DNA of 64,000 bases from Opitutia bacterium. GTDB lineage: Bacteria > Verrucomicrobiota > Verrucomicrobiia > Opitutales > T3Sed10-336. The stretch's first letter is position 1. Each line of letters begins with the position of its first letter. Both the position numbers and the translations under genes were made by a program. The notes beneath the pieces are model-generated. The model was given only the letters and a program-made list of their open reading frames with translations, did not search any database and had not been told where the DNA came from. Where the stretch lies: the NCBI GenBank assembly GCA_050506795.1, contig JBJHCF010000003.1, positions 143,477 through 207,476 on the forward strand, given 5' to 3'. Shown here piece by piece: positions 1-64,000 of the stretch.

Positions 1-4
1 CGGA

Positions 5-1738
5 TTGAGCGGTCGCGACGGAACGCAGCGATTTGTTTTGTGGATTCCGCGTTCCTGGGAGCAGGACGAGGCGGTCTACACCCGGTTGGAGGAAATGCTG
101 GCATTGGTCTTCGATGCGCTTCCCGAAAGACTGCCGGAGGACCCGGAGGAAGCTCGTGCGCTCTACGCGGATGTGGAAGCGTTTTCCCGCCCTTTGATTG
201 CCTCCGATTCCGAACTCGATCGGCATGGAATCGCGCTGATGGATTGTCCCGACATGCAGCGTCAGCATTCCGGGGAGGAGACGGGAGAAAACCGGCGATT
301 GGAGGCGATCGTCAGGGCGTCCGAACTCTGCGCCGGGGTAATTATCGTCACCCCCCGTTCTCAATTGGAAATCCGCGACCTGGCCGAACTCGTGCGCCGG
401 CGTCTGCCTCAGGCGGTCCGGGTTTACGCCGTCAATCTGATCCGTCCGCCCGAACCCCCGGAAGTGGTTTACCGCGAGTTGCTCCTGGCCTTGGGAAAAG
501 AGGAAGAAGACGTCATTTGCTACGGCGCCTATGATTTCCTGGTGCCGTCGTCCCGCGATTTCGCGCCTCCCTGGGACGAGTCCCCGAACCGGCCGGAGGA
601 ACTGCGCACGCCTTGTTTTTTTCGGGTTTTTCCGCAGGCGGATAAGAATCGTCCGGAAAGTGTTGCTTCCGACCGATCCATCCTGAGGCTGGCGGAGTGT
701 ATCCGTCCGGCCATGATGCGACAGAGGCGCCGGCAGGAGATTGTGGAGGATCTGTCGCGCCAGGTGCGCGAAGGCATCGAGGGACTCGAAAAACGGTCGG
801 AAGCGGACCGGGAGCGAATGGCTCTGGCGGCTGAAGAACTTTACCTCCTGGCGCGGGACCTGATGCACGACGCCGACGGGCGTTTGCGTATCAAAATCGA
901 TCCGGCCATTGTCATGAGCTTTAAGGAAAGTATGGAACGGACGGCGCCTCTGCACCTGAAGCCGGTCATGGCCATGCGCCGCCGCATGGTCGATCGAGCG
1001 GCCGAGGCGGTTGGGCGAGGCCGCGACGCCATCGTGCGTGCTTTTCCCTGGATGCGCGTGCGCGGCGGACGGTATGAGACCATAAAAAGCCGGCTGCAGA
1101 AACGATTGATCCAGGAGGAGGACATTCGCCAACTTCTCGAACGCTGGGCGGTGGCGGCGAAGGTCGACGCTCTGGACCGCGCCTGGGATACGGAAGCGCG
1201 TGAAATCCTGGAGCGTTATCGGGTAGAGGAAAGTACCGACATGACTCCGGAGGATTGGGACCGAATCACGCGCCGGATCTGGAAAAGCACCGGAAGGTTG
1301 CGGGCCACGGTGACGATTTTCGGTTCCTTCTTTGCCGGATTGGTCGCGGTGATTCTGATTCCATTCGACGGAGGCGTCTCGGTGCTCGGTATCACGGCCC
1401 TGGAATTGCTTGGAGTGCTCGGCTTCAGCGGCCTGATCGCCGGCGGTACCCTCAAATTGCTGGAAGAAGAGATGAAAGAAAAAATCGGCTACCGCCAATT
1501 CGGAAACTTTCTCGCCATCGCCGGGGATCGTATCGGAGTGCCTCGCGAGATGACGAACGAGGTCCTGCACCAACACAGTTTCCTGGAGCCCGCCATGGAG
1601 ACGGCCCCCGCAGACCGAACTTTCGGCGCCGCGGAGGTCGGTTGGCGGCTTTGCCGGGTCGATCCGCAACGCCGGAAAGCGCTGTTCCGCACGCTTGACC
1701 GTTTTACCCGGGAGGAACATGTCGCCCACACCGCTTGA
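5..1738 (+). CDS. Dynamin-like/TRAFAC GTPase family membrane protein, 5' end probably outside the window
   Basis: 577-aa ORF open to the window edge. It has a G3-like motif (LMDCPD), a long helical region and a C-terminal hydrophobic hairpin (IFGSFFAGLVAVILIPF...LLGVLGFSGLIAGG). The P-loop is not visible and presumably lies upstream. Confidence 0.55.
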   Translation: MSGRDGTQRFVLWIPRSWEQDEAVYTRLEEMLALVFDALPERLPEDPEEARALYADVEAFSRPLIASDSELDRHGIALMDCPDMQRQHSGEETGENRRLEAIVRASELCAGVIIVTPRSQLEIRDLAELVRRRLPQAVRVYAVNLIRPPEPPEVVYRELLLALGKEEEDVICYGAYDFLVPSSRDFAPPWDESPNRPEELRTPCFFRVFPQADKNRPESVASDRSILRLAECIRPAMMRQRRRQEIVEDLSRQVREGIEGLEKRSEADRERMALAAEELYLLARDLMHDADGRLRIKIDPAIVMSFKESMERTAPLHLKPVMAMRRRMVDRAAEAVGRGRDAIVRAFPWMRVRGGRYETIKSRLQKRLIQEEDIRQLLERWAVAAKVDALDRAWDTEAREILERYRVEESTDMTPEDWDRITRRIWKSTGRLRATVTIFGSFFAGLVAVILIPFDGGVSVLGITALELLGVLGFSGLIAGGTLKLLEEEMKEKIGYRQFGNFLAIAGDRIGVPREMTNEVLHQHSFLEPAMETAPADRTFGAAEVGWRLCRVDPQRRKALFRTLDRFTREEHVAHTA

Positions 1739-3542
1739 ATCCTGCCGGCAACTGGCCGACGATGTGGAACGGCATGCCGGCGTTCTCGGGCTGGAATGGG
1801 AGGACCTTGCCGTCGTCCTGCGGATGTGCGAGGATTTCCGGCGCTCCTGCGAAGAGGTCGCCGGAAACCGCGGCATCGATCATGTCACCATCGCGTTCAC
1901 CGGTCCAAAAAATTCCGGCAAAACCCGTCTGTTGTCGCTTTTCCTCACAGGGGAGGGCGTCCGGCGGCGATTGCGGGTCGGGTACGGGCGTTCCGACGCC
2001 ACCGAAAAAGTCACCTGGATCGGGCCGCGTCCCCCCGGCGACCTGCTCGAAGAGAGCGAAGCTCACATCCCCTGCCACCAGGAGGATCTGGTCGACCTGG
2101 GATTCCCCTATACCCTGGTTGATGTGCCGGGCCTGAACGAAGCGGAGGAGCGTCGGTCGGAGGCCGCGGTACGCGCGCTGGACAGCGCGCTGGTCAAGGT
2201 GTTGGTCACCGCCCAGCGCGAACTGGAAGACAAGGCGCTGGGAAGCTACCTGGCGCGGGCCGATGGCAGCATGATCCTTCCGGTAATCAATTTTGTGCGC
2301 GCCGAACCGCCTCGGGAGGATATCGACGAGTTTCAGGCCATGTTGCGACAGGTATTGCCGCACAGCGAGGTGCGACCGCCGGTGTTGGTGCGTGACGGAG
2401 CCATCGCAGGTCGCGAGGAGGGAGGCGCCGGCGGCGGGGAGATCCTCCAGCGAGACGCGGATAATCTGCGCCGCGCGATACGCGAAGCGGCCGGACCGCG
2501 GCGTTTGCGGGATTTACCGCAGGCGCGGTTGAATCGGAAGTATCGGCAGTTTAAGGACGACATGGGCCGTTTTATGGCGGAGCGCCTGCCCGCCAGCCGG
2601 CGGGCATTGGAAGCTTTGCGCGAATCGGAGGAAGGGTTGCCGCAGGAGACCCTGGGGCATTTGTTGGGGGCGGACCGGAACCTCCGCGCCGGGGTTCGCC
2701 AGCGGCTGCGCGCCACCCTGTTGCAGCGCACGCCATACGTTTTGTTTCCCTGGCGGGCGGCGCTGGCGCTGGCGAACCTGCTGCACGGTGCGGTGGAGCG
2801 GGTTCCGCTCGCTCTCATGGGCAGCATTCCGGCCTGGGTTTCCGGCGCCTTTACCGCCGCCCGCAATGTCAAGGGGGCCCGCGATTTCAACCGAGGCGTG
2901 GAAAGCGGTGTGCGCGGTTACGTGGAGGGCGCCGTGCGCGAAAAGATCCTCCCCAAAGTCCGCGACCTGGAATTTGTGCTCCAACGTGAGGTGCGGGCGG
3001 GCCGTGAGGAAATTCCGACCACCCCGACGGATCTGCAGGTGAAAATATCCGGGCTGGACAACCTGCAATCACGCTCTTCGGAAATCTTTCATTCCGCGGT
3101 GGAGCGGTGGTCCCCCTCCCGCGGCGCGGCGACTCTGATTGGTCTTGTCGGATTTCTGGTTTTCTGGGGATTCTTTGCCTGGCCGGTCTACGGGTTGTAT
3201 CTGGATTTCTTCGACGCCGTGCGCGGACTTTGGGTTGACGAAGGCGGCGCCTCCGGCCGTTTTCCTTCGGCGCCTTTCGGGATGCTGGGAACCAGTTTGC
3301 TGCTGGCATTGTTGCCCATGGGATTCTTCATGCTCGCTTCGGTTTCGCTTTTGATCCGGCCCGGAAGGGTGACTTCCTGCCTGGAGCAAATCCGTAGCGG
3401 ACATAGCCGCGCGGTGGCCGAACTGGTCGATGCCGGACTTCTGAGAATCAAAGTCGAACAACCGCGCATCGACGCCTGCCTTTTCCTGCTCAAGCTGGCT
3501 CCGCAGGAAGCGGAGGAGAACTCCTCGGACCATCAGGCTTGA
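1719..3542 (+). CDS. Dynamin-like GTPase with C-terminal transmembrane helices
   Basis: P-loop GPKNSGKT, G3 LVDVPG, degenerate G4 VINF, helical stalk, two hydrophobic segments near the C-terminus. ATG at 1719 follows GGAGG and overlaps the upstream gene end. Confidence 0.7.
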   Translation: MSPTPLESCRQLADDVERHAGVLGLEWEDLAVVLRMCEDFRRSCEEVAGNRGIDHVTIAFTGPKNSGKTRLLSLFLTGEGVRRRLRVGYGRSDATEKVTWIGPRPPGDLLEESEAHIPCHQEDLVDLGFPYTLVDVPGLNEAEERRSEAAVRALDSALVKVLVTAQRELEDKALGSYLARADGSMILPVINFVRAEPPREDIDEFQAMLRQVLPHSEVRPPVLVRDGAIAGREEGGAGGGEILQRDADNLRRAIREAAGPRRLRDLPQARLNRKYRQFKDDMGRFMAERLPASRRALEALRESEEGLPQETLGHLLGADRNLRAGVRQRLRATLLQRTPYVLFPWRAALALANLLHGAVERVPLALMGSIPAWVSGAFTAARNVKGARDFNRGVESGVRGYVEGAVREKILPKVRDLEFVLQREVRAGREEIPTTPTDLQVKISGLDNLQSRSSEIFHSAVERWSPSRGAATLIGLVGFLVFWGFFAWPVYGLYLDFFDAVRGLWVDEGGASGRFPSAPFGMLGTSLLLALLPMGFFMLASVSLLIRPGRVTSCLEQIRSGHSRAVAELVDAGLLRIKVEQPRIDACLFLLKLAPQEAEENSSDHQA

Positions 3543-3690
3543 GTCGGATAAGAGTTCGTGAAGGGCTTCAGTTTCGCATTTCACGAAACCTTTGGAATTG
3601 AGTTTCGAAATCGCGGAAAGAACGATCAGGTCCTCTTTGGCCTACGGCGGGATCTCCGAAGACTCTTTTTGTCCTAGGGATTGTTCCAGT

Positions 3691-6600
3691 GTTTCCAAGC
3701 CACTTGGGTGCGATAGCGACAACCGGGCCAAGGCGGCATGGGACCGGCTCAAGAGGTTTCCAAGCCACTTGGGTGCGATAGCGACGGATTGCCGGAAGGG
3801 CTGGCGGCCATGTATTATGGAGTTTCCAAGCCACTTGGGTGCGATAGCGACGCTTCCGGGACTTGCTGCTGCTGATCCGTCTCTTGAGTTTCCAAGCCAC
3901 TTGGGTGCGATAGCGACGGGAAACGCATACCTGTTTAACTTTTCGTGCGAGGATGTTTCCAAGCCACTTGGGTGCGATAGCGACGATGCAGCAGTCGATC
4001 CCCGGGATAGGGCAATACGTGTTTCCAAGCCACTTGGGTGCGATAGCGACCGAACGCGGGCTATTTGCAGACGCTGAAGCGTACGGGTTTCCAAGCCACT
4101 TGGGTGCGATAGCGACGGCCGGCCGCTACTCACCAAAGCCGGAGCGCTGAAAAGTTTCCAAGCCACTTGGGTGCGATAGCGACCGTTTTCCCTTCGCGCC
4201 GGGAGGGGCGGGTTTCACCGTTTCCAAGCCACTTGGGTGCGATAGCGACACGACCCCGGCCGCGTTCCGCGTCAATGCGGTAAACGTTTCCAAGCCACTT
4301 GGGTGCGATAGCGACCCTGGAGTACAAGCGTGCTGCCTGGCATCCCGCAACGTTTCCAAGCCACTTGGGTGCGATAGCGACGCAGGAACTGCGTCAGGCG
4401 GTGGCGGCGGATCCGTTGTTTCCAAGCCACTTGGGTGCGATAGCGACACCGACGAGGATTTCGTGCGCTGGGATGGCGCGATCGTTTCCAAGCCACTTGG
4501 GTGCGATAGCGACGCAACTTTCGTAGTCAGGGCGGGTTGGGTCTTGGAGCGTTTCCAAGCCACTTGGGTGCGATAGCGACGATTCGGGGTTGTTCCTGCT
4601 CTTTCTGGAGAGTTCGGGTTTCCAAGCCACTTGGGTGCGATAGCGACGGCCTCGGAAGGGAAAGGATGGATGAGAATTAGGGAGGTTTCCAAGCCACTTG
4701 GGTGCGATAGCGACGATTCGGGGTTGTTCCTGCTCTTTCTGGAGAGTTCGGGTTTCCAAGCCACTTGGGTGCGATAGCGACTTACCGACGATTTCGACCA
4801 TGACGACGGCACGTTCACGTTTCCAAGCCACTTGGGTGCGATAGCGACGGTCCAAAAGGTGGTTTCTTTGCGCTGGCGGGCCAAGTTTCCAAGCCACTTG
4901 GGTGCGATAGCGACGGCGCCATCGCCGAGTGGATGAATGTCCAGAGCGAAGTTTCCAAGCCACTTGGGTGCGATAGCGACCCGGAACATTTGATGGGGCG
5001 CGATCCGACATTGAGATGTTTCCAAGCCACTTGGGTGCGATAGCGACGAGCCATACAAGGGAACCCTGGCACTGACGGTTCTAGTTTCCAAGCCACTTGG
5101 GTGCGATAGCGACCCGGCCGTCGCCGCGATGGACCAGGCGCTCACCAACAGTTTCCAAGCCACTTGGGTGCGATAGCGACGGAGAGCGTCGGCGGCCCGG
5201 TAGTAGAGATCCGTATGTTTCCAAGCCACTTGGGTGCGATAGCGACGACGAGCAGCCCATCACCCCGCAAAACCTTTCCGAGGTTTCCAAGCCACTTGGG
5301 TGCGATAGCGACAGGTTGTCCACCACCGGCGCGTCGCCGCCCGTCGGGGTTTCCAAGCCACTTGGGTGCGATAGCGACTTCCCGCTCCATGGCGGGCGGA
5401 TCGGCGAGAGTTGCAGTTTCCAAGCCACTTGGGTGCGATAGCGACCGTGCTGATGCCCACCAAAACGGCCAGGATCTGGTGTTTCCAAGCCACTTGGGTG
5501 CGATAGCGACCACGCACCTCCCTCAGTGTTTTGTAGGCGCTCCTGGGTTTCCAAGCCACTTGGGTGCGATAGCGACATCCCGAGGTAAATGAGATTGCGC
5601 AGTTCTGAAGGAGTTTCCAAGCCACTTGGGTGCGATAGCGACCCCACCTGGTCATTCGGCCGCGAGGGCAACCAGATAAGTTTCCAAGCCACTTGGGTGC
5701 GATAGCGACCTGAGAGCGGCGAGGACGAAGAGGAAGAGGATTACAGTTTCCAAGCCACTTGGGTGCGATAGCGACGGAGATTCGGTGAGATCGTAATTCA
5801 AACTCTCCAATGTTTCCAAGCCACTTGGGTGCGATAGCGACATCGAGGAGAGGCGACGGACGGACGGGCAATACACGTTTCCAAGCCACTTGGGTGCGAT
5901 AGCGACCCTGGCCGCCGATCTCCGCGAGGCGATCGATCACCGTTTCCAAGCCACTTGGGTGCGATAGCGACCAAGTGAGAGAGGATGCGGCTCTGCGTCA
6001 ACAAATGTTTCCAAGCCACTTGGGTGCGATAGCGACGACCGGTTTCGGGGTGCCCTGGTTGCCGGTGATCGGGGTTTCCAAGCCACTTGGGTGCGATAGC
6101 GACGAGCCTTCCGTTGCTCACGAAGGATCGGCTCAATCTGTTTCCAAGCCACTTGGGTGCGATAGCGACGGCAAACTCGCTCGGATTCGCGCCGCCATTG
6201 CCGGAGTTTCCAAGCCACTTGGGTGCGATAGCGACGCGGTCGCGGGCGTGTTTGCGGGTGAGTTGTTCGAGTTTCCAAGCCACTTGGGTGCGATAGCGAC
6301 GGTGAAAAACCCGCCTCTAAACGGGCAGGAACGCAAGTTTCCAAGCCACTTGGGTGCGATAGCGACCCGCGCAACCCTCGGCGTCATCATCCCAGACCTT
6401 CATCGTTTCCAAGCCACTTGGGTGCGATAGCGACTCGGAACGATGCTCGCCCTGACCCGAACCGTTTCGCGTTTCCAAGCCACTTGGGTGCGATAGCGAC
6501 CCTGGGAGGTTTTGCGGAGTTTTGAGTGGCTGTCTGTTTCCAAGCCACTTGGGTGCGATAGCGACTACGGGTCCGGGGATCGGTCTGGGCGATTACCTGG

Positions 6601-6830
6601 GTTTCCAAGCCACTTGGGTGCGATAGCGACTCAAACAGGCGGAGCCGGTCGACTCTCCCGGATCGGTGTTTCCAAGCCACTTGGGTGCGATAGCGACGCG
6701 CGAAACGTCGGGGACATGCGGGGAGGCGGGAGGAGTTTCCAAGCCACTTGGGTGCGATAGCGACTTCGGCAGCTTGGCTCGGGATCGAATTGTTTCTTTT
6801 GTTTCCAAGCCACTTGGGTGCGATAGCGAC
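3691..6830 (-). CRISPR. CRISPR array: 48 copies of a 30-bp repeat (minus strand GTCGCTATCGCACCCAAGTGGCTTGGAAAC) and 47 spacers of about 35-38 bp
   Basis: Repeats counted by hand from 3691 to 6801, period about 66 bp. Orientation inferred from the 3' GAAAC end and from the position of the leader and cas2. Confidence 0.99.
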
Positions 6831-6976
6831 CCCGCGATTCTGGCGGGATCTGGATAGCAAAAGCCTTTTGGAATGCGGTTTGCGCGGTATGTTCGATTTA
6901 GGTTTGACTCAATTTTCTCTGTCGATCCCCGGTGATGTTTTCACGTTCCCGTTCAGTCATAATGTGCATTGGTTGG
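6831..6976 (-). promoter_or_regulatory. CRISPR leader
   Basis: Non-coding, relatively AT-rich gap between the cas2 stop and the first repeat. Confidence 0.8.
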
Positions 6977-7237
6977 TCAGAGGATATTGGAAACATGTCC
7001 TTCGCCCGTGCCAAGTTCTTCTTTTTCGAGCATCTTTTCGTTATCGACCTTAAAGAAGACGATGTAGCTACTCGGATGGCGTACTTTTTTCAGGAGATGC
7101 TTGATTTCAACATATTGAGCTTCAGTCACGTTTCCTTCGAAAACGGAACGTTGATTCCACATCAAATGCTTTTTCAGTGACTTGTGGAGCTTCGCGCAGT
7201 TTTTCCGGTCCGTGTCGTAAACAATAATCAGATACAT
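6977..7237 (-). CDS. cas2: CRISPR-associated endoribonuclease Cas2
   Basis: 86 aa with N-terminal MYLIIVYD and a QRSVFEG motif; directly downstream of cas1. Confidence 0.95.
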   Translation of the reverse strand: MYLIIVYDTDRKNCAKLHKSLKKHLMWNQRSVFEGNVTEAQYVEIKHLLKKVRHPSSYIVFFKVDNEKMLEKEELGTGEGHVSNIL

Positions 7238-7276
7238 CGAGAATACGGTTCAAAGTTTCAATTCTCAGGTTCGTGT

Positions 7277-8323
7277 TCAGTAGTTGATTCGGTGAGGTTC
7301 GTAGGGCGCGTCTTCCAAAAGGTGCTTGATCAGCTTGTAGCAGTCGAGCCGGAGCAATTGTCGGTAGGAAACATGACGATTCAGCCGCGGGTGCGCGACA
7401 GTCGTCTTCAAGAGTTCGTCCCAGCGTTCAAGGATTTTCTTCCGCGAGGCATCCTTGAGAAGGACTCCGTTTGAGTGGGCGTGAAAATCGGAGGCGCCGA
7501 TCTCCTGTCGGTCCCATAGGCGGAATAGAAGGCGGTCGACCAGCATGGGTTTGAAGGGTTCGACCAAATCGAGGGCGAGGGAGAAGCGACGAGACTGGGG
7601 GGAATGGAGATAGCTGATCCCCGGGTAAAGGGCGGTCCGGTAGAGTTCGGACACCATGGCGGTGTAGAGAAGAGAATTCAGAAACGAGATGAGGGCGTTG
7701 AGGGGGTTGTCGGGCGGGTGGTACTTGCGAGTGAATTTTTGGCCGGAGTCCGGGAGCCAATGTCTCCAGCATCCGTAGTAGTAGCGGCGTGCGGAGCCTT
7801 CCAATCCCATTTGACCGTCGGTATCCGGGGTCTGGTCGATCTGGTTCCGGAGGGCTTCGCTTTTCGATATTTCGGCGGCGACATCGGCGCCGCGTCGCTG
7901 ATAGTACCGGAGATTCGACAGGAGATTCCGAAAGGTTGCGTGCAGAATCTTTCCGGAAATATGAAGGCGCCGTTGCGGATCGCGGAACGCCTCCCCCTGG
8001 CGGATCACAAGGTCGCCGGAGAGTTGTTCTCCGTGGGGCAGAAACGTCCCGGAATGGTGACCGTAGTAATTAAAGAAGTGAACGGGAATTTTCTTTTGGG
8101 CGAGAAAGTTGAGCAGCTTCGAATTTAGGGAGGTTTCGCCGAAAACGTAAATCGCATCGACGCTTTCGACCGGGAGGTGAACGCGTTTGTCGTGAGCGCC
8201 GTCTTCGAGTATGGGCGAATCTTCGTCGGAAAAAACGCTGTCTTCGGACAGGGTAACCAGTTCGAAGGTCAGACTGTTGTCTTTACGCCGCAGCCGTCCG
8301 GATCGTGTCAGGTAAAGGTTCAT
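7277..8323 (-). CDS. cas1: CRISPR-associated integrase Cas1 (type I-B-like)
   Basis: Motifs GRLRRKDNSL, MGLEG, PPDNPLNALISF, SYLH, SLALDLVEPFKP. Confidence 0.97.
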   Translation of the reverse strand: MNLYLTRSGRLRRKDNSLTFELVTLSEDSVFSDEDSPILEDGAHDKRVHLPVESVDAIYVFGETSLNSKLLNFLAQKKIPVHFFNYYGHHSGTFLPHGEQLSGDLVIRQGEAFRDPQRRLHISGKILHATFRNLLSNLRYYQRRGADVAAEISKSEALRNQIDQTPDTDGQMGLEGSARRYYYGCWRHWLPDSGQKFTRKYHPPDNPLNALISFLNSLLYTAMVSELYRTALYPGISYLHSPQSRRFSLALDLVEPFKPMLVDRLLFRLWDRQEIGASDFHAHSNGVLLKDASRKKILERWDELLKTTVAHPRLNRHVSYRQLLRLDCYKLIKHLLEDAPYEPHRINY

Positions 8324-8435
8324 TCGGGCTTTGAATTTTGGATCGCGGATTTTCGATTACACAAGGGGAACGGATGTATTGATGGCGGAGGGCAGATGAA
8401 CGTTCAAGCAAGCTGGAAGCATGCTCAACTTTCGT

Positions 8436-8948
8436 TCAGGAAAAACAAAATTCGAAGAAGGCGCAGCTCTTGCAGTAAGGAAGTTTCACGACCGATGGAG
8501 GGCGGTCCCGGGAGATGACTTGCCGGGCTTCGGCCAGGGCGTCCTCTACCTCCCGATGGAACGCGCCGTTCCACTCGATCTCCTTCGTTCGTTTTTGTTT
8601 GGGATAATGAATGCGGGCGCCGCGGATGTCGATGCCGTGGTCACGCATCCACACCATGTAGTACTTGACCTGAAGCTCGTCGGCGTAAGCCGGCGTTTTA
8701 CCTTTCTTGGTCTCGTGAAGTATCCCTTGTTTGAACTCCGCCCAATCGATCACGCCGACATCGCCGAGGGGAATGTCCTTTTCCTTCCGGTCGAAAGTCG
8801 AGTTTTGGATGTGCTTCCCGATCTTCACGTTGACGTGAGCGTTTTCCGGCTTGATGCCGTGTGTGTGCAGCCAGAGTTTGCGGCGGCAGATTTTCAGGTA
8901 GGTCAGCGCCGTGGCGGTAACGGGAGCGGGCGGGCTTGACATGGCCAT
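8436..8948 (-). CDS. cas4: CRISPR-associated exonuclease Cas4
   Basis: CRRKLWL, RecB-like ID...ETKK...QVKYY, and C-terminal CKSCAFFEFC Fe-S cluster ligands. Start is at 8948 or 8942; the longer ORF overlaps the antitoxin gene. Confidence 0.93.
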   Translation of the reverse strand: MAMSSPPAPVTATALTYLKICRRKLWLHTHGIKPENAHVNVKIGKHIQNSTFDRKEKDIPLGDVGVIDWAEFKQGILHETKKGKTPAYADELQVKYYMVWMRDHGIDIRGARIHYPKQKRTKEIEWNGAFHREVEDALAEARQVISRDRPPSVVKLPYCKSCAFFEFCFS

Positions 8949-8973
8949 GTTTTTAGAGGAACCTGGCCATGCG

Positions 8974-9309
8974 ATGCAAGTGAAAACCGCGGAGTTAAAA
9001 AACAACCTGAGCAAGTATCTGCGACGAGTGCGGGAGACCGGGGAGTCGATAACCGTTTGCGACCGGGACAGGCCGGTGGCGGTTCTTTCGCCGTTGCCGG
9101 CGGAGCAAGTCGAGGTGGTGGAGAATCGCGAATGGCTGAAGGAGCGGGAACGGATATTGAAGAAAGCGAAGCGGTTCGGCGTTCGCCTCACCATGCCCAA
9201 AAAGAAGCCGCGACCGATGCGGGAACTCGGGATTTATCCGACGGTGGCGCCGGACGGGCGGACGGACATCAAGACGATCGACCTGGTGCGCGGCGGACGC
9301 GATTATTGA
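8974..9309 (+). CDS. Phd/YefM family antitoxin
   Basis: MQVKTAELKNNLSKYLRRVRETGESITVCDRDRPVAVL is a typical Phd/YefM N-terminus; it sits directly upstream of a PIN toxin gene. Confidence 0.88.
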   Translation: MQVKTAELKNNLSKYLRRVRETGESITVCDRDRPVAVLSPLPAEQVEVVENREWLKERERILKKAKRFGVRLTMPKKKPRPMRELGIYPTVAPDGRTDIKTIDLVRGGRDY

Positions 9310-9315
9310 GGAGCG

Positions 9316-9717
9316 ATGGTAACCTACTGGGACACGAGCGCGCTGCTCGCCTTGCTTTTCGAAGAAGTGCATTCCGCTCGGGCAAAGGCGGCCAACGACC
9401 GGACTGATTCCTTCCTTGCCTGGCGATGGATCGAAGTTGAGGCGCGCCTCGGGTGCGACCGACGAAACGCAAATCCGATCCAGCTGGATTTTCTCGACCG
9501 GTGGTTGAGCAACGCGGAATACGCAAATCTTCAGGAAGACGACTATCCCGTACTGATCGACCTCGGTCTCCGCCACAAACTCCGCGCTGCCGACGCCGGA
9601 CACCTGCACTCCCTTCTCCAGGTCCGCCGCCTCTTTCCCGAGATCGCTTTTGTCTGCTTCGACGAAGCCCTGACCGCCGCCGCGAAGGCGGAAGGAGTTG
9701 CGGTTTGGGAGGGGTGA
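9316..9717 (+). CDS. vapC: PIN-domain (VapC family) toxin
   Basis: 133 aa with acidic PIN motifs YWDTSALL, EVE, LRAADAGH, FVCFDEAL. Confidence 0.9.
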   Translation: MVTYWDTSALLALLFEEVHSARAKAANDRTDSFLAWRWIEVEARLGCDRRNANPIQLDFLDRWLSNAEYANLQEDDYPVLIDLGLRHKLRAADAGHLHSLLQVRRLFPEIAFVCFDEALTAAAKAEGVAVWEG

Positions 9718-9731
9718 GTGGGCGCAGTCAG

Positions 9732-12086
9732 TTATATTACGATTCCTGGGCCTCCCACAGGCGTTTCAGAAAATTCCAAACCTCGATCAGCACTGTAAGG
9801 CTGGTCCGCCAACATAATTCGGTGTTCGGAACAGCGTGTGATCAATTGCTTGGCGCTCAGCATCCTGAAATGACCGTGCGAAATTGGAACCGTTAACATC
9901 CCGGCCTCAAGGTATCTTCCTTCGGCATGAAGCTCCAGGAATTCCTGGAAGAGAGATGATGGAAGAATTTCAGTTCCGTCGAAAAGGGCTTCGAACTGCT
10001 CAACGGCATCTTCGTCGGACTGGAACGCGATCAGCCGCTTCGAACCACAAATGCTCTCGAACGCTTCAATACCATTTTCAATACACTCTTCGATTATTTG
10101 CCGTTCCGGAGCGTAGATTTCATCCAGCCATTCCGACACCGTTGCTTCATCCAAGATTTCCCCATCATGTTTTTTTAAGTGTTCGACCGTCCGATGAAGC
10201 AGAGCCTCCTGCCCATAAGGACGTCTCCAATCCACAGGTTCATTGAAAACGATGACAGGGCGGTGATCGTGTAACCGCCGGCGATTAACCCGCCCAAAAC
10301 GCTGAAAGAGAGCTTCCAATGGGGCGGGTTCGGTGAACAGAACATCAAAGTCCACGTCCAGGCTTACCTCGACAACTTGCGTAGCTGCCACAATCAACCC
10401 CTTTCCGTCCTGAGAATTCGTGCATTTTAAAACGTAATCCTCTTTTTCAAAGCGATCACGTGCGGTAAACCGGCTATGAAGCAGCAACACTTCCAGTTGA
10501 TCCTCTGATTCGCGAAGCGCTGAAAAAACCTCTTGCGCCGTCTTAACCATATTGGCGACGACCAGAACTTTCATTCCTAGCCGGGCTTTTATCAGAATTT
10601 CTTGTATTGATGCCTCAGCCGTTACTGGACCACTTATGACCGTCATGCGATGCCGCTTGAATTCTTCGAATAATGCAGGCGCTGCTTCCACTTTCGCGCA
10701 TGGGGCTAGTGCCTCGGCGCAGCGTTCGTTGAGCCAAGTCGGCATGGTAGCCGACATGCAAAGGATCCGGCCCTGGCACTGCTCGCGTAGAGCTCGAAGC
10801 AGCCCGAGTATCAGGCCAAGGCGCTTCGGCTCGTAGCCATGAATTTCGTCGAGGATGAACCGGCCATGTCGCAGCATAAGCCATTGGGCTTCGTAACCGG
10901 GCAGCCGAAATGCCGCTCGCAGGAGCTGGTAAGGAGTGGCGACCATCACGGGGTTTGTGGCCAATTTCGAAAGCGAACGACTTTGCTTTGCCCGATGAGA
11001 CGCTGTAAGAAAGTCCACACCCTGTTCGTCCAGGTCCCGATAAAGCGCAGCCGTGGCGCGACTGTGTAAAAGAGCGGTTTGTGCTTCGCCAAATTCGTAT
11101 CTGTCACGAATTCGTTGATACATGGCATTGATGCTCGCTTGAAACGGAAGGACATAAAATAGTGATGGCGCACCCGCCGCCGTTTCCAGATTCCGTTTTG
11201 CCCAGAATAGAGCCGCTTCGGTCTTGCCACTTCCCGTCGGAGCTCGCAGGAGGACGTTTCCTTCGATTTCTCCACACTCGCGTTGGTGTTCAAACCAGTC
11301 GGTCCGTGTGCGCGCCAAGAATTCGATTCTCTCCAAATTTGGCTTGGAAAGCGTCTCGGCACCAGCACTGGCGAGACGGTCGGCTTCGAGGATTAGCCCG
11401 CGCAGGACTAGAAGCTGACGACGGAGACGGGGGTTACCGTTCCTGTTGCGAAAAGACGATTTCTGTTCTTTGAAAAGGCAATCGAAAATTCTCAAAGCCG
11501 CTTGGATCAGTTCAGGTGCTTTCTGAAAGAAACCAGCAAGCTCCTTTTGGCTGAAAGCTAAGCACGTCGCCGGAAGATCTCCGACAACGGCAGATCGAGC
11601 GGTGTCTGCCTCTTCCACCGTCCACCGCCAAAGAGCGTCGATAATATCGTAGGAGATTTCCGAGCGCCATCTTTCATCTATAACGGATTCGGAAATCTCC
11701 GGTTGATCGGTTATGTAAGTTCGTTCGATAAAATCATGGTCGCGGTGATGGGAAACGACCGCCGCGGCCGCGAACTTGAACTCTTCGCTGTCCGGCTCAA
11801 ACACCCAAGCTAAGAACGGCAGAGACAAAACCTCATGGCGATATCCCCAAGGGGTCTTCGTCCGCAGTTGGCGCTGGAACCCGGGAGCCGCTTTCCCGAA
11901 ATCATGAAACCAAACTGCCCAAGAGACGATTTGCCATAGTTGCGGGAGTTCGATCTCGTCCGCTAAAGCCGGTAATCGCTGGCGCAACTGCCCCAAGCGA
12001 CGCATTACTTGCCGGGTATGTTCAGGTAGCGTCTCGCCGCCTGGCACAGGGCTTTTGGCGTAGAACCTTTCTGCCTCAATCGGCAT
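9732..12086 (-). CDS. cas3: Cas3 HD nuclease-helicase
   Basis: EH...FHDFGK HD domain, APTGSGKTE, DEIH, MSAT, TQVVEVSLDVD, QRFGRVNR. Start is at 12086 or 12107. Confidence 0.97.
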   Translation of the reverse strand: MPIEAERFYAKSPVPGGETLPEHTRQVMRRLGQLRQRLPALADEIELPQLWQIVSWAVWFHDFGKAAPGFQRQLRTKTPWGYRHEVLSLPFLAWVFEPDSEEFKFAAAAVVSHHRDHDFIERTYITDQPEISESVIDERWRSEISYDIIDALWRWTVEEADTARSAVVGDLPATCLAFSQKELAGFFQKAPELIQAALRIFDCLFKEQKSSFRNRNGNPRLRRQLLVLRGLILEADRLASAGAETLSKPNLERIEFLARTRTDWFEHQRECGEIEGNVLLRAPTGSGKTEAALFWAKRNLETAAGAPSLFYVLPFQASINAMYQRIRDRYEFGEAQTALLHSRATAALYRDLDEQGVDFLTASHRAKQSRSLSKLATNPVMVATPYQLLRAAFRLPGYEAQWLMLRHGRFILDEIHGYEPKRLGLILGLLRALREQCQGRILCMSATMPTWLNERCAEALAPCAKVEAAPALFEEFKRHRMTVISGPVTAEASIQEILIKARLGMKVLVVANMVKTAQEVFSALRESEDQLEVLLLHSRFTARDRFEKEDYVLKCTNSQDGKGLIVAATQVVEVSLDVDFDVLFTEPAPLEALFQRFGRVNRRRLHDHRPVIVFNEPVDWRRPYGQEALLHRTVEHLKKHDGEILDEATVSEWLDEIYAPERQIIEECIENGIEAFESICGSKRLIAFQSDEDAVEQFEALFDGTEILPSSLFQEFLELHAEGRYLEAGMLTVPISHGHFRMLSAKQLITRCSEHRIMLADQPYSADRGLEFSETPVGGPGIVI

Positions 12087-12801
12087 TGGAGAAATGGTGA
12101 AACTCAATCAAGTGAGGTTCCCCGGGCGACAGCGCCGCATCCGCCCAGAGTTCCAGCGATCCATCAAGGCAAACAGCGCGATTTGGTCCGGCCAATAGAA
12201 ATTGGGAGACGGCGATGTACAAGCCCCACGATCTATTTTCCCGATTCGTAGGGTCCATCACCCTTGGCATTCGGAGCATTTCACCGGCGGGGAGAACCTC
12301 GGCCATCTCAGGAGAAAACAATCCGGGACCCAAGCGACCATGGTTCGCCTTTTCCAGCGTAACCTTCGTGACCGTTCTGATCGAAGCCAGATCCTGAGAT
12401 CGTCCCAAAACCGGCGGATAGCGAGGGGAACGAAAAGCATTTATCCAGAAATCCAGAGATTCACCCGCCAAATACAACGTCAATCGGGGAAAGATCAACC
12501 ATTCGCGCGGCAGGATATTGCTGTTCCCCTCGAGGTTGAATTCTTTCGATGGACCCCGGGTCGATTTGTTTGGCTCCAAAAACCAAATTTTTTCGATATC
12601 GTCGATCCGCTCACCTTCGCATTCAAAGCGATAAGCGAATGAAATACTGGCCGGGTCCGGAGGGATTCCGGCAGCACAGGTCAACAGACCGTAAATTGTC
12701 GAAGGAGGCGGCATCGGGAATGTTGGCTGCCGCCCAATCAGAAAATGCGGAAAGCGAAACGAGGCGGTAGGGCCGCTAATTTCAATGCGCAAGGCATTCA
12801 T
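12076..12801 (-). CDS. cas5: Cas5 (type I-B)
   Basis: TASFRFP...PTFPMPPPSTIYGLL and LGRSQDL motifs. Confidence 0.93.
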   Translation of the reverse strand: MNALRIEISGPTASFRFPHFLIGRQPTFPMPPPSTIYGLLTCAAGIPPDPASISFAYRFECEGERIDDIEKIWFLEPNKSTRGPSKEFNLEGNSNILPREWLIFPRLTLYLAGESLDFWINAFRSPRYPPVLGRSQDLASIRTVTKVTLEKANHGRLGPGLFSPEMAEVLPAGEMLRMPRVMDPTNRENRSWGLYIAVSQFLLAGPNRAVCLDGSLELWADAALSPGEPHLIEFHHFSNAD

Positions 12802-12812
12802 ACTCTCTTAAA

Positions 12813-13886
12813 TCAATTGAACCAATCCGGGTTTTTATCGACTAAATCGGCGAGACGCTCAAAGGCATGCCGCGGATGGCAGAGTTCCAGTCCATGGGGG
12901 AAACTGCTCTGAAGTTTTTCGAGGTTCGATTTGAGTTTCAGACGGCCTTCCTCGCAATATCCGGTCGTCCATCCGACGAATACGGGAGAAAGAGTTTGAT
13001 CTCCCCACACTTCCCCGGCTTCCCGGAGTGAATCGAGCGCGGGGGTAATCTCTCCGTTTTCCATTGCCTGAACGCTGTATTGGAAAGGGTTGTTCGCACC
13101 CTTGAACGCGGCGGCAATGACGATGACCGGCGATACGTCCGTATAATGCAATCCCAGTTTGGCACCACCAGACACATGCGGCACAGCTCTGAGCAGCATT
13201 CCGACACGGTTTTGCCTTGTTTTGATAGGAAGCCGGAATGCCTTATTCGGTTCGTCGTTTTCAAGGTTCTTTTCTTCGCAGAGCTTCCTTCGTTCCTTAT
13301 CCAGATTCAGATGCCCGGTCTGGTTAAGGTAGGAAAACGAGCCGGAGGTCGAAAGGTCGAGGGAAAACAATCCTTTTAGCGCGGTCTTGTAGAACTGATG
13401 CTCGTGCGGCACCGCATCGCCTTCATGCCGGCTCATGGTTCCGAAGTCAGAGGTGATTCCATCGGTCATTCCGACTAAAGTTCCCACGCGAAAGGGAGAA
13501 ACACGCGTTATGGTGACTTTCGCCTCAACCGGGGTTGCGCCCACCATCGTTGCCCGGCTTTCAGCTGCCTCGACCTTCTTTCCTGGCGCTCGCATATAAC
13601 CGAAAAGGTCGTCGTCACTATAACGGATAGGATTGGCATCGGTGTAGGCTACCTTTGCCTCTCGATAAATCGGGGCTCGTTCCCATTCGTCCGGGTAGAG
13701 CCTCTCGACGGTCTCGCGAAGCCACCGTCGATAAGCTTGGGCGGAAACATAGGGATATTGTTTGCGACCGACACGAAGAAACTTGGTTGCGACAGCATTC
13801 TCCATTGTCGTGCCAGACGCTGCGCCAGCATTGTTCAATGCGCTCCCAGGGGCGTCGATAATTTGAATTCCGGTTATATGGGCCAT
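12813..13886 (-). CDS. cas7: Cas7 (Cst2/DevR-like, type I-B)
   Basis: PYVSAQAYRRWLR, DDLFGYM and RVSP motifs; located between cas8 and cas5. Confidence 0.92.
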   Translation of the reverse strand: MAHITGIQIIDAPGSALNNAGAASGTTMENAVATKFLRVGRKQYPYVSAQAYRRWLRETVERLYPDEWERAPIYREAKVAYTDANPIRYSDDDLFGYMRAPGKKVEAAESRATMVGATPVEAKVTITRVSPFRVGTLVGMTDGITSDFGTMSRHEGDAVPHEHQFYKTALKGLFSLDLSTSGSFSYLNQTGHLNLDKERRKLCEEKNLENDEPNKAFRLPIKTRQNRVGMLLRAVPHVSGGAKLGLHYTDVSPVIVIAAAFKGANNPFQYSVQAMENGEITPALDSLREAGEVWGDQTLSPVFVGWTTGYCEEGRLKLKSNLEKLQSSFPHGLELCHPRHAFERLADLVDKNPDWFN

Positions 13887-13935
13887 GACTATTTTTTCTC
13901 GCTTGTGTTTATAGAGCTAAAAGCCTCGCAAACGG

Positions 13936-15420
13936 TCAACGAAGCTCATCGATTGTTTCAATTGCAATTTCGTCCGGGGCGACAACCTCATCGTCTTCCT
14001 CACGTCTGAGCGCGGGCCAATTCTTGAGTTGCTCAAGGCAGCGTATGCGGATCATATCACGCGCTAGGAAAAATCCTCCGTGAGGAACGTTTTCCTCGTC
14101 CTCGAAGATCTCCGTAAAATCGTCCAGGGTGAGGAGAAGTTTGGGTTCGTTCTTCAACAGCTTCAGCGCGGTCCGAACAAGAATTGCGCGGAACGCCGTA
14201 TAAGAATTGGTGGACTGAGTCCGTCCCATGATCTGGCTGAAGAGCTTCTTATCGTTTGTTTTCTGGATGATGCCAGAAAGTTCATCGGCCAGGAGTCGTA
14301 TTTTCTCAATTTGTTCTTTTTTCATAAGGATTACAATTCGCAGAAAGACGGAAAGTAGATCCCAGAGCTGAATAGGAGTCGCATCCAGATTCTTTCGGTA
14401 CCCCGCCAGGTTTTCGGCATAACTTTGAAAATAGCGTCGAAGGAAGGCTTGGACATTGGCGGGAAGGCTGTAGAGATCATCGTATAAGGAGTTGTTGGAA
14501 ACCCGATTTTTCTCGTTGGTCAAAACATCGTCGGAAGACTCCGTTTTACCCTTCCACCAAAACGCATTGACAAAGGTCAGCCACGACTGCCGAAGGTCTG
14601 CCATGTTCACTCGGATTAGGAATCGTGAGACCATGGGCTGCAGCGAATAAATATCGATGGCGCAACCCTGACTGCTGTTCGACAGAAAGTAGAGAATTAC
14701 GCCGGGGCGTTTAGTCGAACGCGACAAATCCCGTGTGAGTTTGGATTCCGCTGCGAAAATATCATCCAATCGTTGGGCTACACGAGTTTTTTGACCCTTC
14801 CTGTCGGGTAACGCTGTTCCATGAAGTCGAGCTTTCGCGAGATCGGTTTGTTGCTGTTCATACCAACCGAACAAGAAGGAAAGCAGGAGATCTTTGCTTT
14901 CCATGGCGACAACCGGCATTCGTCCGCTTACCACGGGAAGTACTTGAGGAATCGCGAGCAGACAGCCATAGGCGATTCCTGAAAGTGGAATCTCCGCACG
15001 GCCGCTAGGATAGAAATTCACCTGGTTTCGCCCCTGAACCATTGGAAATTGATCCCTCGCCGCCCGGATGACCGCAGGAAACTCCTGGAAGAAAGCACAA
15101 CGATCAACCGTCGTGTCTTCGATGTCCGACAGACTGTTCACGAACCCAAACGCTTCCTCAATCGCCTTCTTTCGTTTTTCCCCTTTGAATGCCGGATTAT
15201 CGAAGCTGTTTGTGGTAAAGAGGATTCCAGTTGGCTTCTTCAACAAGCCATCGAGATAATCCTCTTTGATGCGGTTCATCGTTTTTACCCAATCAGTCCA
15301 AGTCACCTCGCAAGGATTTCCCACCTCACAAGCCAAAACGACTGAGGCCACGCCCGTGTCGATTAGGGGCTCGCCAGTCCACCGGAGGAACTTAGAGCGG
15401 TTGGTTCTGGTATCGGTCAT
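13936..15420 (-). CDS. cas8b: Cas8 large subunit (Cas8b1/Cst1-like)
   Basis: N-terminal WTGEPLIDTG, FP...NFYP motif, helical C-terminal Cas11-like domain; first gene of the effector module. Confidence 0.8.
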   Translation of the reverse strand: MTDTRTNRSKFLRWTGEPLIDTGVASVVLACEVGNPCEVTWTDWVKTMNRIKEDYLDGLLKKPTGILFTTNSFDNPAFKGEKRKKAIEEAFGFVNSLSDIEDTTVDRCAFFQEFPAVIRAARDQFPMVQGRNQVNFYPSGRAEIPLSGIAYGCLLAIPQVLPVVSGRMPVVAMESKDLLLSFLFGWYEQQQTDLAKARLHGTALPDRKGQKTRVAQRLDDIFAAESKLTRDLSRSTKRPGVILYFLSNSSQGCAIDIYSLQPMVSRFLIRVNMADLRQSWLTFVNAFWWKGKTESSDDVLTNEKNRVSNNSLYDDLYSLPANVQAFLRRYFQSYAENLAGYRKNLDATPIQLWDLLSVFLRIVILMKKEQIEKIRLLADELSGIIQKTNDKKLFSQIMGRTQSTNSYTAFRAILVRTALKLLKNEPKLLLTLDDFTEIFEDEENVPHGGFFLARDMIRIRCLEQLKNWPALRREEDDEVVAPDEIAIETIDELR

Positions 15421-15439
15421 GGTTTGGCGTTGTCCGCAT

Positions 15440-15512
15440 TGACGGGAAAGGAGCTTAGTTCTTTTTTAATGAGAAACATGTTTTCAAGCCACTTTAAGGT
15501 ACGATAGATTAC
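15440..15512 (-). ncRNA. Putative crRNA-like regulatory RNA: solitary degenerate repeat (15480-15512) plus a spacer starting at 15479
   Basis: Plus-strand GTTTTCAAGCCACTTTAAGGTACGATAGATTAC versus array repeat GTTTCCAAGCCACTTGGGTGCGATAGCGAC: the first 15 nt are 14/15 identical and GGT-CGATAG is retained. The adjacent spacer matches 15733-15747. The 3' end of the RNA is not defined. Confidence 0.8.
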
Positions 15513-15697
15513 TATGGCTCCTTTCCCGTCAGATCGCGGCAAATCTTTCGTGCAAGGCGTTCTGGTATCTCGTTATGGCGAGGGACAGCTTGCCATTCTC
15601 CTGTCTTCGTATTCTCCCAGAGGCTGTGTCTTGACCCTTCACGTCGGAGGCGACATCCATGGCGACGAAGAAACCGGAGAAGTAGCGCTCTCTTCAT
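15512..15697 (-). CDS. hicA: HicA family toxin (RNase)
   Basis: 61 aa, basic, with REGSRH catalytic-His motif and VPRHNEI...LARKI. Confidence 0.92.
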   Translation of the reverse strand: MKRALLLRFLRRHGCRLRREGSRHSLWENTKTGEWQAVPRHNEIPERLARKICRDLTGKEP

Positions 15698-15730
15698 CCT
15701 GACTTGAAAACCTTTCCGTTTGAAAAATCC

Positions 15731-15760
15731 AATTTAATGAGTAACATTGGATCTTTTCAA
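15731..15760 (-). promoter_or_regulatory. Putative sigma70 promoter of hicA and cas8, containing the protospacer (15733-15747) and CCA PAM (15748-15750) for the crRNA-like RNA
   Basis: Minus strand reads TTGAAA-N17-TTAAAT (or N18-TAAATT), 33-63 bp upstream of the hicA ATG. Confidence 0.7.
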
Positions 15761-15813
15761 TCGAACGCAACCAGACAAGTCAAGCACTTCTTGGGGTTAA
15801 GTCACCGTTATTA

Positions 15814-16026
15814 TCAGGAGATGGCTTCGATAACCACGGACTCGGTCTTCGCTCTGCCGATCTCCGTGTTTCTTCTTTCTTCGAAGATTAAGTCGATCGC
15901 CGCCTTCAGATCTTCGATACACTCTTCGCGTGTCTTTCCCATCCCGTTGGCAGCGGGCACTTCGGCACACGTGGCTGTCCACCAATCGCCTTCCTCGCGT
16001 AATATGGCTGTGAAAGTTTGGATCAT
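15814..16026 (-). CDS. hicB: HicB family antitoxin, short form without a DNA-binding domain
   Basis: FTAILREEGDWWTATCAEVPAANGMGKTREECIEDLKAAIDL is the HicB N-terminal fold; the protein is only 70 aa. Confidence 0.88.
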   Translation of the reverse strand: MIQTFTAILREEGDWWTATCAEVPAANGMGKTREECIEDLKAAIDLIFEERRNTEIGRAKTESVVIEAIS

Positions 16027-16080
16027 AGTTCTCCATTACAATGGCTGATTCATTCGCGGGAAGCAAATGGATTTCCTTCA

Positions 16081-16332
16081 TCAACCCCAATCCTGTGCGC
16101 GGTTCAATTTTTTGAGGATCCGATCAATGCGAGGATCGGACGGGTCGGGTTCTGGAACGGATAGCCGGCCAACCCATTTCCTTACGAAGCTGCCGTCGAA
16201 TTCGCCTTCCTCCACAAAAGCCCGAAGATCCTTCTCGACTACTGCGGAAAGGGAAATTCCTTCATTCCGTGCCATCAATCGGGCTTTGCGAAGCACCTCC
16301 GGATCGATTCTAACGGTGAGATTCTTTTTCAT
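16081..16332 (-). CDS. Ribbon-helix-helix antitoxin-like protein (DUF6364-like)
   Basis: MKKNLTVRIDPEVLRKARLMARNEGISLSAVVE fits the RHH pattern. Confidence 0.75.
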   Translation of the reverse strand: MKKNLTVRIDPEVLRKARLMARNEGISLSAVVEKDLRAFVEEGEFDGSFVRKWVGRLSVPEPDPSDPRIDRILKKLNRAQDWG

Positions 16333-16371
16333 TGGAGTAAGAATCAAGTGCATTTGCCTTCCTGAACATTT

Positions 16372-17238
16372 TCATCCCGCGTCCACCGCTCCGAAGCCCA
16401 TGGAGTTCATTTCGCCGAGGCCGGCGGACCAGATGAGGCGCTGGAGTGGGATTGGGGCGGTGACTTTGACCGGTGCGGCCCAACTGCGGACGGGGATATT
16501 TTTGATGTGAAAGAGCCGGGTTCGGGCCTTGCCCGGATCGGCGAGTTCCACCTGGACGTCCTGGCGGGCGGCCCAGGCTTTGGTTTCCGTCGGAGTCGCG
16601 CCGTTGAGACCGGCCCAGCGGGCTGCAATGTCGGGACGGCCGGTTTCGTCAGTGAAACGAAGCCATTTGTGGAAGAGGTTTTGACAGATCAGTTCCGCGC
16701 AGTCGTGGCCTTCGGCCGGATTGTCGGGCAGGGCGTAGTGCTTGGCGCCGGTTTCCCGGTTTTTCCAGCTCGTCACGATCGACGCTTCTCGGACGGGTTG
16801 CCAGAACATTGTTTCCCGGAAGGCGGGTTGGGGGATGACTATGGCGGATTTGATCAGGAAGTCGGAGGCGGCCAATCGAAGATTTCCGGCGGCGAGGAGT
16901 CCTTCACTGACCGCCGATAACAATTCCGGCCAGGGGGAAAACAGGCGAAACGTCGCTTCGCCTTCGATGAGGAGCCCAGGGCGGGTTGTTTCGCCGTTTT
17001 CGTTGTCAGGCAAGTGAGATCCTTTTCCGCCGCGATTGACCGTCATGCGACGGCACCGGAGCGGCGAAAATCCGAATAGTTTGATCCGGTCTTTATGCTG
17101 TTCGCCGTGGTGCAAATCGGCGGCGAACTCCGGCTGAACAGTTTCAAGGGATTGATACAATGCGGCCGAAAGAAACGGATAATAGGAAAACGGCAGGTTC
17201 GCCGGTGTGGTAGGGGCTATGGTAACAGCGAATTGCAT
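16372..17238 (-). CDS. cas6: CRISPR-associated endoribonuclease Cas6
   Basis: C-terminal glycine-rich loop AGLGEMNSMGFG and N-terminal LH...KLFGFS. Start placed at MQFAVT (17238). Confidence 0.9.
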   Translation of the reverse strand: MQFAVTIAPTTPANLPFSYYPFLSAALYQSLETVQPEFAADLHHGEQHKDRIKLFGFSPLRCRRMTVNRGGKGSHLPDNENGETTRPGLLIEGEATFRLFSPWPELLSAVSEGLLAAGNLRLAASDFLIKSAIVIPQPAFRETMFWQPVREASIVTSWKNRETGAKHYALPDNPAEGHDCAELICQNLFHKWLRFTDETGRPDIAARWAGLNGATPTETKAWAARQDVQVELADPGKARTRLFHIKNIPVRSWAAPVKVTAPIPLQRLIWSAGLGEMNSMGFGAVDAG

Positions 17239-17585
17239 GCGGAGATGACGCCTGGTGGAGTTAGCAATTGACGGGCTTAATCGAGGAAGTGCGAGGTGGC
17301 CGGAATCGAAACGACAAGATAGCCTCAACCAAGTCAAACGATTTCGAACGCCATCGGTTCCTGCCGACATCATTGCGCCGGACCGAGGCCCACCGAATCG
17401 TTTTTGTGGATGGGGGTTGAACTCTTGGGTGGGGCCGCTATCGAGGGGTTCGGCGTAGAGTGAACCTGTGTCACGGCGGACACAGGTGGATCTTTTCATT
17501 TGGGTGCCTTGAAAATAGTGAGAGCCGGATGCTCGCGTTCCCGGTGGTGATTTTTTTGGTCGCGGACCACGAAAGCGCGGGTCGG

Positions 17586-18947
17586 CTAACGATTGCGCTC
17601 GGCGATTGCCTCCAACCGCTCGTCGAGGGTCTCCCGGGAAAACCAGCGGCCGTGCCGCACCACTCCTTCGATAGCCTGGGCGTTGGCGAGGTCTTCCAGG
17701 GGATTCGCGCGCAAGAGAACCAGGTCCGCTTTTAAACCCTCGGCCACCCGGCCAAAGACGTCCTCTTCGCCCAGATATACGGCGGGATTTACAGTGCCGG
17801 TTCGCAATACTTCGTATGGGCTGAGCCCGGCGCTTTCCATCACCGCCATTTCACGATGCACCGAAAAACCGGGGACATTGAACCACTGGGGAGCGTCCGA
17901 ACCGAGAAGCAGGCCGGCGCCGGCATCGTGCAGCGCCTTGATCAGGTCCAGTCGAACCTGGATAAATGCATCGCCCGCTTCCTGATCGTAATGGCTCTCA
18001 TTGCGGAAATTGGTCACCCAGTTGATCCAGCCGTCGACGATGTTCTGCGGCATGTAACGAAATTCCGGCCGCTCCTCCCGGACGGTTTCCAGGTCGACGG
18101 CGAAAGCGCTGTGCATGATGGTTTCGGTCGGAACGTTCCACACGCCGGCTTCTTTGGTTTGTTCCACGATCGCCTGGAGGCGGTCCTCCCGGGCATAGGG
18201 CGCCAGGCGGTAGCCAAAGAATCCGCCGTCAATGCCTTCGGTTTCGTCGGGATCCACCAGGGTCGGCATGTAGGCGTCGAAGTGATCGATGGTGGAGTAC
18301 CCGGCTTCGAGTGCCCGGGGAACGCCCACCGCGCCCGGCACGTGACCGGAGAACTCAATGTTCGCCGCATGGGCGGCTTCCGCCATGGCGTTGAAGGCGT
18401 CGAGCGGCATACCCCAGAAGATCTTTAGCAAATCGTACCCGGCTTCGGCTTGCTGCCGGGCGATGCGGATTCCGTCGGCCGGAGTCTGCACGTTGCCCCC
18501 GAGTCCGGGTCCGGCTGAAATCAGGCGCGGTCCGTCGACCGAACCATCGGCCAGTTGTTGACGCAATTGCAGGTGTACCGGAGCTCCGAGCATGCTCCGC
18601 GCCAGGGTGACTCCATTGGCCAGGTACAGGAATGCCACGTCTTCGCGGTATTGCCGGTCATCACCCTGTCCGGGCATGTGAGCGTGCATCTCCGCCAGGC
18701 CGGGCATGAGATAGTGGCCGCCGGCATCGATCACCTGGGCGCCACCGGGAACGTCGGCCTCAGCCGCCGGGGTGATACTTACAATGCGCCCGGCGTCGAT
18801 TACCACGGTTTGGTCCCGCAGGACACGCTCTTCGTCCATGGGGATTACGTTGACGCCGCTGAAAACCAGCGTTCCCTGGGATCGGAGATCGGTGAGTCCC
18901 AGAGATATGAGGAGAATGGCTATTAGGGTAAAACGTGAGGCGGTCAT
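17586..18947 (-). CDS. Exported amidohydrolase family protein
   Basis: Signal peptide; LMPGLAEMHAH, LLGSDAP, G.VAEGLKADLVLL motifs. Confidence 0.88.
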   Translation of the reverse strand: MTASRFTLIAILLISLGLTDLRSQGTLVFSGVNVIPMDEERVLRDQTVVIDAGRIVSITPAAEADVPGGAQVIDAGGHYLMPGLAEMHAHMPGQGDDRQYREDVAFLYLANGVTLARSMLGAPVHLQLRQQLADGSVDGPRLISAGPGLGGNVQTPADGIRIARQQAEAGYDLLKIFWGMPLDAFNAMAEAAHAANIEFSGHVPGAVGVPRALEAGYSTIDHFDAYMPTLVDPDETEGIDGGFFGYRLAPYAREDRLQAIVEQTKEAGVWNVPTETIMHSAFAVDLETVREERPEFRYMPQNIVDGWINWVTNFRNESHYDQEAGDAFIQVRLDLIKALHDAGAGLLLGSDAPQWFNVPGFSVHREMAVMESAGLSPYEVLRTGTVNPAVYLGEEDVFGRVAEGLKADLVLLRANPLEDLANAQAIEGVVRHGRWFSRETLDERLEAIAERNR

Positions 18948-19106
18948 GGATCGGCCCTTTCGGTTGATCGGTTAACGTTGATAGAGAGCAGTTGTTCGCA
19001 AACAGGACGCTTTATTTTGCCGGAAATCGTTGGCAGGTCAAGTGGGGAGGGATATTTGTGTTTTCGCTGGCGGAGCTTGATGGGTTTTGCTACGGTTTCC
19101 TCTATT

Positions 19107-20036
19107 ATGAGATCAATTCCCACCATTGATGAATTGCGCCGGCGAGCCGGTGCAGTGTTGTTTTCGTTGGCTTGTGCCGCATACCTGACCGGGGGATTGC
19201 CTGCCACGGTTACCGCGGCTGAAACGGAGGATGGCGAGGTGAAGAAACTGGTGCTGGTGGCTGGAACCCCGAGTCACGGCCGCGGCCAGCACGAGCACAA
19301 CGCCGGAGTCCGTCTCTTCAAGGATTCTCTGGCTGATTTTCCGGGACTTGAAGTCACGGCCCACTACAATGGCTGGCCGGAAGACGAGAATGCGTTTGCC
19401 GAAGCCGATGCGATCCTGATTTACATGGATGGAGGAGGCGGGCACCCGATTCTTCGCCGCCAACGCCTGGAGCAAATGGCGGAATTGATGGAGCGAGGGG
19501 TGGGACTGGCTGCTTTCCATTTCGCGGTGGAGGTGCCCGCGGATCGCGCGGGAGAACATTTTCAGGACTGGATCGGCGGTTTTTACGAGTCGAATTATTC
19601 CGTGAACCCGATCTGGACCGCCGAATTCGTCGAGCTTCCCGATCATCCGATAACCCGTGGAGTGGAGCCTTTTGCCATCCGCGATGAATGGTACTTCAAT
19701 ATTCGTTTTCGCCCCGAAATGGAAGGGGTCGTGCCTATTCTGCAAGCCAAGCCATCGGACGATACCCGGGCTGGACCCTATGTCCACCCGCAAGGCCCGT
19801 ACCCGCACATCGTGGAAGCCAGCGGCCGGACGGAAACCCTGGCCTGGGCGGTGGAACGCGAGAATGGCGGTCGTGGATTCGGATTTACCGGCGGGCATTT
19901 TCACCAAAACTGGGGTGATCCGAATTTTCGCAAAATCGCCTTGAATGCCCTGGTATGGATCACCGGCGGCGAAGTCCCTGAAAACGGAGTAGCCTTCACG
20001 GTGACCGACGAATATCTCGAAGCTCACCTCGATTGA
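19107..20036 (+). CDS. ThuA-like domain exported protein
   Basis: Signal-like N-terminus; HEHNAG, HPITRGV, DEWY, GRGFGFTGGH motifs. Confidence 0.75.
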   Translation: MRSIPTIDELRRRAGAVLFSLACAAYLTGGLPATVTAAETEDGEVKKLVLVAGTPSHGRGQHEHNAGVRLFKDSLADFPGLEVTAHYNGWPEDENAFAEADAILIYMDGGGGHPILRRQRLEQMAELMERGVGLAAFHFAVEVPADRAGEHFQDWIGGFYESNYSVNPIWTAEFVELPDHPITRGVEPFAIRDEWYFNIRFRPEMEGVVPILQAKPSDDTRAGPYVHPQGPYPHIVEASGRTETLAWAVERENGGRGFGFTGGHFHQNWGDPNFRKIALNALVWITGGEVPENGVAFTVTDEYLEAHLD

Positions 20037-20065
20037 AGTGTTTCAACCTCTACGTTAACGACCTT

Positions 20066-21061
20066 ATGAACAGACACACCGTATCCGAAACCTCATCATC
20101 TTCACCCATCAGCCGTCGCGACATGCTAATTCGCAGTGCCGGGCTGCTGGCCGCCGGAGGCGCAGCGCTTACCGGTATCAACCGAGCCGTCGCCGCGGAC
20201 GGTCCGCAAAGGCGTCCGGAGGGGCCGGCGGTGCGCAATGGACGCATCAAGCAATCGATCGTGCAATGGCCGTTTGAATATTTCGGCGAACACTGGACCC
20301 TGGAGCAGACCTGCGAGGTCGCCAAAAGCCTTGGGGTGGACAGTATCGAGCTGCTCACCGCCGATCAGTTTCATATCGTGGCGGAACACGGCCTCACCTG
20401 CGCCATCGCCCAGATCAACATGGCGCCGGATCCGCCATTTCTGCGGGGCTTCAACAACCCGGATTTCTGGCCCGAGGTGATGGCCACCACCCGCGAAACG
20501 ATCGAAGCCGCCGCCGAGTACGGCATTCCCAATGTGATCTGTTTCACCGGATTCAGCGCCAAGGATCCCCACGACCCTGACAGCCCGGAGTGGGACCTCG
20601 ACGAGGGCGCCCAAAACTGCATTGAGGGGATCAAGCAGATCATCGGTTTCGCCGAGGAGAAGGGGGTCACCCTCTGTCTGGAGAATTTGAATACCCGGGA
20701 CGACAGTCATCCCATGAAGGGACACCCAGGTTACCAGGGCGCCGAGACCGATTACTGCATCGACATCATCAAGGGAGTGGGGTCACCGCGGATGAAGATG
20801 CTTTTCGACATTTACCATGCTCAGATCATGGACGGCGACATCATCCGTCGCATTCGCGAGCACGCCGAATATATCGGGCACGTCCATACCGCCGGAAACC
20901 CGGGACGGCACGAACTGGACGACACCCAGGAGCTCAACTACCGTCCGATGATGGAAGCCCTCCTGGAGGTTGGTTACACCGGCTACGTCGGCCAGGAATT
21001 TCTGTCCACCCGCGACCCCTACCAAGGGCTGTACGAAGCCATCCGCCTGTGTGACGTCTGA
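20066..21061 (+). CDS. Hydroxypyruvate isomerase / xylose-isomerase-like TIM barrel protein with Tat signal
   Basis: SRRDML Tat motif; LENLN, FDIYHAQ, HVHTAGNPGRHE, GQEF. Confidence 0.85.
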   Translation: MNRHTVSETSSSSPISRRDMLIRSAGLLAAGGAALTGINRAVAADGPQRRPEGPAVRNGRIKQSIVQWPFEYFGEHWTLEQTCEVAKSLGVDSIELLTADQFHIVAEHGLTCAIAQINMAPDPPFLRGFNNPDFWPEVMATTRETIEAAAEYGIPNVICFTGFSAKDPHDPDSPEWDLDEGAQNCIEGIKQIIGFAEEKGVTLCLENLNTRDDSHPMKGHPGYQGAETDYCIDIIKGVGSPRMKMLFDIYHAQIMDGDIIRRIREHAEYIGHVHTAGNPGRHELDDTQELNYRPMMEALLEVGYTGYVGQEFLSTRDPYQGLYEAIRLCDV

Positions 21062-21094
21062 TCGACTCGGTTGATCCCGGTGCCGATTCGCAAC

Positions 21095-21130
21095 GAAAAG
21101 GCGTTCGACTCTCCCGTCGAACGCCTTTTC
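21095..21130. terminator. Bidirectional intrinsic terminator
   Basis: Inverted repeat GAAAAGGCGTTCGAC / GTCGAACGCCTTTTC between convergent genes. Confidence 0.75.
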
Positions 21131-21190
21131 TCGTGCCGGCTTACACCGCAGAACACCGGTCAGTTTGGTCTTGAGGAAAGGCTTGGTGTC

Positions 21191-22123
21191 TTACCCTTTC
21201 ACCGCCCCGGAAGTGAGACCCCCTATGAACTCGCGCTGCAGGAGCAGGAAGAGCACGGCGATGGGAAAGATGGACAGGAAGGTACCGGCGAGGAAGAGTC
21301 CGTAGTCTTCGGAGAACTCGGTGACGTATTGATTGAGCACGACAGGGAGCGGGTACTTGTAGGTGGACTGGAGAAAGACCTGCGGTCCGATAAAGCCGTT
21401 CCATTGTCCCATGAACACAATAAGGCAGAATGCCGCCGTCATTGGCCGAACGAGGGGGATCACGATCGACCAATAGATATAAAACTCTCCCGCGCCGTCC
21501 ACCCGGGCCGCTTCAATGAGTCCGTCGGGCACGCTGAGCATGGACTGGCGGAAAAGGAAAATACCAAAGGCGCTGGCCGCGCCGGGCACGAGCAGGGCGA
21601 GGTAGGTGTCGATCCAGCCGAAGCGCGCGATCAATTCGTAAAGGGGCGCCAGAAAGAGCATGACCGGCAGCATCATGGTCCCCAGCATAAAGAGCATCAG
21701 GGCCTTGCGGCCGCGGAAGCGGTACTTCGCCAGGGCGTAGCCCGCCATGGAGCAAAAGAAAACCTGAATGACGGTCGCCGCGCTGGCCAGAAAGAGGGAG
21801 TTGAGGAAATGCTGGCCGAATCCGACTTCCCCCTGGAGGGTGGGACGGGGAGTGAAGAGGTTGCGGAAGTTGTCGAGACCGAGCGTGGCGTGCCATTCGG
21901 TAATGGGCGGAAGAAACGGGTACTGCATCAGCACCGGTCCGAGCTTGAAGGCGGCGCTCGTCACCCAAACGAACGGCGTCAGGATAACGGCGGAGATCAG
22001 GCACAGCAGAACCAACCGGGCGTAGCGCCAGGCGAGTTGAGGGCGGCGCGGATCGATCGCCACGAGAAAGAGACCGACGGCGAGCAGGGCGAGAAGCAGC
22101 CAATGTATCCAATTCAGGCTCAT
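21191..22123 (-). CDS. Carbohydrate ABC transporter permease (MalG-type)
   Basis: EAARVDGA loop, NSLFLA and GLTSGAVKG C-terminus. Confidence 0.92.
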   Translation of the reverse strand: MSLNWIHWLLLALLAVGLFLVAIDPRRPQLAWRYARLVLLCLISAVILTPFVWVTSAAFKLGPVLMQYPFLPPITEWHATLGLDNFRNLFTPRPTLQGEVGFGQHFLNSLFLASAATVIQVFFCSMAGYALAKYRFRGRKALMLFMLGTMMLPVMLFLAPLYELIARFGWIDTYLALLVPGAASAFGIFLFRQSMLSVPDGLIEAARVDGAGEFYIYWSIVIPLVRPMTAAFCLIVFMGQWNGFIGPQVFLQSTYKYPLPVVLNQYVTEFSEDYGLFLAGTFLSIFPIAVLFLLLQREFIGGLTSGAVKG

Positions 22124-22126
22124 GAC

Positions 22127-22222
22127 TCAGCTTTCATCCCTGTAGGCTCCGGAAAGGCCGATTTGGGTAATACTCACGGTGATCATGATAAGGGCCAGAA
22201 CCCACCCCACCGCGGCCGCCAG
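22127..22222 (-). pseudogene. C-terminal remnant of a MalF-type sugar ABC permease
   Basis: The frame reads LAAAVGWVLALIMITVSITQIGLSGAYRDES*, with an in-frame stop shortly upstream and no start codon. Confidence 0.6.
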
Positions 22223-22346
22223 TTTGTTTGAGCGACTGGTACGTCGTCATTTTTCATGACAACGTCCATCGAATTCCCACTGGCCAATTCCCGGTCCGTG
22301 CCGGCAGAATCCTTGCGGCTTCTCCAACTTTTACCGACACACGCTC

Positions 22347-24863
22347 ATGCCTTCTCCGGAACCTCCCGCCCGATCGCCACATCAATTCGATCTTGCCGCG
22401 CTTCCCTGGAAAATGCGCCAGGCAGGACAGCGCGACTGGCTGCCCGCAACAGTTCCCGGGTGCCTTCATACCGACTTGATCGCTGCGAAGCGCATCTCCG
22501 ATCCGTTTTACGGGCTCAACGAACTTGACCTTCAATGGATCGAAGAGGAGACCTGGGAGTACCGGGTTGGATTCGACTGCTCCGATGAACTGCGCCAAGA
22601 GGAATGCGTCGACCTGGTCGCCGATGGATTGGATACCGTCGCCCTGGTCACGCTCAATGGAAAAGAGGTCGCCCGCACCGAGAACATGTTCACCGGTTAC
22701 CGCTGGCCGGTGAAGGCGCTGTTGAAACCCGCCGGCAACGAACTGGTGGTTCGGTTCGAAAGCGCCATGGATTACATCCGCAACCACCGAACCAATCACC
22801 GGCCGAGGGAGATCAATGATCCGGTCGGTGGCTGCACCAGGATTCGCAAGCAGCAATGCCAGTTCGGTTGGGACTGGGGGCCGCGCTTCGTGACCGCCGG
22901 CATCTGGCGGGGCATCCGGCTGGAGGGCTGGAGCGTCGATCGTCTCGACTCGGTTCGCATCGAACAAAAGCACGGCAAAGACGGAGGTGTCTCTCTGAGG
23001 TTAAGTCCCGAACCGGCTCGCGGGGCCGTCAAGGTGAATTGCCAGTACCGCCTGACGCTGGACGGGGTGATTGTGGCCGAAGGGAAGGGGACGAACGTAC
23101 GGGTGCCCGAACCTCGTTTGTGGTGGCCCAACGGGCAGGGCGAGCAGCCGCTTTACCATCTGGAGGTGGACGTCGCCGGGCAGGGTGGACGCCGAATGGG
23201 ACGGTGGTCGCGGCGCATAGGGCTCAGGAAGATCGAACTCGACCGCCGCAAGGACAAATGGGGCGAGGCGTTTCAGTTTCGGATTAATGGCCGTCCGGTT
23301 TTCGCCAAGGGCGCCAACTGGATTCCCGCCCATACCTTCGTGGCCGGCTTGGCCCGTAAAGACTACGAACGCGACATCCGGGCCGCCGCCGAAGCGAACA
23401 TGAACATGATCCGTGTCTGGGGAGGCGGTATCTACGAAAGCGAAGATTTTTTCGACTTATGCGATGAGCTCGGATTGCTGGTGTGGCAGGACTTTATGTT
23501 CGCCTGTACCCTCTATCCGGGCGACGCGAGTTTCGTTAAAAGCGTCGAGGCGGAAGCCGAATACCAGGTGCGCCGCCTGCGACACCGGGCGAGCCTCGCC
23601 TTGTGGTGCGGCAACAACGAAGTCTGGCACTGCAACGGACACCAACTGGAAGACCCTAAGTTCAAGCGTTATCGCAAGGCGGCCGAGCGGCTTTTCCACG
23701 AGGTCCTTCCGAAGGTGGTCGAGAGGGAGGATCCGGCGACGCCGTACTGGCCTTCCTCTCCCTGGAGAGGAGACGAATCGCGCGACCATGAGACCGGGAC
23801 TCAGCGGGGAGACACCCATTTCTGGGATGTCTGGCACGGGCGGGCGCCGGTCGGCGATTACGAAAAATGGCCGTTCCGCTTCGTATCCGAATTCGGAATG
23901 CAAAGCTATTCGTCTCCCGCCACCAACGCGACCTTTTGCCCCAAAGACAACGACAACATCTTTGGGCCGGTGATGGAAAACCACCAGAAGAACCGGGGTG
24001 GCAATCAGGTGATCCTCGACTACGTGTCCCGGCGCTACCGTTTTCCCAAGTCGCAGGAGGATCTGATCTACCTGTCACAGCTCAATCAAGCCCACTGCAT
24101 GCAGACCGGCGTCGAGTACTACCGCCGAAACCGTCCTCGCTGCATGGGCGCCCTCTACTGGCAGCTCAACGACTGCTGGCCGGTGGCCTCCTGGAGCTCA
24201 ATCGAATTCACGGGGCGCTGGCGGGTCCTCCACCACCTGGCGCGACGCTTTTTTGCACCCGTGCTGGTGACCGCACAGGTGCAGGGAACCGAAGGGGTCG
24301 TCATCGGCAACTACCGCAAGTCGACGGTTCATGCGGTGGAACTGTACACCGTAAACGACCGGCCCGAGGTTTGTCCGGCACTGCTGCGGTGGGACGTCAT
24401 GCATGTCGACGGCCGGCGTCTCGGCGGTGGAATGAAACGGATCCGGCTGGCGGCCGGCGCCAGCCAGGCCTGGAAAGAACTGGACCTGTCGCGAATCCTG
24501 GCCGACCACGGAACGGACAACCTTTATCTCCGTATCGCACTGGACATCGACGGCGCCCGCGAGAGCGAGGAGACGGTTTTCCTGACCGCCCCGCGATTCG
24601 TCGCCCTGCCGAAAGGCAAAACGACGACGGAGGTCAAATCCGTCAGCCCGCGCGAGTACGACCTGACCCTCGTCTCAACCGTTTTCCAGCACCGTTTCGC
24701 GGTCGACTTCAAAGGTCTTGGTCTGGCCTTCAAAGCAAGCGACAATTCCTTCGAACTCTATCCCGACGAACCCAAACGGATCCGCTTGCGCTTCGACAGG
24801 GACGTGACCGTCACCCGCGTCCGCCGCGCCCTGATCTGCCGCTCACTGGTCGATACCTATTGA
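22347..24863 (+). CDS. Beta-mannosidase (GH2)
   Basis: FGWDWGP, KGANWIP, RVWGGGIYE, WCGNNE, SEFG and YWQLNDCWP motifs. Confidence 0.92.
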   Translation: MPSPEPPARSPHQFDLAALPWKMRQAGQRDWLPATVPGCLHTDLIAAKRISDPFYGLNELDLQWIEEETWEYRVGFDCSDELRQEECVDLVADGLDTVALVTLNGKEVARTENMFTGYRWPVKALLKPAGNELVVRFESAMDYIRNHRTNHRPREINDPVGGCTRIRKQQCQFGWDWGPRFVTAGIWRGIRLEGWSVDRLDSVRIEQKHGKDGGVSLRLSPEPARGAVKVNCQYRLTLDGVIVAEGKGTNVRVPEPRLWWPNGQGEQPLYHLEVDVAGQGGRRMGRWSRRIGLRKIELDRRKDKWGEAFQFRINGRPVFAKGANWIPAHTFVAGLARKDYERDIRAAAEANMNMIRVWGGGIYESEDFFDLCDELGLLVWQDFMFACTLYPGDASFVKSVEAEAEYQVRRLRHRASLALWCGNNEVWHCNGHQLEDPKFKRYRKAAERLFHEVLPKVVEREDPATPYWPSSPWRGDESRDHETGTQRGDTHFWDVWHGRAPVGDYEKWPFRFVSEFGMQSYSSPATNATFCPKDNDNIFGPVMENHQKNRGGNQVILDYVSRRYRFPKSQEDLIYLSQLNQAHCMQTGVEYYRRNRPRCMGALYWQLNDCWPVASWSSIEFTGRWRVLHHLARRFFAPVLVTAQVQGTEGVVIGNYRKSTVHAVELYTVNDRPEVCPALLRWDVMHVDGRRLGGGMKRIRLAAGASQAWKELDLSRILADHGTDNLYLRIALDIDGARESEETVFLTAPRFVALPKGKTTTEVKSVSPREYDLTLVSTVFQHRFAVDFKGLGLAFKASDNSFELYPDEPKRIRLRFDRDVTVTRVRRALICRSLVDTY

Positions 24864-24962
24864 TCGGCGCAAGTCGCTTAGATCGAAATCCCGTCGAGTT
24901 TATCCCTTCTGAATTTTGTAGCTTACCGGTCTGCCGATAACCACGGGCAATTTCTATCGGCT

Positions 24963-26345
24963 TCATGGCTCTGAAATTCTGATGTTGCTTCCTTCGTTTT
25001 CTTCGACCGGGCCGCGGGTGATGATCTCGCAGTCCTCGGCCTGGGCGGCGATGATGATCGGCATGGTGGTATTGTTGACGAGCGTCAGGTCGCGGGCCGG
25101 ACGGCGGCCGTAGGGGGACATGGCTTCGCCGGCGCCGGGTTGGGAGTAGGCGACCAGGATGGGGATGGGAAGGGTGCGGTTCTGGTCTCCGGCGGGGCGG
25201 ATGCTCACGCGGTGGCCGGACCCGTGGATGGTGGCCAAACCATGGACGGTCATACCGGATTCATCGGGCAGGAGTTCCAGTTCAACCGAGGCGTTGTCAC
25301 CTTCCAGAAAGAGCAGCGGCCCGTAGCGTGCGTCGCCGCGGCTGTTGATGACCCGGGCGTTACTGGATACCCAGAACCCGCGTTCGCAGCCGATGGCGGC
25401 GCTGTTTTCCACATGAACCCCTCCCTGGGTGCGCAGTTCGAATCCGCCGCGCATGTAGCGGGCGGTGCAGTTGATGAAGGTCAGGTTTTCGGCTTGGGAA
25501 TAGGTGCGAAAACCGTCCTCGGCCAGGGACTTCATGTACCCGGGGGTCACGCGATGCTCGCCGTCGCGGTTTCGGTATTCGGAGCGGAACTCCACGTCAT
25601 AGGCGGGACCCGAGGTTTCGGCCAGCATATCGTCGGTCGAGCGCATCACGCCCTCAACATAACAATCTTCAAAGTGATGATTGTTGCCGCCCTGGATGAA
25701 ATACCCGTGCCCGTAGGAGCGCATAAAAAGGCGGCATCCGATCAGGGTGGCGCTTTCGCCGGTGATGAGTACGCCGCTGTGTTTGCGGTGATGGATCACC
25801 GGGCTGCCGCCTTTGCCGAAGAGGTCCCCATAGCCGTAGGGAAAGGATCCCTGCACCCAGAAAGCACAATCGCGCAGGGTGTTGCGGTCGCCGGAAATGC
25901 GGAGCAGTTCGCCGGCGGCCGAGGTGCCGTCGCCGATGGTGGTGATATTCAGTCCGATGATTTCATTGTTGTCGCCGGAGACGATGAACTCCGGATTGTG
26001 GATAGGCGCGCGCAGCGCCTGCCGCAGCGCGGTGTCGACTTCGATGGTGACGCCGTTCAGATGGAAGACGTTGTCGCTGCCGCTGAAGCTGATAAATTGC
26101 AACTCACCGCGCTCGCGGCGCTCCGGCATGGTTTCGACCGGCAGGTAGTCGGAAATCGCATACAGTCCGGGTTGCATGATAATCGTATTGCCGCTCTCCC
26201 CGGCGTAGCGATCGAGTTCCTCCAGGCTGGAAATACGAATGGGCTCCTCAGCTTGAATACAGGAAGCGGAGAAGACCATCCCGATAATCAAGGCAAAAGG
26301 TGCACGGGATTGTTTGAAGGAACGAAGTGTGGGTTTTGATTTCAT
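24963..26345 (-). CDS. Exported right-handed beta-helix (pectin lyase-like) protein
   Basis: Signal peptide and Gly/Asn/Ile-rich beta-helix-like repeats; located in a sugar cluster. Confidence 0.55.
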   Translation of the reverse strand: MKSKPTLRSFKQSRAPFALIIGMVFSASCIQAEEPIRISSLEELDRYAGESGNTIIMQPGLYAISDYLPVETMPERRERGELQFISFSGSDNVFHLNGVTIEVDTALRQALRAPIHNPEFIVSGDNNEIIGLNITTIGDGTSAAGELLRISGDRNTLRDCAFWVQGSFPYGYGDLFGKGGSPVIHHRKHSGVLITGESATLIGCRLFMRSYGHGYFIQGGNNHHFEDCYVEGVMRSTDDMLAETSGPAYDVEFRSEYRNRDGEHRVTPGYMKSLAEDGFRTYSQAENLTFINCTARYMRGGFELRTQGGVHVENSAAIGCERGFWVSSNARVINSRGDARYGPLLFLEGDNASVELELLPDESGMTVHGLATIHGSGHRVSIRPAGDQNRTLPIPILVAYSQPGAGEAMSPYGRRPARDLTLVNNTTMPIIIAAQAEDCEIITRGPVEENEGSNIRISEP

Positions 26346-26381
26346 TGCATTCTTAGGTTTGGACGTTGTATCGGGAAGAGA

Positions 26382-26477
26382 CTCACACGGAGGTCCGGAG
26401 CCACGGCTCCATAGCTATCACCAGGAAGATTCTCCGTCATACTTTCCATTCTCCGTGTCTCCGTGCCTCCGTGTGAG
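26382..26477. repeat. REP-like palindromic element
   Basis: CTCACACGGAGG (26382-26393) and CCTCCGTGTGAG (26466-26477), with internal CTCCGTG iterations. Confidence 0.55.
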
Positions 26478-28317
26478 ACATTGCTTTTCCCTCGGTGGTT
26501 TCGTTTGTTGATCCGGCGCCCTTGTTGAACTCCGGATCCTTGCGTTTGGAAATCGCGTAGAACCATAATCCCAGTCCGGCAATGGTGCCGCCGCAAAAGA
26601 GAAAGGCCGCTCGGCCCCACAGGGGATTGGGCAGGAGTAGGAGGAGCAGAATAAACCCGCCGTAGGCCATACAGACCATGCTGATGACCCGGTACTGGAC
26701 GCGGTCTTCCGCCCAACCGGCCACGCCCTCGGCTTTCTGGTCGATGGGGGTGTGCATGTCGCGGAAGAACTTCTCGACCTCCTCCCGATACTTCGGGGAG
26801 GTTCGTTTCCAAAAGAGCATCGAGAAAAGAAACCAGCTCAGGCAGACCGTGAAATTGGCGCCGGTGGTGATGGCCAGGCGGAGGTCCCTCACTTCCTCGG
26901 GTCCGAGTTCGGCCCCGCCGCGACCCTGAACGAGGGCTTGCAGGTTGGGCTCGGCGATCAGGCCGGTAACCCCGAATACAGGGAGGCCGTGCAACACCAG
27001 GAACATGCCGAAACCGACCAGCACGGTGCTCCAACCCGCCCAGGGAGGGGTGCGTTTGATGAAGATTCCGAAGAACAGCGGCACCGCGGTCGGCAGCCCG
27101 ACGATGGCCGAAATCAGGAGGATCAGATCGAAAAGCGGCAGGCTCGGGTACTGGGCAAAGATGAGTCCGACGATGATCTGGGAGGCGCCAAGGAGCAGGG
27201 TGAAGACCTTGCCCAGTCCGATCTGCCGGGCTTCGCTGATATCGGGATTGATCACCTGACGGTAAAAATTCCGCACCAGAATGCCGGCGGCCCGGTTGAG
27301 CCCGGTGTCCATGCTGGACATGGTGGCGGCGAAAATCGCGCACGTGAGCAGTCCCAGCATGCCGGTGGGCAGCACTTCCATGGCCATGACGACGTAGGCG
27401 GCTTCGGACGGATTATTGAGGTTCGGGTACTGCGCGGCCAGGTCGGGGTGGACGATGCTCGCGGCCATGGCGGGGATGATGAACACCGGGGTGATGATCG
27501 CGCTGCCGAGGATCGAAATCACAATGGCTTTGCGCGCCTCGCGGCCGCTTTTGACGTAAATGAATTTCTGCGCTCCTTCGTTGATGCTGTTGGGCTGTAT
27601 GGTCTGGGTGATGAGCAGTCCCAATACAAAAAGAACCAGGACCCACGGGCGGTTGAATTCGGTCCAGTCCAGGTGGGCGGCCGGGAGTTGCTCCAGCATT
27701 CCGGAAAGCCCGCCGACCTGCGGGTGGACGAGCACCAGCAGCGCCATCACCAAGGTAATGGTGAGAATGGTCATCATCTGCACGTAGTCGCTGGCAATGA
27801 CCGCCCAGGCGCCGCCGAAGACGGCCATTACGGTGACCACGACGCCGAGTGTGATGATGACCGTGGGCAGGTCCACGCCGAAGACCACAGACATGAAAAT
27901 TCCGATGGCGTAAAGCCCGATGCCTCCGAACAGAATGCCGAACGGAATCGGCATCCAGGTGAAGAACTGCTCGTTGGCCGGACCGAAGCGTTTGCGCACG
28001 GCTTCGACGATCGTTATCACCCGCATCTGACGAAACCGATGGGCGGTGAAGAAGAACGTGAAAAACAATCCAACGATGTTCGCCCCGATGAGCGTGAAGA
28101 AAAACGTTCCCTCGGTGTAGGCTTTCCCGGCGCCTCCGGTGAAGGTCCACGCGCTGAACGTCATCACCCAGGCCGACGCCCCCACCATCCACCACAACAT
28201 GCCGCCCCCGGCCCGAAAGTAGTCGCTCGCCGTTTTACTGAAACGTTTGTAAACCGGCCCAAGCGCCAGGACAAAGGCAAGGTAGGTTCCAATGACCAGG
28301 TAGTCGATGAGTGTCAT
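26437..28317 (-). CDS. Sodium:solute symporter (SSS family)
   Basis: DYFRAGGGM, SAWTFTG and AATMSSMD motifs; many transmembrane helices. Confidence 0.9.
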   Translation of the reverse strand: MTLIDYLVIGTYLAFVLALGPVYKRFSKTASDYFRAGGGMLWWMVGASAWVMTFSAWTFTGGAGKAYTEGTFFFTLIGANIVGLFFTFFFTAHRFRQMRVITIVEAVRKRFGPANEQFFTWMPIPFGILFGGIGLYAIGIFMSVVFGVDLPTVIITLGVVVTVMAVFGGAWAVIASDYVQMMTILTITLVMALLVLVHPQVGGLSGMLEQLPAAHLDWTEFNRPWVLVLFVLGLLITQTIQPNSINEGAQKFIYVKSGREARKAIVISILGSAIITPVFIIPAMAASIVHPDLAAQYPNLNNPSEAAYVVMAMEVLPTGMLGLLTCAIFAATMSSMDTGLNRAAGILVRNFYRQVINPDISEARQIGLGKVFTLLLGASQIIVGLIFAQYPSLPLFDLILLISAIVGLPTAVPLFFGIFIKRTPPWAGWSTVLVGFGMFLVLHGLPVFGVTGLIAEPNLQALVQGRGGAELGPEEVRDLRLAITTGANFTVCLSWFLFSMLFWKRTSPKYREEVEKFFRDMHTPIDQKAEGVAGWAEDRVQYRVISMVCMAYGGFILLLLLLPNPLWGRAAFLFCGGTIAGLGLWFYAISKRKDPEFNKGAGSTNETTEGKAMSHTEARRHGEWKV

Positions 28318-28330
28318 AATAGGACCGGGG

Positions 28331-30481
28331 TTATCGCGTTTCCAACAGGATCACGTTTCCCTGAAAGTCGCCGGACAGGTTTAGGCTGAGCGTTTGATCG
28401 ACAATCGATGCTTTGGGTTCCGTAAGGGAATCCGCGATACGCCAGGAAGCCGGCGAGGGCGGGAGCGGAATCTCCACTTCGGCCGGCGATTCGGCGAAGG
28501 TATGGATCACGACCAGCGCCTGCGGCCCATTGCTTCCGGTCCGTACCACGGCCTGCCAGCCGCGCGGGTGCCGCCAGCTTTCGCCAATTTGGCCGAAACG
28601 ACGGCTGCGCCCGTGTTTGATAACGGGGACCGCCAAACGGTACAGGCGCTGGGCGTTCAGGACGAGGTCCCATTGCTTCTCGGAAAGCTCGGCGATGCCC
28701 CCGGAGAGACACATACGACCCAGGAAGGTGGCGGCCAGACTGTAGGCCAGGCGCCGCATGCTGTCAGAGCGGTGCAGAACGGCCCAGATCTGGGATTGGC
28801 GGGGGAGCATGAGGCGATGCAGGTTGGCGGCGATGATGGGGATTTCCACCGCTTCGTGGGCGTCGGAGAACGAGGACATGGCGGTGCGTCCGAGCATGGA
28901 AGGCTCCAGCCGGTGGCCGCCGGAGGCGCAGTTTTCGATCACCAGTCCAGGCAGGCGCTCGCGGAGGGCCGTCAGAAACCGGTATCCGGCCAGAACCTGC
29001 CGGCGCAGCCCTTCTCCGAGCGAATCGGGGTGGTCGGATCCGATGCCGGCGGTCTCGTTGTAATCGATTTTCAGATACCCGAATCCGTCCCGTTCGAGAC
29101 GATCGATCACTTTTTCGGTGAGGTAGTCGAAGGCCTTTGGATCGTTCAGGTTGAGGAATCGTCGTTCCCGCACCGTGATCGGCTGCCCGTCGCGTTGCAG
29201 GGTGTGCGCGGCCATTTCGCAGAAGGCGGTGGACTGGGAGCCCAGCGTTTCCATTTCGAACCAGAGTCCGGGAATCATGCCGGCTTCCCGGATGGCCGCC
29301 GCGGTTTGGTCGAGGCCGCCGGGAAAAAGGTCTTCGCCGGGGTTCCAGTCCCCGTGCCCACTGCTCCAATCCGTATTCTTCTCTTTGTACCAGCCCGCGT
29401 CGATCACCAAGTAGCGCACCTCGGATCCTTTCAGCCGGTTGGCGATGGCGACGATTTTTTCGTGACGCGGATCGCCCCAGGTGGTGCACCATTCATTAAA
29501 GACGATGGGCAGGTCGTGTTCGACCTCCGGATGCGTTTCCGCAGACCGTTGCTGTACGGCGGTCATTCGGTCGCAAAGGTCGTCAAGGTCGCCGGCGACG
29601 CAGGAAATATAGGCGGGGGGAGTGATGAGGGATTCGCCCGGCGCCAGGGTTTTCATCCAGTGCCCGAACTCGCGGTCGGCCAGGCCGCCGGACAGGCAGA
29701 CGTCGTCGTGTTGGCGGAAAACTTCCATCTGCCAGGAACCCGCCCAGGCGAGTTGCGCGCCCCAGAGGACACCCGCTTCGGTGTCCTCCACGGCCACAAA
29801 CGGGAACCAGCGTCGCACCGGCAGGGTGCCGACCTGACCGAAACGCTCGCTGAAAGCTCCGGCCCCGCTCCAGGAACGCTCCAGGTGCAGGCCTTCGATT
29901 GATTGGGTGTCCAGGCGTCCCTCCGCGCTCCAGACGGATCGGAAGCGGTGCACTTTGAGGCGCCCGGGAGCGTCGGCGGAATGGAACGGGGTGATTCCGC
30001 CCAGGGAAAAGCTGCTGAGCATTTCGAGGGTGATCGGGTGGGAGGACCGATTGTGGCAAAGGGTGGAAACCTCGATCGCGGACTCGCCTTCGATCCAGGA
30101 GATGCGGTGTTCGAGGTTGATGCCGGCGGAGTCCTCCAGACGGGTGATCCGGGTGGCGCGGTTGCCTTCGGTCACGGTTTCGTGGGACGCATACCGGAAG
30201 CGGTCCACCGATGGGCTGTTGCGCATGCTGTGCCCCTGGACAAAGGCGCCCGGATAGGGATCGCCGAGTCGTTTGATTTGCACCAATGAATCGATGCTCG
30301 CGGCCGGCGCATCATGGGGTCCCGGGGTTCCAGGAAGGTGTGGAAGCCCGCCCAGGGTCTTGCGACGAGGCTTCAACGATCCGTTGAGCGCGGAAGGGAA
30401 AAGCATCAGCCCCAGAGCTCCGGTTTCCGGATCGTACGGGAAGCGAACGGTGATGTCGGCAATGCGCAAGTCGGCAATCAT
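28331..30481 (-). CDS. Alpha-galactosidase (GH36)
   Basis: FNEW, VIDAGW, GLWFEME, YLKIDYN and ENCASGG motifs. Confidence 0.9.
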   Translation of the reverse strand: MIADLRIADITVRFPYDPETGALGLMLFPSALNGSLKPRRKTLGGLPHLPGTPGPHDAPAASIDSLVQIKRLGDPYPGAFVQGHSMRNSPSVDRFRYASHETVTEGNRATRITRLEDSAGINLEHRISWIEGESAIEVSTLCHNRSSHPITLEMLSSFSLGGITPFHSADAPGRLKVHRFRSVWSAEGRLDTQSIEGLHLERSWSGAGAFSERFGQVGTLPVRRWFPFVAVEDTEAGVLWGAQLAWAGSWQMEVFRQHDDVCLSGGLADREFGHWMKTLAPGESLITPPAYISCVAGDLDDLCDRMTAVQQRSAETHPEVEHDLPIVFNEWCTTWGDPRHEKIVAIANRLKGSEVRYLVIDAGWYKEKNTDWSSGHGDWNPGEDLFPGGLDQTAAAIREAGMIPGLWFEMETLGSQSTAFCEMAAHTLQRDGQPITVRERRFLNLNDPKAFDYLTEKVIDRLERDGFGYLKIDYNETAGIGSDHPDSLGEGLRRQVLAGYRFLTALRERLPGLVIENCASGGHRLEPSMLGRTAMSSFSDAHEAVEIPIIAANLHRLMLPRQSQIWAVLHRSDSMRRLAYSLAATFLGRMCLSGGIAELSEKQWDLVLNAQRLYRLAVPVIKHGRSRRFGQIGESWRHPRGWQAVVRTGSNGPQALVVIHTFAESPAEVEIPLPPSPASWRIADSLTEPKASIVDQTLSLNLSGDFQGNVILLETR

Positions 30482-30585
30482 AAATTGCAAAAGGAATAAT
30501 GGAAGCCCGAGATGCGCGACGAAACCCGTACAGGAGTTTCATTGGAAACTGACCGCGGGAACCGGGGGAATCGGCGACGTCGTCT

Positions 30586-30776
30586 CCGTAGCGCCGCTCT
30601 TCAGACGGCGTCTTCCAACCGGCGGGCAAACTGCCCGCGCCCCAGAACCGGAACCAAGCTTCACCACGAAGGACACGAAAAGCACGAAGGGTAACGTCGC
30701 GGAACCAGGAACCCCGATCTTCGAACCAAGAACTCAACCACAGATTTCTCAGATGGACACGGATAAGGGAGAGGGG
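30586..30776 (+). repeat. Dispersed ~190-bp repeat, family A copy 1
   Basis: Shares CCGTAGCGCCGCTCTTCAGACGGCG, CCAAGCTTCACCACGAAGGACACGAAAAGCACGAAGGGTAA and CAACCACAGATT with 63419-63612. Confidence 0.85.
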
Positions 30777-31141
30777 AGTGTGGCGCCGGTTGATGGTTGC
30801 TGGTTGTGGGGGATCTTCCGTAGCGCCCTGCTTTAGCGGGCGAACCACCGTCGCAAGGAGGCGAGGAGCGCGGAAGTATTGGAGCAGTGGAGCCGGAGCG
30901 AGGGGGCGGAATCACTGGGAACGCGGGCATACCTGCCTGTGGGAATCCAGCAATCTGTGGTCAAAATCTCCGTGACCCCTCACCGGCCCGAGCTTGTCAT
31001 TTCGACCCAAACTCCAACAATTGGTGGCAATCCTCCCCCCCTCCCAGGATCGTCGCCCGAGATCCGCCTGAACAGCCGTTTCTTGCCCTGGGCCTTGTGA
31101 GGAACGGAAAAATCTTTTTCTTGACTTCATTATGTTCCGTG

Positions 31142-31161
31142 ATTTCTGTCCTTACAGAAAT
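31142..31161. promoter_or_regulatory. Putative operator of the GbsR-family regulator
   Basis: Perfect inverted repeat ATTTCTGT-N4-ACAGAAAT over the regulator's start codon; a related site lies at 31758-31777. Confidence 0.65.
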
Positions 31162-31714
31162 GGAGAAAATAGACCTTACGCCCGCGCAGCAGCATTACAT
31201 CCTTCACTGGGGAGAGATGGGGACCCATTGGGGCATCAACCGGACGGTGGCCCAGGTCCATGCTTTGCTTTTCATTTCGCCGGATCCGCTCAATGCTGAA
31301 CAGATCAGTAACACTCTCCAGGTGGCGCGGTCGAATGTCAGCAACTCGCTTCGTGAACTGATGGGCTGGGGCATCGTTCGCCGGGTCCATGTCCTCAGTG
31401 ATCGCCGCGATCACTTCGAGTCGCTGGAGGATGTTTGGGACATGTTTCGAATCATCCTGAATGAACGCAAGAAACGGGAGATCGACCCCACCCTGGTGAT
31501 GCTGGAAGAGTGCCTGAAGGAGGCCCGGAAGGAAAAAGGGGACGGAAGCCGCTATACCGCCAATCGTCTGCAGGACCTTCACGACTTCATGAACATCACC
31601 TCCCGATGGTACGGCCAGATCAGCAAGTGGCCGACCAACTTGCTGGTCCGTTTTCTCAAAACCGGGGACGGTCTGCTCGGACTGTTTCAGAAGAAAAAGA
31701 AGGAAACGGAGTAA
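31160..31714 (+). CDS. GbsR/MarR family transcriptional regulator
   Basis: HWGEMGTHWGINRTVAQVHALL...ARSNVSNSLREL winged HTH. Confidence 0.88.
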   Translation: MEKIDLTPAQQHYILHWGEMGTHWGINRTVAQVHALLFISPDPLNAEQISNTLQVARSNVSNSLRELMGWGIVRRVHVLSDRRDHFESLEDVWDMFRIILNERKKREIDPTLVMLEECLKEARKEKGDGSRYTANRLQDLHDFMNITSRWYGQISKWPTNLLVRFLKTGDGLLGLFQKKKKETE

Positions 31715-31757
31715 CGCCAAACCAAAGGAAGTCCTATCGGGTTTATCACCGAATTTT

Positions 31758-31777
31758 ATTTCTGTTATTTCTGAAAT
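31758..31777. promoter_or_regulatory. Second putative GbsR-type operator
   Basis: ATTTCTGT-TATT-TCTGAAAT upstream of the MBOAT gene. Confidence 0.55.
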
Positions 31778-31787
31778 TCCTGTTATT

Positions 31788-32765
31788 ATGATCACGCAAG
31801 ACAGGCAACAAGGTGGCGGCCGCCGGATCTGCGCCGTTCTTTACCGGTGGGTTGCGACAAACCATTATCGCTACGGCGTCGTCTGCGCCATGCGGCGCTC
31901 ATTTTTTCCGGCCATTTTGGTAACGGCGGCCGCCTTCCTGCCGATCGCCGCTTTCGCGACGACTCGTCACCTGGAACCGTGGATCATGATGTGGGCTCTC
32001 GCGGTCGGGATCTTTTTCGCCTGCAAACTCCTGATGCTCGCCCGGCATTTTCGGAACTGGACGGCCTCCTGGAAAATCGTCTCCTACCTGTTCTTTTGGC
32101 CGGGAATGGATCCTCGCCCTTTTAGGGAACGAGCGAAGTCGGCACCGCGTCCGCCGATTCAGGCATGGCTTGCTCCTGCCGCGAAACTTACGGCTGGGAT
32201 CCTCCTCCTGGGGGCGATCGTGCCAACGATCGGAGGCGCCCGGCCACTGGCGGCCGCTTGGTTCGGAATGGCCGGGATCGTTCTCGTGTTGCACTTCGGA
32301 CTGTTTCATCTCCTCACCCTGTTTTGGCAATTGAGGGGGGTTCCGGTTCGTCCGCTGATGGAGACCCCGTTTCGAGCCACCTCGCTGGCCGATTTCTGGG
32401 GCGGCCGCTGGAACCGTCCCTTCAGCGACCTTTCTCGGGACCTGGTCTATCGTCCGCTCTGGCGGCGGATCGGTCCGGCGTCCTGCACGATGCTCGTCTT
32501 CCTGATCTCGGGCCTGGTGCATGATCTGGTGATCTCGGCGCCGTCCCGGGGCGGCTATGGCCTGCCGACGCTCTACTTTCTCGTCCAGGGAATCGGACTT
32601 CTCGTGGAGCGGTCTGCGGCCGGGAGGCGGCTTGGTTTCGGTGAAGGGCTTCGGGGGCGGGTTTTTGCCCTGACGGTTTTGGCCGCACCGCTTTTTTGGC
32701 TCTTCCATCCGGCCTTCATTGAACGGGTCGTTCTTCCATTCCTCAAAACCATCCAAAGCTTATGA
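31788..32765 (+). CDS. MBOAT family membrane-bound O-acyltransferase
   Basis: SLADFWGGRWN and SGLVHD motifs. Start uncertain (31788 or 31890). Confidence 0.82.
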   Translation: MITQDRQQGGGRRICAVLYRWVATNHYRYGVVCAMRRSFFPAILVTAAAFLPIAAFATTRHLEPWIMMWALAVGIFFACKLLMLARHFRNWTASWKIVSYLFFWPGMDPRPFRERAKSAPRPPIQAWLAPAAKLTAGILLLGAIVPTIGGARPLAAAWFGMAGIVLVLHFGLFHLLTLFWQLRGVPVRPLMETPFRATSLADFWGGRWNRPFSDLSRDLVYRPLWRRIGPASCTMLVFLISGLVHDLVISAPSRGGYGLPTLYFLVQGIGLLVERSAAGRRLGFGEGLRGRVFALTVLAAPLFWLFHPAFIERVVLPFLKTIQSL

Positions 32766-33181
32766 AACTCGAAATCCTAATCTTACTTGGAGGAGCCCTT
32801 CACTTCCTGATCCTGATCGCGAGCGCGCAGGCTCCGCGACTCCTCGGGTGGAAGGAACATCTCGCCAGCCTTCCGGAGCAACTGCGCCTCCTGTTTTGGG
32901 TTTACGGCGGGTTTATCGTGCTGACGATCGTTGGCTTTGGCGTTCTCTCGGCCCTGTTCTTCGAAGAGATCGCCGCCGGCTCTCCGCTGGCGCGCGGATT
33001 CGCCGCCTTTGTGGCTCTGTTTTGGGCCGCCCGGCTCGGCGTGCAGTTCTGGATCTTCGATGCCAAAGCAATGCTCACGCGGCCGATTCACCGGTTTGGA
33101 TACCACCTTTTAACGATTCTCTTCGTCCTCATCGTTCTGATCTATGCGTCAGCGGCACTTCAACTGGAGCCCTTCGGGTGA
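32762..33181 (+). CDS. Four-helix membrane protein, hypothetical
   Basis: Hydrophobic 139-aa ORF overlapping the MBOAT stop (ATGA). Confidence 0.75.
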   Translation: MKLEILILLGGALHFLILIASAQAPRLLGWKEHLASLPEQLRLLFWVYGGFIVLTIVGFGVLSALFFEEIAAGSPLARGFAAFVALFWAARLGVQFWIFDAKAMLTRPIHRFGYHLLTILFVLIVLIYASAALQLEPFG

Positions 33182-33216
33182 CGCGACCTGTTGTCCTTTG
33201 CCAACCGTATAATGAA

Positions 33217-33648
33217 ATGAATACAATCGAAAATCTAACCTTTTCGCTTCAGACGGTGGCCGTCCTGCAGTTGGGTGTCGCCATTATCAATCTGAGACTT
33301 GTCAGAATTCTTCACTGGGAGGAGGAAGTGAAAAACATGAGCCTGCTCCTCCGCCAGGTCTTTCAGATCCATGGCTGGTATATTTCTCTGACGATGGCGA
33401 TCTTTGCGGTGCTGACCTGGCGGTTCGCCGGCGAGATGGCGATTGGCGCCCACCCCGCCCTGCAGTGGCTTTGCGGGTCGATCGCGCTCTTTTGGGGATC
33501 GCGGGTCATTCTCCAGTTCGTTCACTACAGCCCGAGTCACTGGAAAGGCCGCCCTGGACGAACGGTGATTCATTGCCTGTTGATCCTGACCTATACCGGT
33601 TTCACCATCACCTATTTGCTCGGGGCAATTGCGATCGCCACGGGCTAG
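33217..33648 (+). CDS. Membrane protein, probable paralogue of the upstream gene
   Basis: Shares the pattern L.W.E....LLR..F...ALFW..R...QF with the upstream ORF. Confidence 0.7.
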   Translation: MNTIENLTFSLQTVAVLQLGVAIINLRLVRILHWEEEVKNMSLLLRQVFQIHGWYISLTMAIFAVLTWRFAGEMAIGAHPALQWLCGSIALFWGSRVILQFVHYSPSHWKGRPGRTVIHCLLILTYTGFTITYLLGAIAIATG

Positions 33649-33652
33649 GAAC

Positions 33653-33792
33653 ATGAAAACGACCTGTGAGGCCCCTCCGACAATTTCTGAAGACGCTCGC
33701 GCCACATTCCTGGAGTGGGAGGGGCGGCCCATCCTTTTCGCGGACTGGAAACCGGCGCTGTTCGTTCACTTCGCGGTCGAGCCGAGGCTTCT
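33653..33792 (+). pseudogene. Truncated DUF2071/YqjF-like gene
   Basis: PILFADWKPALFVHFAVEPRLLQ resembles the DUF2071 N-terminus, then the frame runs into a family A repeat. Confidence 0.6.
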
Positions 33793-33852
33793 CCAACCGC
33801 CCGACAAACCACGCACGCCCCCAAAACCGGAACCAAGCTTCACCACGAAGGA
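33793..33852 (+). repeat. Partial copy of repeat family A
   Basis: CCAACCGCCCGACAAACCAC...CCGGAACCAAGCTTCACCACGAAGGA. Confidence 0.8.
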
Positions 33853-34174
33853 GTGCTTCCGTGTGACCCAGTTCTCATCGAGCAAGACTCGCCCCTATGC
33901 GCCTCCTTACTCGCTCCGAAGCTTCTTCCGTCCGCGAAGCCGCCTTGCTCCAATCCATAGTGCACAAAAGGTGGCTATAAAGGTCGCGCTCGTTGCCGGT
34001 TCGGGGATAATGGTAATACTGTGAAATGTCAGGCTGGTTTCGGGAAGAATCCTGCTATTGAATCAACTCCGCGGGTGCGTCCGGAATGGGTTCCATGCGG
34101 CGGTGGCGTCAGTCATCAATCCTTCGGGGAACAATTGGATTAGCGTGAATGGGATTCGGTTAATCGGTTGATTG

Positions 34175-34366
34175 TTTGAGAAACCGAATCGAAATCGAAA
34201 TCGATCCTCTGCTCGCCGCCGGTGCGGGGCAGGATGCCCGCGCTCGTGTGCCGGCGGCCATTGGGGAGCATGGCCGCCCTCCAGGGGAACGGCCGATGCG
34301 ATCAAGCTAAGCTCCTTTGATCCACCACCTTAACCGAGTGCCATTCGGATTACAGTGCGCTCGGAA
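34175..34366 (+). repeat. Repeat family B, left copy
   Basis: Diverged reverse complement of 36433-36602; shared blocks AAACCGAATCGAAATCG, GGATGCCCGCGCTC, GCCGGCGGCCAT, GCCGATGCG, GATCCACCA. Confidence 0.8.
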
Positions 34367-34384
34367 AGATTTACATCGTCACTG

Positions 34385-35365
34385 CTACTGGATCTCGCGA
34401 ATTCGTTGCGACCATTCCCGGGGAGTGATGATCGGATCGCTGCGGTCGTTGATGCGAAAGCGTTCCCGGGCCTCCTCTCGCGCGCCGTTGAAGTCGAGGA
34501 GATCGTGTTCGTGAAGCACGTTGTCGGCGAGTCCGGGGAAGAGGATTCGGAGGTCGTTTCGCAGCGGGCGGGCGGTCAGTTTGTTGACGTGGAGGAGAAT
34601 GTTGGTCACGCAGTTGTTGGTGACGGAGTTGTAGTACTCGGGGTGCCGCGACAGGTGGTCAGCGCGTTCAATCATGGAGCGAAAGAGAGCCCGGGCGTTT
34701 TCCGGGGCGGTCCGAATCGGGTAAAGGTAAACCGGATTCCGGCGCACGTTCGTACGCTCGCCGATCAGGTCGGTTTCTCGCCCGATTACGTAGATCAGTT
34801 CATAGTTTCGGAACAGGCCGGGAAGTGGGTGGTAGGATTGACCTGCCGGTCGCCTGGCCTCGACCGAGATTGCCAGGTGTCTGCCGTCGGAGAAGGCAAA
34901 CGTTAGAAATCCGTGCGCCACTAGGCCTCTGGGCGAGAGGATTTCGTGCACGAAATCGACCCGTTCGATTTCGTCGATCGGGAAGGCATCCGATTCCCAG
35001 TTGCGCAATGTTATCTGGCCGTCCTCGCCAAACGTCCGGTTGCGGATGTTTTCGATGATGACGGTTTCGTCAATGAACGAGACCCGCACCGCGTTCTCCT
35101 GGTCAGGGATCCAGGCGCGCGCGGCGCTCGGGGCGCGGGTGAAGTGGATCGTGCCGATCACGACAATCCCGGCTGCGGTGGCGCCGATCCAGAGGGAATC
35201 GAAGCGCCTGTGGAACCCTCCGCCTGCAACCGCGAGCGCCCAGAGCGATGCCAGGAGGACGCCGGCCGTCAGAGGTAATGCCGGGGAAAGGACAGTGGCG
35301 AGGCACGACCAGAGGAAGAACGGAGCGAGACTCCCCGCAAATATCAGATTGGTTCTGCGAGCCAT
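34385..35365 (-). CDS. DUF4105 (Lnb N-terminal domain) membrane protein
   Basis: AHGFLTF.F, AISVEAR, YELIYV...E.D and YNSVTNNC motifs. Confidence 0.8.
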   Translation of the reverse strand: MARRTNLIFAGSLAPFFLWSCLATVLSPALPLTAGVLLASLWALAVAGGGFHRRFDSLWIGATAAGIVVIGTIHFTRAPSAARAWIPDQENAVRVSFIDETVIIENIRNRTFGEDGQITLRNWESDAFPIDEIERVDFVHEILSPRGLVAHGFLTFAFSDGRHLAISVEARRPAGQSYHPLPGLFRNYELIYVIGRETDLIGERTNVRRNPVYLYPIRTAPENARALFRSMIERADHLSRHPEYYNSVTNNCVTNILLHVNKLTARPLRNDLRILFPGLADNVLHEHDLLDFNGAREEARERFRINDRSDPIITPREWSQRIREIQ

Positions 35366-35667
35366 CTTGGTTGAATCCTGACGGCCCCGGCTGCACGAGT
35401 GAAGCCGGAAATCAATTGCCCGGCGATTCATCATGTCGATTTTCGGAATGGCTCCCTTTGGCGATCATCGAAATCCGGAGGAGGCGTGGGAGGTCATACC
35501 GTCGGCGGTCGAACTCGGTGAATCCGGATCGCAGCCCACACTTGAAGGACGCCTTGTACGGCGGTTCGAGGTTCCATTTGAAGGTTCCTGGTATGAGCTT
35601 GCCGAGTTCAACATGGCGCACGCTCACTTGCTCGTTAAGTACGACGAAATTCGATGGCGAGCCGAGG

Positions 35668-36325
35668 AAACCCGCCCTGGGTGCCTACGGCGACGGGACG
35701 GCTATCACTCCGGAGATGGATCGGCTGGCCGCGATGGGCATGCGTTTCGAGTCGGCGTATTCGAATCAGGCGGTATGCGCTCCGTCCCGCTACAGCCTGA
35801 TGCTGGGAAGCCGCTCCACGTCGACCGGGATCTACGATTTCGGCAGGAACTTTCGGGATTTTTATCCGCATGCGATCACGCTTCCCCAGCAATTCATGCA
35901 TCACGGATATCATGCCGAAGCGATGGGCAAGGTGTACCATATCGGTCACAATACTTACAATGACGACGCTCCTCGAATTGGCCGGAGTGCCGATGCGTGA
36001 GACCTCGCAACCGATCGACGGCGTCAGCTTGGTTCCGGTCCTGCGGGATCCCGAGGCCCGGGTGCGTGACTACGCTTATCACTGCTTCGGACACGGGGGA
36101 CGTATGGGGCGCGCGATCCGGACGGCCGACTACCGTCTCGTCGAATGGAAGCGAATCGGCGAAGCGCCGGAAACCGCGGATATCGAGCTTTACGAATACG
36201 GCGAAGGTCCGGTCGAGCGCCGGAATATCGCCGACGAAAAACCTGAAGTCGTGGCCGAATTGCGCGCGATACTGGATCGCCATCCGGAAGCGAGGCACGT
36301 CAGACCGGAGAGCGCGTGGCGGTGA
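35668..36325 (+). pseudogene. Internally deleted sulfatase gene
   Basis: N-terminal part (CAPSR, GKVYH) is joined out of frame at about 35965 to the C-terminal part (TLLELAG...DGVSLVPVL...ELYE). The start and the middle are missing. Confidence 0.82.
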
Positions 36326-36432
36326 GTGAGCCGGCGGCCGCGTGAGAAGTGCGGACGTTTATTGTTTTTTGAAAACCACTAATTAAAGATCGATTTTGCT
36401 TCGGAGTCATCCCGCAAGGCGAGATGCCACGA

Positions 36433-36602
36433 CCGAGGACCTTAACCGGATTAGTACTTGTTTAAGATGGTGGATCGAAGGCGTGTATCTAAACGCATCG
36501 GCTGTTCCGCTGGAGGGCCATGCTCCCGCATGGCCGCCGGCTTGGGAGCGCGGGCATCCAGGAAGCAGAGACGCGATTCCGATTTCGATTCGGTTTATCA
36601 AA
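36433..36602 (-). repeat. Repeat family B, right (inverted) copy
   Basis: Inverted counterpart of 34175-34366. Confidence 0.8.
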
Positions 36603-36659
36603 TGATGAACTCGCTTGACTGAGTGGCATTCGCCTTAACCGAGTGGCATGCGGGCTACA

Positions 36660-39332
36660 CTAGGTTCGCGAGTTCCATGCTTGCAGGACGGCCGCCAGTT
36701 TCTCCGGATGTTTGCCCCCGCCCATGGCGAAGTCGGGTTTGCCGCCGCCTTTGCCGCCGAGTTGGGGGGCGAGTTCCCGGATAATGTCGCCGGCGCGGTG
36801 ACCCGCCTTGACGGCCTCCTTGGAGGCGAAGGCGACCAGAGTGGTTTTTTCGCCGAAGGCTGCGCCGAGAACAACGATGCCTTCCCGGAGTTCGCCGAGG
36901 ACCTGCATGCCCAAAGAGCGGAGTTCGTCCGGCGAGCCGGCGTCCACTTTGGCGGACACGGTTTTGAGACCGTTGCGATCATTTGCACCGGCGGCCAGAT
37001 CGCCGGCCTGGGCGGCGGCTTCACGTTGACGATTCCTGCGGACTTCCTTTTCGAGGCTTTCGGTTTCGGCGCGAAGGTGTTCCAGTCGGGATTCGAGTTC
37101 GTCCGGCCGGCAGGAGAGACGACGGGAGAGGTTCTGTAACAGGGCGTGACTTTCACTCAGGAGCTGCCAGGCGGGGTCGCCGGCTACGGCTTCCAGTCGC
37201 CGGGTGCCGGCGGCGATGCCGCTTTCGGCGGTGATCTTGAACGGACCGATCTCGCCGGTGGCGCCCACATGAGTGCCGCCGCAAAGCTCTTTGGAATAAC
37301 CGCCGATATCGACCACCCGCACGCGTTCGCCGTATTTTTCCCCGAAAAAGGCGATGATGTCGTCGGGTTTGTCGGCGAAGTCGATCTCATAGGCCTGCAC
37401 CGGACTGTTCCCGAGGATGCATCGATTCACGATCGATTCGATCTCGCGAATCTGCTCCGGGGTCACCGGCTCGAAATGGGAGAAGTCGAAGCGCAGCCGG
37501 TCGGGAGCGACCAGCGAGCCGGCCTGGTGGACGTGCGTGCCGACGATATTCCGCAGGGCGTGATGGAGCAGGTGGGTGGCGGAGTGGTGCCTCTCGATGG
37601 CTCGGCGCCGGTCGAGATCGAGGTTGACTTGGGCGCGTTGACCGGCGAGATCAGCGGGGACCTCGGAATCGGCGCGGTGAAGGAATCGTCCGGCCGAATC
37701 CTTGCGGGTGTCCGTGAGCCGCAGGGTGAGATTGCCGGCGCGCAGGGTTCCGATGTCGCCGAGCTGTCCCCCCATTTCGGCGTAGAAAGGCGTTTGATCG
37801 AAGACCAGCCAGGTTTCTCCGTCCTGCCGGATTACGTCGACCACGTTGACCTCGAACGGGCCGGCGGAATCGATTTCGTAGCCGGTGAACGGGGTGGCGC
37901 CGGCGGAGTCGTCGCCGGTGGCCACTTTGATTTCGGTTTTCTTCTGGGCGGCGCGGGCGCGTTTCCGCTGTTGGTCCATTTCCGCTTCAAATCCCGCCGT
38001 GTCCACGGCCAGGCCGCGTTCGCGCGCCAGGATCTGGGTCAGATCGAGGGGGAACCCGTAGGTGTCGTAGAGCGTAAAGGCGTCGCGACCGGAGATGGTT
38101 CCGTCCGCCTGGTCGGCGATGCCCTGGAAAAGCTGCATGCCGCGATCGAGGGTGCGGCTGAAGGTATCCTCTTCGGCCCGAATAACCTTGCGGATGACTT
38201 CCTCCTGCCGCCGCAGTTCGGGGAAGGTTTCGCCCAGTTTGTCCACCACCGGGTCGATCAGTTTTTCGAAGAAACCGGCCTCCATTCCAAGTCGCCGGCC
38301 GAAGTGGACGGCCCGGCGGAGGATGCGGCGCAGCACGTAGTTGCGCCCCTCGTTGCCGGGAAGGATGCCGTCGGCGATGGAGCAGGAGAGGGTGCGAATG
38401 TGGTCGGCCAGGACGCGGAAGGCGACGTCGTCGGACTCCTGTTCGGAAAGGCCGCCCTCGCGCGATTCGGGCAGGGTTCCCAGGTAACGTTTGCCTGAGA
38501 GATCGACGATTCGTTCGAAGATCGAGGTGAAAAGATCGCTTTCGTAGTTGGAGGGGGGCCGGGAAAAATCGGTGAAGTTTTTGGTGGCGGCGAGAATTCC
38601 CGCGATGCGCTCGAACCCCATGCCGGTGTCCACGTGTTTGGCGGCCAGCGGGGTGAAGTTGCCCTGGCTGTCGGCGTTGAATTGAATGAAGACCAGGTTC
38701 CAGATCTCCATGCACCAGGGGGAGTCCTGATTGACCAGTTCGCCGCCGGTGTCGCCGCCGGGGGTGAGGTCGATGTGGATTTCGCTGCACGGCCCGCAGG
38801 GGCCGGTGTCGCCCATCATCCAGAAGTTGTCGGCCTTGTTGCCGTACCGAATATGGACCTCCGGGTTCAGTCCGGCGGCGGTGAAAATGGCCTTCCAGTG
38901 ATCGTAGGCTTCCTGGTCGAAATCGGCGGGATCGCCGGGGCCGGGTTTATAGACTGTGGCGTAGAGGCGTTCCTTGGGGAATCCCCAACCTTCGGTGAGC
39001 AGTTCCCAGGCCCAGGCAATCGCTTCCGCTTTAAAGTAGTCCCCGAACGACCAGTTCCCCAGCATCTCGAAGAAGGTGTGGTGGTAACTGTCGAACCCGA
39101 CATCCTCCAGGTCGTTGTGTTTTCCCCCGGCGCGGATGCATTTCTGGGTGTCGGCCACCCGTGGATCCGGAGCGGTGCGCTCGCCCAGGAAATAGGGCAC
39201 GAACGGATTCATTCCGGCGTTGGTGAACAGGAGGTTGGGGGCCGTCGGCAGCAGGGACGCCGAAGGCACGATCTTGTGTCCGCGGGCCGCGAAGAAATCG
39301 AGAAAGGATTGGCGGATTTCCTGGGAAGTCAT
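36660..39332 (-). CDS. alaS: Alanine--tRNA ligase
   Basis: LLFTNAGM, HHTFFEMLGN, DTGMG, HSATHLLH, ELCGGTH and GGKGGG motifs. Confidence 0.99.
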   Translation of the reverse strand: MTSQEIRQSFLDFFAARGHKIVPSASLLPTAPNLLFTNAGMNPFVPYFLGERTAPDPRVADTQKCIRAGGKHNDLEDVGFDSYHHTFFEMLGNWSFGDYFKAEAIAWAWELLTEGWGFPKERLYATVYKPGPGDPADFDQEAYDHWKAIFTAAGLNPEVHIRYGNKADNFWMMGDTGPCGPCSEIHIDLTPGGDTGGELVNQDSPWCMEIWNLVFIQFNADSQGNFTPLAAKHVDTGMGFERIAGILAATKNFTDFSRPPSNYESDLFTSIFERIVDLSGKRYLGTLPESREGGLSEQESDDVAFRVLADHIRTLSCSIADGILPGNEGRNYVLRRILRRAVHFGRRLGMEAGFFEKLIDPVVDKLGETFPELRRQEEVIRKVIRAEEDTFSRTLDRGMQLFQGIADQADGTISGRDAFTLYDTYGFPLDLTQILARERGLAVDTAGFEAEMDQQRKRARAAQKKTEIKVATGDDSAGATPFTGYEIDSAGPFEVNVVDVIRQDGETWLVFDQTPFYAEMGGQLGDIGTLRAGNLTLRLTDTRKDSAGRFLHRADSEVPADLAGQRAQVNLDLDRRRAIERHHSATHLLHHALRNIVGTHVHQAGSLVAPDRLRFDFSHFEPVTPEQIREIESIVNRCILGNSPVQAYEIDFADKPDDIIAFFGEKYGERVRVVDIGGYSKELCGGTHVGATGEIGPFKITAESGIAAGTRRLEAVAGDPAWQLLSESHALLQNLSRRLSCRPDELESRLEHLRAETESLEKEVRRNRQREAAAQAGDLAAGANDRNGLKTVSAKVDAGSPDELRSLGMQVLGELREGIVVLGAAFGEKTTLVAFASKEAVKAGHRAGDIIRELAPQLGGKGGGKPDFAMGGGKHPEKLAAVLQAWNSRT

Positions 39333-39333
39333 T

Positions 39334-40434
39334 TTAAAGGTTCCGGATTATCGCTTCACCCATTTCGCGGGTGCCGACACTTTGGCCCCCGAAGGCGATG
39401 TCGCCGGTGCGGGTGCCGGAGGTTACGGTTTTCCGCACCGCGGCTTCGATGCGGTCGGCCAGGGCTTCGAGTCCGAAACTGAAACGCAGCATCATGGCGG
39501 CGGAAAGGACCTGGGCGCAGGGATTGGCCAGGTTTTTGCCGGCGATATCGGGAGCGGTTCCCCCGGCGGGTTCGTAGAGACCGAAGCGGTGCCCGTGACG
39601 ATTGCTTCCGGTACCCAGGCTGGCGGAGGACAACATTCCGAGTGAGCCGCACACCACGGCCATTTCGTCGGAAAGAATGTCGCCGAACATGTTTTCAGTC
39701 AGAATGACATCGAACTGGTTCGGATCGCGCGCCAGTTGCATGGCGGCATTATCCACGTACATGTGGGTCAGTTCGATCTCCGGGGCCTTGGCCGCCAGGT
39801 AGTCGGTTACTGTTTGCCGCCAGAGGACCGAGGTTTCCAGGACGTTGGCTTTGTCCACCGAGCAAATCCGGTTTTTGCGTCCGCGGGCGGTGGTTATGGC
39901 GACCTCGGTGATGCGTTCGACTTCGCTCTGGCGGTAAACCATGGTGTCGATGGCCTCCCGGTCGCCGTCGGGCAAATCCCTGGTGGCCTTGGGCTGACCG
40001 AAATAGATGCCGCCGGTAAGTTCGCGAATGCAGACCAGGTCGATGCCGTCGGGAATTCTTTCCTTTTTCAGCGGAGAGGCGTCCACCAGTTCCGGGTAAA
40101 GCAAACCCGGGCGGATGTTGGCAAAAAGGGAGAAATGTTTCCTCAGCGGCAGCAGGGCGGCGCGTTCCGGCTGTTCTTTGGGGGGAAGGGACTCCCATTT
40201 CGGGCCGCCGACGGAGCCGAACAGAATGGCGTCGCTTTGGGTGCAGGTCTCAAGGGTTTCCGCCGGGAGAGCGCTGCCATGACGATCGATGGCGATGCCG
40301 CCGGCGTCGGCTTCTGACGCTTCCAGTCGAAGGCCTTCTGACTCGGCGGCGCGTTCCAGGACGGCCAGGGCGACCGCCATAACTTCAGGTCCGATCCCGT
40401 CTCCGGGCAATACGGCGAATTTGAGCGTATCCAT
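39334..40434 (-). CDS. leuB: 3-isopropylmalate dehydrogenase
   Basis: [29 protein letters not shown] and APDIAGK motifs. Confidence 0.98.
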
Positions 40435-40577
40435 AAAGGATTGAATTATATGCGCCGGGATGGATTGGGTTTAAAGGAAATTTTTCCGGCAAAGAATTCG
40501 TTCGATGATTCTTGATGGCGGCGATTTGGCCGTTAGGCTCTCGCTTTAGGTTGTTTTTTTTCGTGGATGACTCTTTG

Positions 40578-42497
40578 ATGCCTGGAATGAGCGGTTTATT
40601 TAAGCGTGGTGTGTCGATTTGGGCCTGCGGAGCTTTTGTCCTTGCCGGTTGCCAACACACCCAGGACCGCGGTGACGATCCTTCCCGGGGAGGGGATCGG
40701 GCGATGGGCCAGCGGGTGAGCGACCGGTACGACGATGAGATCCGCGAAGTGCTCTCGCTGGTGAGGCGTAACGAGTGGGATGCGGCTCAGGCGCAGGCGG
40801 CGGCACTGCATGCGCTCGATCCGGAAGATCCCGAGATCGAAAGGATTCACAACTGGGTGGTAATGGAGAACCAGCGGCGCCAGCAAAAGGCGCTGGAGGA
40901 GGAACTCCGCGATATTGAAGCACAGGATTCCCGGTTTTCTCCCAGTGTGAGGAACATTCTTTTCGACCGGCGTTCGCGCGGATTGAGCCTGCCGACCGAT
41001 CTCCGCAACACTCTGGACGAACTCAGCCGCCAGCCCCTGGTGCCGTCATCCTTTAACCGGGTGATTGAGCGTCAGGGTCCATTATATGACTTTGATCGCG
41101 CTCCCCGCGCCATGGAGGAAGTCCTCGGTAGAAAGGTGAGCATTCAGTTGGATAATGTAACCCTCGAAGAAATCATCTTCACCATGGGGCGATCGGAGAA
41201 CATCAATTTTGTCGCCGACCGCAACCTGGCCGCGTTCGCGCAGACGCTGAGTGTTCGCATGGAAGACGTGTCGATGTCCGAGTTTCTCGATTACGTCTCC
41301 CGTAATTTCGACATCCACTTCCACGTGGGACCGAATCTGGTCTGGATCGTTGACGGCGCAGCCAACACGAATCGCCTCGAGGAAACGCGTTTTTACCGCC
41401 TTCGCCGGGGGTTCATTATGCCGGCGGAATTCGGGGCTGCCGAAATACGGCGGGAAACCCGGGGTCGGGGTGACGACCAGGTCACCATCGAAACCCAGCA
41501 AATCGAGAAGTTCGTCCGGGACAACGCCCCCAACGAGCCGGCCATCCAGCAGGCGATCGAAAGGTTTTTCCAGGGGTCGGATTACATGATTGATTTTGAG
41601 CGAAACCTGATCGTGGCCACCGGCACCCCGTTGCAGCTAAGAACCCTGGAGCGGATAATCGAGCAGTTCGATCAACCGGTTCAACAGGTTTTGATCGAGG
41701 CCCGTTTTGTCACCGTTACCGAGGCCGCCTTTCTGCAACTGGGTACGATCTGGGAAACCACCGGCGACCCTCGCGCCGACCGGAGAACCCCGGAAGACTT
41801 CACCGGCTTTGGCACCGACGTCGGTCGCGGATTGGCGAGGACGTTCACCAACGTGTTGTCGGTTCGGAACCTAAACGCAACCTTGACCGCGCTGGAACAA
41901 AGCGGGGAGAGCCAGACGCTCAGTTCCCCCCGCCTGACGGTGGTCAATAACCGGCCCGCCACCATTTCCGACGGCAAACGGCAGTTTTATTATGAAGAGT
42001 ACGAGGTGTCGCAACAGATCCTGGAGCGGCGGTCGAGTTCCACGCTGGTTCCCAAGGGCCGGCCGACCGAATTGCGTTCGGGCGTTTCCCTCGATGTTCT
42101 GGCCAGCATCGGAGGTGACGGGGAAAGTATAATGCTGGCTTTGAATCCGAAGGTGAAGCAGGACGTTGAGCTCGTGACTTTTGCCACGGTGAGTGACTTT
42201 GATGAGTTTGGCAACGTGATCAAGGACTTCGAAATTCGCCTGCCGGAATCGCGGGACCAGGAACTGTCCACCCGGGTGGTCGTCCGCTCCGGTGAGACCG
42301 TTGTGATGGGTGGAGTCATGGAAAATGTGCAAACCACCTTCACCGAGGCGGTGCCGATTTTGGGAAATCTGCCGATTATCGGCGCGGCGTTCCGGCGGCA
42401 GACTGAATTCGAGCAGCCGCGGTACCTCCTAATTTTTGTGACTGCCACTCTGCTCTCCGAGAGCGGTGAATTCATTCAGCAGACTTCCCTGTGGTAG
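40578..42497 (+). CDS. Secretin (GspD/PilQ family), probable lipoprotein
   Basis: LAGC lipobox, QVLIEARFV, SGETVVMGG, VPILGNLPIIG. Start approximate. Confidence 0.88.
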   Translation: MPGMSGLFKRGVSIWACGAFVLAGCQHTQDRGDDPSRGGDRAMGQRVSDRYDDEIREVLSLVRRNEWDAAQAQAAALHALDPEDPEIERIHNWVVMENQRRQQKALEEELRDIEAQDSRFSPSVRNILFDRRSRGLSLPTDLRNTLDELSRQPLVPSSFNRVIERQGPLYDFDRAPRAMEEVLGRKVSIQLDNVTLEEIIFTMGRSENINFVADRNLAAFAQTLSVRMEDVSMSEFLDYVSRNFDIHFHVGPNLVWIVDGAANTNRLEETRFYRLRRGFIMPAEFGAAEIRRETRGRGDDQVTIETQQIEKFVRDNAPNEPAIQQAIERFFQGSDYMIDFERNLIVATGTPLQLRTLERIIEQFDQPVQQVLIEARFVTVTEAAFLQLGTIWETTGDPRADRRTPEDFTGFGTDVGRGLARTFTNVLSVRNLNATLTALEQSGESQTLSSPRLTVVNNRPATISDGKRQFYYEEYEVSQQILERRSSSTLVPKGRPTELRSGVSLDVLASIGGDGESIMLALNPKVKQDVELVTFATVSDFDEFGNVIKDFEIRLPESRDQELSTRVVVRSGETVVMGGVMENVQTTFTEAVPILGNLPIIGAAFRRQTEFEQPRYLLIFVTATLLSESGEFIQQTSLW

Positions 42498-42525
42498 GCC
42501 GGGGAAGGGGCGGCAGCTTTTAAGG

Positions 42526-44289
42526 ATGATCAGTATTGGGAAAACCCGTTCGGCGGGCTTGATGGCCAGGATTTTCAGGGGACAACGTTCCCTGGTTATC
42601 GATCACGGTGGCAGCGCGATTAAGGTTCTGCTGGCGGAGCGTTCCGGCGGCGGCATTAGGGTGTTGCATGCGCTTACGGTCAATCTCCGGGATGAAGGTC
42701 TGCTGAACGCCGACGAAATCGGTCGTTACCTGTCTCGCATGCTGGAAGCCTTCGGCGATGTGCCGGTGACCCTCCTTGTGCGGCAATCGAGCACCATTTC
42801 GCAACTCATGGAGATGGGGGGCAAGTGGCCCCACAATGTGCGCCGTGCAATCCGGGAGGAGACGCGGAACCTCAGTGGTTTAAGTGAACGGGCCATACTT
42901 TACGATTTTGTGCCCATGCGTCCCTTTGCCCGGTTTCAGGCGCCTTACTGGGTGACCATCGCGCGGGAGAACGAAGTCGAGGAACAGATTGAACCGCTAC
43001 GCCATCAAGAGTGCCAGATTTCCGCGGTCACCACTCCGGCCAATTCACTGATCAACGCGTTCACCACCCTCAATCCGGGCGGCAAGGAAGGATTGCTCCT
43101 GGAAATCGGGGAGACCTCGACCACCGTCGCCATCGTCGAAGGAGGCCAGGGTGTGTTCGCCACCAATGTCGCGCTGGGCGGGGAGCATGTCACCGAGGCG
43201 ATCTCCGACGATTTGGGGGTGGATTATGATCGGGCGGAGTCACTCAAGCACGAGTCCGATGTTTTTGCCGAGGGCCGGCCCACCGAGATGCTTGGGCGGG
43301 TCCTGGGCCGCTGGCGTGAGGAGATCGATGAAGTCGTGCTCGAGTGGAGCCGGGAGCAGGGGCTTGATGTCAATCATTACCGTTACCTGCCGTGCTGGCT
43401 TTCCGGCGGAGGTTCACGACAGCCGGGGCTGCGCCGTCACCTCGCCGGCCAATGGGAACGCGAGATTTGCGATTGGCCCCAGTTGTCGAAAGATCTGCCG
43501 GATGGCGGGGCGGCGGACTATGCGGTGGCCTATGGCGCCGCGTTGGGTTCGTTTCGCAAGGGTCCCTGTCCGGTAAACCTGTTGCCGACCGATTTGCGCC
43601 GGGCACGCGGATTCGAGCGCAAGGTCCATGCTCTCTACTGGGTTTGCGCCTTGTGTTTCGTGCTGGCTTTTTTTCTCGTATTCCGGGGAGCTGAGAATTT
43701 GCGGGAGGAGATCAGGGTAGGCCGTGCGGATCTCGAGAGCGCGCGCGAGGCGGTTCGACTCGCCAATGAAGTCGATTCCCAACGCGAGCTGAGACGCCGG
43801 ATCTATTACGAGACGCTTCCGGTGTTGCACCGGAAGAAACTCACCCGGGATTTCCTCGAGACGCTGGCCTTTCTGCGCGGGCTCAGTGAGAGAGAGGAAT
43901 ATTGGTTTGTGCTTTTTTCCGATGACGACAGTTATTTTGGAGAAGGAACCGGCGTTGCTGCTCCGCGAGTTACCTCTGAGACGATCTCGCTTTCAGAGCT
44001 GGTCGGTCGGTCGCCCGGTTTTATCGTTGAGCTTTGTGTGCCCGGCGAGGAGGAGTTGGCGGAGGATTCGGCGCTTGGCGAGGTAGTGAGCGGACTTCGT
44101 GTCGCTGATTTTCTAAGCGGGGTCGACAAACTTCCGGCGGGCCAACGGCGGTTGAGGGTTCCGTCACAGGCCACCCTTCCGGAATACACCTACACACTCA
44201 CCCTGGAGTTGGAACCGTTCCAGCACGGACTGGGGGATCTTTCCCAGGGGAATGGGACCCGATCGCAATTGCTGTTTCCTCGCCCTTGA
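42526..44289 (+). CDS. PilM-like actin-fold protein with a PilN-like C-terminal region
   Basis: IDHGGSAIK, LLEIGETST, LSGGGS, VNLLP followed by a transmembrane helix and coiled coil. Confidence 0.72.
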   Translation: MISIGKTRSAGLMARIFRGQRSLVIDHGGSAIKVLLAERSGGGIRVLHALTVNLRDEGLLNADEIGRYLSRMLEAFGDVPVTLLVRQSSTISQLMEMGGKWPHNVRRAIREETRNLSGLSERAILYDFVPMRPFARFQAPYWVTIARENEVEEQIEPLRHQECQISAVTTPANSLINAFTTLNPGGKEGLLLEIGETSTTVAIVEGGQGVFATNVALGGEHVTEAISDDLGVDYDRAESLKHESDVFAEGRPTEMLGRVLGRWREEIDEVVLEWSREQGLDVNHYRYLPCWLSGGGSRQPGLRRHLAGQWEREICDWPQLSKDLPDGGAADYAVAYGAALGSFRKGPCPVNLLPTDLRRARGFERKVHALYWVCALCFVLAFFLVFRGAENLREEIRVGRADLESAREAVRLANEVDSQRELRRRIYYETLPVLHRKKLTRDFLETLAFLRGLSEREEYWFVLFSDDDSYFGEGTGVAAPRVTSETISLSELVGRSPGFIVELCVPGEEELAEDSALGEVVSGLRVADFLSGVDKLPAGQRRLRVPSQATLPEYTYTLTLELEPFQHGLGDLSQGNGTRSQLLFPRP

Positions 44290-45101
44290 TTCGACCGGAC
44301 AAGATGAACCTTTTTACCGAAAGAAAAACCTACGAGAAGACCATCCTGCTTTTTGGCGTGGTCGTGCTGCTGGCGTTTCTTTTCGTCTATTTGCCGCTGA
44401 CCCGTGAAAAGCGTGAGTTGGCGAATGATCTCAAGGAGACTCTCGGCATTCTGGAAGAGCGGGGGTATGGAGTGGAGCAGGAATGGATCATGGCGAATCT
44501 TCGGACCGTCGAAGGTGAAATCCGTTTGCTGAAGAATGAGAACGGAACGGAAGGTTGGACCCTGGAAAACGATCCGTTTATCAGGGACCGGATTAACGCC
44601 CCGTTTCAGTACTTTGAATTTGATCGCGAACGAAACAGTGTGGTGTCCCAACTCAGGGTGCTGGCCGCCGAGCGCGGGGTTTCCTTGAATCCCGGAGTTA
44701 CCGAATCCCTTCCCGAGTACGTCGGACAAACACGCGACTATCGCCTTTGGGCGCAGTTGGCGCTGGCCCATCAGGTGCTGCGCGGTGCGATGGAGAATGG
44801 GGTGAGTGCCGTCGAATCACTCAGTTTGCCGCGGATCCGGGTGGTTGTGGGAGAGGACGCGGAGTTGTACGAAGAGGTCGGAGTGACCATTCGGCTTACG
44901 GGGCGAATGGACGCGTTGCAGCCATTTTTTCTTTTCCTGGCGATGGATGCGGCGCAAGTGGAGGCCGCTGGAATGCCTGAGATCTATCCCGGCAAGCGTC
45001 CACTTTTTATCGACCGGTTTTTGTTGCGGAAAAAGGACCTGCGCGAACCCGACGAGGTGATTGCCGATCTTTCAATCAAGAGCTTCCTCAGAATCCATTG
45101 A
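44286..45101 (+). CDS. PilO/GspM-like membrane protein
   Basis: N-terminal transmembrane helix plus coiled coil; operon position. Confidence 0.55.
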   Translation: MIRPDKMNLFTERKTYEKTILLFGVVVLLAFLFVYLPLTREKRELANDLKETLGILEERGYGVEQEWIMANLRTVEGEIRLLKNENGTEGWTLENDPFIRDRINAPFQYFEFDRERNSVVSQLRVLAAERGVSLNPGVTESLPEYVGQTRDYRLWAQLALAHQVLRGAMENGVSAVESLSLPRIRVVVGEDAELYEEVGVTIRLTGRMDALQPFFLFLAMDAAQVEAAGMPEIYPGKRPLFIDRFLLRKKDLREPDEVIADLSIKSFLRIH

Positions 45102-45105
45102 ACCT

Positions 45106-45693
45106 GTGAAACATCCCTGGAAGATTCTGATTGCACCGGTCTTATTGCTCTTTGTTGCGATAACACTGATTGTCGGGCTCCTGTGGTCCCAACGGTCCGC
45201 CGGGCCGGTACAGAGCATCGCTGTCACTTCGGAAGGCCACGATGTCCCGGAGCGGCTTTCGCCTCAGGAATCGGACTTGATCGAATTCTTTGGCCGCCTC
45301 CCGCTGGAGGTCAGTCGTCTCACGGCCGGGGGAAATCCGTTTTACAATATTTACCGGGAACCTGAACCCGTACCCGAGGAGCCTCCCGAGCCGGAGGAAC
45401 CGGAAGAGCCGGAAGAACCGGAGGAAGTAGAGGAGCCACCGCCTCCGCCTCGCCGGGTTGAAATCCGCTATGTCGGTTTCCTGCGCGGGAGTGTCGGTAA
45501 CGATCAAGTGTACCTCACAAAGAACGGGACCACGTTGATTGGTGAGGAGGGAATGCAAGTGGTTGACGTCTGGAGGGTCACTGACTTTGATTCCCTGCGA
45601 GTGATCATGGAAGACGATTCGGGTGAGAGGTTGGAAATCGGCTTTAATCAAACCGGGATACTGGAGATCCCGGTGGATTCGAACGGCCGGTGA
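45106..45693 (+). CDS. PilP/GspC-like protein
   Basis: Transmembrane helix, NPF motif, Pro/Glu linker, small beta domain; GTG start inferred. Confidence 0.5.
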   Translation: MKHPWKILIAPVLLLFVAITLIVGLLWSQRSAGPVQSIAVTSEGHDVPERLSPQESDLIEFFGRLPLEVSRLTAGGNPFYNIYREPEPVPEEPPEPEEPEEPEEPEEVEEPPPPPRRVEIRYVGFLRGSVGNDQVYLTKNGTTLIGEEGMQVVDVWRVTDFDSLRVIMEDDSGERLEIGFNQTGILEIPVDSNGR

Positions 45694-45697
45694 ACCC

Positions 45698-47416
45698 ATG
45701 GCAGGCGGACGCGACATAGGCGCCCTCCTTTTGGAGAAGGGTGAAATCACGGCGGATCAGCTGGAAATGGCCCGCCGGCGATCTCTCCGCCAACGCACGC
45801 CGCTGGTGCGCGCCCTGACCGAGTTGAACCTGGTTTCCGAGGAAACCGCCTACCGCGTATCGGCCCAGTTCCACGGGTTGGAATTCGTTGAACCGGAGAA
45901 CATTTCCGTGGACCGCTCCGTGCTGGAACTGGTCCCTATCAAGCTGGTTCTTCACTACCGTCTGGCGCCGGTGCGATTCGAAGGAGGCGTGATTACGCTG
46001 GCGTTTTCCGACCCACCCGATTTGAGCGAGATGGGCAATCTCCGCCTGTTGATCGGTTATCGCATCCGGGCGGTTTTGGCCACTCCGAGCGGGATCCACG
46101 CCTTTATCAAAAAGAACTACGGGTTGGGCGCGGAGACGATTCAGCACCTGCGCCACGACGAGTCTCTGCCCGATCTGAATCAGGAGATCACCTTCGATGT
46201 CGATGCCTCGGAGGAACAGGGCGAACTGGACATCTCGATTTCGCGATTCGTCAATCAGATCCTGATGGAGGCTCTGCGCTTGGGCGCCACCGACGTCCAT
46301 ATCGAGCCCTACACCGCGAGTATTCGGTTGCGTTACCGCATTGACGGAGTGCTGCAAACGATTCCGGTACCCCCCGGGTTGCGCCAGTTGTATCCCACGA
46401 TCATTTCGCGTCTCAAGGTGATGGCCGGTCTGAACATTACGGAAAAACGCGTTCCCCACGACGGCCGGATTTCGATGAAGACCAGTTCCGACGCCTACGA
46501 TCTTCGCGTTTCCATCATTCCCACCACCTTCGGCGAAGCGGTCTGCCTCCGCATTCTCGGGCGCGAGAGCATGTTCATGGATCTCGAACAGCTTGGCATG
46601 GAACGCGACCAGATGCGCATCCTGGAAGACATTACCCAACTCCCCCAGGGAATGGTGCTTCTGACCGGTCCGACGGGAAGTGGAAAGACAACAACTCTTT
46701 ATGCTTTGCTTGCCCACGCCAACGACGAAGGGCGGAAAATCGTCACCATCGAAAATCCCGTTGAATACAAACTGGAGGGCATTTCGCAGATACAAATTCG
46801 GCCGGAGGTCGGCCTCGATTTTTCCAGCTGTCTGCGGTCGGTCCTCCGGCACGATCCCGATGTCATTCTCATCGGGGAGATCCGCGACCAGGAAACGGCG
46901 GAAATCGCCATTCGTTCGGCGCAGACGGGCCACCTGGTCTTCTCGACCCTGCACACCAACGACAGCGTGAGCACCGTGACCCGGTTGCTGGAAATGCGTG
47001 TGGAGCCATTCCTCATTGGTTCGACCCTGGTGTGCAGTATCGCCCAGCGCCTGGCTCGACGCATCTGCCGTCATTGCCAACGCGAAGATACCGACATCCC
47101 GGCTCAGGCTCGCGAGGAAATGGCGGCGGTCCTGGGAATCAAACCCGATGCGGTGCGGGCCTCGGTCGGCTACGGTTGCGTCGAGTGTAACGACCGCGGT
47201 TATCGGGGACGAGTGGCGATTTACGAGTTTTTCCTGCTCGACGAAGCGGTAATGGACGCGCTTGAACCCGGGATAAAAACCAGTGAATTGCGCCGTATCG
47301 CCCAAAGAGGCGGCTGGAAATCCTTGCGGGAACAGGGGTGGCACAAGGTACAGGACGGGGTGATTTCCGTGGAGGAAAACCAGCGCCTTACCCGCCGTCT
47401 GCAGATCACTTATTGA
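45698..47416 (+). CDS. GspE/PilB secretion ATPase
   Basis: GPTGSGKTT, LRHDPDVILIGEIRD, TGHLVFSTLH and two CxxC motifs. Confidence 0.95.
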   Translation: MAGGRDIGALLLEKGEITADQLEMARRRSLRQRTPLVRALTELNLVSEETAYRVSAQFHGLEFVEPENISVDRSVLELVPIKLVLHYRLAPVRFEGGVITLAFSDPPDLSEMGNLRLLIGYRIRAVLATPSGIHAFIKKNYGLGAETIQHLRHDESLPDLNQEITFDVDASEEQGELDISISRFVNQILMEALRLGATDVHIEPYTASIRLRYRIDGVLQTIPVPPGLRQLYPTIISRLKVMAGLNITEKRVPHDGRISMKTSSDAYDLRVSIIPTTFGEAVCLRILGRESMFMDLEQLGMERDQMRILEDITQLPQGMVLLTGPTGSGKTTTLYALLAHANDEGRKIVTIENPVEYKLEGISQIQIRPEVGLDFSSCLRSVLRHDPDVILIGEIRDQETAEIAIRSAQTGHLVFSTLHTNDSVSTVTRLLEMRVEPFLIGSTLVCSIAQRLARRICRHCQREDTDIPAQAREEMAAVLGIKPDAVRASVGYGCVECNDRGYRGRVAIYEFFLLDEAVMDALEPGIKTSELRRIAQRGGWKSLREQGWHKVQDGVISVEENQRLTRRLQITY

Positions 47417-47491
47417 AGGGGGGCGTGGGGCGAGGGGCGAAAACTGGGGGCGGGGGTTGCAAAAGCGGGGTTTTCGTCAAAGGTTCATCAC

Positions 47492-48322
47492 ATGATGAAG
47501 TTGCGTGCCCTTTGCCTTGCCTCCCTTTTTGCTTTCTATGGCCTCGTGTACGGTCAGGAGTATGAAGGGGTCAATCTGATCGAGCCCAGCATTCTGGCGG
47601 ACAGCGAAACTCTGGTGCCCGGCCAGCCGGTGACGGTCGCCATTCGGCTTTCCATTGCCGATGGATGGCATACCTACTGGGAGAACCCCGGTGATTCCGG
47701 CATACCGGCTCGTGTCGTTTGGGACGTTCCGGAAGGGATTCGTGTCGGTCCCATGCAGTGGCCGGTGCCGCAGCGCCTGGTTGAGCCAGGAAATTTGCAG
47801 GTCTACGCCTTTAAGGACGAAGTGGTTCTCCTTGCGCGCCTGTTTGTGGCTCCCGGGCTGGATCTGGACGAGGTCACCCTCAAGGCTTCGGCCGATTGGT
47901 TGGTCTGTCGTGAAAGCTGCATTCCCGGCGAGGCTGAACTCAGCTTGACTCTTCCGGTGGCCGATGAACTCGTGCCGGTGAACCGCGAACGCTTTGCCGA
48001 ATACCGGCAGCGGTTACCGCGAAGGCTGGCGCTCGACCCGGAGAACGGATTGAGAACAGATTGGAAGAGAGACGGAAACACGTTGTACCTGCTTCTGGCC
48101 GAGGTTCCTGAAGGATCAAAACTGGAGTTTTTTCCCTTGCCCGACGCGGGAGTGCTCACCGGGCACTCCAATCCGGTGGAATCGTGGTCGGGAGAGGCAT
48201 CGTTCGAGCCGGATCAGGTGCTGTCCATTCCGCTGGAAGCGAGCCCGGCCGGGCTTGAGCGATTGCGCGGCGTGCTGGTGGTTTCAGGGGAAGACGGGGA
48301 GTCAACGGGCTGGCTTTTCTAG
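47492..48322 (+). CDS. DsbD N-terminal-domain protein
   Basis: GWHTYWENPGDSG and WLVCRESCIP motifs; signal peptide. Confidence 0.85.
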   Translation: MMKLRALCLASLFAFYGLVYGQEYEGVNLIEPSILADSETLVPGQPVTVAIRLSIADGWHTYWENPGDSGIPARVVWDVPEGIRVGPMQWPVPQRLVEPGNLQVYAFKDEVVLLARLFVAPGLDLDEVTLKASADWLVCRESCIPGEAELSLTLPVADELVPVNRERFAEYRQRLPRRLALDPENGLRTDWKRDGNTLYLLLAEVPEGSKLEFFPLPDAGVLTGHSNPVESWSGEASFEPDQVLSIPLEASPAGLERLRGVLVVSGEDGESTGWLF

Positions 48323-48418
48323 ATATTTTCGCGCGATAAGTGCAACAAATGTCGCCTCTGCGTGTTTAATAAGTGGCGTGAGATTTATTAATACTGAAAA
48401 CGAAAAACTGAAGACACT

Positions 48419-49030
48419 ATGAAAAAACTGACTGCCTTATTCGCCTCCCTGGCCATCACCTTTACCGCGTCCGCCACTTTGAGCGGCGCTGAAATCGGAG
48501 AGCCGGCTCCCGATTTCACCTTGAAATGTTCCAACGGTAACGACGTCTCTCTTTCGGATTTCGAAGGCAAGTTCGTGGTCCTGGAATGGGTCAACCACGG
48601 TTGCCCGTTTGTTAGGAAGTTCTACCAGGTAGGCGAAATGCAGCGCCTGCAAAAGGAGTACACCGATCAAGGTGTGATCTGGCTGACCATGAACTCTTCC
48701 GCGCCCGGACTGCAGGGGCACATGACCGCCGAGCAGGCGAATCAGAGCATTGTGGACCTGGAAGCCCATCCCACGGCCATATTGCTCGATCATGACGGCG
48801 TCGTTGGCAAATCGTACGATGCCAGGGTGACTCCTCATATGTACGTCATCAATCCGGACGGGGTACTCATCTACAACGGAGCGATCGACAGCAATTCATC
48901 CAGCCGGTCGGAGGACATCGCGGACGCTGAAAACTATGTTGTATCGGCATTGACCGCTGCCATGAACGGGGAAGAAGTGGCGACGCCGCGGACCCGCCCC
49001 TATGGCTGTTCCATGAAATACGCGAACTGA
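48419..49030 (+). CDS. Exported thioredoxin-like/AhpC-TSA redoxin
   Basis: APDFTL, EWVNHGCPFV, TPHMYV and YGCS motifs. Confidence 0.88.
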   Translation: MKKLTALFASLAITFTASATLSGAEIGEPAPDFTLKCSNGNDVSLSDFEGKFVVLEWVNHGCPFVRKFYQVGEMQRLQKEYTDQGVIWLTMNSSAPGLQGHMTAEQANQSIVDLEAHPTAILLDHDGVVGKSYDARVTPHMYVINPDGVLIYNGAIDSNSSSRSEDIADAENYVVSALTAAMNGEEVATPRTRPYGCSMKYAN

Positions 49031-49053
49031 GTCGGAACGATTTATTTTTTGGT

Positions 49054-49087
49054 AGTTCCGCCGGCAACCGCCGGCGGAACTTTTTTT
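49054..49087 (+). terminator. Intrinsic terminator
   Basis: AGTTCCGCCGGC-AACC-GCCGGCGGAACT followed by a T-run. Confidence 0.8.
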
Positions 49088-49132
49088 GTGCCCGGCATTG
49101 CCATTCCGAAGGTGAACGGGGACTTTGGCAGG

Positions 49133-49609
49133 GTGACTGACCGACCCTACAGGCGGCATCTGATTATCGATGGGTACAACGTAATCCATCAATGGCCGGA
49201 ACTGAAACCTCATCTCCAGGGCGGAGGTGCGGTGGCTCGGGAACGCCTCACCGAGGCGGTGCGTGTCATTCACGATGTCGACGCGGTGCGAGTCACCCTG
49301 ATGTTCGACGGCAAGGGGCACAATATCGAGGTCGAACGACCGGGTGAAGATTTGACTTTTTCCGTGGTTTTTTCGCCGGCGGGCATGTCAGCCGACGCGG
49401 TGATCGAACGCATGGTCGAAGTGGCGGAGAATCGGGACTCAATCCATGTCGTCACCCGGGACAACCTCGAACGCGAAACCGTACAGGCGTTGGGGGCTTT
49501 TGCATTGGATCCGGAGGGGTTGCGTGACTGGATCGCGCGCTGCCAACAAAAACTCGCGCGGGACTTGGGTCGGCGCCAATCCCTGGTGGAACGCAAATGG
49601 AGGAAATAA
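49133..49609 (+). CDS. NYN domain (YacP-like) ribonuclease
   Basis: LIIDGYNVI, FDG, SADAVIE and VVTRD motifs. Start uncertain. Confidence 0.85.
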   Translation: MTDRPYRRHLIIDGYNVIHQWPELKPHLQGGGAVARERLTEAVRVIHDVDAVRVTLMFDGKGHNIEVERPGEDLTFSVVFSPAGMSADAVIERMVEVAENRDSIHVVTRDNLERETVQALGAFALDPEGLRDWIARCQQKLARDLGRRQSLVERKWRK

Positions 49610-49652
49610 TATTGCTCCGGTCCCCGGTTGCGCTTATTCGTTTGCCATTGCC

Positions 49653-50861
49653 ATGACTGCACCCGAAGTCGCGGAATTTCAAGGACTCTACGGCCCCTAC
49701 ACGGTATCCGAACTCTTGTTGCAAAAGATTTGGGCCCGGGGGTTGTTCCAGCAGGATGGGTTGACCACCGCGGATGGGCAAAGTCTGGTTATCCGGCATC
49801 CGGGGGAGTGGAATCGACTGGGAGGTCCGGATTTTCGGCGTGCGTTGCTAATGTTGGATGGCCAACCGCTGTGCGGAGATGTCGAGGTGCATTTTCGTCA
49901 GGCGGATTGGCGCCGGCACGGGCACGATACCGACGATGGCTATAACGACGTTGTGTTGCATGTGGTGCTCTTTCCTCCGGCCCCGGGCGATTTGCCCGCC
50001 CGCAGTTCCCGCGGCAAATCCTTGCCCTGCTTCGCACTGCTGGACCGTCTGCATCACGATCTGGAGGAATACGCCATGGACGATGCCCTTTCCGGGGAAC
50101 TGGAGCCTCGGCGGGATCGGTTAATGGAACGTCTGCTGGCCATTCCGCTTGATGAAAGGCGGGAACGTCTGCTCGGGCAGGCGTGGAAACGTTGGGAACA
50201 AAAGGTTTGCTTCGCCGATGTCCGGCTCAAGGCGCTCGGCTGGAAGGATGCCTGTCATCACACCGCCCTGGAATGCCTCGGTTACCGGGTAAACCGCGGG
50301 CCGATGTTGTCCCTGGCCGCCCGCTTTCCTCTGGAACAGATGGCCGAACGACGGCCCCGGCCGGAAGCCCTGGTCGGAGCCGTGCCGGACACCTGGACGC
50401 GCGATGGGTTGCGGCCGGCCAACCATCCGGTGGTGAGAATTCGCCAATACCTCGTTTGGGCGAAGAAGCGACCCGATTGGCCGGACCGTCTGCGGAGCGA
50501 AATTTCATCATGGCCTCGCTCTGGCGCCGAGCCCCGTCGCCCCGGCGAGCTGTTGAGCCTGGCCGGTTCTTTTCGTCGTGATTACGAACTTCCCGCCCGC
50601 CACCGGCGCCTGGAGGAGTATGTGGCGGCCGGTTCCGTCCCGGGCAGCCGATTCGCCACCATTGTCTGTGACGGATTTCTTCCCCTGGCCGCGGCCGCGG
50701 GGGAGCGGGGGCTCTTTCCCTATTGGTTCTACTGGTATCCGGGCGATGCTCCTGAATTGGTTCGGGAGGTCATCAAAACGGCCGAGATAACGGATGGCCG
50801 TTCACTGTCGGCCGCCAACGGCTGGATTCAGGGAGTCCTGTTTTCTTTGCTGGACCGGTGA
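49653..50861 (+). CDS. DUF2851 family protein
   Basis: ELLLQKIW, PGEWN..GGPDF, GDVEVH, HGHD.D..Y..VVLHVV and RPANHP motifs. Confidence 0.82.
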   Translation: MTAPEVAEFQGLYGPYTVSELLLQKIWARGLFQQDGLTTADGQSLVIRHPGEWNRLGGPDFRRALLMLDGQPLCGDVEVHFRQADWRRHGHDTDDGYNDVVLHVVLFPPAPGDLPARSSRGKSLPCFALLDRLHHDLEEYAMDDALSGELEPRRDRLMERLLAIPLDERRERLLGQAWKRWEQKVCFADVRLKALGWKDACHHTALECLGYRVNRGPMLSLAARFPLEQMAERRPRPEALVGAVPDTWTRDGLRPANHPVVRIRQYLVWAKKRPDWPDRLRSEISSWPRSGAEPRRPGELLSLAGSFRRDYELPARHRRLEEYVAAGSVPGSRFATIVCDGFLPLAAAAGERGLFPYWFYWYPGDAPELVREVIKTAEITDGRSLSAANGWIQGVLFSLLDR

Positions 50862-50907
50862 ACGGGTTTTCAAATCTCAAATTTAAAATTATTCTCCAGG
50901 AGGGCCT

Positions 50908-51657
50908 TCAATCGATTTTGGTCGCCTGGTGCAGGGTCACGATGCTGCCGGTCATGGGCCGCACCCGAACATCCTGAAAGCCTGCCTCTTCAATTTCCCG
51001 GGTGATGCTTTCCTTGGACGGAAACCCTTCGATCGAGGTATTGAGATAACGGTAGGCGGAGACGTCGCCGCTGATTCGGCCGGCGAGTTGGGGAAGGATG
51101 TGCCGTAGATACGGGAAGTAAAACGGTCGAATCCACCGGGCGGGCTGGGTGAATTCCAGTATGAAGAGGTGTCCGCCCTTTTTCAGGATGCGCCGCATCT
51201 CCCCGAGGCCGCAGGCACGGTCGGCCAGGTTTCTGAGGCCAAAAGAAATGGTGACGGCGTCGGCGTGATCGTCCGGCAAGGGCAAGTCGAGAATGTCTCC
51301 AAATCCGAACGAAAGATTCTGGACGGCTTTTCCCGCGGCGGCCTTTTTCTCTTCCGCTTTGTCCAGCATGGGCCGGCAGAAATCGAGACCGATGATCTCG
51401 GCCTCGCCCGGCAGCGCGCGGCGCAGGGCGAAGGCGACGTCGCCGCTGCCAGTCGCCAGGTCGACGGCGATGGAAGGGGAGGCGGCTTTCACCGCGCGCA
51501 CCAAAGCACGCCGCCAGCGGATATCGATTCCACCGGTCAGGAGATGGTTAACCAGATCGTAACGCCCGGCTATCCGGCCGAACATGGCGCTTACCGCTTC
51601 CGGGTCGGGAGCGGAACGCGCCGCGATTTCGTCATCCTGAGAATGGGGGTCGCTCAT
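50908..51657 (-). CDS. ubiE: UbiE/MenG quinone C-methyltransferase
   Basis: MFGRIAGRYDLVN, DLATGSGD, ISFGLRN and LEF motifs. Confidence 0.92.
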   Translation of the reverse strand: MSDPHSQDDEIAARSAPDPEAVSAMFGRIAGRYDLVNHLLTGGIDIRWRRALVRAVKAASPSIAVDLATGSGDVAFALRRALPGEAEIIGLDFCRPMLDKAEEKKAAAGKAVQNLSFGFGDILDLPLPDDHADAVTISFGLRNLADRACGLGEMRRILKKGGHLFILEFTQPARWIRPFYFPYLRHILPQLAGRISGDVSAYRYLNTSIEGFPSKESITREIEEAGFQDVRVRPMTGSIVTLHQATKID

Positions 51658-51691
51658 CTCCCGCAGGACTTCTCGGGTTGTCCGGCCGTTC

Positions 51692-53305
51692 TCATTCCGC
51701 GGACTGATCCGGTTTGGCGTTTCCGGAATGCCGGTAGCTTTGCAGGACCCACTGAGACAGTTCACGGTCTGGATTGCGCGCGGCTTCGGCGTTGATGGTG
51801 AAACGCGTCTGGCCGGTATTGCGGGCGATCAGCTTGAGACCGTGTTGAAAATCACGAAACCGGTCCTCGCAGAGAGTGCGCACGGTCTTGTCAGCCTGGA
51901 GGCTCTCTTCGACCAGGACGTCAAGGGCGTCCTCATCGAATTCCAACTCCATGCCGTGTTTCTGCAAAAAGCGTTCACCGAATCGCCGAACCTCGTCGCG
52001 GAGCAGATTCCGCTGGGAGGATTCGTTTCCCTGCAGGAGTTGTTTCAGGCCGCCGGCCGGATCGCTGACCGTGTCGGCGTCGATGACCACCTTTTTGATG
52101 GAAGTCGATGGCAACTCGTATTTGTGATTGCGAAAGATCTTTTCCAGGACCGTCATCAATCCCCGGGCGCCCGTTTTTTCGCTGTCGGCCCGGGCCGCGA
52201 TTTCCTTGATGGCGGCGGGGGTGATCTCGCATTCGATGCCGAAGCCGCGGAAATCGGTTTTGTACTGCTCGAGGATGCTGCCCTCGGACTGAAGCAGAAT
52301 CTGCTCCAGGTCGGATTGGCTGAGCGGCGAACAGGCGATCCTTACCGGCAGCCGTCCGATGAACTCCGGCTCGAAACCGTAGTCGATAAAGTCCGTGGTG
52401 CTGGCTTCCGACAGGTATTCCGCCGGGACGCGTTCGGTGGAACCGCCGGGTTGGGCGAATCCGATACGGCCGCTTTCAACCCGTTTCTTGATGTTTTCCC
52501 CCAGCGTGCCGAAGGCGCCGCTGACGATAAAAAGGATGTGTCGGGTGTTGATGGTCCTTCGGCTCACCTTGCCGCCGCGCTGCATCTCCATCATGGCCTG
52601 CATCTGCCCCATGATGTCCGTCTGGCTGTTGCGGTTGACCTCGCTCTCCTCCATCAGTTTGAGCAGATTGATCTGCACCCCTCGCCCTGAAACATCACGA
52701 CCTCCGGCGGTATTTTGTCCCGCGATCTTGTCGATTTCATCAATATATATGATTCCGTATTCGGCGAGGTCCACGTTGCCCTCGGCCGCTTTAACCAGAT
52801 CCCGGACCAGGTCTTCGACGTCGTGTCCGACGTATCCCGTTTCGGAGAATTTGGTGGCGTCGGCTTTAACGAAGGGCACTCCGATGAGTCGCGCGATACA
52901 ACGCATCAGGTAGGTTTTACCGACTCCGGTCGGCCCCAGCAGCAGGATGTTTTGTTTGGCGTATTCCTTCTTACCCAGGGCGGGATTCTCCAGGCACTGG
53001 CGCACGTGGTTGTAGTGGTCACAAATGGCGACCGAAAGGACCTTTTTCGCCTCGTTTTGCTGGATGACGAAACGATCGAGGTATTCCTTGATTTCACGGG
53101 GTTTACGATTGAAATCGCGGATCCGGCGCAGGATTTCCTCCTGTCGCTTGTCTTCGTCTTCGTCGCCGCTATCCTGGGGCTTGGCTTCGGTGCTCTTTAC
53201 GCCCGCGCCAGGCGAGAAAAAGGGATTCATGTTCTGGTTGCGCAACATCTCCTGAAGTTGCTTTTGCATTTCCTCGAAAGGATTCTTGTCGTCTTTGTCG
53301 CTCAT
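51692..53305 (-). CDS. ClpX-like AAA+ ATPase lacking the N-terminal zinc-binding domain
   Basis: GPTGVGKT, GYVG.DVE, IDEIDKI, RDVSG.GVQ, IGF loop and GARGL motifs. Confidence 0.88.
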   Translation of the reverse strand: MSDKDDKNPFEEMQKQLQEMLRNQNMNPFFSPGAGVKSTEAKPQDSGDEDEDKRQEEILRRIRDFNRKPREIKEYLDRFVIQQNEAKKVLSVAICDHYNHVRQCLENPALGKKEYAKQNILLLGPTGVGKTYLMRCIARLIGVPFVKADATKFSETGYVGHDVEDLVRDLVKAAEGNVDLAEYGIIYIDEIDKIAGQNTAGGRDVSGRGVQINLLKLMEESEVNRNSQTDIMGQMQAMMEMQRGGKVSRRTINTRHILFIVSGAFGTLGENIKKRVESGRIGFAQPGGSTERVPAEYLSEASTTDFIDYGFEPEFIGRLPVRIACSPLSQSDLEQILLQSEGSILEQYKTDFRGFGIECEITPAAIKEIAARADSEKTGARGLMTVLEKIFRNHKYELPSTSIKKVVIDADTVSDPAGGLKQLLQGNESSQRNLLRDEVRRFGERFLQKHGMELEFDEDALDVLVEESLQADKTVRTLCEDRFRDFQHGLKLIARNTGQTRFTINAEAARNPDRELSQWVLQSYRHSGNAKPDQSAE

Positions 53306-53422
53306 AAATCGGTTTCACAAATTCATGCTTTGATATTGACGCAATTTCAAGAACATGAGATGTTTATCTATAAATCCTGCAAAGTAGCGTCAATCTATTC
53401 TCAATTTTATCGAGGAATTAGC

Positions 53423-53737
53423 ATGGCTGAGAATCTAACCAAACGCGACATCGTTCTAAAGATCTACCAGAAAACCGGGCACTCGCAAAAAGTGGTCCGG
53501 GACACCGTCCAAATGACTCTGGACACCATCGCTGACGCGTTGAGTGAGGGGCGGAATGTGGAACTCCGCAATTTCGGAGTTTTCGAAGTGCAGAAGCGCA
53601 AAGCACGTGTGGGTCGCAATCCGAACAAGCCTGACAAGGATGTGATCATTCCGACCCGCGCGGTTGTCAAGTTCAAGGCCGGTAAGGTACTCAAGGCCAG
53701 GCTGAAAAGCATTGACTTGAAGCGTCTGCAACACTGA
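53423..53737 (+). CDS. HU/IHF family DNA-binding protein
   Basis: LTKRDIV...VELRNFGVF...GRNP...VKFKAGK. Confidence 0.93.
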   Translation: MAENLTKRDIVLKIYQKTGHSQKVVRDTVQMTLDTIADALSEGRNVELRNFGVFEVQKRKARVGRNPNKPDKDVIIPTRAVVKFKAGKVLKARLKSIDLKRLQH

Positions 53738-53749
53738 TCGCCCGACCCG

Positions 53750-55066
53750 ATGTTTGAGCGGTTGCCTGGTTTTCGGGATTTTTATCCCGAGGAATGTGCT
53801 GTGCGTAATCACATTTTCCGGAGCTGGCGCGCCAGCGCGCGGCGCTTCGGTTTTTCTGAGTATGACGCCCCGGCCCTGGAAGCGTTGGATTTGTTCCGCG
53901 CCAAATCGGGGGATGAGATTGTTGAACAGCTATTCAGTTTTACCGATCGCGGCGGACGCGAAGTGGCGCTGCGTCCCGAAATGACTCCGAGCCTGGCCCG
54001 CCTCGCCGGCGCGCGCGCGAACTCGCTCAGAAAACCGGTCAAGTGGTTCAGTATCGGTGAACAGTTCCGTTACGAGAGGCAACAACGGGGGCGCCTCCGG
54101 TCGTTTTACCAGTTCAACGCCGATCTGCTGGGCGAACCGGGGCCGGAGGCCGAAATCGAACTGATCGCCCTCCTGATTCAGACCCTGTCCGCGTTCGGTT
54201 TGAAGGAAGAGGATTTTGTCGTTCGTTTGAGCGACCGGGATTTGTGGGTCGATTACCTGCGCGGATTCGGGCTGGACGACGAACGTTGTGCCCAGGTTTT
54301 GTCCATTATCGACAAGGTTGGGCGCGAACCGGAAGAAAAGACGCTGGAAAAGCTGGAGGCCTTTTTTGATACCGAGGCCAACACCTTTTTCGCCGGGATT
54401 TCCCGGCTCAGGGAAATTGTTTCCCTGGAGGAATTGGAGGATTTCTTTGCCGCTCGGGCGAGCGGTCATGCCTCGGCGCCGCGGATCGCGGAAAGACTGG
54501 CCCATTGGAGAGTGCTTCTGGCCGGCATCGAGGCCATGGGCCTGGGTGGCTTTGTCCGAATCGATCTCAGTATCGTGCGGGGCCTGGCCTACTACACCGG
54601 ATTTGTCTTTGAGGCCTTTGACCGGCAAGGACGATTCAGGGCTTTGGCCGGAGGGGGGCGGTACGATCACCTCATCGAAAAACTCGGCGGACCGGCCATG
54701 GCCGCGACCGGTTTCGCCGTCGGCGATGTGACCCTTTGGGAATATTTGCAGGACCGGAAACTTTTGCCCTCCTACGTCGATGCACCGGACGTTTTTGTGG
54801 TGGTCGGCGGTGAAGGCGAGCGCCGGGCGGCTTTCGCCGATATCAGCCGTTTGCGCGCGGCCGGGTTTCGAGTGGAATATTCCCTGAAGCAGGTCGCGTT
54901 TGGAAAGCAGTTTAAGCTGGCCGGTTCGAGCGGCGCCCGTTTTGCGCTGATCTACGGATCCGAAGAACTCGCCTCCGGCACAGTCAAGGTCCGCAATCTG
55001 CACGACCGCACCGAACAAAACGTCCCGCCCCCGCAACTGGTCGATTATCTGGGGAATTCGTTCTGA
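53750..55066 (+). CDS. hisS: Histidine--tRNA ligase
   Basis: LRPEMT, FRYER, RGLAYYTG, GGGRYD and a C-terminal anticodon-binding domain. Confidence 0.96.
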   Translation: MFERLPGFRDFYPEECAVRNHIFRSWRASARRFGFSEYDAPALEALDLFRAKSGDEIVEQLFSFTDRGGREVALRPEMTPSLARLAGARANSLRKPVKWFSIGEQFRYERQQRGRLRSFYQFNADLLGEPGPEAEIELIALLIQTLSAFGLKEEDFVVRLSDRDLWVDYLRGFGLDDERCAQVLSIIDKVGREPEEKTLEKLEAFFDTEANTFFAGISRLREIVSLEELEDFFAARASGHASAPRIAERLAHWRVLLAGIEAMGLGGFVRIDLSIVRGLAYYTGFVFEAFDRQGRFRALAGGGRYDHLIEKLGGPAMAATGFAVGDVTLWEYLQDRKLLPSYVDAPDVFVVVGGEGERRAAFADISRLRAAGFRVEYSLKQVAFGKQFKLAGSSGARFALIYGSEELASGTVKVRNLHDRTEQNVPPPQLVDYLGNSF

Positions 55067-55308
55067 GACGGAACAACTGCGGGATACCCGAACCGTCACG
55101 ATTTGGGCGCCTTCCCCGGAGATTCACATCAATCGCCGCCGCCTGATCAGGTTCGGGGATTCCGATTGCGAAACGGATCCCGGAGAACGTGACAACTCCG
55201 GGAGCGTAATTCCGCGGTTGTCCGCAGCTTGCGGGACCTTTTCAATTCTACCGTTGCCATTTCCCGGGCTGGCTGTATGCGTGGTTCTTTTACCAGAGAC
55301 GTAACACA

Positions 55309-56898
55309 ATGAAAGTACTAGTAGCCGATAAGATCGCGCCAAGTGGAGTTGAATTCCTGCGTAAGCAGGAGAATATCGAGGTGGTCGAAGCCTACGGATC
55401 CTCTCCGGAAAAGATTCTCGAACTGGTGAAGGACGTCGACGCCATCATCGTCCGCAGTGAGACCAAGATCACCCGCGAGGTGATGGAAGCCGCACCCAGC
55501 CTGAAGGCCGTCGGGCGGGCCGGGGTGGGTGTTGACAACATCGATGTGGACGCCGCCACCAATCGCGGGGTGATCGTCATGAACACCCCGGGCGGCAATA
55601 CCGTGGCCACTGCGGAATTGACCTTTACCCATCTCCTGTGCGGCGCTCGTCCCGTGGCGCAGGCCGCGGAATCGATGCGTGCGGGAAAATGGGACCGCAA
55701 GGCGTTTTCCGGAACCGAGCTCTTTCGTAAAACTTTGGGTATCTGCGGCCTTGGACGCATTGGCAGCGAGGTGGCTCGTCGCGCGCAGGCGTTTGGCATG
55801 CGGGTTTTGGCCTACGATCCCTACCTCGCAGCCAGCCGCGCCAAAGCGATGGATGTGGAGGCGGTTGAACTGGAGACCATTTTCCGGGAATCCGACTATA
55901 TCACGGTCCATATGCCCAAAACCGAGCGTACCGCCAATATGATCGACCGCGAGGCGTTCGAGAAGATGAAGGACGGCGTTCATATCGTAAACTGCGCCCG
56001 CGGGGGATTGATCAACGAGAGCGATCTCCTGGAGGCGCTCAAATCGGGGAAAGTTGCTTCGGTCGGGCTCGACGTTTACGAAGCCGAACCCCTGGCCGCC
56101 GACAGCGAATTCCGCAAACTGCCCAACGCCGTGCTCACGCCCCACCTCGGAGCGTCGACCAAAGAGGCGCAGGAAAATGTGGGCGTCGAGGTGGCGGAAG
56201 CGATCCTCGAGGCCCTTGCGGGCGGGGTGATCATGAACGCGGTCAACATGCCTTCGGTCGACAAGAAAACGCTCCAGGCCCTCAGTCCCTACCTGGAACT
56301 GGCGGCCAAACTGGGCACCGTCGTGCAGCAGATTTCGCCCGAGTCCATCGAAAAGCTTAAAGTCACCTATTGGGGCAAACTGGTCGACCTCGACGCCAAT
56401 CCGGTCACGCGCAGCGTCATGTACGGTTACCTGCAGGGCATCAGCGGTGAAAACGTCAATCACGTCAACGCCCCCGTCCTGATCAAAGGTCTGGGAATCG
56501 AGGTGGATGTCACCAAATCCAACGTCGAAAGCGACTACACCGAACTGGTGCAGGTCGAGGCTCTGACCGCCGACGGAAATAAGTTCAGCGTTTCCGGCAC
56601 CCTGATCGGCAAGAACCACCGGCCCCGCGTCGTGGAGATCAACGAACGGGCGGTGGAGGCCAATCCGGAGGGAATGCTGCTGATCCTGGAGAACCAGGAC
56701 GTTCCCGGTATGGTCGGCACGCTCGGTCAGATTCTGGGCCGGGAGAGTGTGAACATCGCCGCCATGTCCCTCAGCCGCAACGAAGTGGGAGGGCGCGCCC
56801 TCACGGTTCTGGCGCTCGACAGCGAGCCGGGCAAGGCGGCACTCGACGAGATCAGCGCTCATTCGGCGATCAGCAATGTAATGCTGGTCCGCACCTGA
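55309..56898 (+). CDS. serA: D-3-phosphoglycerate dehydrogenase
   Basis: GRAGVGVDN, GLGRIG, NCARGG, TPHLGAST and an ACT domain. Confidence 0.97.
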   Translation: MKVLVADKIAPSGVEFLRKQENIEVVEAYGSSPEKILELVKDVDAIIVRSETKITREVMEAAPSLKAVGRAGVGVDNIDVDAATNRGVIVMNTPGGNTVATAELTFTHLLCGARPVAQAAESMRAGKWDRKAFSGTELFRKTLGICGLGRIGSEVARRAQAFGMRVLAYDPYLAASRAKAMDVEAVELETIFRESDYITVHMPKTERTANMIDREAFEKMKDGVHIVNCARGGLINESDLLEALKSGKVASVGLDVYEAEPLAADSEFRKLPNAVLTPHLGASTKEAQENVGVEVAEAILEALAGGVIMNAVNMPSVDKKTLQALSPYLELAAKLGTVVQQISPESIEKLKVTYWGKLVDLDANPVTRSVMYGYLQGISGENVNHVNAPVLIKGLGIEVDVTKSNVESDYTELVQVEALTADGNKFSVSGTLIGKNHRPRVVEINERAVEANPEGMLLILENQDVPGMVGTLGQILGRESVNIAAMSLSRNEVGGRALTVLALDSEPGKAALDEISAHSAISNVMLVRT

Positions 56899-56927
56899 TG
56901 GGCGGCTCCGGGTAGAAAGCCTTTCAC

Positions 56928-57590
56928 ATGTCTTCCCTTTTCTGGGTTCTTTGCTCCGTGGTGATCGGCTACGTTTGCGGCGCCATCCCGTTCGCGTGGT
57001 TGATCGCGCGCCATTACGGCGTCGATATCCTTAAGGTGGGCAGCGGAAATCCCGGGGCCACCAACGTCCGGCGCACCGTAGGCAAGGGTGCCGGGAATGC
57101 GGTGTTTGTCCTGGATTTCCTCAAAGGGCTGGTGGCCGCCGGCTGGCCTTTGATGTTGGTCAACGACGAGAATTCCGCCGTCTACGCCGCCATTGGCGGC
57201 CTGGCCGGTGCGGTCGCCGGGCACAGTTACTCGGTGTTTCTCCATTTTCGTGGTGGAAAGGGAGTTGCGACCTCTATGGGAGGTCTGGCCGCGATTCTGT
57301 TTCCGGCGGTGGTGATCGGAATTGGGATATGGCTGATCACGTATTACAGTTTCCGGTACGTTTCGCTGGCGTCACTTCTGTTCGCTTTCAGCCTGCCGGT
57401 TTCGGTGGGCCTGATCGCCCCGGAGCCGCGGGTTCCTTTGTTCGTTTTCAGCGTGGTGATCGCGGCGCTGATTTTTTATCGCCACCGGAGCAACATTAAA
57501 CAATTGCTGGACGGATCGGAGCATCAGTTCGGCCGGAATACCTCGCAGCAAGTGGCTGAAAGCAACCGGAAAAACAATGGCAAAGGATAA
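56928..57590 (+). CDS. plsY: Glycerol-3-phosphate acyltransferase
   Basis: GSGNPGATN, GGKGVAT and HRSNI motifs. Confidence 0.96.
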   Translation: MSSLFWVLCSVVIGYVCGAIPFAWLIARHYGVDILKVGSGNPGATNVRRTVGKGAGNAVFVLDFLKGLVAAGWPLMLVNDENSAVYAAIGGLAGAVAGHSYSVFLHFRGGKGVATSMGGLAAILFPAVVIGIGIWLITYYSFRYVSLASLLFAFSLPVSVGLIAPEPRVPLFVFSVVIAALIFYRHRSNIKQLLDGSEHQFGRNTSQQVAESNRKNNGKG

Positions 57591-58911
57591 AACGATAAAG
57601 ATCGGTGTCTGCGGTCTCGGAGTGGTCGGGCAGGGGGTGTGGAAGCACTTCCAACGCAATCGGAAACTCCTCGAGGCCCGGTTGGGCGTGCGCCTGGAGC
57701 TGGCCCGAGCCGCCGTGCGGGACCTGACCAAGAGCCGCTCGGTGAAGATTCCCTCCGACCGCCTGACGAACGATGTCATGAGCCTGGCCCGGGATCCCGA
57801 CCTTGATATCGTGTGTGAACTGATGGGCGGCACCGGTCTGGCTCGGGAGTTCACGTTGGAGGCGTTGGAGCGTGGCAAGGTGGTAGTCAGCGCCAACAAA
57901 GCCCTGGTCTGCGATCACGGTCGCGAGGTCTTTGAAACCGCCCGCCGGGGCGGCGGCCATTTCTTCTTCGAGGCGAGTGTGGCCGGGGGAATACCCATTA
58001 TAAAGGCCTTGCGTGAAGGATTGGTCGCCAACCGTTTCCGTCTGATTTACGGCGTCCTGAACGGAACCTGCAATTACATCCTCACCAGGATGGAGGCGGA
58101 GGAGCTCTCCTTTGAGACTTTGTTGAAACGCGCCCGCAAGCTCGGGTACATGGAAGCCGACGAGTCGCTCGACCTCGACGGGATCGATACCGCCCACAAA
58201 GCGGTGATCCTGGGCTTCCTGGCCCACGGTCGCTGGGTGGGGATGGACGAGATGCTGGTGGAAGGCATCCGTCGCGTCACCCTGGAGGATATCCGGCAGG
58301 CGGCGGCGCTAGGTTACGCCATCAAACTGCTGGCCGTCATCACCCGCGATTTTGAGTCCGACCGGATGTTTATTCGGGTCCACCCAGCTTTGGTGCCCCG
58401 GGGACGCGTCCTGGCCAACCTGGATGGCGCGTTTAACGGAATCTGCCTCTCCGGCGACGTGGTCGGGACCACGTTTTACATTGGAAAAGGTGCCGGACAG
58501 GACGCCACCGCCAGCGCGGTGATCAGTGATATCGCGGACGCGGCGCTGGTGCTCAAGGGGTCACACAAACTTCTCTTGCCCGACGAGGCGCTCAGCATTC
58601 ACGAGGAACAGTCCCGCCCCTGCGGCATCCTGCCTCTGGCTGAAGTGCGGTCGCGGTACTATCTGCGGCTCACGGTCAAGGATCAGCCGGGAGTGTTGGC
58701 CCGGGTCGCTTCGGTGATGGCCTCCCGCGAGGTCAGCATTGCCAGTGTGCTGCAGCGTGAGTTGGCCGCGGCCGCCGGGGGTGCGTCCTTGATTTTGACC
58801 ACTCATGAAAGCAACGAAAGGGATATTCGGGCGGCGTTGGCCGACCTCGGTGCGCTCGACAGCACTTTGGAGGAGCCTTTCTTAATGAGAATCGCCGATT
58901 TCGAGGAATGA
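57577..58911 (+). CDS. hom: Homoserine dehydrogenase
   Basis: GLGVVG, ANKA, EASVAGGIP, NGTCNYIL and an ACT domain. Confidence 0.96.
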   Translation: MAKDKTIKIGVCGLGVVGQGVWKHFQRNRKLLEARLGVRLELARAAVRDLTKSRSVKIPSDRLTNDVMSLARDPDLDIVCELMGGTGLAREFTLEALERGKVVVSANKALVCDHGREVFETARRGGGHFFFEASVAGGIPIIKALREGLVANRFRLIYGVLNGTCNYILTRMEAEELSFETLLKRARKLGYMEADESLDLDGIDTAHKAVILGFLAHGRWVGMDEMLVEGIRRVTLEDIRQAAALGYAIKLLAVITRDFESDRMFIRVHPALVPRGRVLANLDGAFNGICLSGDVVGTTFYIGKGAGQDATASAVISDIADAALVLKGSHKLLLPDEALSIHEEQSRPCGILPLAEVRSRYYLRLTVKDQPGVLARVASVMASREVSIASVLQRELAAAAGGASLILTTHESNERDIRAALADLGALDSTLEEPFLMRIADFEE

Positions 58912-58964
58912 AGCGCCTCAATGACAGGTGAGTGTATTATTTGAAAAACAGGTCTGATTTCGGC

Positions 58965-60215
58965 ATGGCAAGAATTGTACAGAAATACGGAGGAACTTCG
59001 GTGGCCGACGTGGAGCGTATTCGCCGGGTGGCGGCTCGCGTAAAGAAGTCCTACGATAGCGGCAACCAGGTGGTGGTGGTGGTTTCCGCCCGTTCCGGGG
59101 TAACCAACGAACTCATCGGCAAGGCTCGCTACCTCAACCCCGCTCCCAACGACCGCGAAATGGATATGCTCCTGGCGGTCGGCGAGCAGGAGACCATCGC
59201 CCTGACCGCGATGGCGCTCCACGCCACGGGGACGCCGGCGGTTTCCCGAACCGGGGGACAGGCGGGAATTCTGACCGATCCGGCCCACACCAGGGCGCGT
59301 ATTGTCAGTATCAACGCCGGCAATATCGAGCAGGCGCTGGGTGAGGGGAATGTGGTTATCGTCGCAGGTTTCCAGGGGGTCAATGCCGATGGTCAAATTA
59401 CCACTCTGGGTCGCGGCGGATCCGATCTCAGCGCTATCGCGGTGGCCAGCGCGATTAAAGCCGACCTTTGTCAGATTTTCACCGATGTTGAAGGCGTCTA
59501 CACCGCGGACCCGAGAATTGTCCCGGATGCCGTAAAAATCGCGGAAATCAGCTATGATGAAATGCTCGAGTTGGCCAGCCTCGGATCCAAGGTGATGCAG
59601 GCCCGCGCGGTGGAATTCGCCAAGAAATACGGCGTGGTGTTTGAAGTCCGCTCCAGTTTTAACGAAAACCCGGGAACCATTGTGAAAGATGAAGTCGCAT
59701 CCATGGAGGACGTCGTGGTACGCGGCGTCGCCGTAGACAAGAATCAGGTCAAAGTTTCGGTGAGTAACATTCCCGACCAGCCGGGAACCGCCGCTCAGGT
59801 GTTTCACGCCCTGGCCGAGGCCGAGGTGGTGGTTGACATGATCGTGCAGAACGTCGGTCGCGGGGGGAAAGCCAATCTCACGTTTACCGTCCCTCGCGAC
59901 GATGCCGACCGGGCCCGACGGGCGGTCGAGGCGATTCTCCAATCGCTCGGCGGCGGTAGTGTCAATGTGGTCGACGAGGTAGCCAAACTTTCGGTTGTCG
60001 GCGTGGGAATGCGCACCCACTCCGGGGTGGCATCAACGCTATTCACGACGCTGGCGGAGAAAGGTATCAATATTCAGTTGATCAGCACTTCGGAGATCAA
60101 GATTTCGATCGTCATCGACCTCGCGTCCGCCGACGAAGCGGTTCGCTCGGTGCACGCCGCTTTCGGTCTCGGTCAGGAGAAGGGGGCCAATGCCGCGAAC
60201 GCTCCGGCGACCTGA
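58965..60215 (+). CDS. lysC: Aspartate kinase
   Basis: VQKYGGTSV, TTLGRGGSD, TDVEGVYTADP and ACT domains. Confidence 0.96.
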   Translation: MARIVQKYGGTSVADVERIRRVAARVKKSYDSGNQVVVVVSARSGVTNELIGKARYLNPAPNDREMDMLLAVGEQETIALTAMALHATGTPAVSRTGGQAGILTDPAHTRARIVSINAGNIEQALGEGNVVIVAGFQGVNADGQITTLGRGGSDLSAIAVASAIKADLCQIFTDVEGVYTADPRIVPDAVKIAEISYDEMLELASLGSKVMQARAVEFAKKYGVVFEVRSSFNENPGTIVKDEVASMEDVVVRGVAVDKNQVKVSVSNIPDQPGTAAQVFHALAEAEVVVDMIVQNVGRGGKANLTFTVPRDDADRARRAVEAILQSLGGGSVNVVDEVAKLSVVGVGMRTHSGVASTLFTTLAEKGINIQLISTSEIKISIVIDLASADEAVRSVHAAFGLGQEKGANAANAPAT

Positions 60216-60237
60216 TCTTTTTCCGGGATAAAACGCC

Positions 60238-61599
60238 ATGCGTTACATCAGCACCCGCGGAGGCGTCAGGCCTCATTCCTTCACCGAGGCGGTGGCGACC
60301 GGAATGGCGCCGGACGGCGGGTTGTTCCTGCCGGAATCCCTGCCCGATCTCTCGGGTTCGCTTTCCGAGTGGGCCGATTTGAATTATTCCTCGCTTTGTC
60401 ACGCCTTCCTGCGTTTGTTCGCCACCGACCTGGACGACACGCGTTTACGCGAAATCGTGGAGGCGTCCTACGGGGGTTTCGATCATCCGGAGACGGCGCC
60501 GCTGGTGCGGTTGGATGACGATCTGTTCGTCCTGGAGCTTTTTCACGGGCCGACGCTGGCCTTCAAGGATTTCGCCCTCCAATTGTTGGGCAATCTTTAC
60601 GCCGACCAGATCGTGCGAACGGGAGAGGGAATCAACGTGCTGGGAGCGACCTCGGGTGATACCGGGGCGGCGGCCATTCACGGGTTGCTCGGCAAGGAAA
60701 AACTGGCGGTGTTCATCCTTTATCCGGACGGACGCGTCTCGCCGCTGCAGGAGCGGCAGATGGTCTGCACCGGGGCGGAAAACGTCTTTCCCCTGGCCAT
60801 ACAAGGCAGCTTCGACGACGCCCAGGCGGCGCTGAAGGAGGTCTTCGCCGAAGCCGAGTTCAAACGCGAACACCGGGTTTCCGCGGTCAACTCCATCAAC
60901 CTCGCCCGGATCCTGGCGCAGAGCGTCTATTACCTGTACGCCTGGTTTCGATTGCCCGAGGAAAAACGCGATCGCTGCCGTTTTGTCGTTCCCACCGGCA
61001 ACTTCGGCAACGTGCTGGCCGGTTGGCTGCTGCGCCGCATGGGGGTTCCGATTCCCGGTTTTCGGGTGGCCACCAATCGCAATGACATCCTGTACCGCCT
61101 CTTCACCACCGGAGAATACCGGGTTGGGGACGTCGCGCCCAGCCTGGCGCCGTCCATGGACATCCAGGTGGCTTCCAATTTCGAGCGTTTCCTCTACTAC
61201 ATGACCGGCGAGGACGGCGATGAGGTGTCGCGAGTCATGCGCGAGCTAAAGGAAAAGCGACACTACCGTTTCCGCGATCTGGATACCGGCGTCTTTTCCG
61301 CCTCCCGCATGGGTGACGAGGAAATCCCCGAAGTGATCAAGTCCGTGTACGAGAGGTTTGAATACATCGCCGATCCGCATACCGCCTGCGGTTTTGGCGA
61401 AGAGGAACCCGGTGAAACCCGGGTGATTCTTTCAACCGCGCACCCGGCGAAATTCCCGGAGACCATTCACAACGCGCTCGGCATCGAACCCCTTCACGAA
61501 AGCCTGGAAGCCCTGAAAAACCGTCCCGTGGTCAAATACCCGATTCGGGGGACCAAACAGGAAATCATGCGCTTTATAGCCGATCACGCCGCGCCCTGA
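60238..61599 (+). CDS. thrC: Threonine synthase
   Basis: LELFHGPTLAFKD, ATSGDTG, NSIN and VPTGNFGN motifs. Confidence 0.97.
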   Translation: MRYISTRGGVRPHSFTEAVATGMAPDGGLFLPESLPDLSGSLSEWADLNYSSLCHAFLRLFATDLDDTRLREIVEASYGGFDHPETAPLVRLDDDLFVLELFHGPTLAFKDFALQLLGNLYADQIVRTGEGINVLGATSGDTGAAAIHGLLGKEKLAVFILYPDGRVSPLQERQMVCTGAENVFPLAIQGSFDDAQAALKEVFAEAEFKREHRVSAVNSINLARILAQSVYYLYAWFRLPEEKRDRCRFVVPTGNFGNVLAGWLLRRMGVPIPGFRVATNRNDILYRLFTTGEYRVGDVAPSLAPSMDIQVASNFERFLYYMTGEDGDEVSRVMRELKEKRHYRFRDLDTGVFSASRMGDEEIPEVIKSVYERFEYIADPHTACGFGEEEPGETRVILSTAHPAKFPETIHNALGIEPLHESLEALKNRPVVKYPIRGTKQEIMRFIADHAAP

Positions 61600-61755
61600 A
61601 CCCGGGTTTAATAGGGGGCTCCTGGGATCCCCAGGTTCTCGTGAATTCGACTGGCTCAGGCGCAAGCGGAGCATCGGCGATAAAAAAATCGGCGGAATCC
61701 CAAAAACTTCTTGGCAGGTCGTGCCACTGTGCTAACGTCATTGGTTTTACGTTGG

Positions 61756-61838
61756 GGTGGGATACCCAAGTGGCCAAAGGGGGCAGACTGTAAATCTGCT
61801 GCGGTTACGCTTCACAGGTTCGAATCCTGTTCCCACCA
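61756..61838 (+). tRNA. tRNA-Tyr (GTA)
   Basis: Acceptor stem GGTGGGA/TCCCACC, anticodon arm GCAGA-CTGTAAA-TCTGC, long variable arm, GGTTCGAATCC T-loop. CCA is not encoded. Confidence 0.97.
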
Positions 61839-61997
61839 CCCAACGACTTACAAAACTTCTGGAGAGATTCACCGCGGCCGTATTAACAGGACGCCAGTTC
61901 GATCCGGCCAGCCTTGACCGCCTCTGAGCTCGGACCAGCCTGAATGGCATGGTTAGGGCGGTTTGGTTGGCGGTTGCCCCATACACCGGGATATTGC

Positions 61998-63278
61998 ATG
62001 AGTTTGGTTAGAATTTTATTTGGACTTATCCTGTTCGTTTCGCCGAAACCCCTTTCGGCGAATCTGGATTTTTCAGTCGTCATCGATGACCCGGAGGATG
62101 ATTTTCTTGCACTTCATGCCGACGTGGAGGCGGCGGTGTTGGCGGCGGGAGCGCGGTGGGCGGAAGTCTTTGAGGTGTCGCAACCGATTACGCTGGACGT
62201 TCTCGTGCGCCTGGGAGCCGACGTCACCCGCGCCGGGGGCCGGAGCGGGACGTCGGTTTATGCGGGGTACGACGGACAACGGGACCTATGGGAGCAGGGC
62301 GCCGCGGCCAAAATCCGTACCGGCATCGATCCCAATCCGGGCGAGCCGGATGTCGTTTTGTATGTCGAACGCAACTATCTGCTCAATGAACTGTGGTTTG
62401 ATCCGAATCCCTTCGAGCAAACCGCTCCCGTTCCCTCGAACCGGACGGATGCGGTCTCGGTGTTCAAGCATGAATTCGGGCATGCCCTGGCGTTCAATGG
62501 CTGGCTGGACTGGGCGACCGGCGCGCGTCCCGAGAATTTTCACTCAACCTTCGATGCGCTCACCGTGGTTTCGAGGGGCAACTTTCGTTTTCACGGTCCC
62601 CGAACGATTCACCTGTATGGAAGTGTGGTTCCGCTCACCTCGGGCAACATCTACCATTTCGGCAATCCGTCGGGTCAACCGGGGCATGACCTGGTGCCCG
62701 ACCTGATGAACGGAGTTGTCTTTCAGCGTGGCACCCGCTACGACCTGTCGGCACACACCCTGGCCGTCCTCGAGGACTTGTTGGCGCCGGTGGGCCTGAC
62801 CTGGGAACGTTGGTCACAGCTTGCCTTTCGGGAACACCGGGCGGCGTACCCATTAACGAAAGAAGGGGACGGCGACGGCGACGGCGTCCCCAACCTTCTC
62901 GAATTTCTTATGGGAACCGATCCACGCAATCCCCGTTCGCGCGAAACGTTGTCGGTGGTTCTCGACGGATCCGGCGTCAGTGTGACCTTCCCCCTGGTTC
63001 GATCGGTGCGGGGGTATCGCCTCCAACTGCAAACAGCCGCTTACGCGCCGGCGGCTTTTATCGTCCGGGAACTATTCAACCCGGCCTCGGCCGAAACGCC
63101 GCTGCGCTACCAGAGCTTCCCTCTCGATCCCGGGCAGGGCGCAGCCTACGCCCGCTTGGTCCCGGTGGCCGTATCCGATCGCGTACGCGAACGTCTCGCC
63201 GAACCGCAAAGCGAAACCCGGCTAATCACCGGCCCGACCCCGGTGCTGCAGGATTGTTTCATCTGCCGTATGGAATGA
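61998..63278 (+). CDS. Exported zincin-like metalloprotease domain protein
   Basis: Signal peptide, HEFGHAL zinc motif and a DGDGDGVPNLLE..GTDP calcium-binding-like motif. Confidence 0.7.
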   Translation: MSLVRILFGLILFVSPKPLSANLDFSVVIDDPEDDFLALHADVEAAVLAAGARWAEVFEVSQPITLDVLVRLGADVTRAGGRSGTSVYAGYDGQRDLWEQGAAAKIRTGIDPNPGEPDVVLYVERNYLLNELWFDPNPFEQTAPVPSNRTDAVSVFKHEFGHALAFNGWLDWATGARPENFHSTFDALTVVSRGNFRFHGPRTIHLYGSVVPLTSGNIYHFGNPSGQPGHDLVPDLMNGVVFQRGTRYDLSAHTLAVLEDLLAPVGLTWERWSQLAFREHRAAYPLTKEGDGDGDGVPNLLEFLMGTDPRNPRSRETLSVVLDGSGVSVTFPLVRSVRGYRLQLQTAAYAPAAFIVRELFNPASAETPLRYQSFPLDPGQGAAYARLVPVAVSDRVRERLAEPQSETRLITGPTPVLQDCFICRME

Positions 63279-63418
63279 ACGCTTCGGAGCAATGGGGGAA
63301 GACGCCCCGACTCTTTATGAAACAGAACGGCCTGAGGTGCGGAAGAAAGCATAACATGAACAAACAAAATGAGGTGGCAGTTGAGTTTTAATCTAAGGGC
63401 TGACCCCAGGGCTAGCCA

Positions 63419-63612
63419 CCGTAGCGCCGCTCTTCAGACGGCGGCGCCAACCGCCCAACAAACCACCCGTGCCCCAGAACCGGACCCAAGCTTCACCACG
63501 AAGGACACGAAAAGCACGAAGGGTAAGGTAGCTGAACCAAGAACCAAGAACCAAGAACCCAAACCGATCTTCAACCACAGATTGCTCAGATGGGCACAGA
63601 TTGGGACGAGGG
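63419..63612 (+). repeat. Dispersed repeat family A, copy 2
   Basis: Matches 30586-30776 and carries an internal (GAACCAA)n run. Confidence 0.85.
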
Positions 63613-63771
63613 GCGAGGGGCGCGATCAGGACGCGGACATCCCTGCCCGCCAAAGATCCGTAATCTATGATCAAATAATTCCGGGCGGACCGCAGCTCCG
63701 TAGTGTGTCCGCTCGAGGACGCTTCAGGCCGACAGTTCCAAAACCGACACGGCGGTTCGCCCGCTTGAGCA

Positions 63772-64000
63772 GGGCGCTACGAGTTCCGCACTCCCAGTAG
63801 CTCCGTGCTTAAGCCGGAGTCCTCTTGACGGGAACCGGCGCGCCCACGCCGCACGATTCGCCCGCTAAAAGCTGGGCGCTACGAGTTCCGCACTCCCAGT
63901 AGCTCCGTGCTTAAGCCGGAGTCCTCTTGACGGGAACCGGCGCGCCCACGCCGCACGATTCGCCCGCTAAAAGCTGGGCGCTACGAGTTCCGCACTCCCA
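63772..64000. repeat. 102-bp tandem repeat, at least 2.2 copies, running off the window end
   Basis: GGGCGCTACGAGTTCCGCACTCCCA starts at 63772, 63874 and 63976, with identical sequence in between. Confidence 0.93.

Follow-up and report, generated by a model that had tools for sequence, protein, structure and literature searches.

Why does a gene for a HicA toxin stand between cas6 and cas8 of a CRISPR-Cas locus, with a degenerate copy of the CRISPR repeat directly behind it, and could the CRISPR effector itself hold that toxin gene silent? The question is raised by a 64,000-nucleotide stretch of DNA from an Opitutia bacterium (GenBank assembly GCA_050506795.1, contig JBJHCF010000003.1), here called the window in its full length. 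CRISPR-repressed toxins help to explain why CRISPR systems, which are costly and easily lost or inhibited, persist and how they counter anti-CRISPRs. The CRISPR-Cas genes of the window are arranged as follows.

17499-16372, minus strand: cas6, within a 375-aa open reading frame (PF21350 and PF01881; TIGR01877 below its cut-off)
15420-13936, minus strand: cas8b1/cst1, large subunit (TIGR01908, 31.2 bits against a cut-off of 19.4)
13886-12813, minus strand: cas7, Cst2/DevR (TIGR02585, 160.6 bits)
12801-12076, minus strand: cas5, Cas5t (TIGR01895, 103.3 bits)
12107-9732, minus strand: cas3, an HD nuclease-helicase fusion (profile matches)
6977-9200, minus strand: adaptation genes cas4 (9200-8436), cas1 (8323-7277) and cas2 (7237-6977) (domain matches)
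6830-3691, minus strand: CRISPR array; its 48 repeats of 30 nt are identical, and the 47 spacers measure 35-38 nt

Judged from this gene content (Cas8b1/Cst1, Cst2, Cas5t, a fused Cas3, a separate Cas6, Cas4-Cas1-Cas2 and an array), the locus is of type I-B. The TIGR01908, TIGR02585 and TIGR01895 matches all exceed their cut-offs. The true start of cas6 is probably internal to the 375-aa frame, because the domain matches begin at residue 102. Between cas6 and cas8 the following features were identified.

16353-16081, minus strand: gene for a 90-aa ribbon-helix-helix protein of the DUF6364 / HicB C-terminal DNA-binding type (PF19891, PF05534)
16026-15814, minus strand: hicB-like antitoxin gene, 70 aa, HicA-binding domain only (atlas score, synteny)
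15760-15731, minus strand: predicted sigma-70-like promoter, TTGAAA (15760-15755)-N18-TAAATT (15736-15731) (consensus scan)
15750-15733, minus strand: candidate target, putative PAM CCA (15750-15748) and protospacer ATGTTACTCATTAAA (15747-15733) (match to the mini-spacer)
15697-15512, minus strand: hicA, 61 aa, HicA mRNA-interferase toxin family (PF07927)
15514-15512, minus strand: stop codon TAG of hicA (sequence)
15512-15480, minus strand: solitary degenerate CRISPR repeat, the pseudo-repeat or psiR (alignment to the array repeat)
15479-15444, minus strand: mini-spacer or psiS, nominally 36 nt (alignment, sequence match to the target)

The hicA product matches PF07927 with 34.8 bits (cut-off 27) and retains all 15 columns that are invariant among 12 homologues, including G21 and H24. 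The product of the adjacent hicB-like gene has no Pfam or NCBIfam match, and its assignment to HicB, which makes the two genes a HicAB pair, is based on an atlas score of 0.94 to HicB-family clusters, a weak PDB match (3kwr, E 0.046) and synteny: in 9 other genomes a homologue immediately precedes hicA. This product may neutralise any HicA made. The ribbon-helix-helix protein was recognized by PF19891 (34 bits) and PF05534 (26 bits), both above the cut-offs. In the nine homologous pairs taken from elsewhere in the phylum, the gap between hicB and hicA is always -4 or -1 nt, whereas in the window it measures 116 nt and holds the promoter-like site and the target. The two genes therefore do not form a tightly coupled single hicBA operon here; hicA is separated from hicB by a promoter/target segment. 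A 151-nt metagenome contig with a hicA approximately 90% identical keeps CCA and target positions 1-6 and differs at target positions 7-9 and 12; no guide is visible on it.

Directly 3' of the hicA stop codon, 28-33 nt align with the array repeat GTCGCTATCGCACCCAAGTGGCTTGGAAAC. The aligned part (15507-15480) is identical at 23/26 positions with a 2-nt insertion, and the pseudo-repeat begins 0-4 nt past the stop codon. As a control, the array repeat was aligned to 264 strand-specific 430-nt chunks taken from outside the array in the window; the pseudo-repeat reached a local alignment score of 35, compared with at most 26 in the remaining 263 chunks. It is thus a degenerate copy of the CRISPR repeat of this very locus, situated outside the array. 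Its 3' end reads TTGAAAAC, compared with TTGGAAAC in the array repeat; these last 8 nt (15487-15480) form the putative 5' handle, in which 7 of 8 nt are as in the array repeat and a single G-to-A change is found. The mini-spacer follows, with ATGTTTCTCATTAAA at its positions 1-15 (15479-15465). CreA/CreR-type regulators usually have two flanking pseudo-repeats, and the window contains one: no convincing second pseudo-repeat follows the mini-spacer, the best repeat alignment in 15400-15479 scoring 10. CreA elements are described with 'one or two' repeats, meaning that single-repeat forms exist (PMC9458426). The pseudo-repeat has a minimum free energy of -1.3 kcal/mol, which is not better than that of shuffled sequences, and since repeats and pseudo-repeats alike are predicted to be unstructured, folding gives no test of recognition by Cas6. 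A Rfam search of 15350-15850 returned sub-threshold miRNA noise only.

The mini-spacer matches a site 268 nt upstream of it. Guide and target are identical at 14 of 15 positions, the sole mismatch being at position 6; positions 6, 12 and 18 are the flipped-out guide positions in Cascade. On the guide, the match sets in precisely at the 3' end of the repeat, and on the target precisely behind CCA; pairing breaks at positions 16-18, the last 21 nt of the nominal 36-nt spacer matching at 4/21, so that only the 5' part of the spacer matches a site within the CRISPR-cas locus. With position 6 left free, the 15-nt match occurs once in the genome of 4,942,667 bases, the guide itself aside, where chance would give 0.007 occurrences, or 2.8e-6 if counted over +-1 kb. 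When the guide was shuffled 200,000 times, a 5+5 seed match next to CCW arose inside the +-1 kb interval in a fraction of 7.5e-5 of the cases; with 1,917 native 20-mers in the place of the guide, it never did. The match between guide and target is not due to chance.

The target lies in the spacer of the predicted promoter and overlaps its -10 box. This promoter has 9/12 consensus matches and is the sole sigma-70-like one on the minus strand between hicB and cas8; in 15300-16500, two promoter-like sites were found (shuffle mean 0.6), of which this one alone is on the minus strand. No terminator-like site was detected between the promoter and cas8 in the scan of 15300-16500. The start of hicA follows 36 nt past the protospacer, which places a toxin-family gene directly downstream of a putative Cascade-targeted promoter that would serve toxin and cas genes. 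The original prediction, which had placed a degenerate repeat right after the hicA stop, a 14/15 match with a position-6 mismatch next to CCA and an end of complementarity after position 15, held in each of these sequence statements, including the repeat coordinates, and the promoter-like TTGAAA element that it had described around the site is returned as a prediction by the consensus scan.

The PAM was approached through the array spacers. No exact protospacers were found among phages, plasmids, the own genome and 401 genomes of the class. The array gave two marginal matches in INPHARED phages (E 0.3 and 0.9), one in PLSDB plasmids, located in a glycosyltransferase gene, and marginal matches in 36 of the 401 genomes of the class; the best match of the 47 spacers to the own genome (blastn-short) covers 28 nt with 2 mismatches and involves a low-complexity spacer. 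The best 9 approximate matches have 23-31 identities over 35-38 nt and non-CCN flanks, with GCG, CTT, TAA and GAT on the PAM side of the four closest. Because the mismatch spacing is codon-like in several of them, these approximate matches are probably diverged homologues of the real targets. A CCW/YCN PAM was experimentally established for the type I-B system of C. difficile (PMC8406132). The candidate PAM is CCA in the window and CCT in the second locus described next, the array of which gave no match to phages.

This second locus (L002), in an Ignavibacteria metagenome-assembled genome, encodes a Cas8 with 39-40% identity, the closest relative among 185,579 species genomes. Its order is cas6, a regulator gene, the target (CCT followed by ACATAATTGGATGTTTGTAC), a 59-aa ORF, the 3' part of a first pseudo-repeat, a 35-nt mini-spacer, the 5' part of a second pseudo-repeat and cas8. 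Guide and target are identical at positions 1-5, 7-11, 13, 15-17 and 19-20 and differ at 6, 12, 14 and 18, three of these mismatches (6, 12 and 18) falling on flipped-out positions; in the control, a fraction of 1.15e-4 of shuffled guides reached seed and CCW. The layout is that of the window, and the guide and target sequences are unrelated to those of the window. This amounts to the spacer/promoter covariation that had been named as a check in homologous loci, and the comparison supports the original prediction in part, namely for a guide-like element aimed at the hicA promoter. The 59-aa ORF in the toxin slot is an orphan for which we found no family, relatives, atlas match or sign of toxicity.

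Cas8 has three other relatives among 5.8 billion clustered proteins and none in 60 related genomes. The two closest relatives known are a Cas8 with 89% identity and a soda-lake contig that joins position 15263 to 16153 by 409 nt. The species genomes contain 28 related cas8 loci, of which the Ignavibacteria locus alone exceeds 33% identity, JGI metagenomes contain one distant related locus, and none was found in IMG/VR. Ten related loci with a reachable array were scanned with their own repeat, and one of them, the Ignavibacteria locus, yielded a pseudo-repeat and target; a generic handle-motif scan over 29 loci was positive for this locus and the window and for no other; further pseudo-repeat scans of related loci were too noisy outside the Ignavibacteria locus. 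In at least 16 of the related loci, the place ahead of cas8 is taken by a WYL regulator. In a relative approximately 91% identical in cas8, the interval from cas8 codon ~53 to the ribbon-helix-helix gene spans 409 nt, compared with 889 nt in the window, and this relative therefore probably lacks hicBA. The 5' end of cas8, like the region as a whole, is mosaic among relatives.

From this layout we infer a model of processing, binding and repression on a single transcript. Transcription from the promoter upstream of hicA would produce one RNA that carries hicA, the pseudo-repeat with the mini-spacer, and cas8-cas7-cas5-cas3. Cas6 would cleave the pseudo-repeat and leave the 8-nt handle UUGAAAAC on the mini-spacer, and Cascade loaded with this RNA would recognize CCA and pair with 14 of the first 15 nt over the spacer and -10 box of the same promoter. 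This pairing would be too short to license Cas3, so that Cascade would stay bound as a repressor, placing the effector genes under negative feedback and keeping hicA repressed, with hicB remaining in the upstream cas6-RHH-hicB unit, apart from hicA. Upon loss or inhibition of Cascade, the promoter would open and the effector genes would rise; HicA may then outrun HicB and cause growth arrest, as an addiction or anti-anti-CRISPR function. As the guide matches the promoter of hicA and the effector genes, Cascade probably represses both, and we consider it fairly likely that, in this bacterial type I-B (Cst-type) system, Cascade represses hicA-cas8-cas7-cas5-cas3 under the guidance of a CreA/CreR-type RNA. 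The release of HicA on Cascade loss is the least secure step and, given the rest, would have a roughly even chance of occurring. Several observations weigh against the model: the guide would sit in the cas8 leader of the very transcript that it represses, for which CreR offers no demonstrated precedent; the handle has a base change and the repeat body an insertion; a second pseudo-repeat is missing; a HicB-like antitoxin is encoded nearby; the target differs in the metagenomic hicA variant; pseudo-repeat and target are rare among related loci; and the ORF in the toxin slot of the Ignavibacteria locus is an orphan.

A further reading, which we put forward tentatively and hold to be somewhat doubtful, is that hicA has been rewired as a CRISPR guard: cut from a coupled hicBA, it would stand under a promoter shut only by Cascade with a guide from the hicA-cas8 transcript, and hicB would stay with cas6. 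The HicA level would then report the integrity of Cas6, Cas8, Cas7, Cas5 and the guide, and three layers (protein antitoxin, RNA guide and effector) would punish loss or anti-CRISPR inhibition of the type I-B system. What occupies the toxin slot, which lies between target and guide, would be open to exchange: the Ignavibacteria locus has an unrelated orphan ORF there, and the close relative of the window apparently has nothing. The guide RNA and Cascade would not be the sole antitoxin, as a hicB-like protein antitoxin gene lies upstream, which makes the locus at best a dual-control variant of a CRISPR-repressed toxin module.

The strongest rival explanation, which we nonetheless judge unlikely, is that the element is a CreR autoregulator only, throttling cas8-cas7-cas5-cas3, with hicBA as passenger cargo in a shuffling hotspot; HicB would always cover HicA, and loss of Cascade would cause no toxicity. 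It is favoured by the HicB-like and ribbon-helix-helix genes directly upstream, by the close relative that probably lacks hicBA, by the mosaic 5' end of cas8, and by reports that toxin-less CreR elements are widespread (bioRxiv 10.1101/2023.03.10.532045) and that such regions are gene-shuffling hotspots (Shmakov et al., PMC10120712). However, hicB and hicA would be expected still to overlap if they had arrived as one piece of cargo, as they do in the nine homologous pairs, and the promoter and target sit precisely between the two genes; in addition, HicA is intact and the Ignavibacteria locus also has a small ORF between target and mini-array.

A direct RNA antitoxin, in which the repeat-derived RNA downstream of hicA would bind and neutralise HicA or HicAB and the promoter match would be secondary, is highly improbable. 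The onset of the pseudo-repeat immediately behind the hicA stop codon fits it, as do Leptotrichia Cas13a loci in which an array right after hicA gives a crRNA that suppresses HicA toxicity (PMC13448076), but those loci are of another CRISPR type, the repeat here is unrelated and unstructured, and both the promoter match next to a putative PAM and the Ignavibacteria locus, which has no HicA, would be left unexplained. Equally little probability is given to an inert remnant, with the pseudo-repeat as recombination debris and the 15-nt identity as a local duplication of an AT-rich promoter devoid of guide function: the -35 box TTGAAAAG of the hicA promoter does resemble the pseudo-repeat tail, so that the promoter reads like a string of psiR tail and psiS with 5 extra nt, and the region is mosaic, but similarity is absent upstream of TTGAAAA (4/12) and past position 15, the match boundaries coincide with the repeat end and a putative PAM, and the independent Ignavibacteria locus is built on this logic too, with sequences of its own and mismatches that follow the Cascade period.

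We thus retain repression of hicA and the effector genes by guided Cascade as the preferred reading. The novelty suggested for it by the original prediction was overstated, as the principle is in print (CreTA, CreR, CrePA and the mini-arrays of Shmakov et al.). To our knowledge, tests of CRISPR-repressed toxins have so far concerned small RNAs (CreT) and a single protein, the phage-derived CreP. What differs here is the probable application of a known mechanism to a classical toxin split from its antitoxin gene. Our literature search found no report of HicA under CRISPR-repressed or mini-array control; 'HicA' is absent from the main texts of PMC10120712, PMC12737573 and bioRxiv 10.1101/2024.10.29.618823, the supplements of which may list HicA cargo. 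If HicA is controlled in this way, ordinary type II toxins would be recruitable by no more than a Cascade-targeted promoter placed between the antitoxin gene and the toxin gene, and the enrichment of toxin-antitoxin genes within CRISPR-cas loci, noted for a long time, would have a concrete mechanism. The proposed design is compact, the guide being cut from the 3' end of the toxin mRNA that is also the cas8 leader, and could serve kill-switch engineering of the ATTACH kind (PMC12980059).

Like canonical hicBA, the locus encodes a HicA domain in which the invariant residues are conserved, and the gene of a small HicB-like partner comes directly before it. It differs in that canonical homologous pairs overlap by 4 or 1 nt (9/9), whereas here 116 nt with a promoter-like site and a candidate Cascade target intervene. 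CCTA (hicA-CRISPR-hicB-cas13a loci), in which Cas13a activates HicB and the crRNA occludes HicA (Chen et al., Nat Commun 2026, PMC13448076), likewise has hicA and hicB parted by a CRISPR-related insertion, a repeat-derived RNA right after hicA and a function coupled to the Cas effector, the latter being proposed here. CCTA is of type VI, acts through protein-protein and RNA-protein contacts instead of the promoter repression proposed here, and has a whole array between hicA and hicB in the place of a promoter and target. Membership of CCTA was rejected: the window has no cas13a, and its effector genes are of type I-B.

CreR autorepresses effector genes via partial complementarity to the cas8 promoter (bioRxiv 10.1101/2023.03.10.532045), and Shmakov et al. 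predicted that mini-arrays regulate cargo toxin-antitoxin genes, which are enriched between mini-arrays and cas genes, including those of type I-B (PMC10120712). A partial match to the promoter of effector genes is common to these elements and to the window. The worked cargo examples of Shmakov et al. are of type I-D, in contrast to type I-B here, and they do not describe an arrangement in which the target promoter parts the toxin gene from the antitoxin gene, as it does here. In CrePA, CreA together with Csy keeps CreP, a protein toxin with a KilAC domain, repressed in the type I-F system of Acinetobacter baylyi (bioRxiv 10.1101/2024.01.05.574328). CrePA and the window both have a protein toxin gene behind a promoter that is matched by psiS next to a PAM, a putative one in the window, with sensing of effector inhibition as the proposed role. 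CrePA differs in its type (I-F), its CC PAM, its two pseudo-repeats and its phage-derived KilAC toxin without a protein antitoxin, and it was shown by experiment, whereas the locus described here is known from sequence alone.

The system closest in type is CreTA, which together with CreA was reportedly described by Li et al. 2021 in the type I-B system of Haloarcula hispanica. CreTA and CreA were also addressed by Cheng et al. 2021 (PMC8501985) and 2022 (PMC9458426), and in type I-B a CreA located between cas6 and cas8 acts as the repressor of the toxin and of cas8 alike (bioRxiv 10.1101/2023.03.10.532045). The window shares with CreTA a module between cas6 and cas8, a degenerate repeat-derived guide that matches a promoter site over a short seed next to a PAM, putative in the window, and one guide for the toxin and the cas8 operon, repression being proposed here. 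In contrast to CreTA, the host here is bacterial, a single pseudo-repeat is present instead of two, the guide would lie on the same transcript as the genes that it represses, a protein antitoxin gene, hicB, accompanies the module, and the toxin is the HicA protein of a classical type II family instead of a tRNA-sequestering RNA.

The locus is, judged by its gene content, a complete type I-B CRISPR-Cas system, the effector genes being assigned to this type by their NCBIfam matches to Cas8b1/Cst1, Cst2/DevR and Cas5t. In locus order, it comprises:

17499-16372, minus strand: cas6, the first gene
16353-16081, minus strand: ribbon-helix-helix (RHH) gene, 90 aa
16026-15814, minus strand: hicB-like gene, 70 aa, separated from hicA by a 116-nt spacer
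15697-15512, minus strand: hicA (PF07927 match above cut-off)
15512-15444, minus strand: solitary degenerate repeat and mini-spacer, between hicA and cas8b1
15420-13936, minus strand: cas8b1 (Cas8b1/Cst1, NCBIfam 31.2 bits, cut-off 19.4)
13886-12813, minus strand: cas7 (Cst2/DevR, NCBIfam 160.6 bits)
12801-12076, minus strand: cas5 (Cas5t, NCBIfam 103.3 bits)
12107-9732, minus strand: cas3
after the Phd/PIN pair and before the array, minus strand: cas4, cas1 and cas2
6830-3691, minus strand: CRISPR array, 48 identical 30-nt repeats and 47 spacers

A Phd/YefM antitoxin gene (8911-9309) and a PIN-domain toxin gene (9316-9717) on the plus strand form a second toxin-antitoxin pair between cas3 and cas4. 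The cas6 ORF (16372-17499, minus strand) encodes 375 aa, while the Cas6 domains begin at residue 102; the start was probably annotated too far upstream, or else the protein carries an unexplained N-terminal extension. Array spacers 4581-4617 and 4715-4751 are identical and reflect a duplicated spacer-repeat unit. Elsewhere, a 102-nt tandem repeat (63756-64000; 2.4 copies, 97% identity) is truncated by the end of the window.

The original prediction placed a degenerate array repeat behind the hicA stop codon, followed by a guide with a matching site upstream of hicA; when the sequence was read back, all its sequence statements proved correct in content and position. This pseudo-repeat (15512-15480) shares 23 of 26 nt with the array repeat around a 2-nt insertion (alignment score 35), and no other score exceeded 26 when the window was scanned in 264 chunks. 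Its 3' end, TTGAAAAC, differs from the array counterpart, TTGGAAAC, by one substitution in the 8-nt handle, the 2-nt insertion lying in the repeat body. Alignment with the array repeat detected no second pseudo-repeat after the mini-spacer in the window. The first 15 nt of the guide, ATGTTTCTCATTAAA, have a counterpart 268 nt upstream, CCA+ATGTTACTCATTAAA, that differs at position 6 alone, and complementarity ends at position 15, beyond which 4 of 21 positions agree, as in random sequence. With position 6 left free, the match has no other occurrence in the 4.94-Mb genome (chance expectation 0.007 genome-wide and 2.8e-6 within 1 kb). Among shuffled guides, seed matches next to a CCW flank and no more than 1 kb away arose at a rate of 7.5e-5, and none of 1,917 native 20-mers used as mock guides gave one. 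The guide-target match is real and non-random. Protospacer searches with the array spacers gave approximate matches only, with non-CCN flanks, and yielded no PAM for this system. A CCW/YCN PAM has been established for the type I-B system of C. difficile (PMC8406132).

The target was also predicted to lie in a promoter, and a consensus scan locates it in the spacer and -10 box of the predicted promoter TTGAAA-N18-TAAATT. This is the sole minus-strand promoter-like site in 15300-16500, and the same scan found no terminator-like site between it and cas8. A second promoter-like site on the plus strand (TTGAAA-N16-TAACAT, 15720-15747) overlaps the Cascade target and points into hicB in antisense. 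In the hicA promoter, the -35 box, TTGAAAAG (15755-15762), resembles the pseudo-repeat handle (15480-15487), both on the minus strand. Apart from 5 additional nt (ATCCA), the promoter reads as the handle followed by the guide, and these 5 nt account for the putative CCA PAM as well as for the 18-nt spacing of the promoter. This resemblance may be a coincidence or a trace of the pair's origin.

At each of the 15 alignment columns that do not vary among 12 homologues, HicA of the window has the conserved residue. The 70-aa protein upstream has no Pfam or NCBIfam match; it is classed as HicB-like based on its score against HicB-family clusters (0.94, ESM Atlas), a weak PDB match (3kwr, E 0.046) and nine other genomes in which a homologue immediately precedes hicA. 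A HicA search of 200 further genomes from the phylum gave matches in sixteen (19 loci), with a HicB homologue detectable beside hicA in nine of the 19 loci. In all nine pairs the end of hicB runs into the start of hicA, with an overlap of 4 nt in eight pairs and 1 nt in the ninth, whereas the window has a gap of 116 nt, and it is exactly in this gap that the promoter-like site and the Cascade target fall; hicA is therefore no longer translationally coupled to its antitoxin gene. Through this placement hicA would head a unit with the guide and the effector genes, and hicB stays with cas6 and the RHH gene, with which it forms a tight series (gaps of 18 and 54 nt). The RHH protein (16081-16353, minus strand) matches the HicB C-terminal DNA-binding family PF05534, the 70-aa protein corresponding to the toxin-binding part only; the two proteins resemble a HicB divided between separate genes whose order is reversed. 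No counterpart of the RHH gene was found beside the 19 other hicA loci.

The Cas8 of the window is rare, with three other relatives in a large protein collection, none in 60 related genomes and 28 loci among 185,579 species genomes scanned. The closest (39-40% identity) belongs to L002, a locus of an Ignavibacteria MAG that repeats the design of the window in unrelated sequence: cas6, a WYL regulator, a CCT+ACATAATTGGATGTTTGTAC target, an ORF of 59 aa preceded by a strong ribosome-binding site, a repeat 3' part (AATAGAATTGAAAG), a 35-nt spacer beginning ACATATTTGGAGGGTTGAAC, a repeat 5' part (TTAATCGTACTACTATAGA) and cas8. Its guide equals the target at positions 1-5, 7-11, 13, 15-17 and 19-20, and three of the four mismatches (6, 12, 14 and 18) fall on positions flipped out by Cascade; among shuffled guides, the combination of seed and CCW arose at a rate of 1.15e-4. 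Spacer/promoter covariation, named in the original prediction as a check, is thus seen at the level of whole elements: the guides of the two loci differ, and each corresponds to a CCW-flanked site of its own locus ~270-315 nt upstream. This covariation is the strongest argument for a functional match, L002 being a single comparator locus whose slot gene is an orphan ORF. A terminator-like hairpin (L002 7802-7820, minus strand) on the strand opposite the small ORF, which lies between target and mini-array, hints at an antisense transcript.

Of the related loci, 10 have an array within reach, and among these L002 alone has a pseudo-repeat and target, and a generic handle scan of 29 loci was positive for the window and L002 only; by these scans, the feature is confined to a small clade. 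Instead, at least 16 related loci encode a WYL-domain regulator directly before cas8 (80 of 112 extracted upstream ORFs scanned, leaving out six from L002, analysed separately, cas8 ORFs and short overlapping ORFs). The HTH-WYL-WCX architecture occurs in L004, L006, L008, L009, L011, L012, L015, L018, L019, L021, L022, L024, L026, L027, L028 and L030, as well as in L002 (6323-7405); in L006 the regulator lies upstream of cas6-cas8. In the window, the RHH gene, hicB and hicA occupy the place held by the WYL regulator in most related Cas8b1 loci.

Variation among near relatives was followed in public metagenome contigs, which are fragments only. In a soda-lake contig (cas8 ~91% identical), 409 nt join 15263 to 16153, against 889 nt in the window; this leaves the RHH gene and cas8 ~180 nt apart, and the soda-lake relative most likely lacks hicBA. 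This contig and one other diverge from the window at 15261-15263, and P0002, an 89%-identical Cas8, has only ~50% identity over its first 55 residues. Both observations point to a recombination breakpoint in cas8, with the cas8 5' end and upstream control region as a swapped cassette, which fits the gene-shuffling hotspots described by Shmakov et al. (PMC10120712). A 151-nt contig whose hicA is ~90% identical retains the CCA flank and positions 1-6 of the target, with differences at 7-9 and 12; as no guide is visible in it, it neither supports nor contradicts the guide model.

Taken together, the findings make it very probable that the element is a CreA/CreR-type guide with which Cascade represses the promoter in front of hicA and the effector genes. 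Since no other promoter-like or terminator-like site was found, the targeted promoter would yield one RNA carrying hicA, the pseudo-repeat, the mini-spacer and cas8-cas7-cas5-cas3. Cas6 would cut 8 nt before the mini-spacer, Cascade would assemble on handle and spacer, and the guide 3' end would be trimmed, given that a second pseudo-repeat is lacking. Cascade would then read CCA and pair over 14 nt distributed across two and a half segments of 5 nt, sufficient for binding and not for Cas3 licensing, and keep RNA polymerase off the promoter. Binding by short guide pairing without Cas3 licensing is established in type I systems and is the basis of CreA/CreR. The loop would be self-limiting, less Cascade giving more transcript, more guide and more Cascade, and hicA, as the unit's first gene, would follow Cascade occupancy in its level. 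Whether derepressed HicA would exceed HicB and act as a released toxin is, given the rest, evenly balanced; HicB may simply neutralise HicA.

A minor alternative is that the pseudo-repeat RNA neutralises HicA directly, for which its position immediately after the hicA stop and the hicA-CRISPR-hicB-cas13a loci, where the crRNA directly neutralises HicA (PMC13448076, 2026), offer a precedent; it leaves both the PAM-flanked promoter match and L002 unexplained. Promoter repression by Cascade has several published parallels. Single-repeat forms are mentioned in PMC9458426, and Shmakov et al. report enrichment of cargo toxin-antitoxin genes in type I-B and predict their control by mini-arrays, with worked examples from type I-D (PMC10120712). 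Literature searches and checks of main texts turned up neither HicA under crRNA-like control nor a type II toxin under such control with the target promoter lying between it and its antitoxin gene. CreP is a protein toxin under CreA control in type I-F (bioRxiv 10.1101/2024.01.05.574328). CreTA was found in the cas6-cas8 gap of type I-B, where CreA represses the toxin promoter and cas8, and the element of the window occupies exactly the same place (bioRxiv 10.1101/2023.03.10.532045). Coupling of HicA to this control would make the locus a plausible and attractive, if unproven, variant of CreTA/CrePA.
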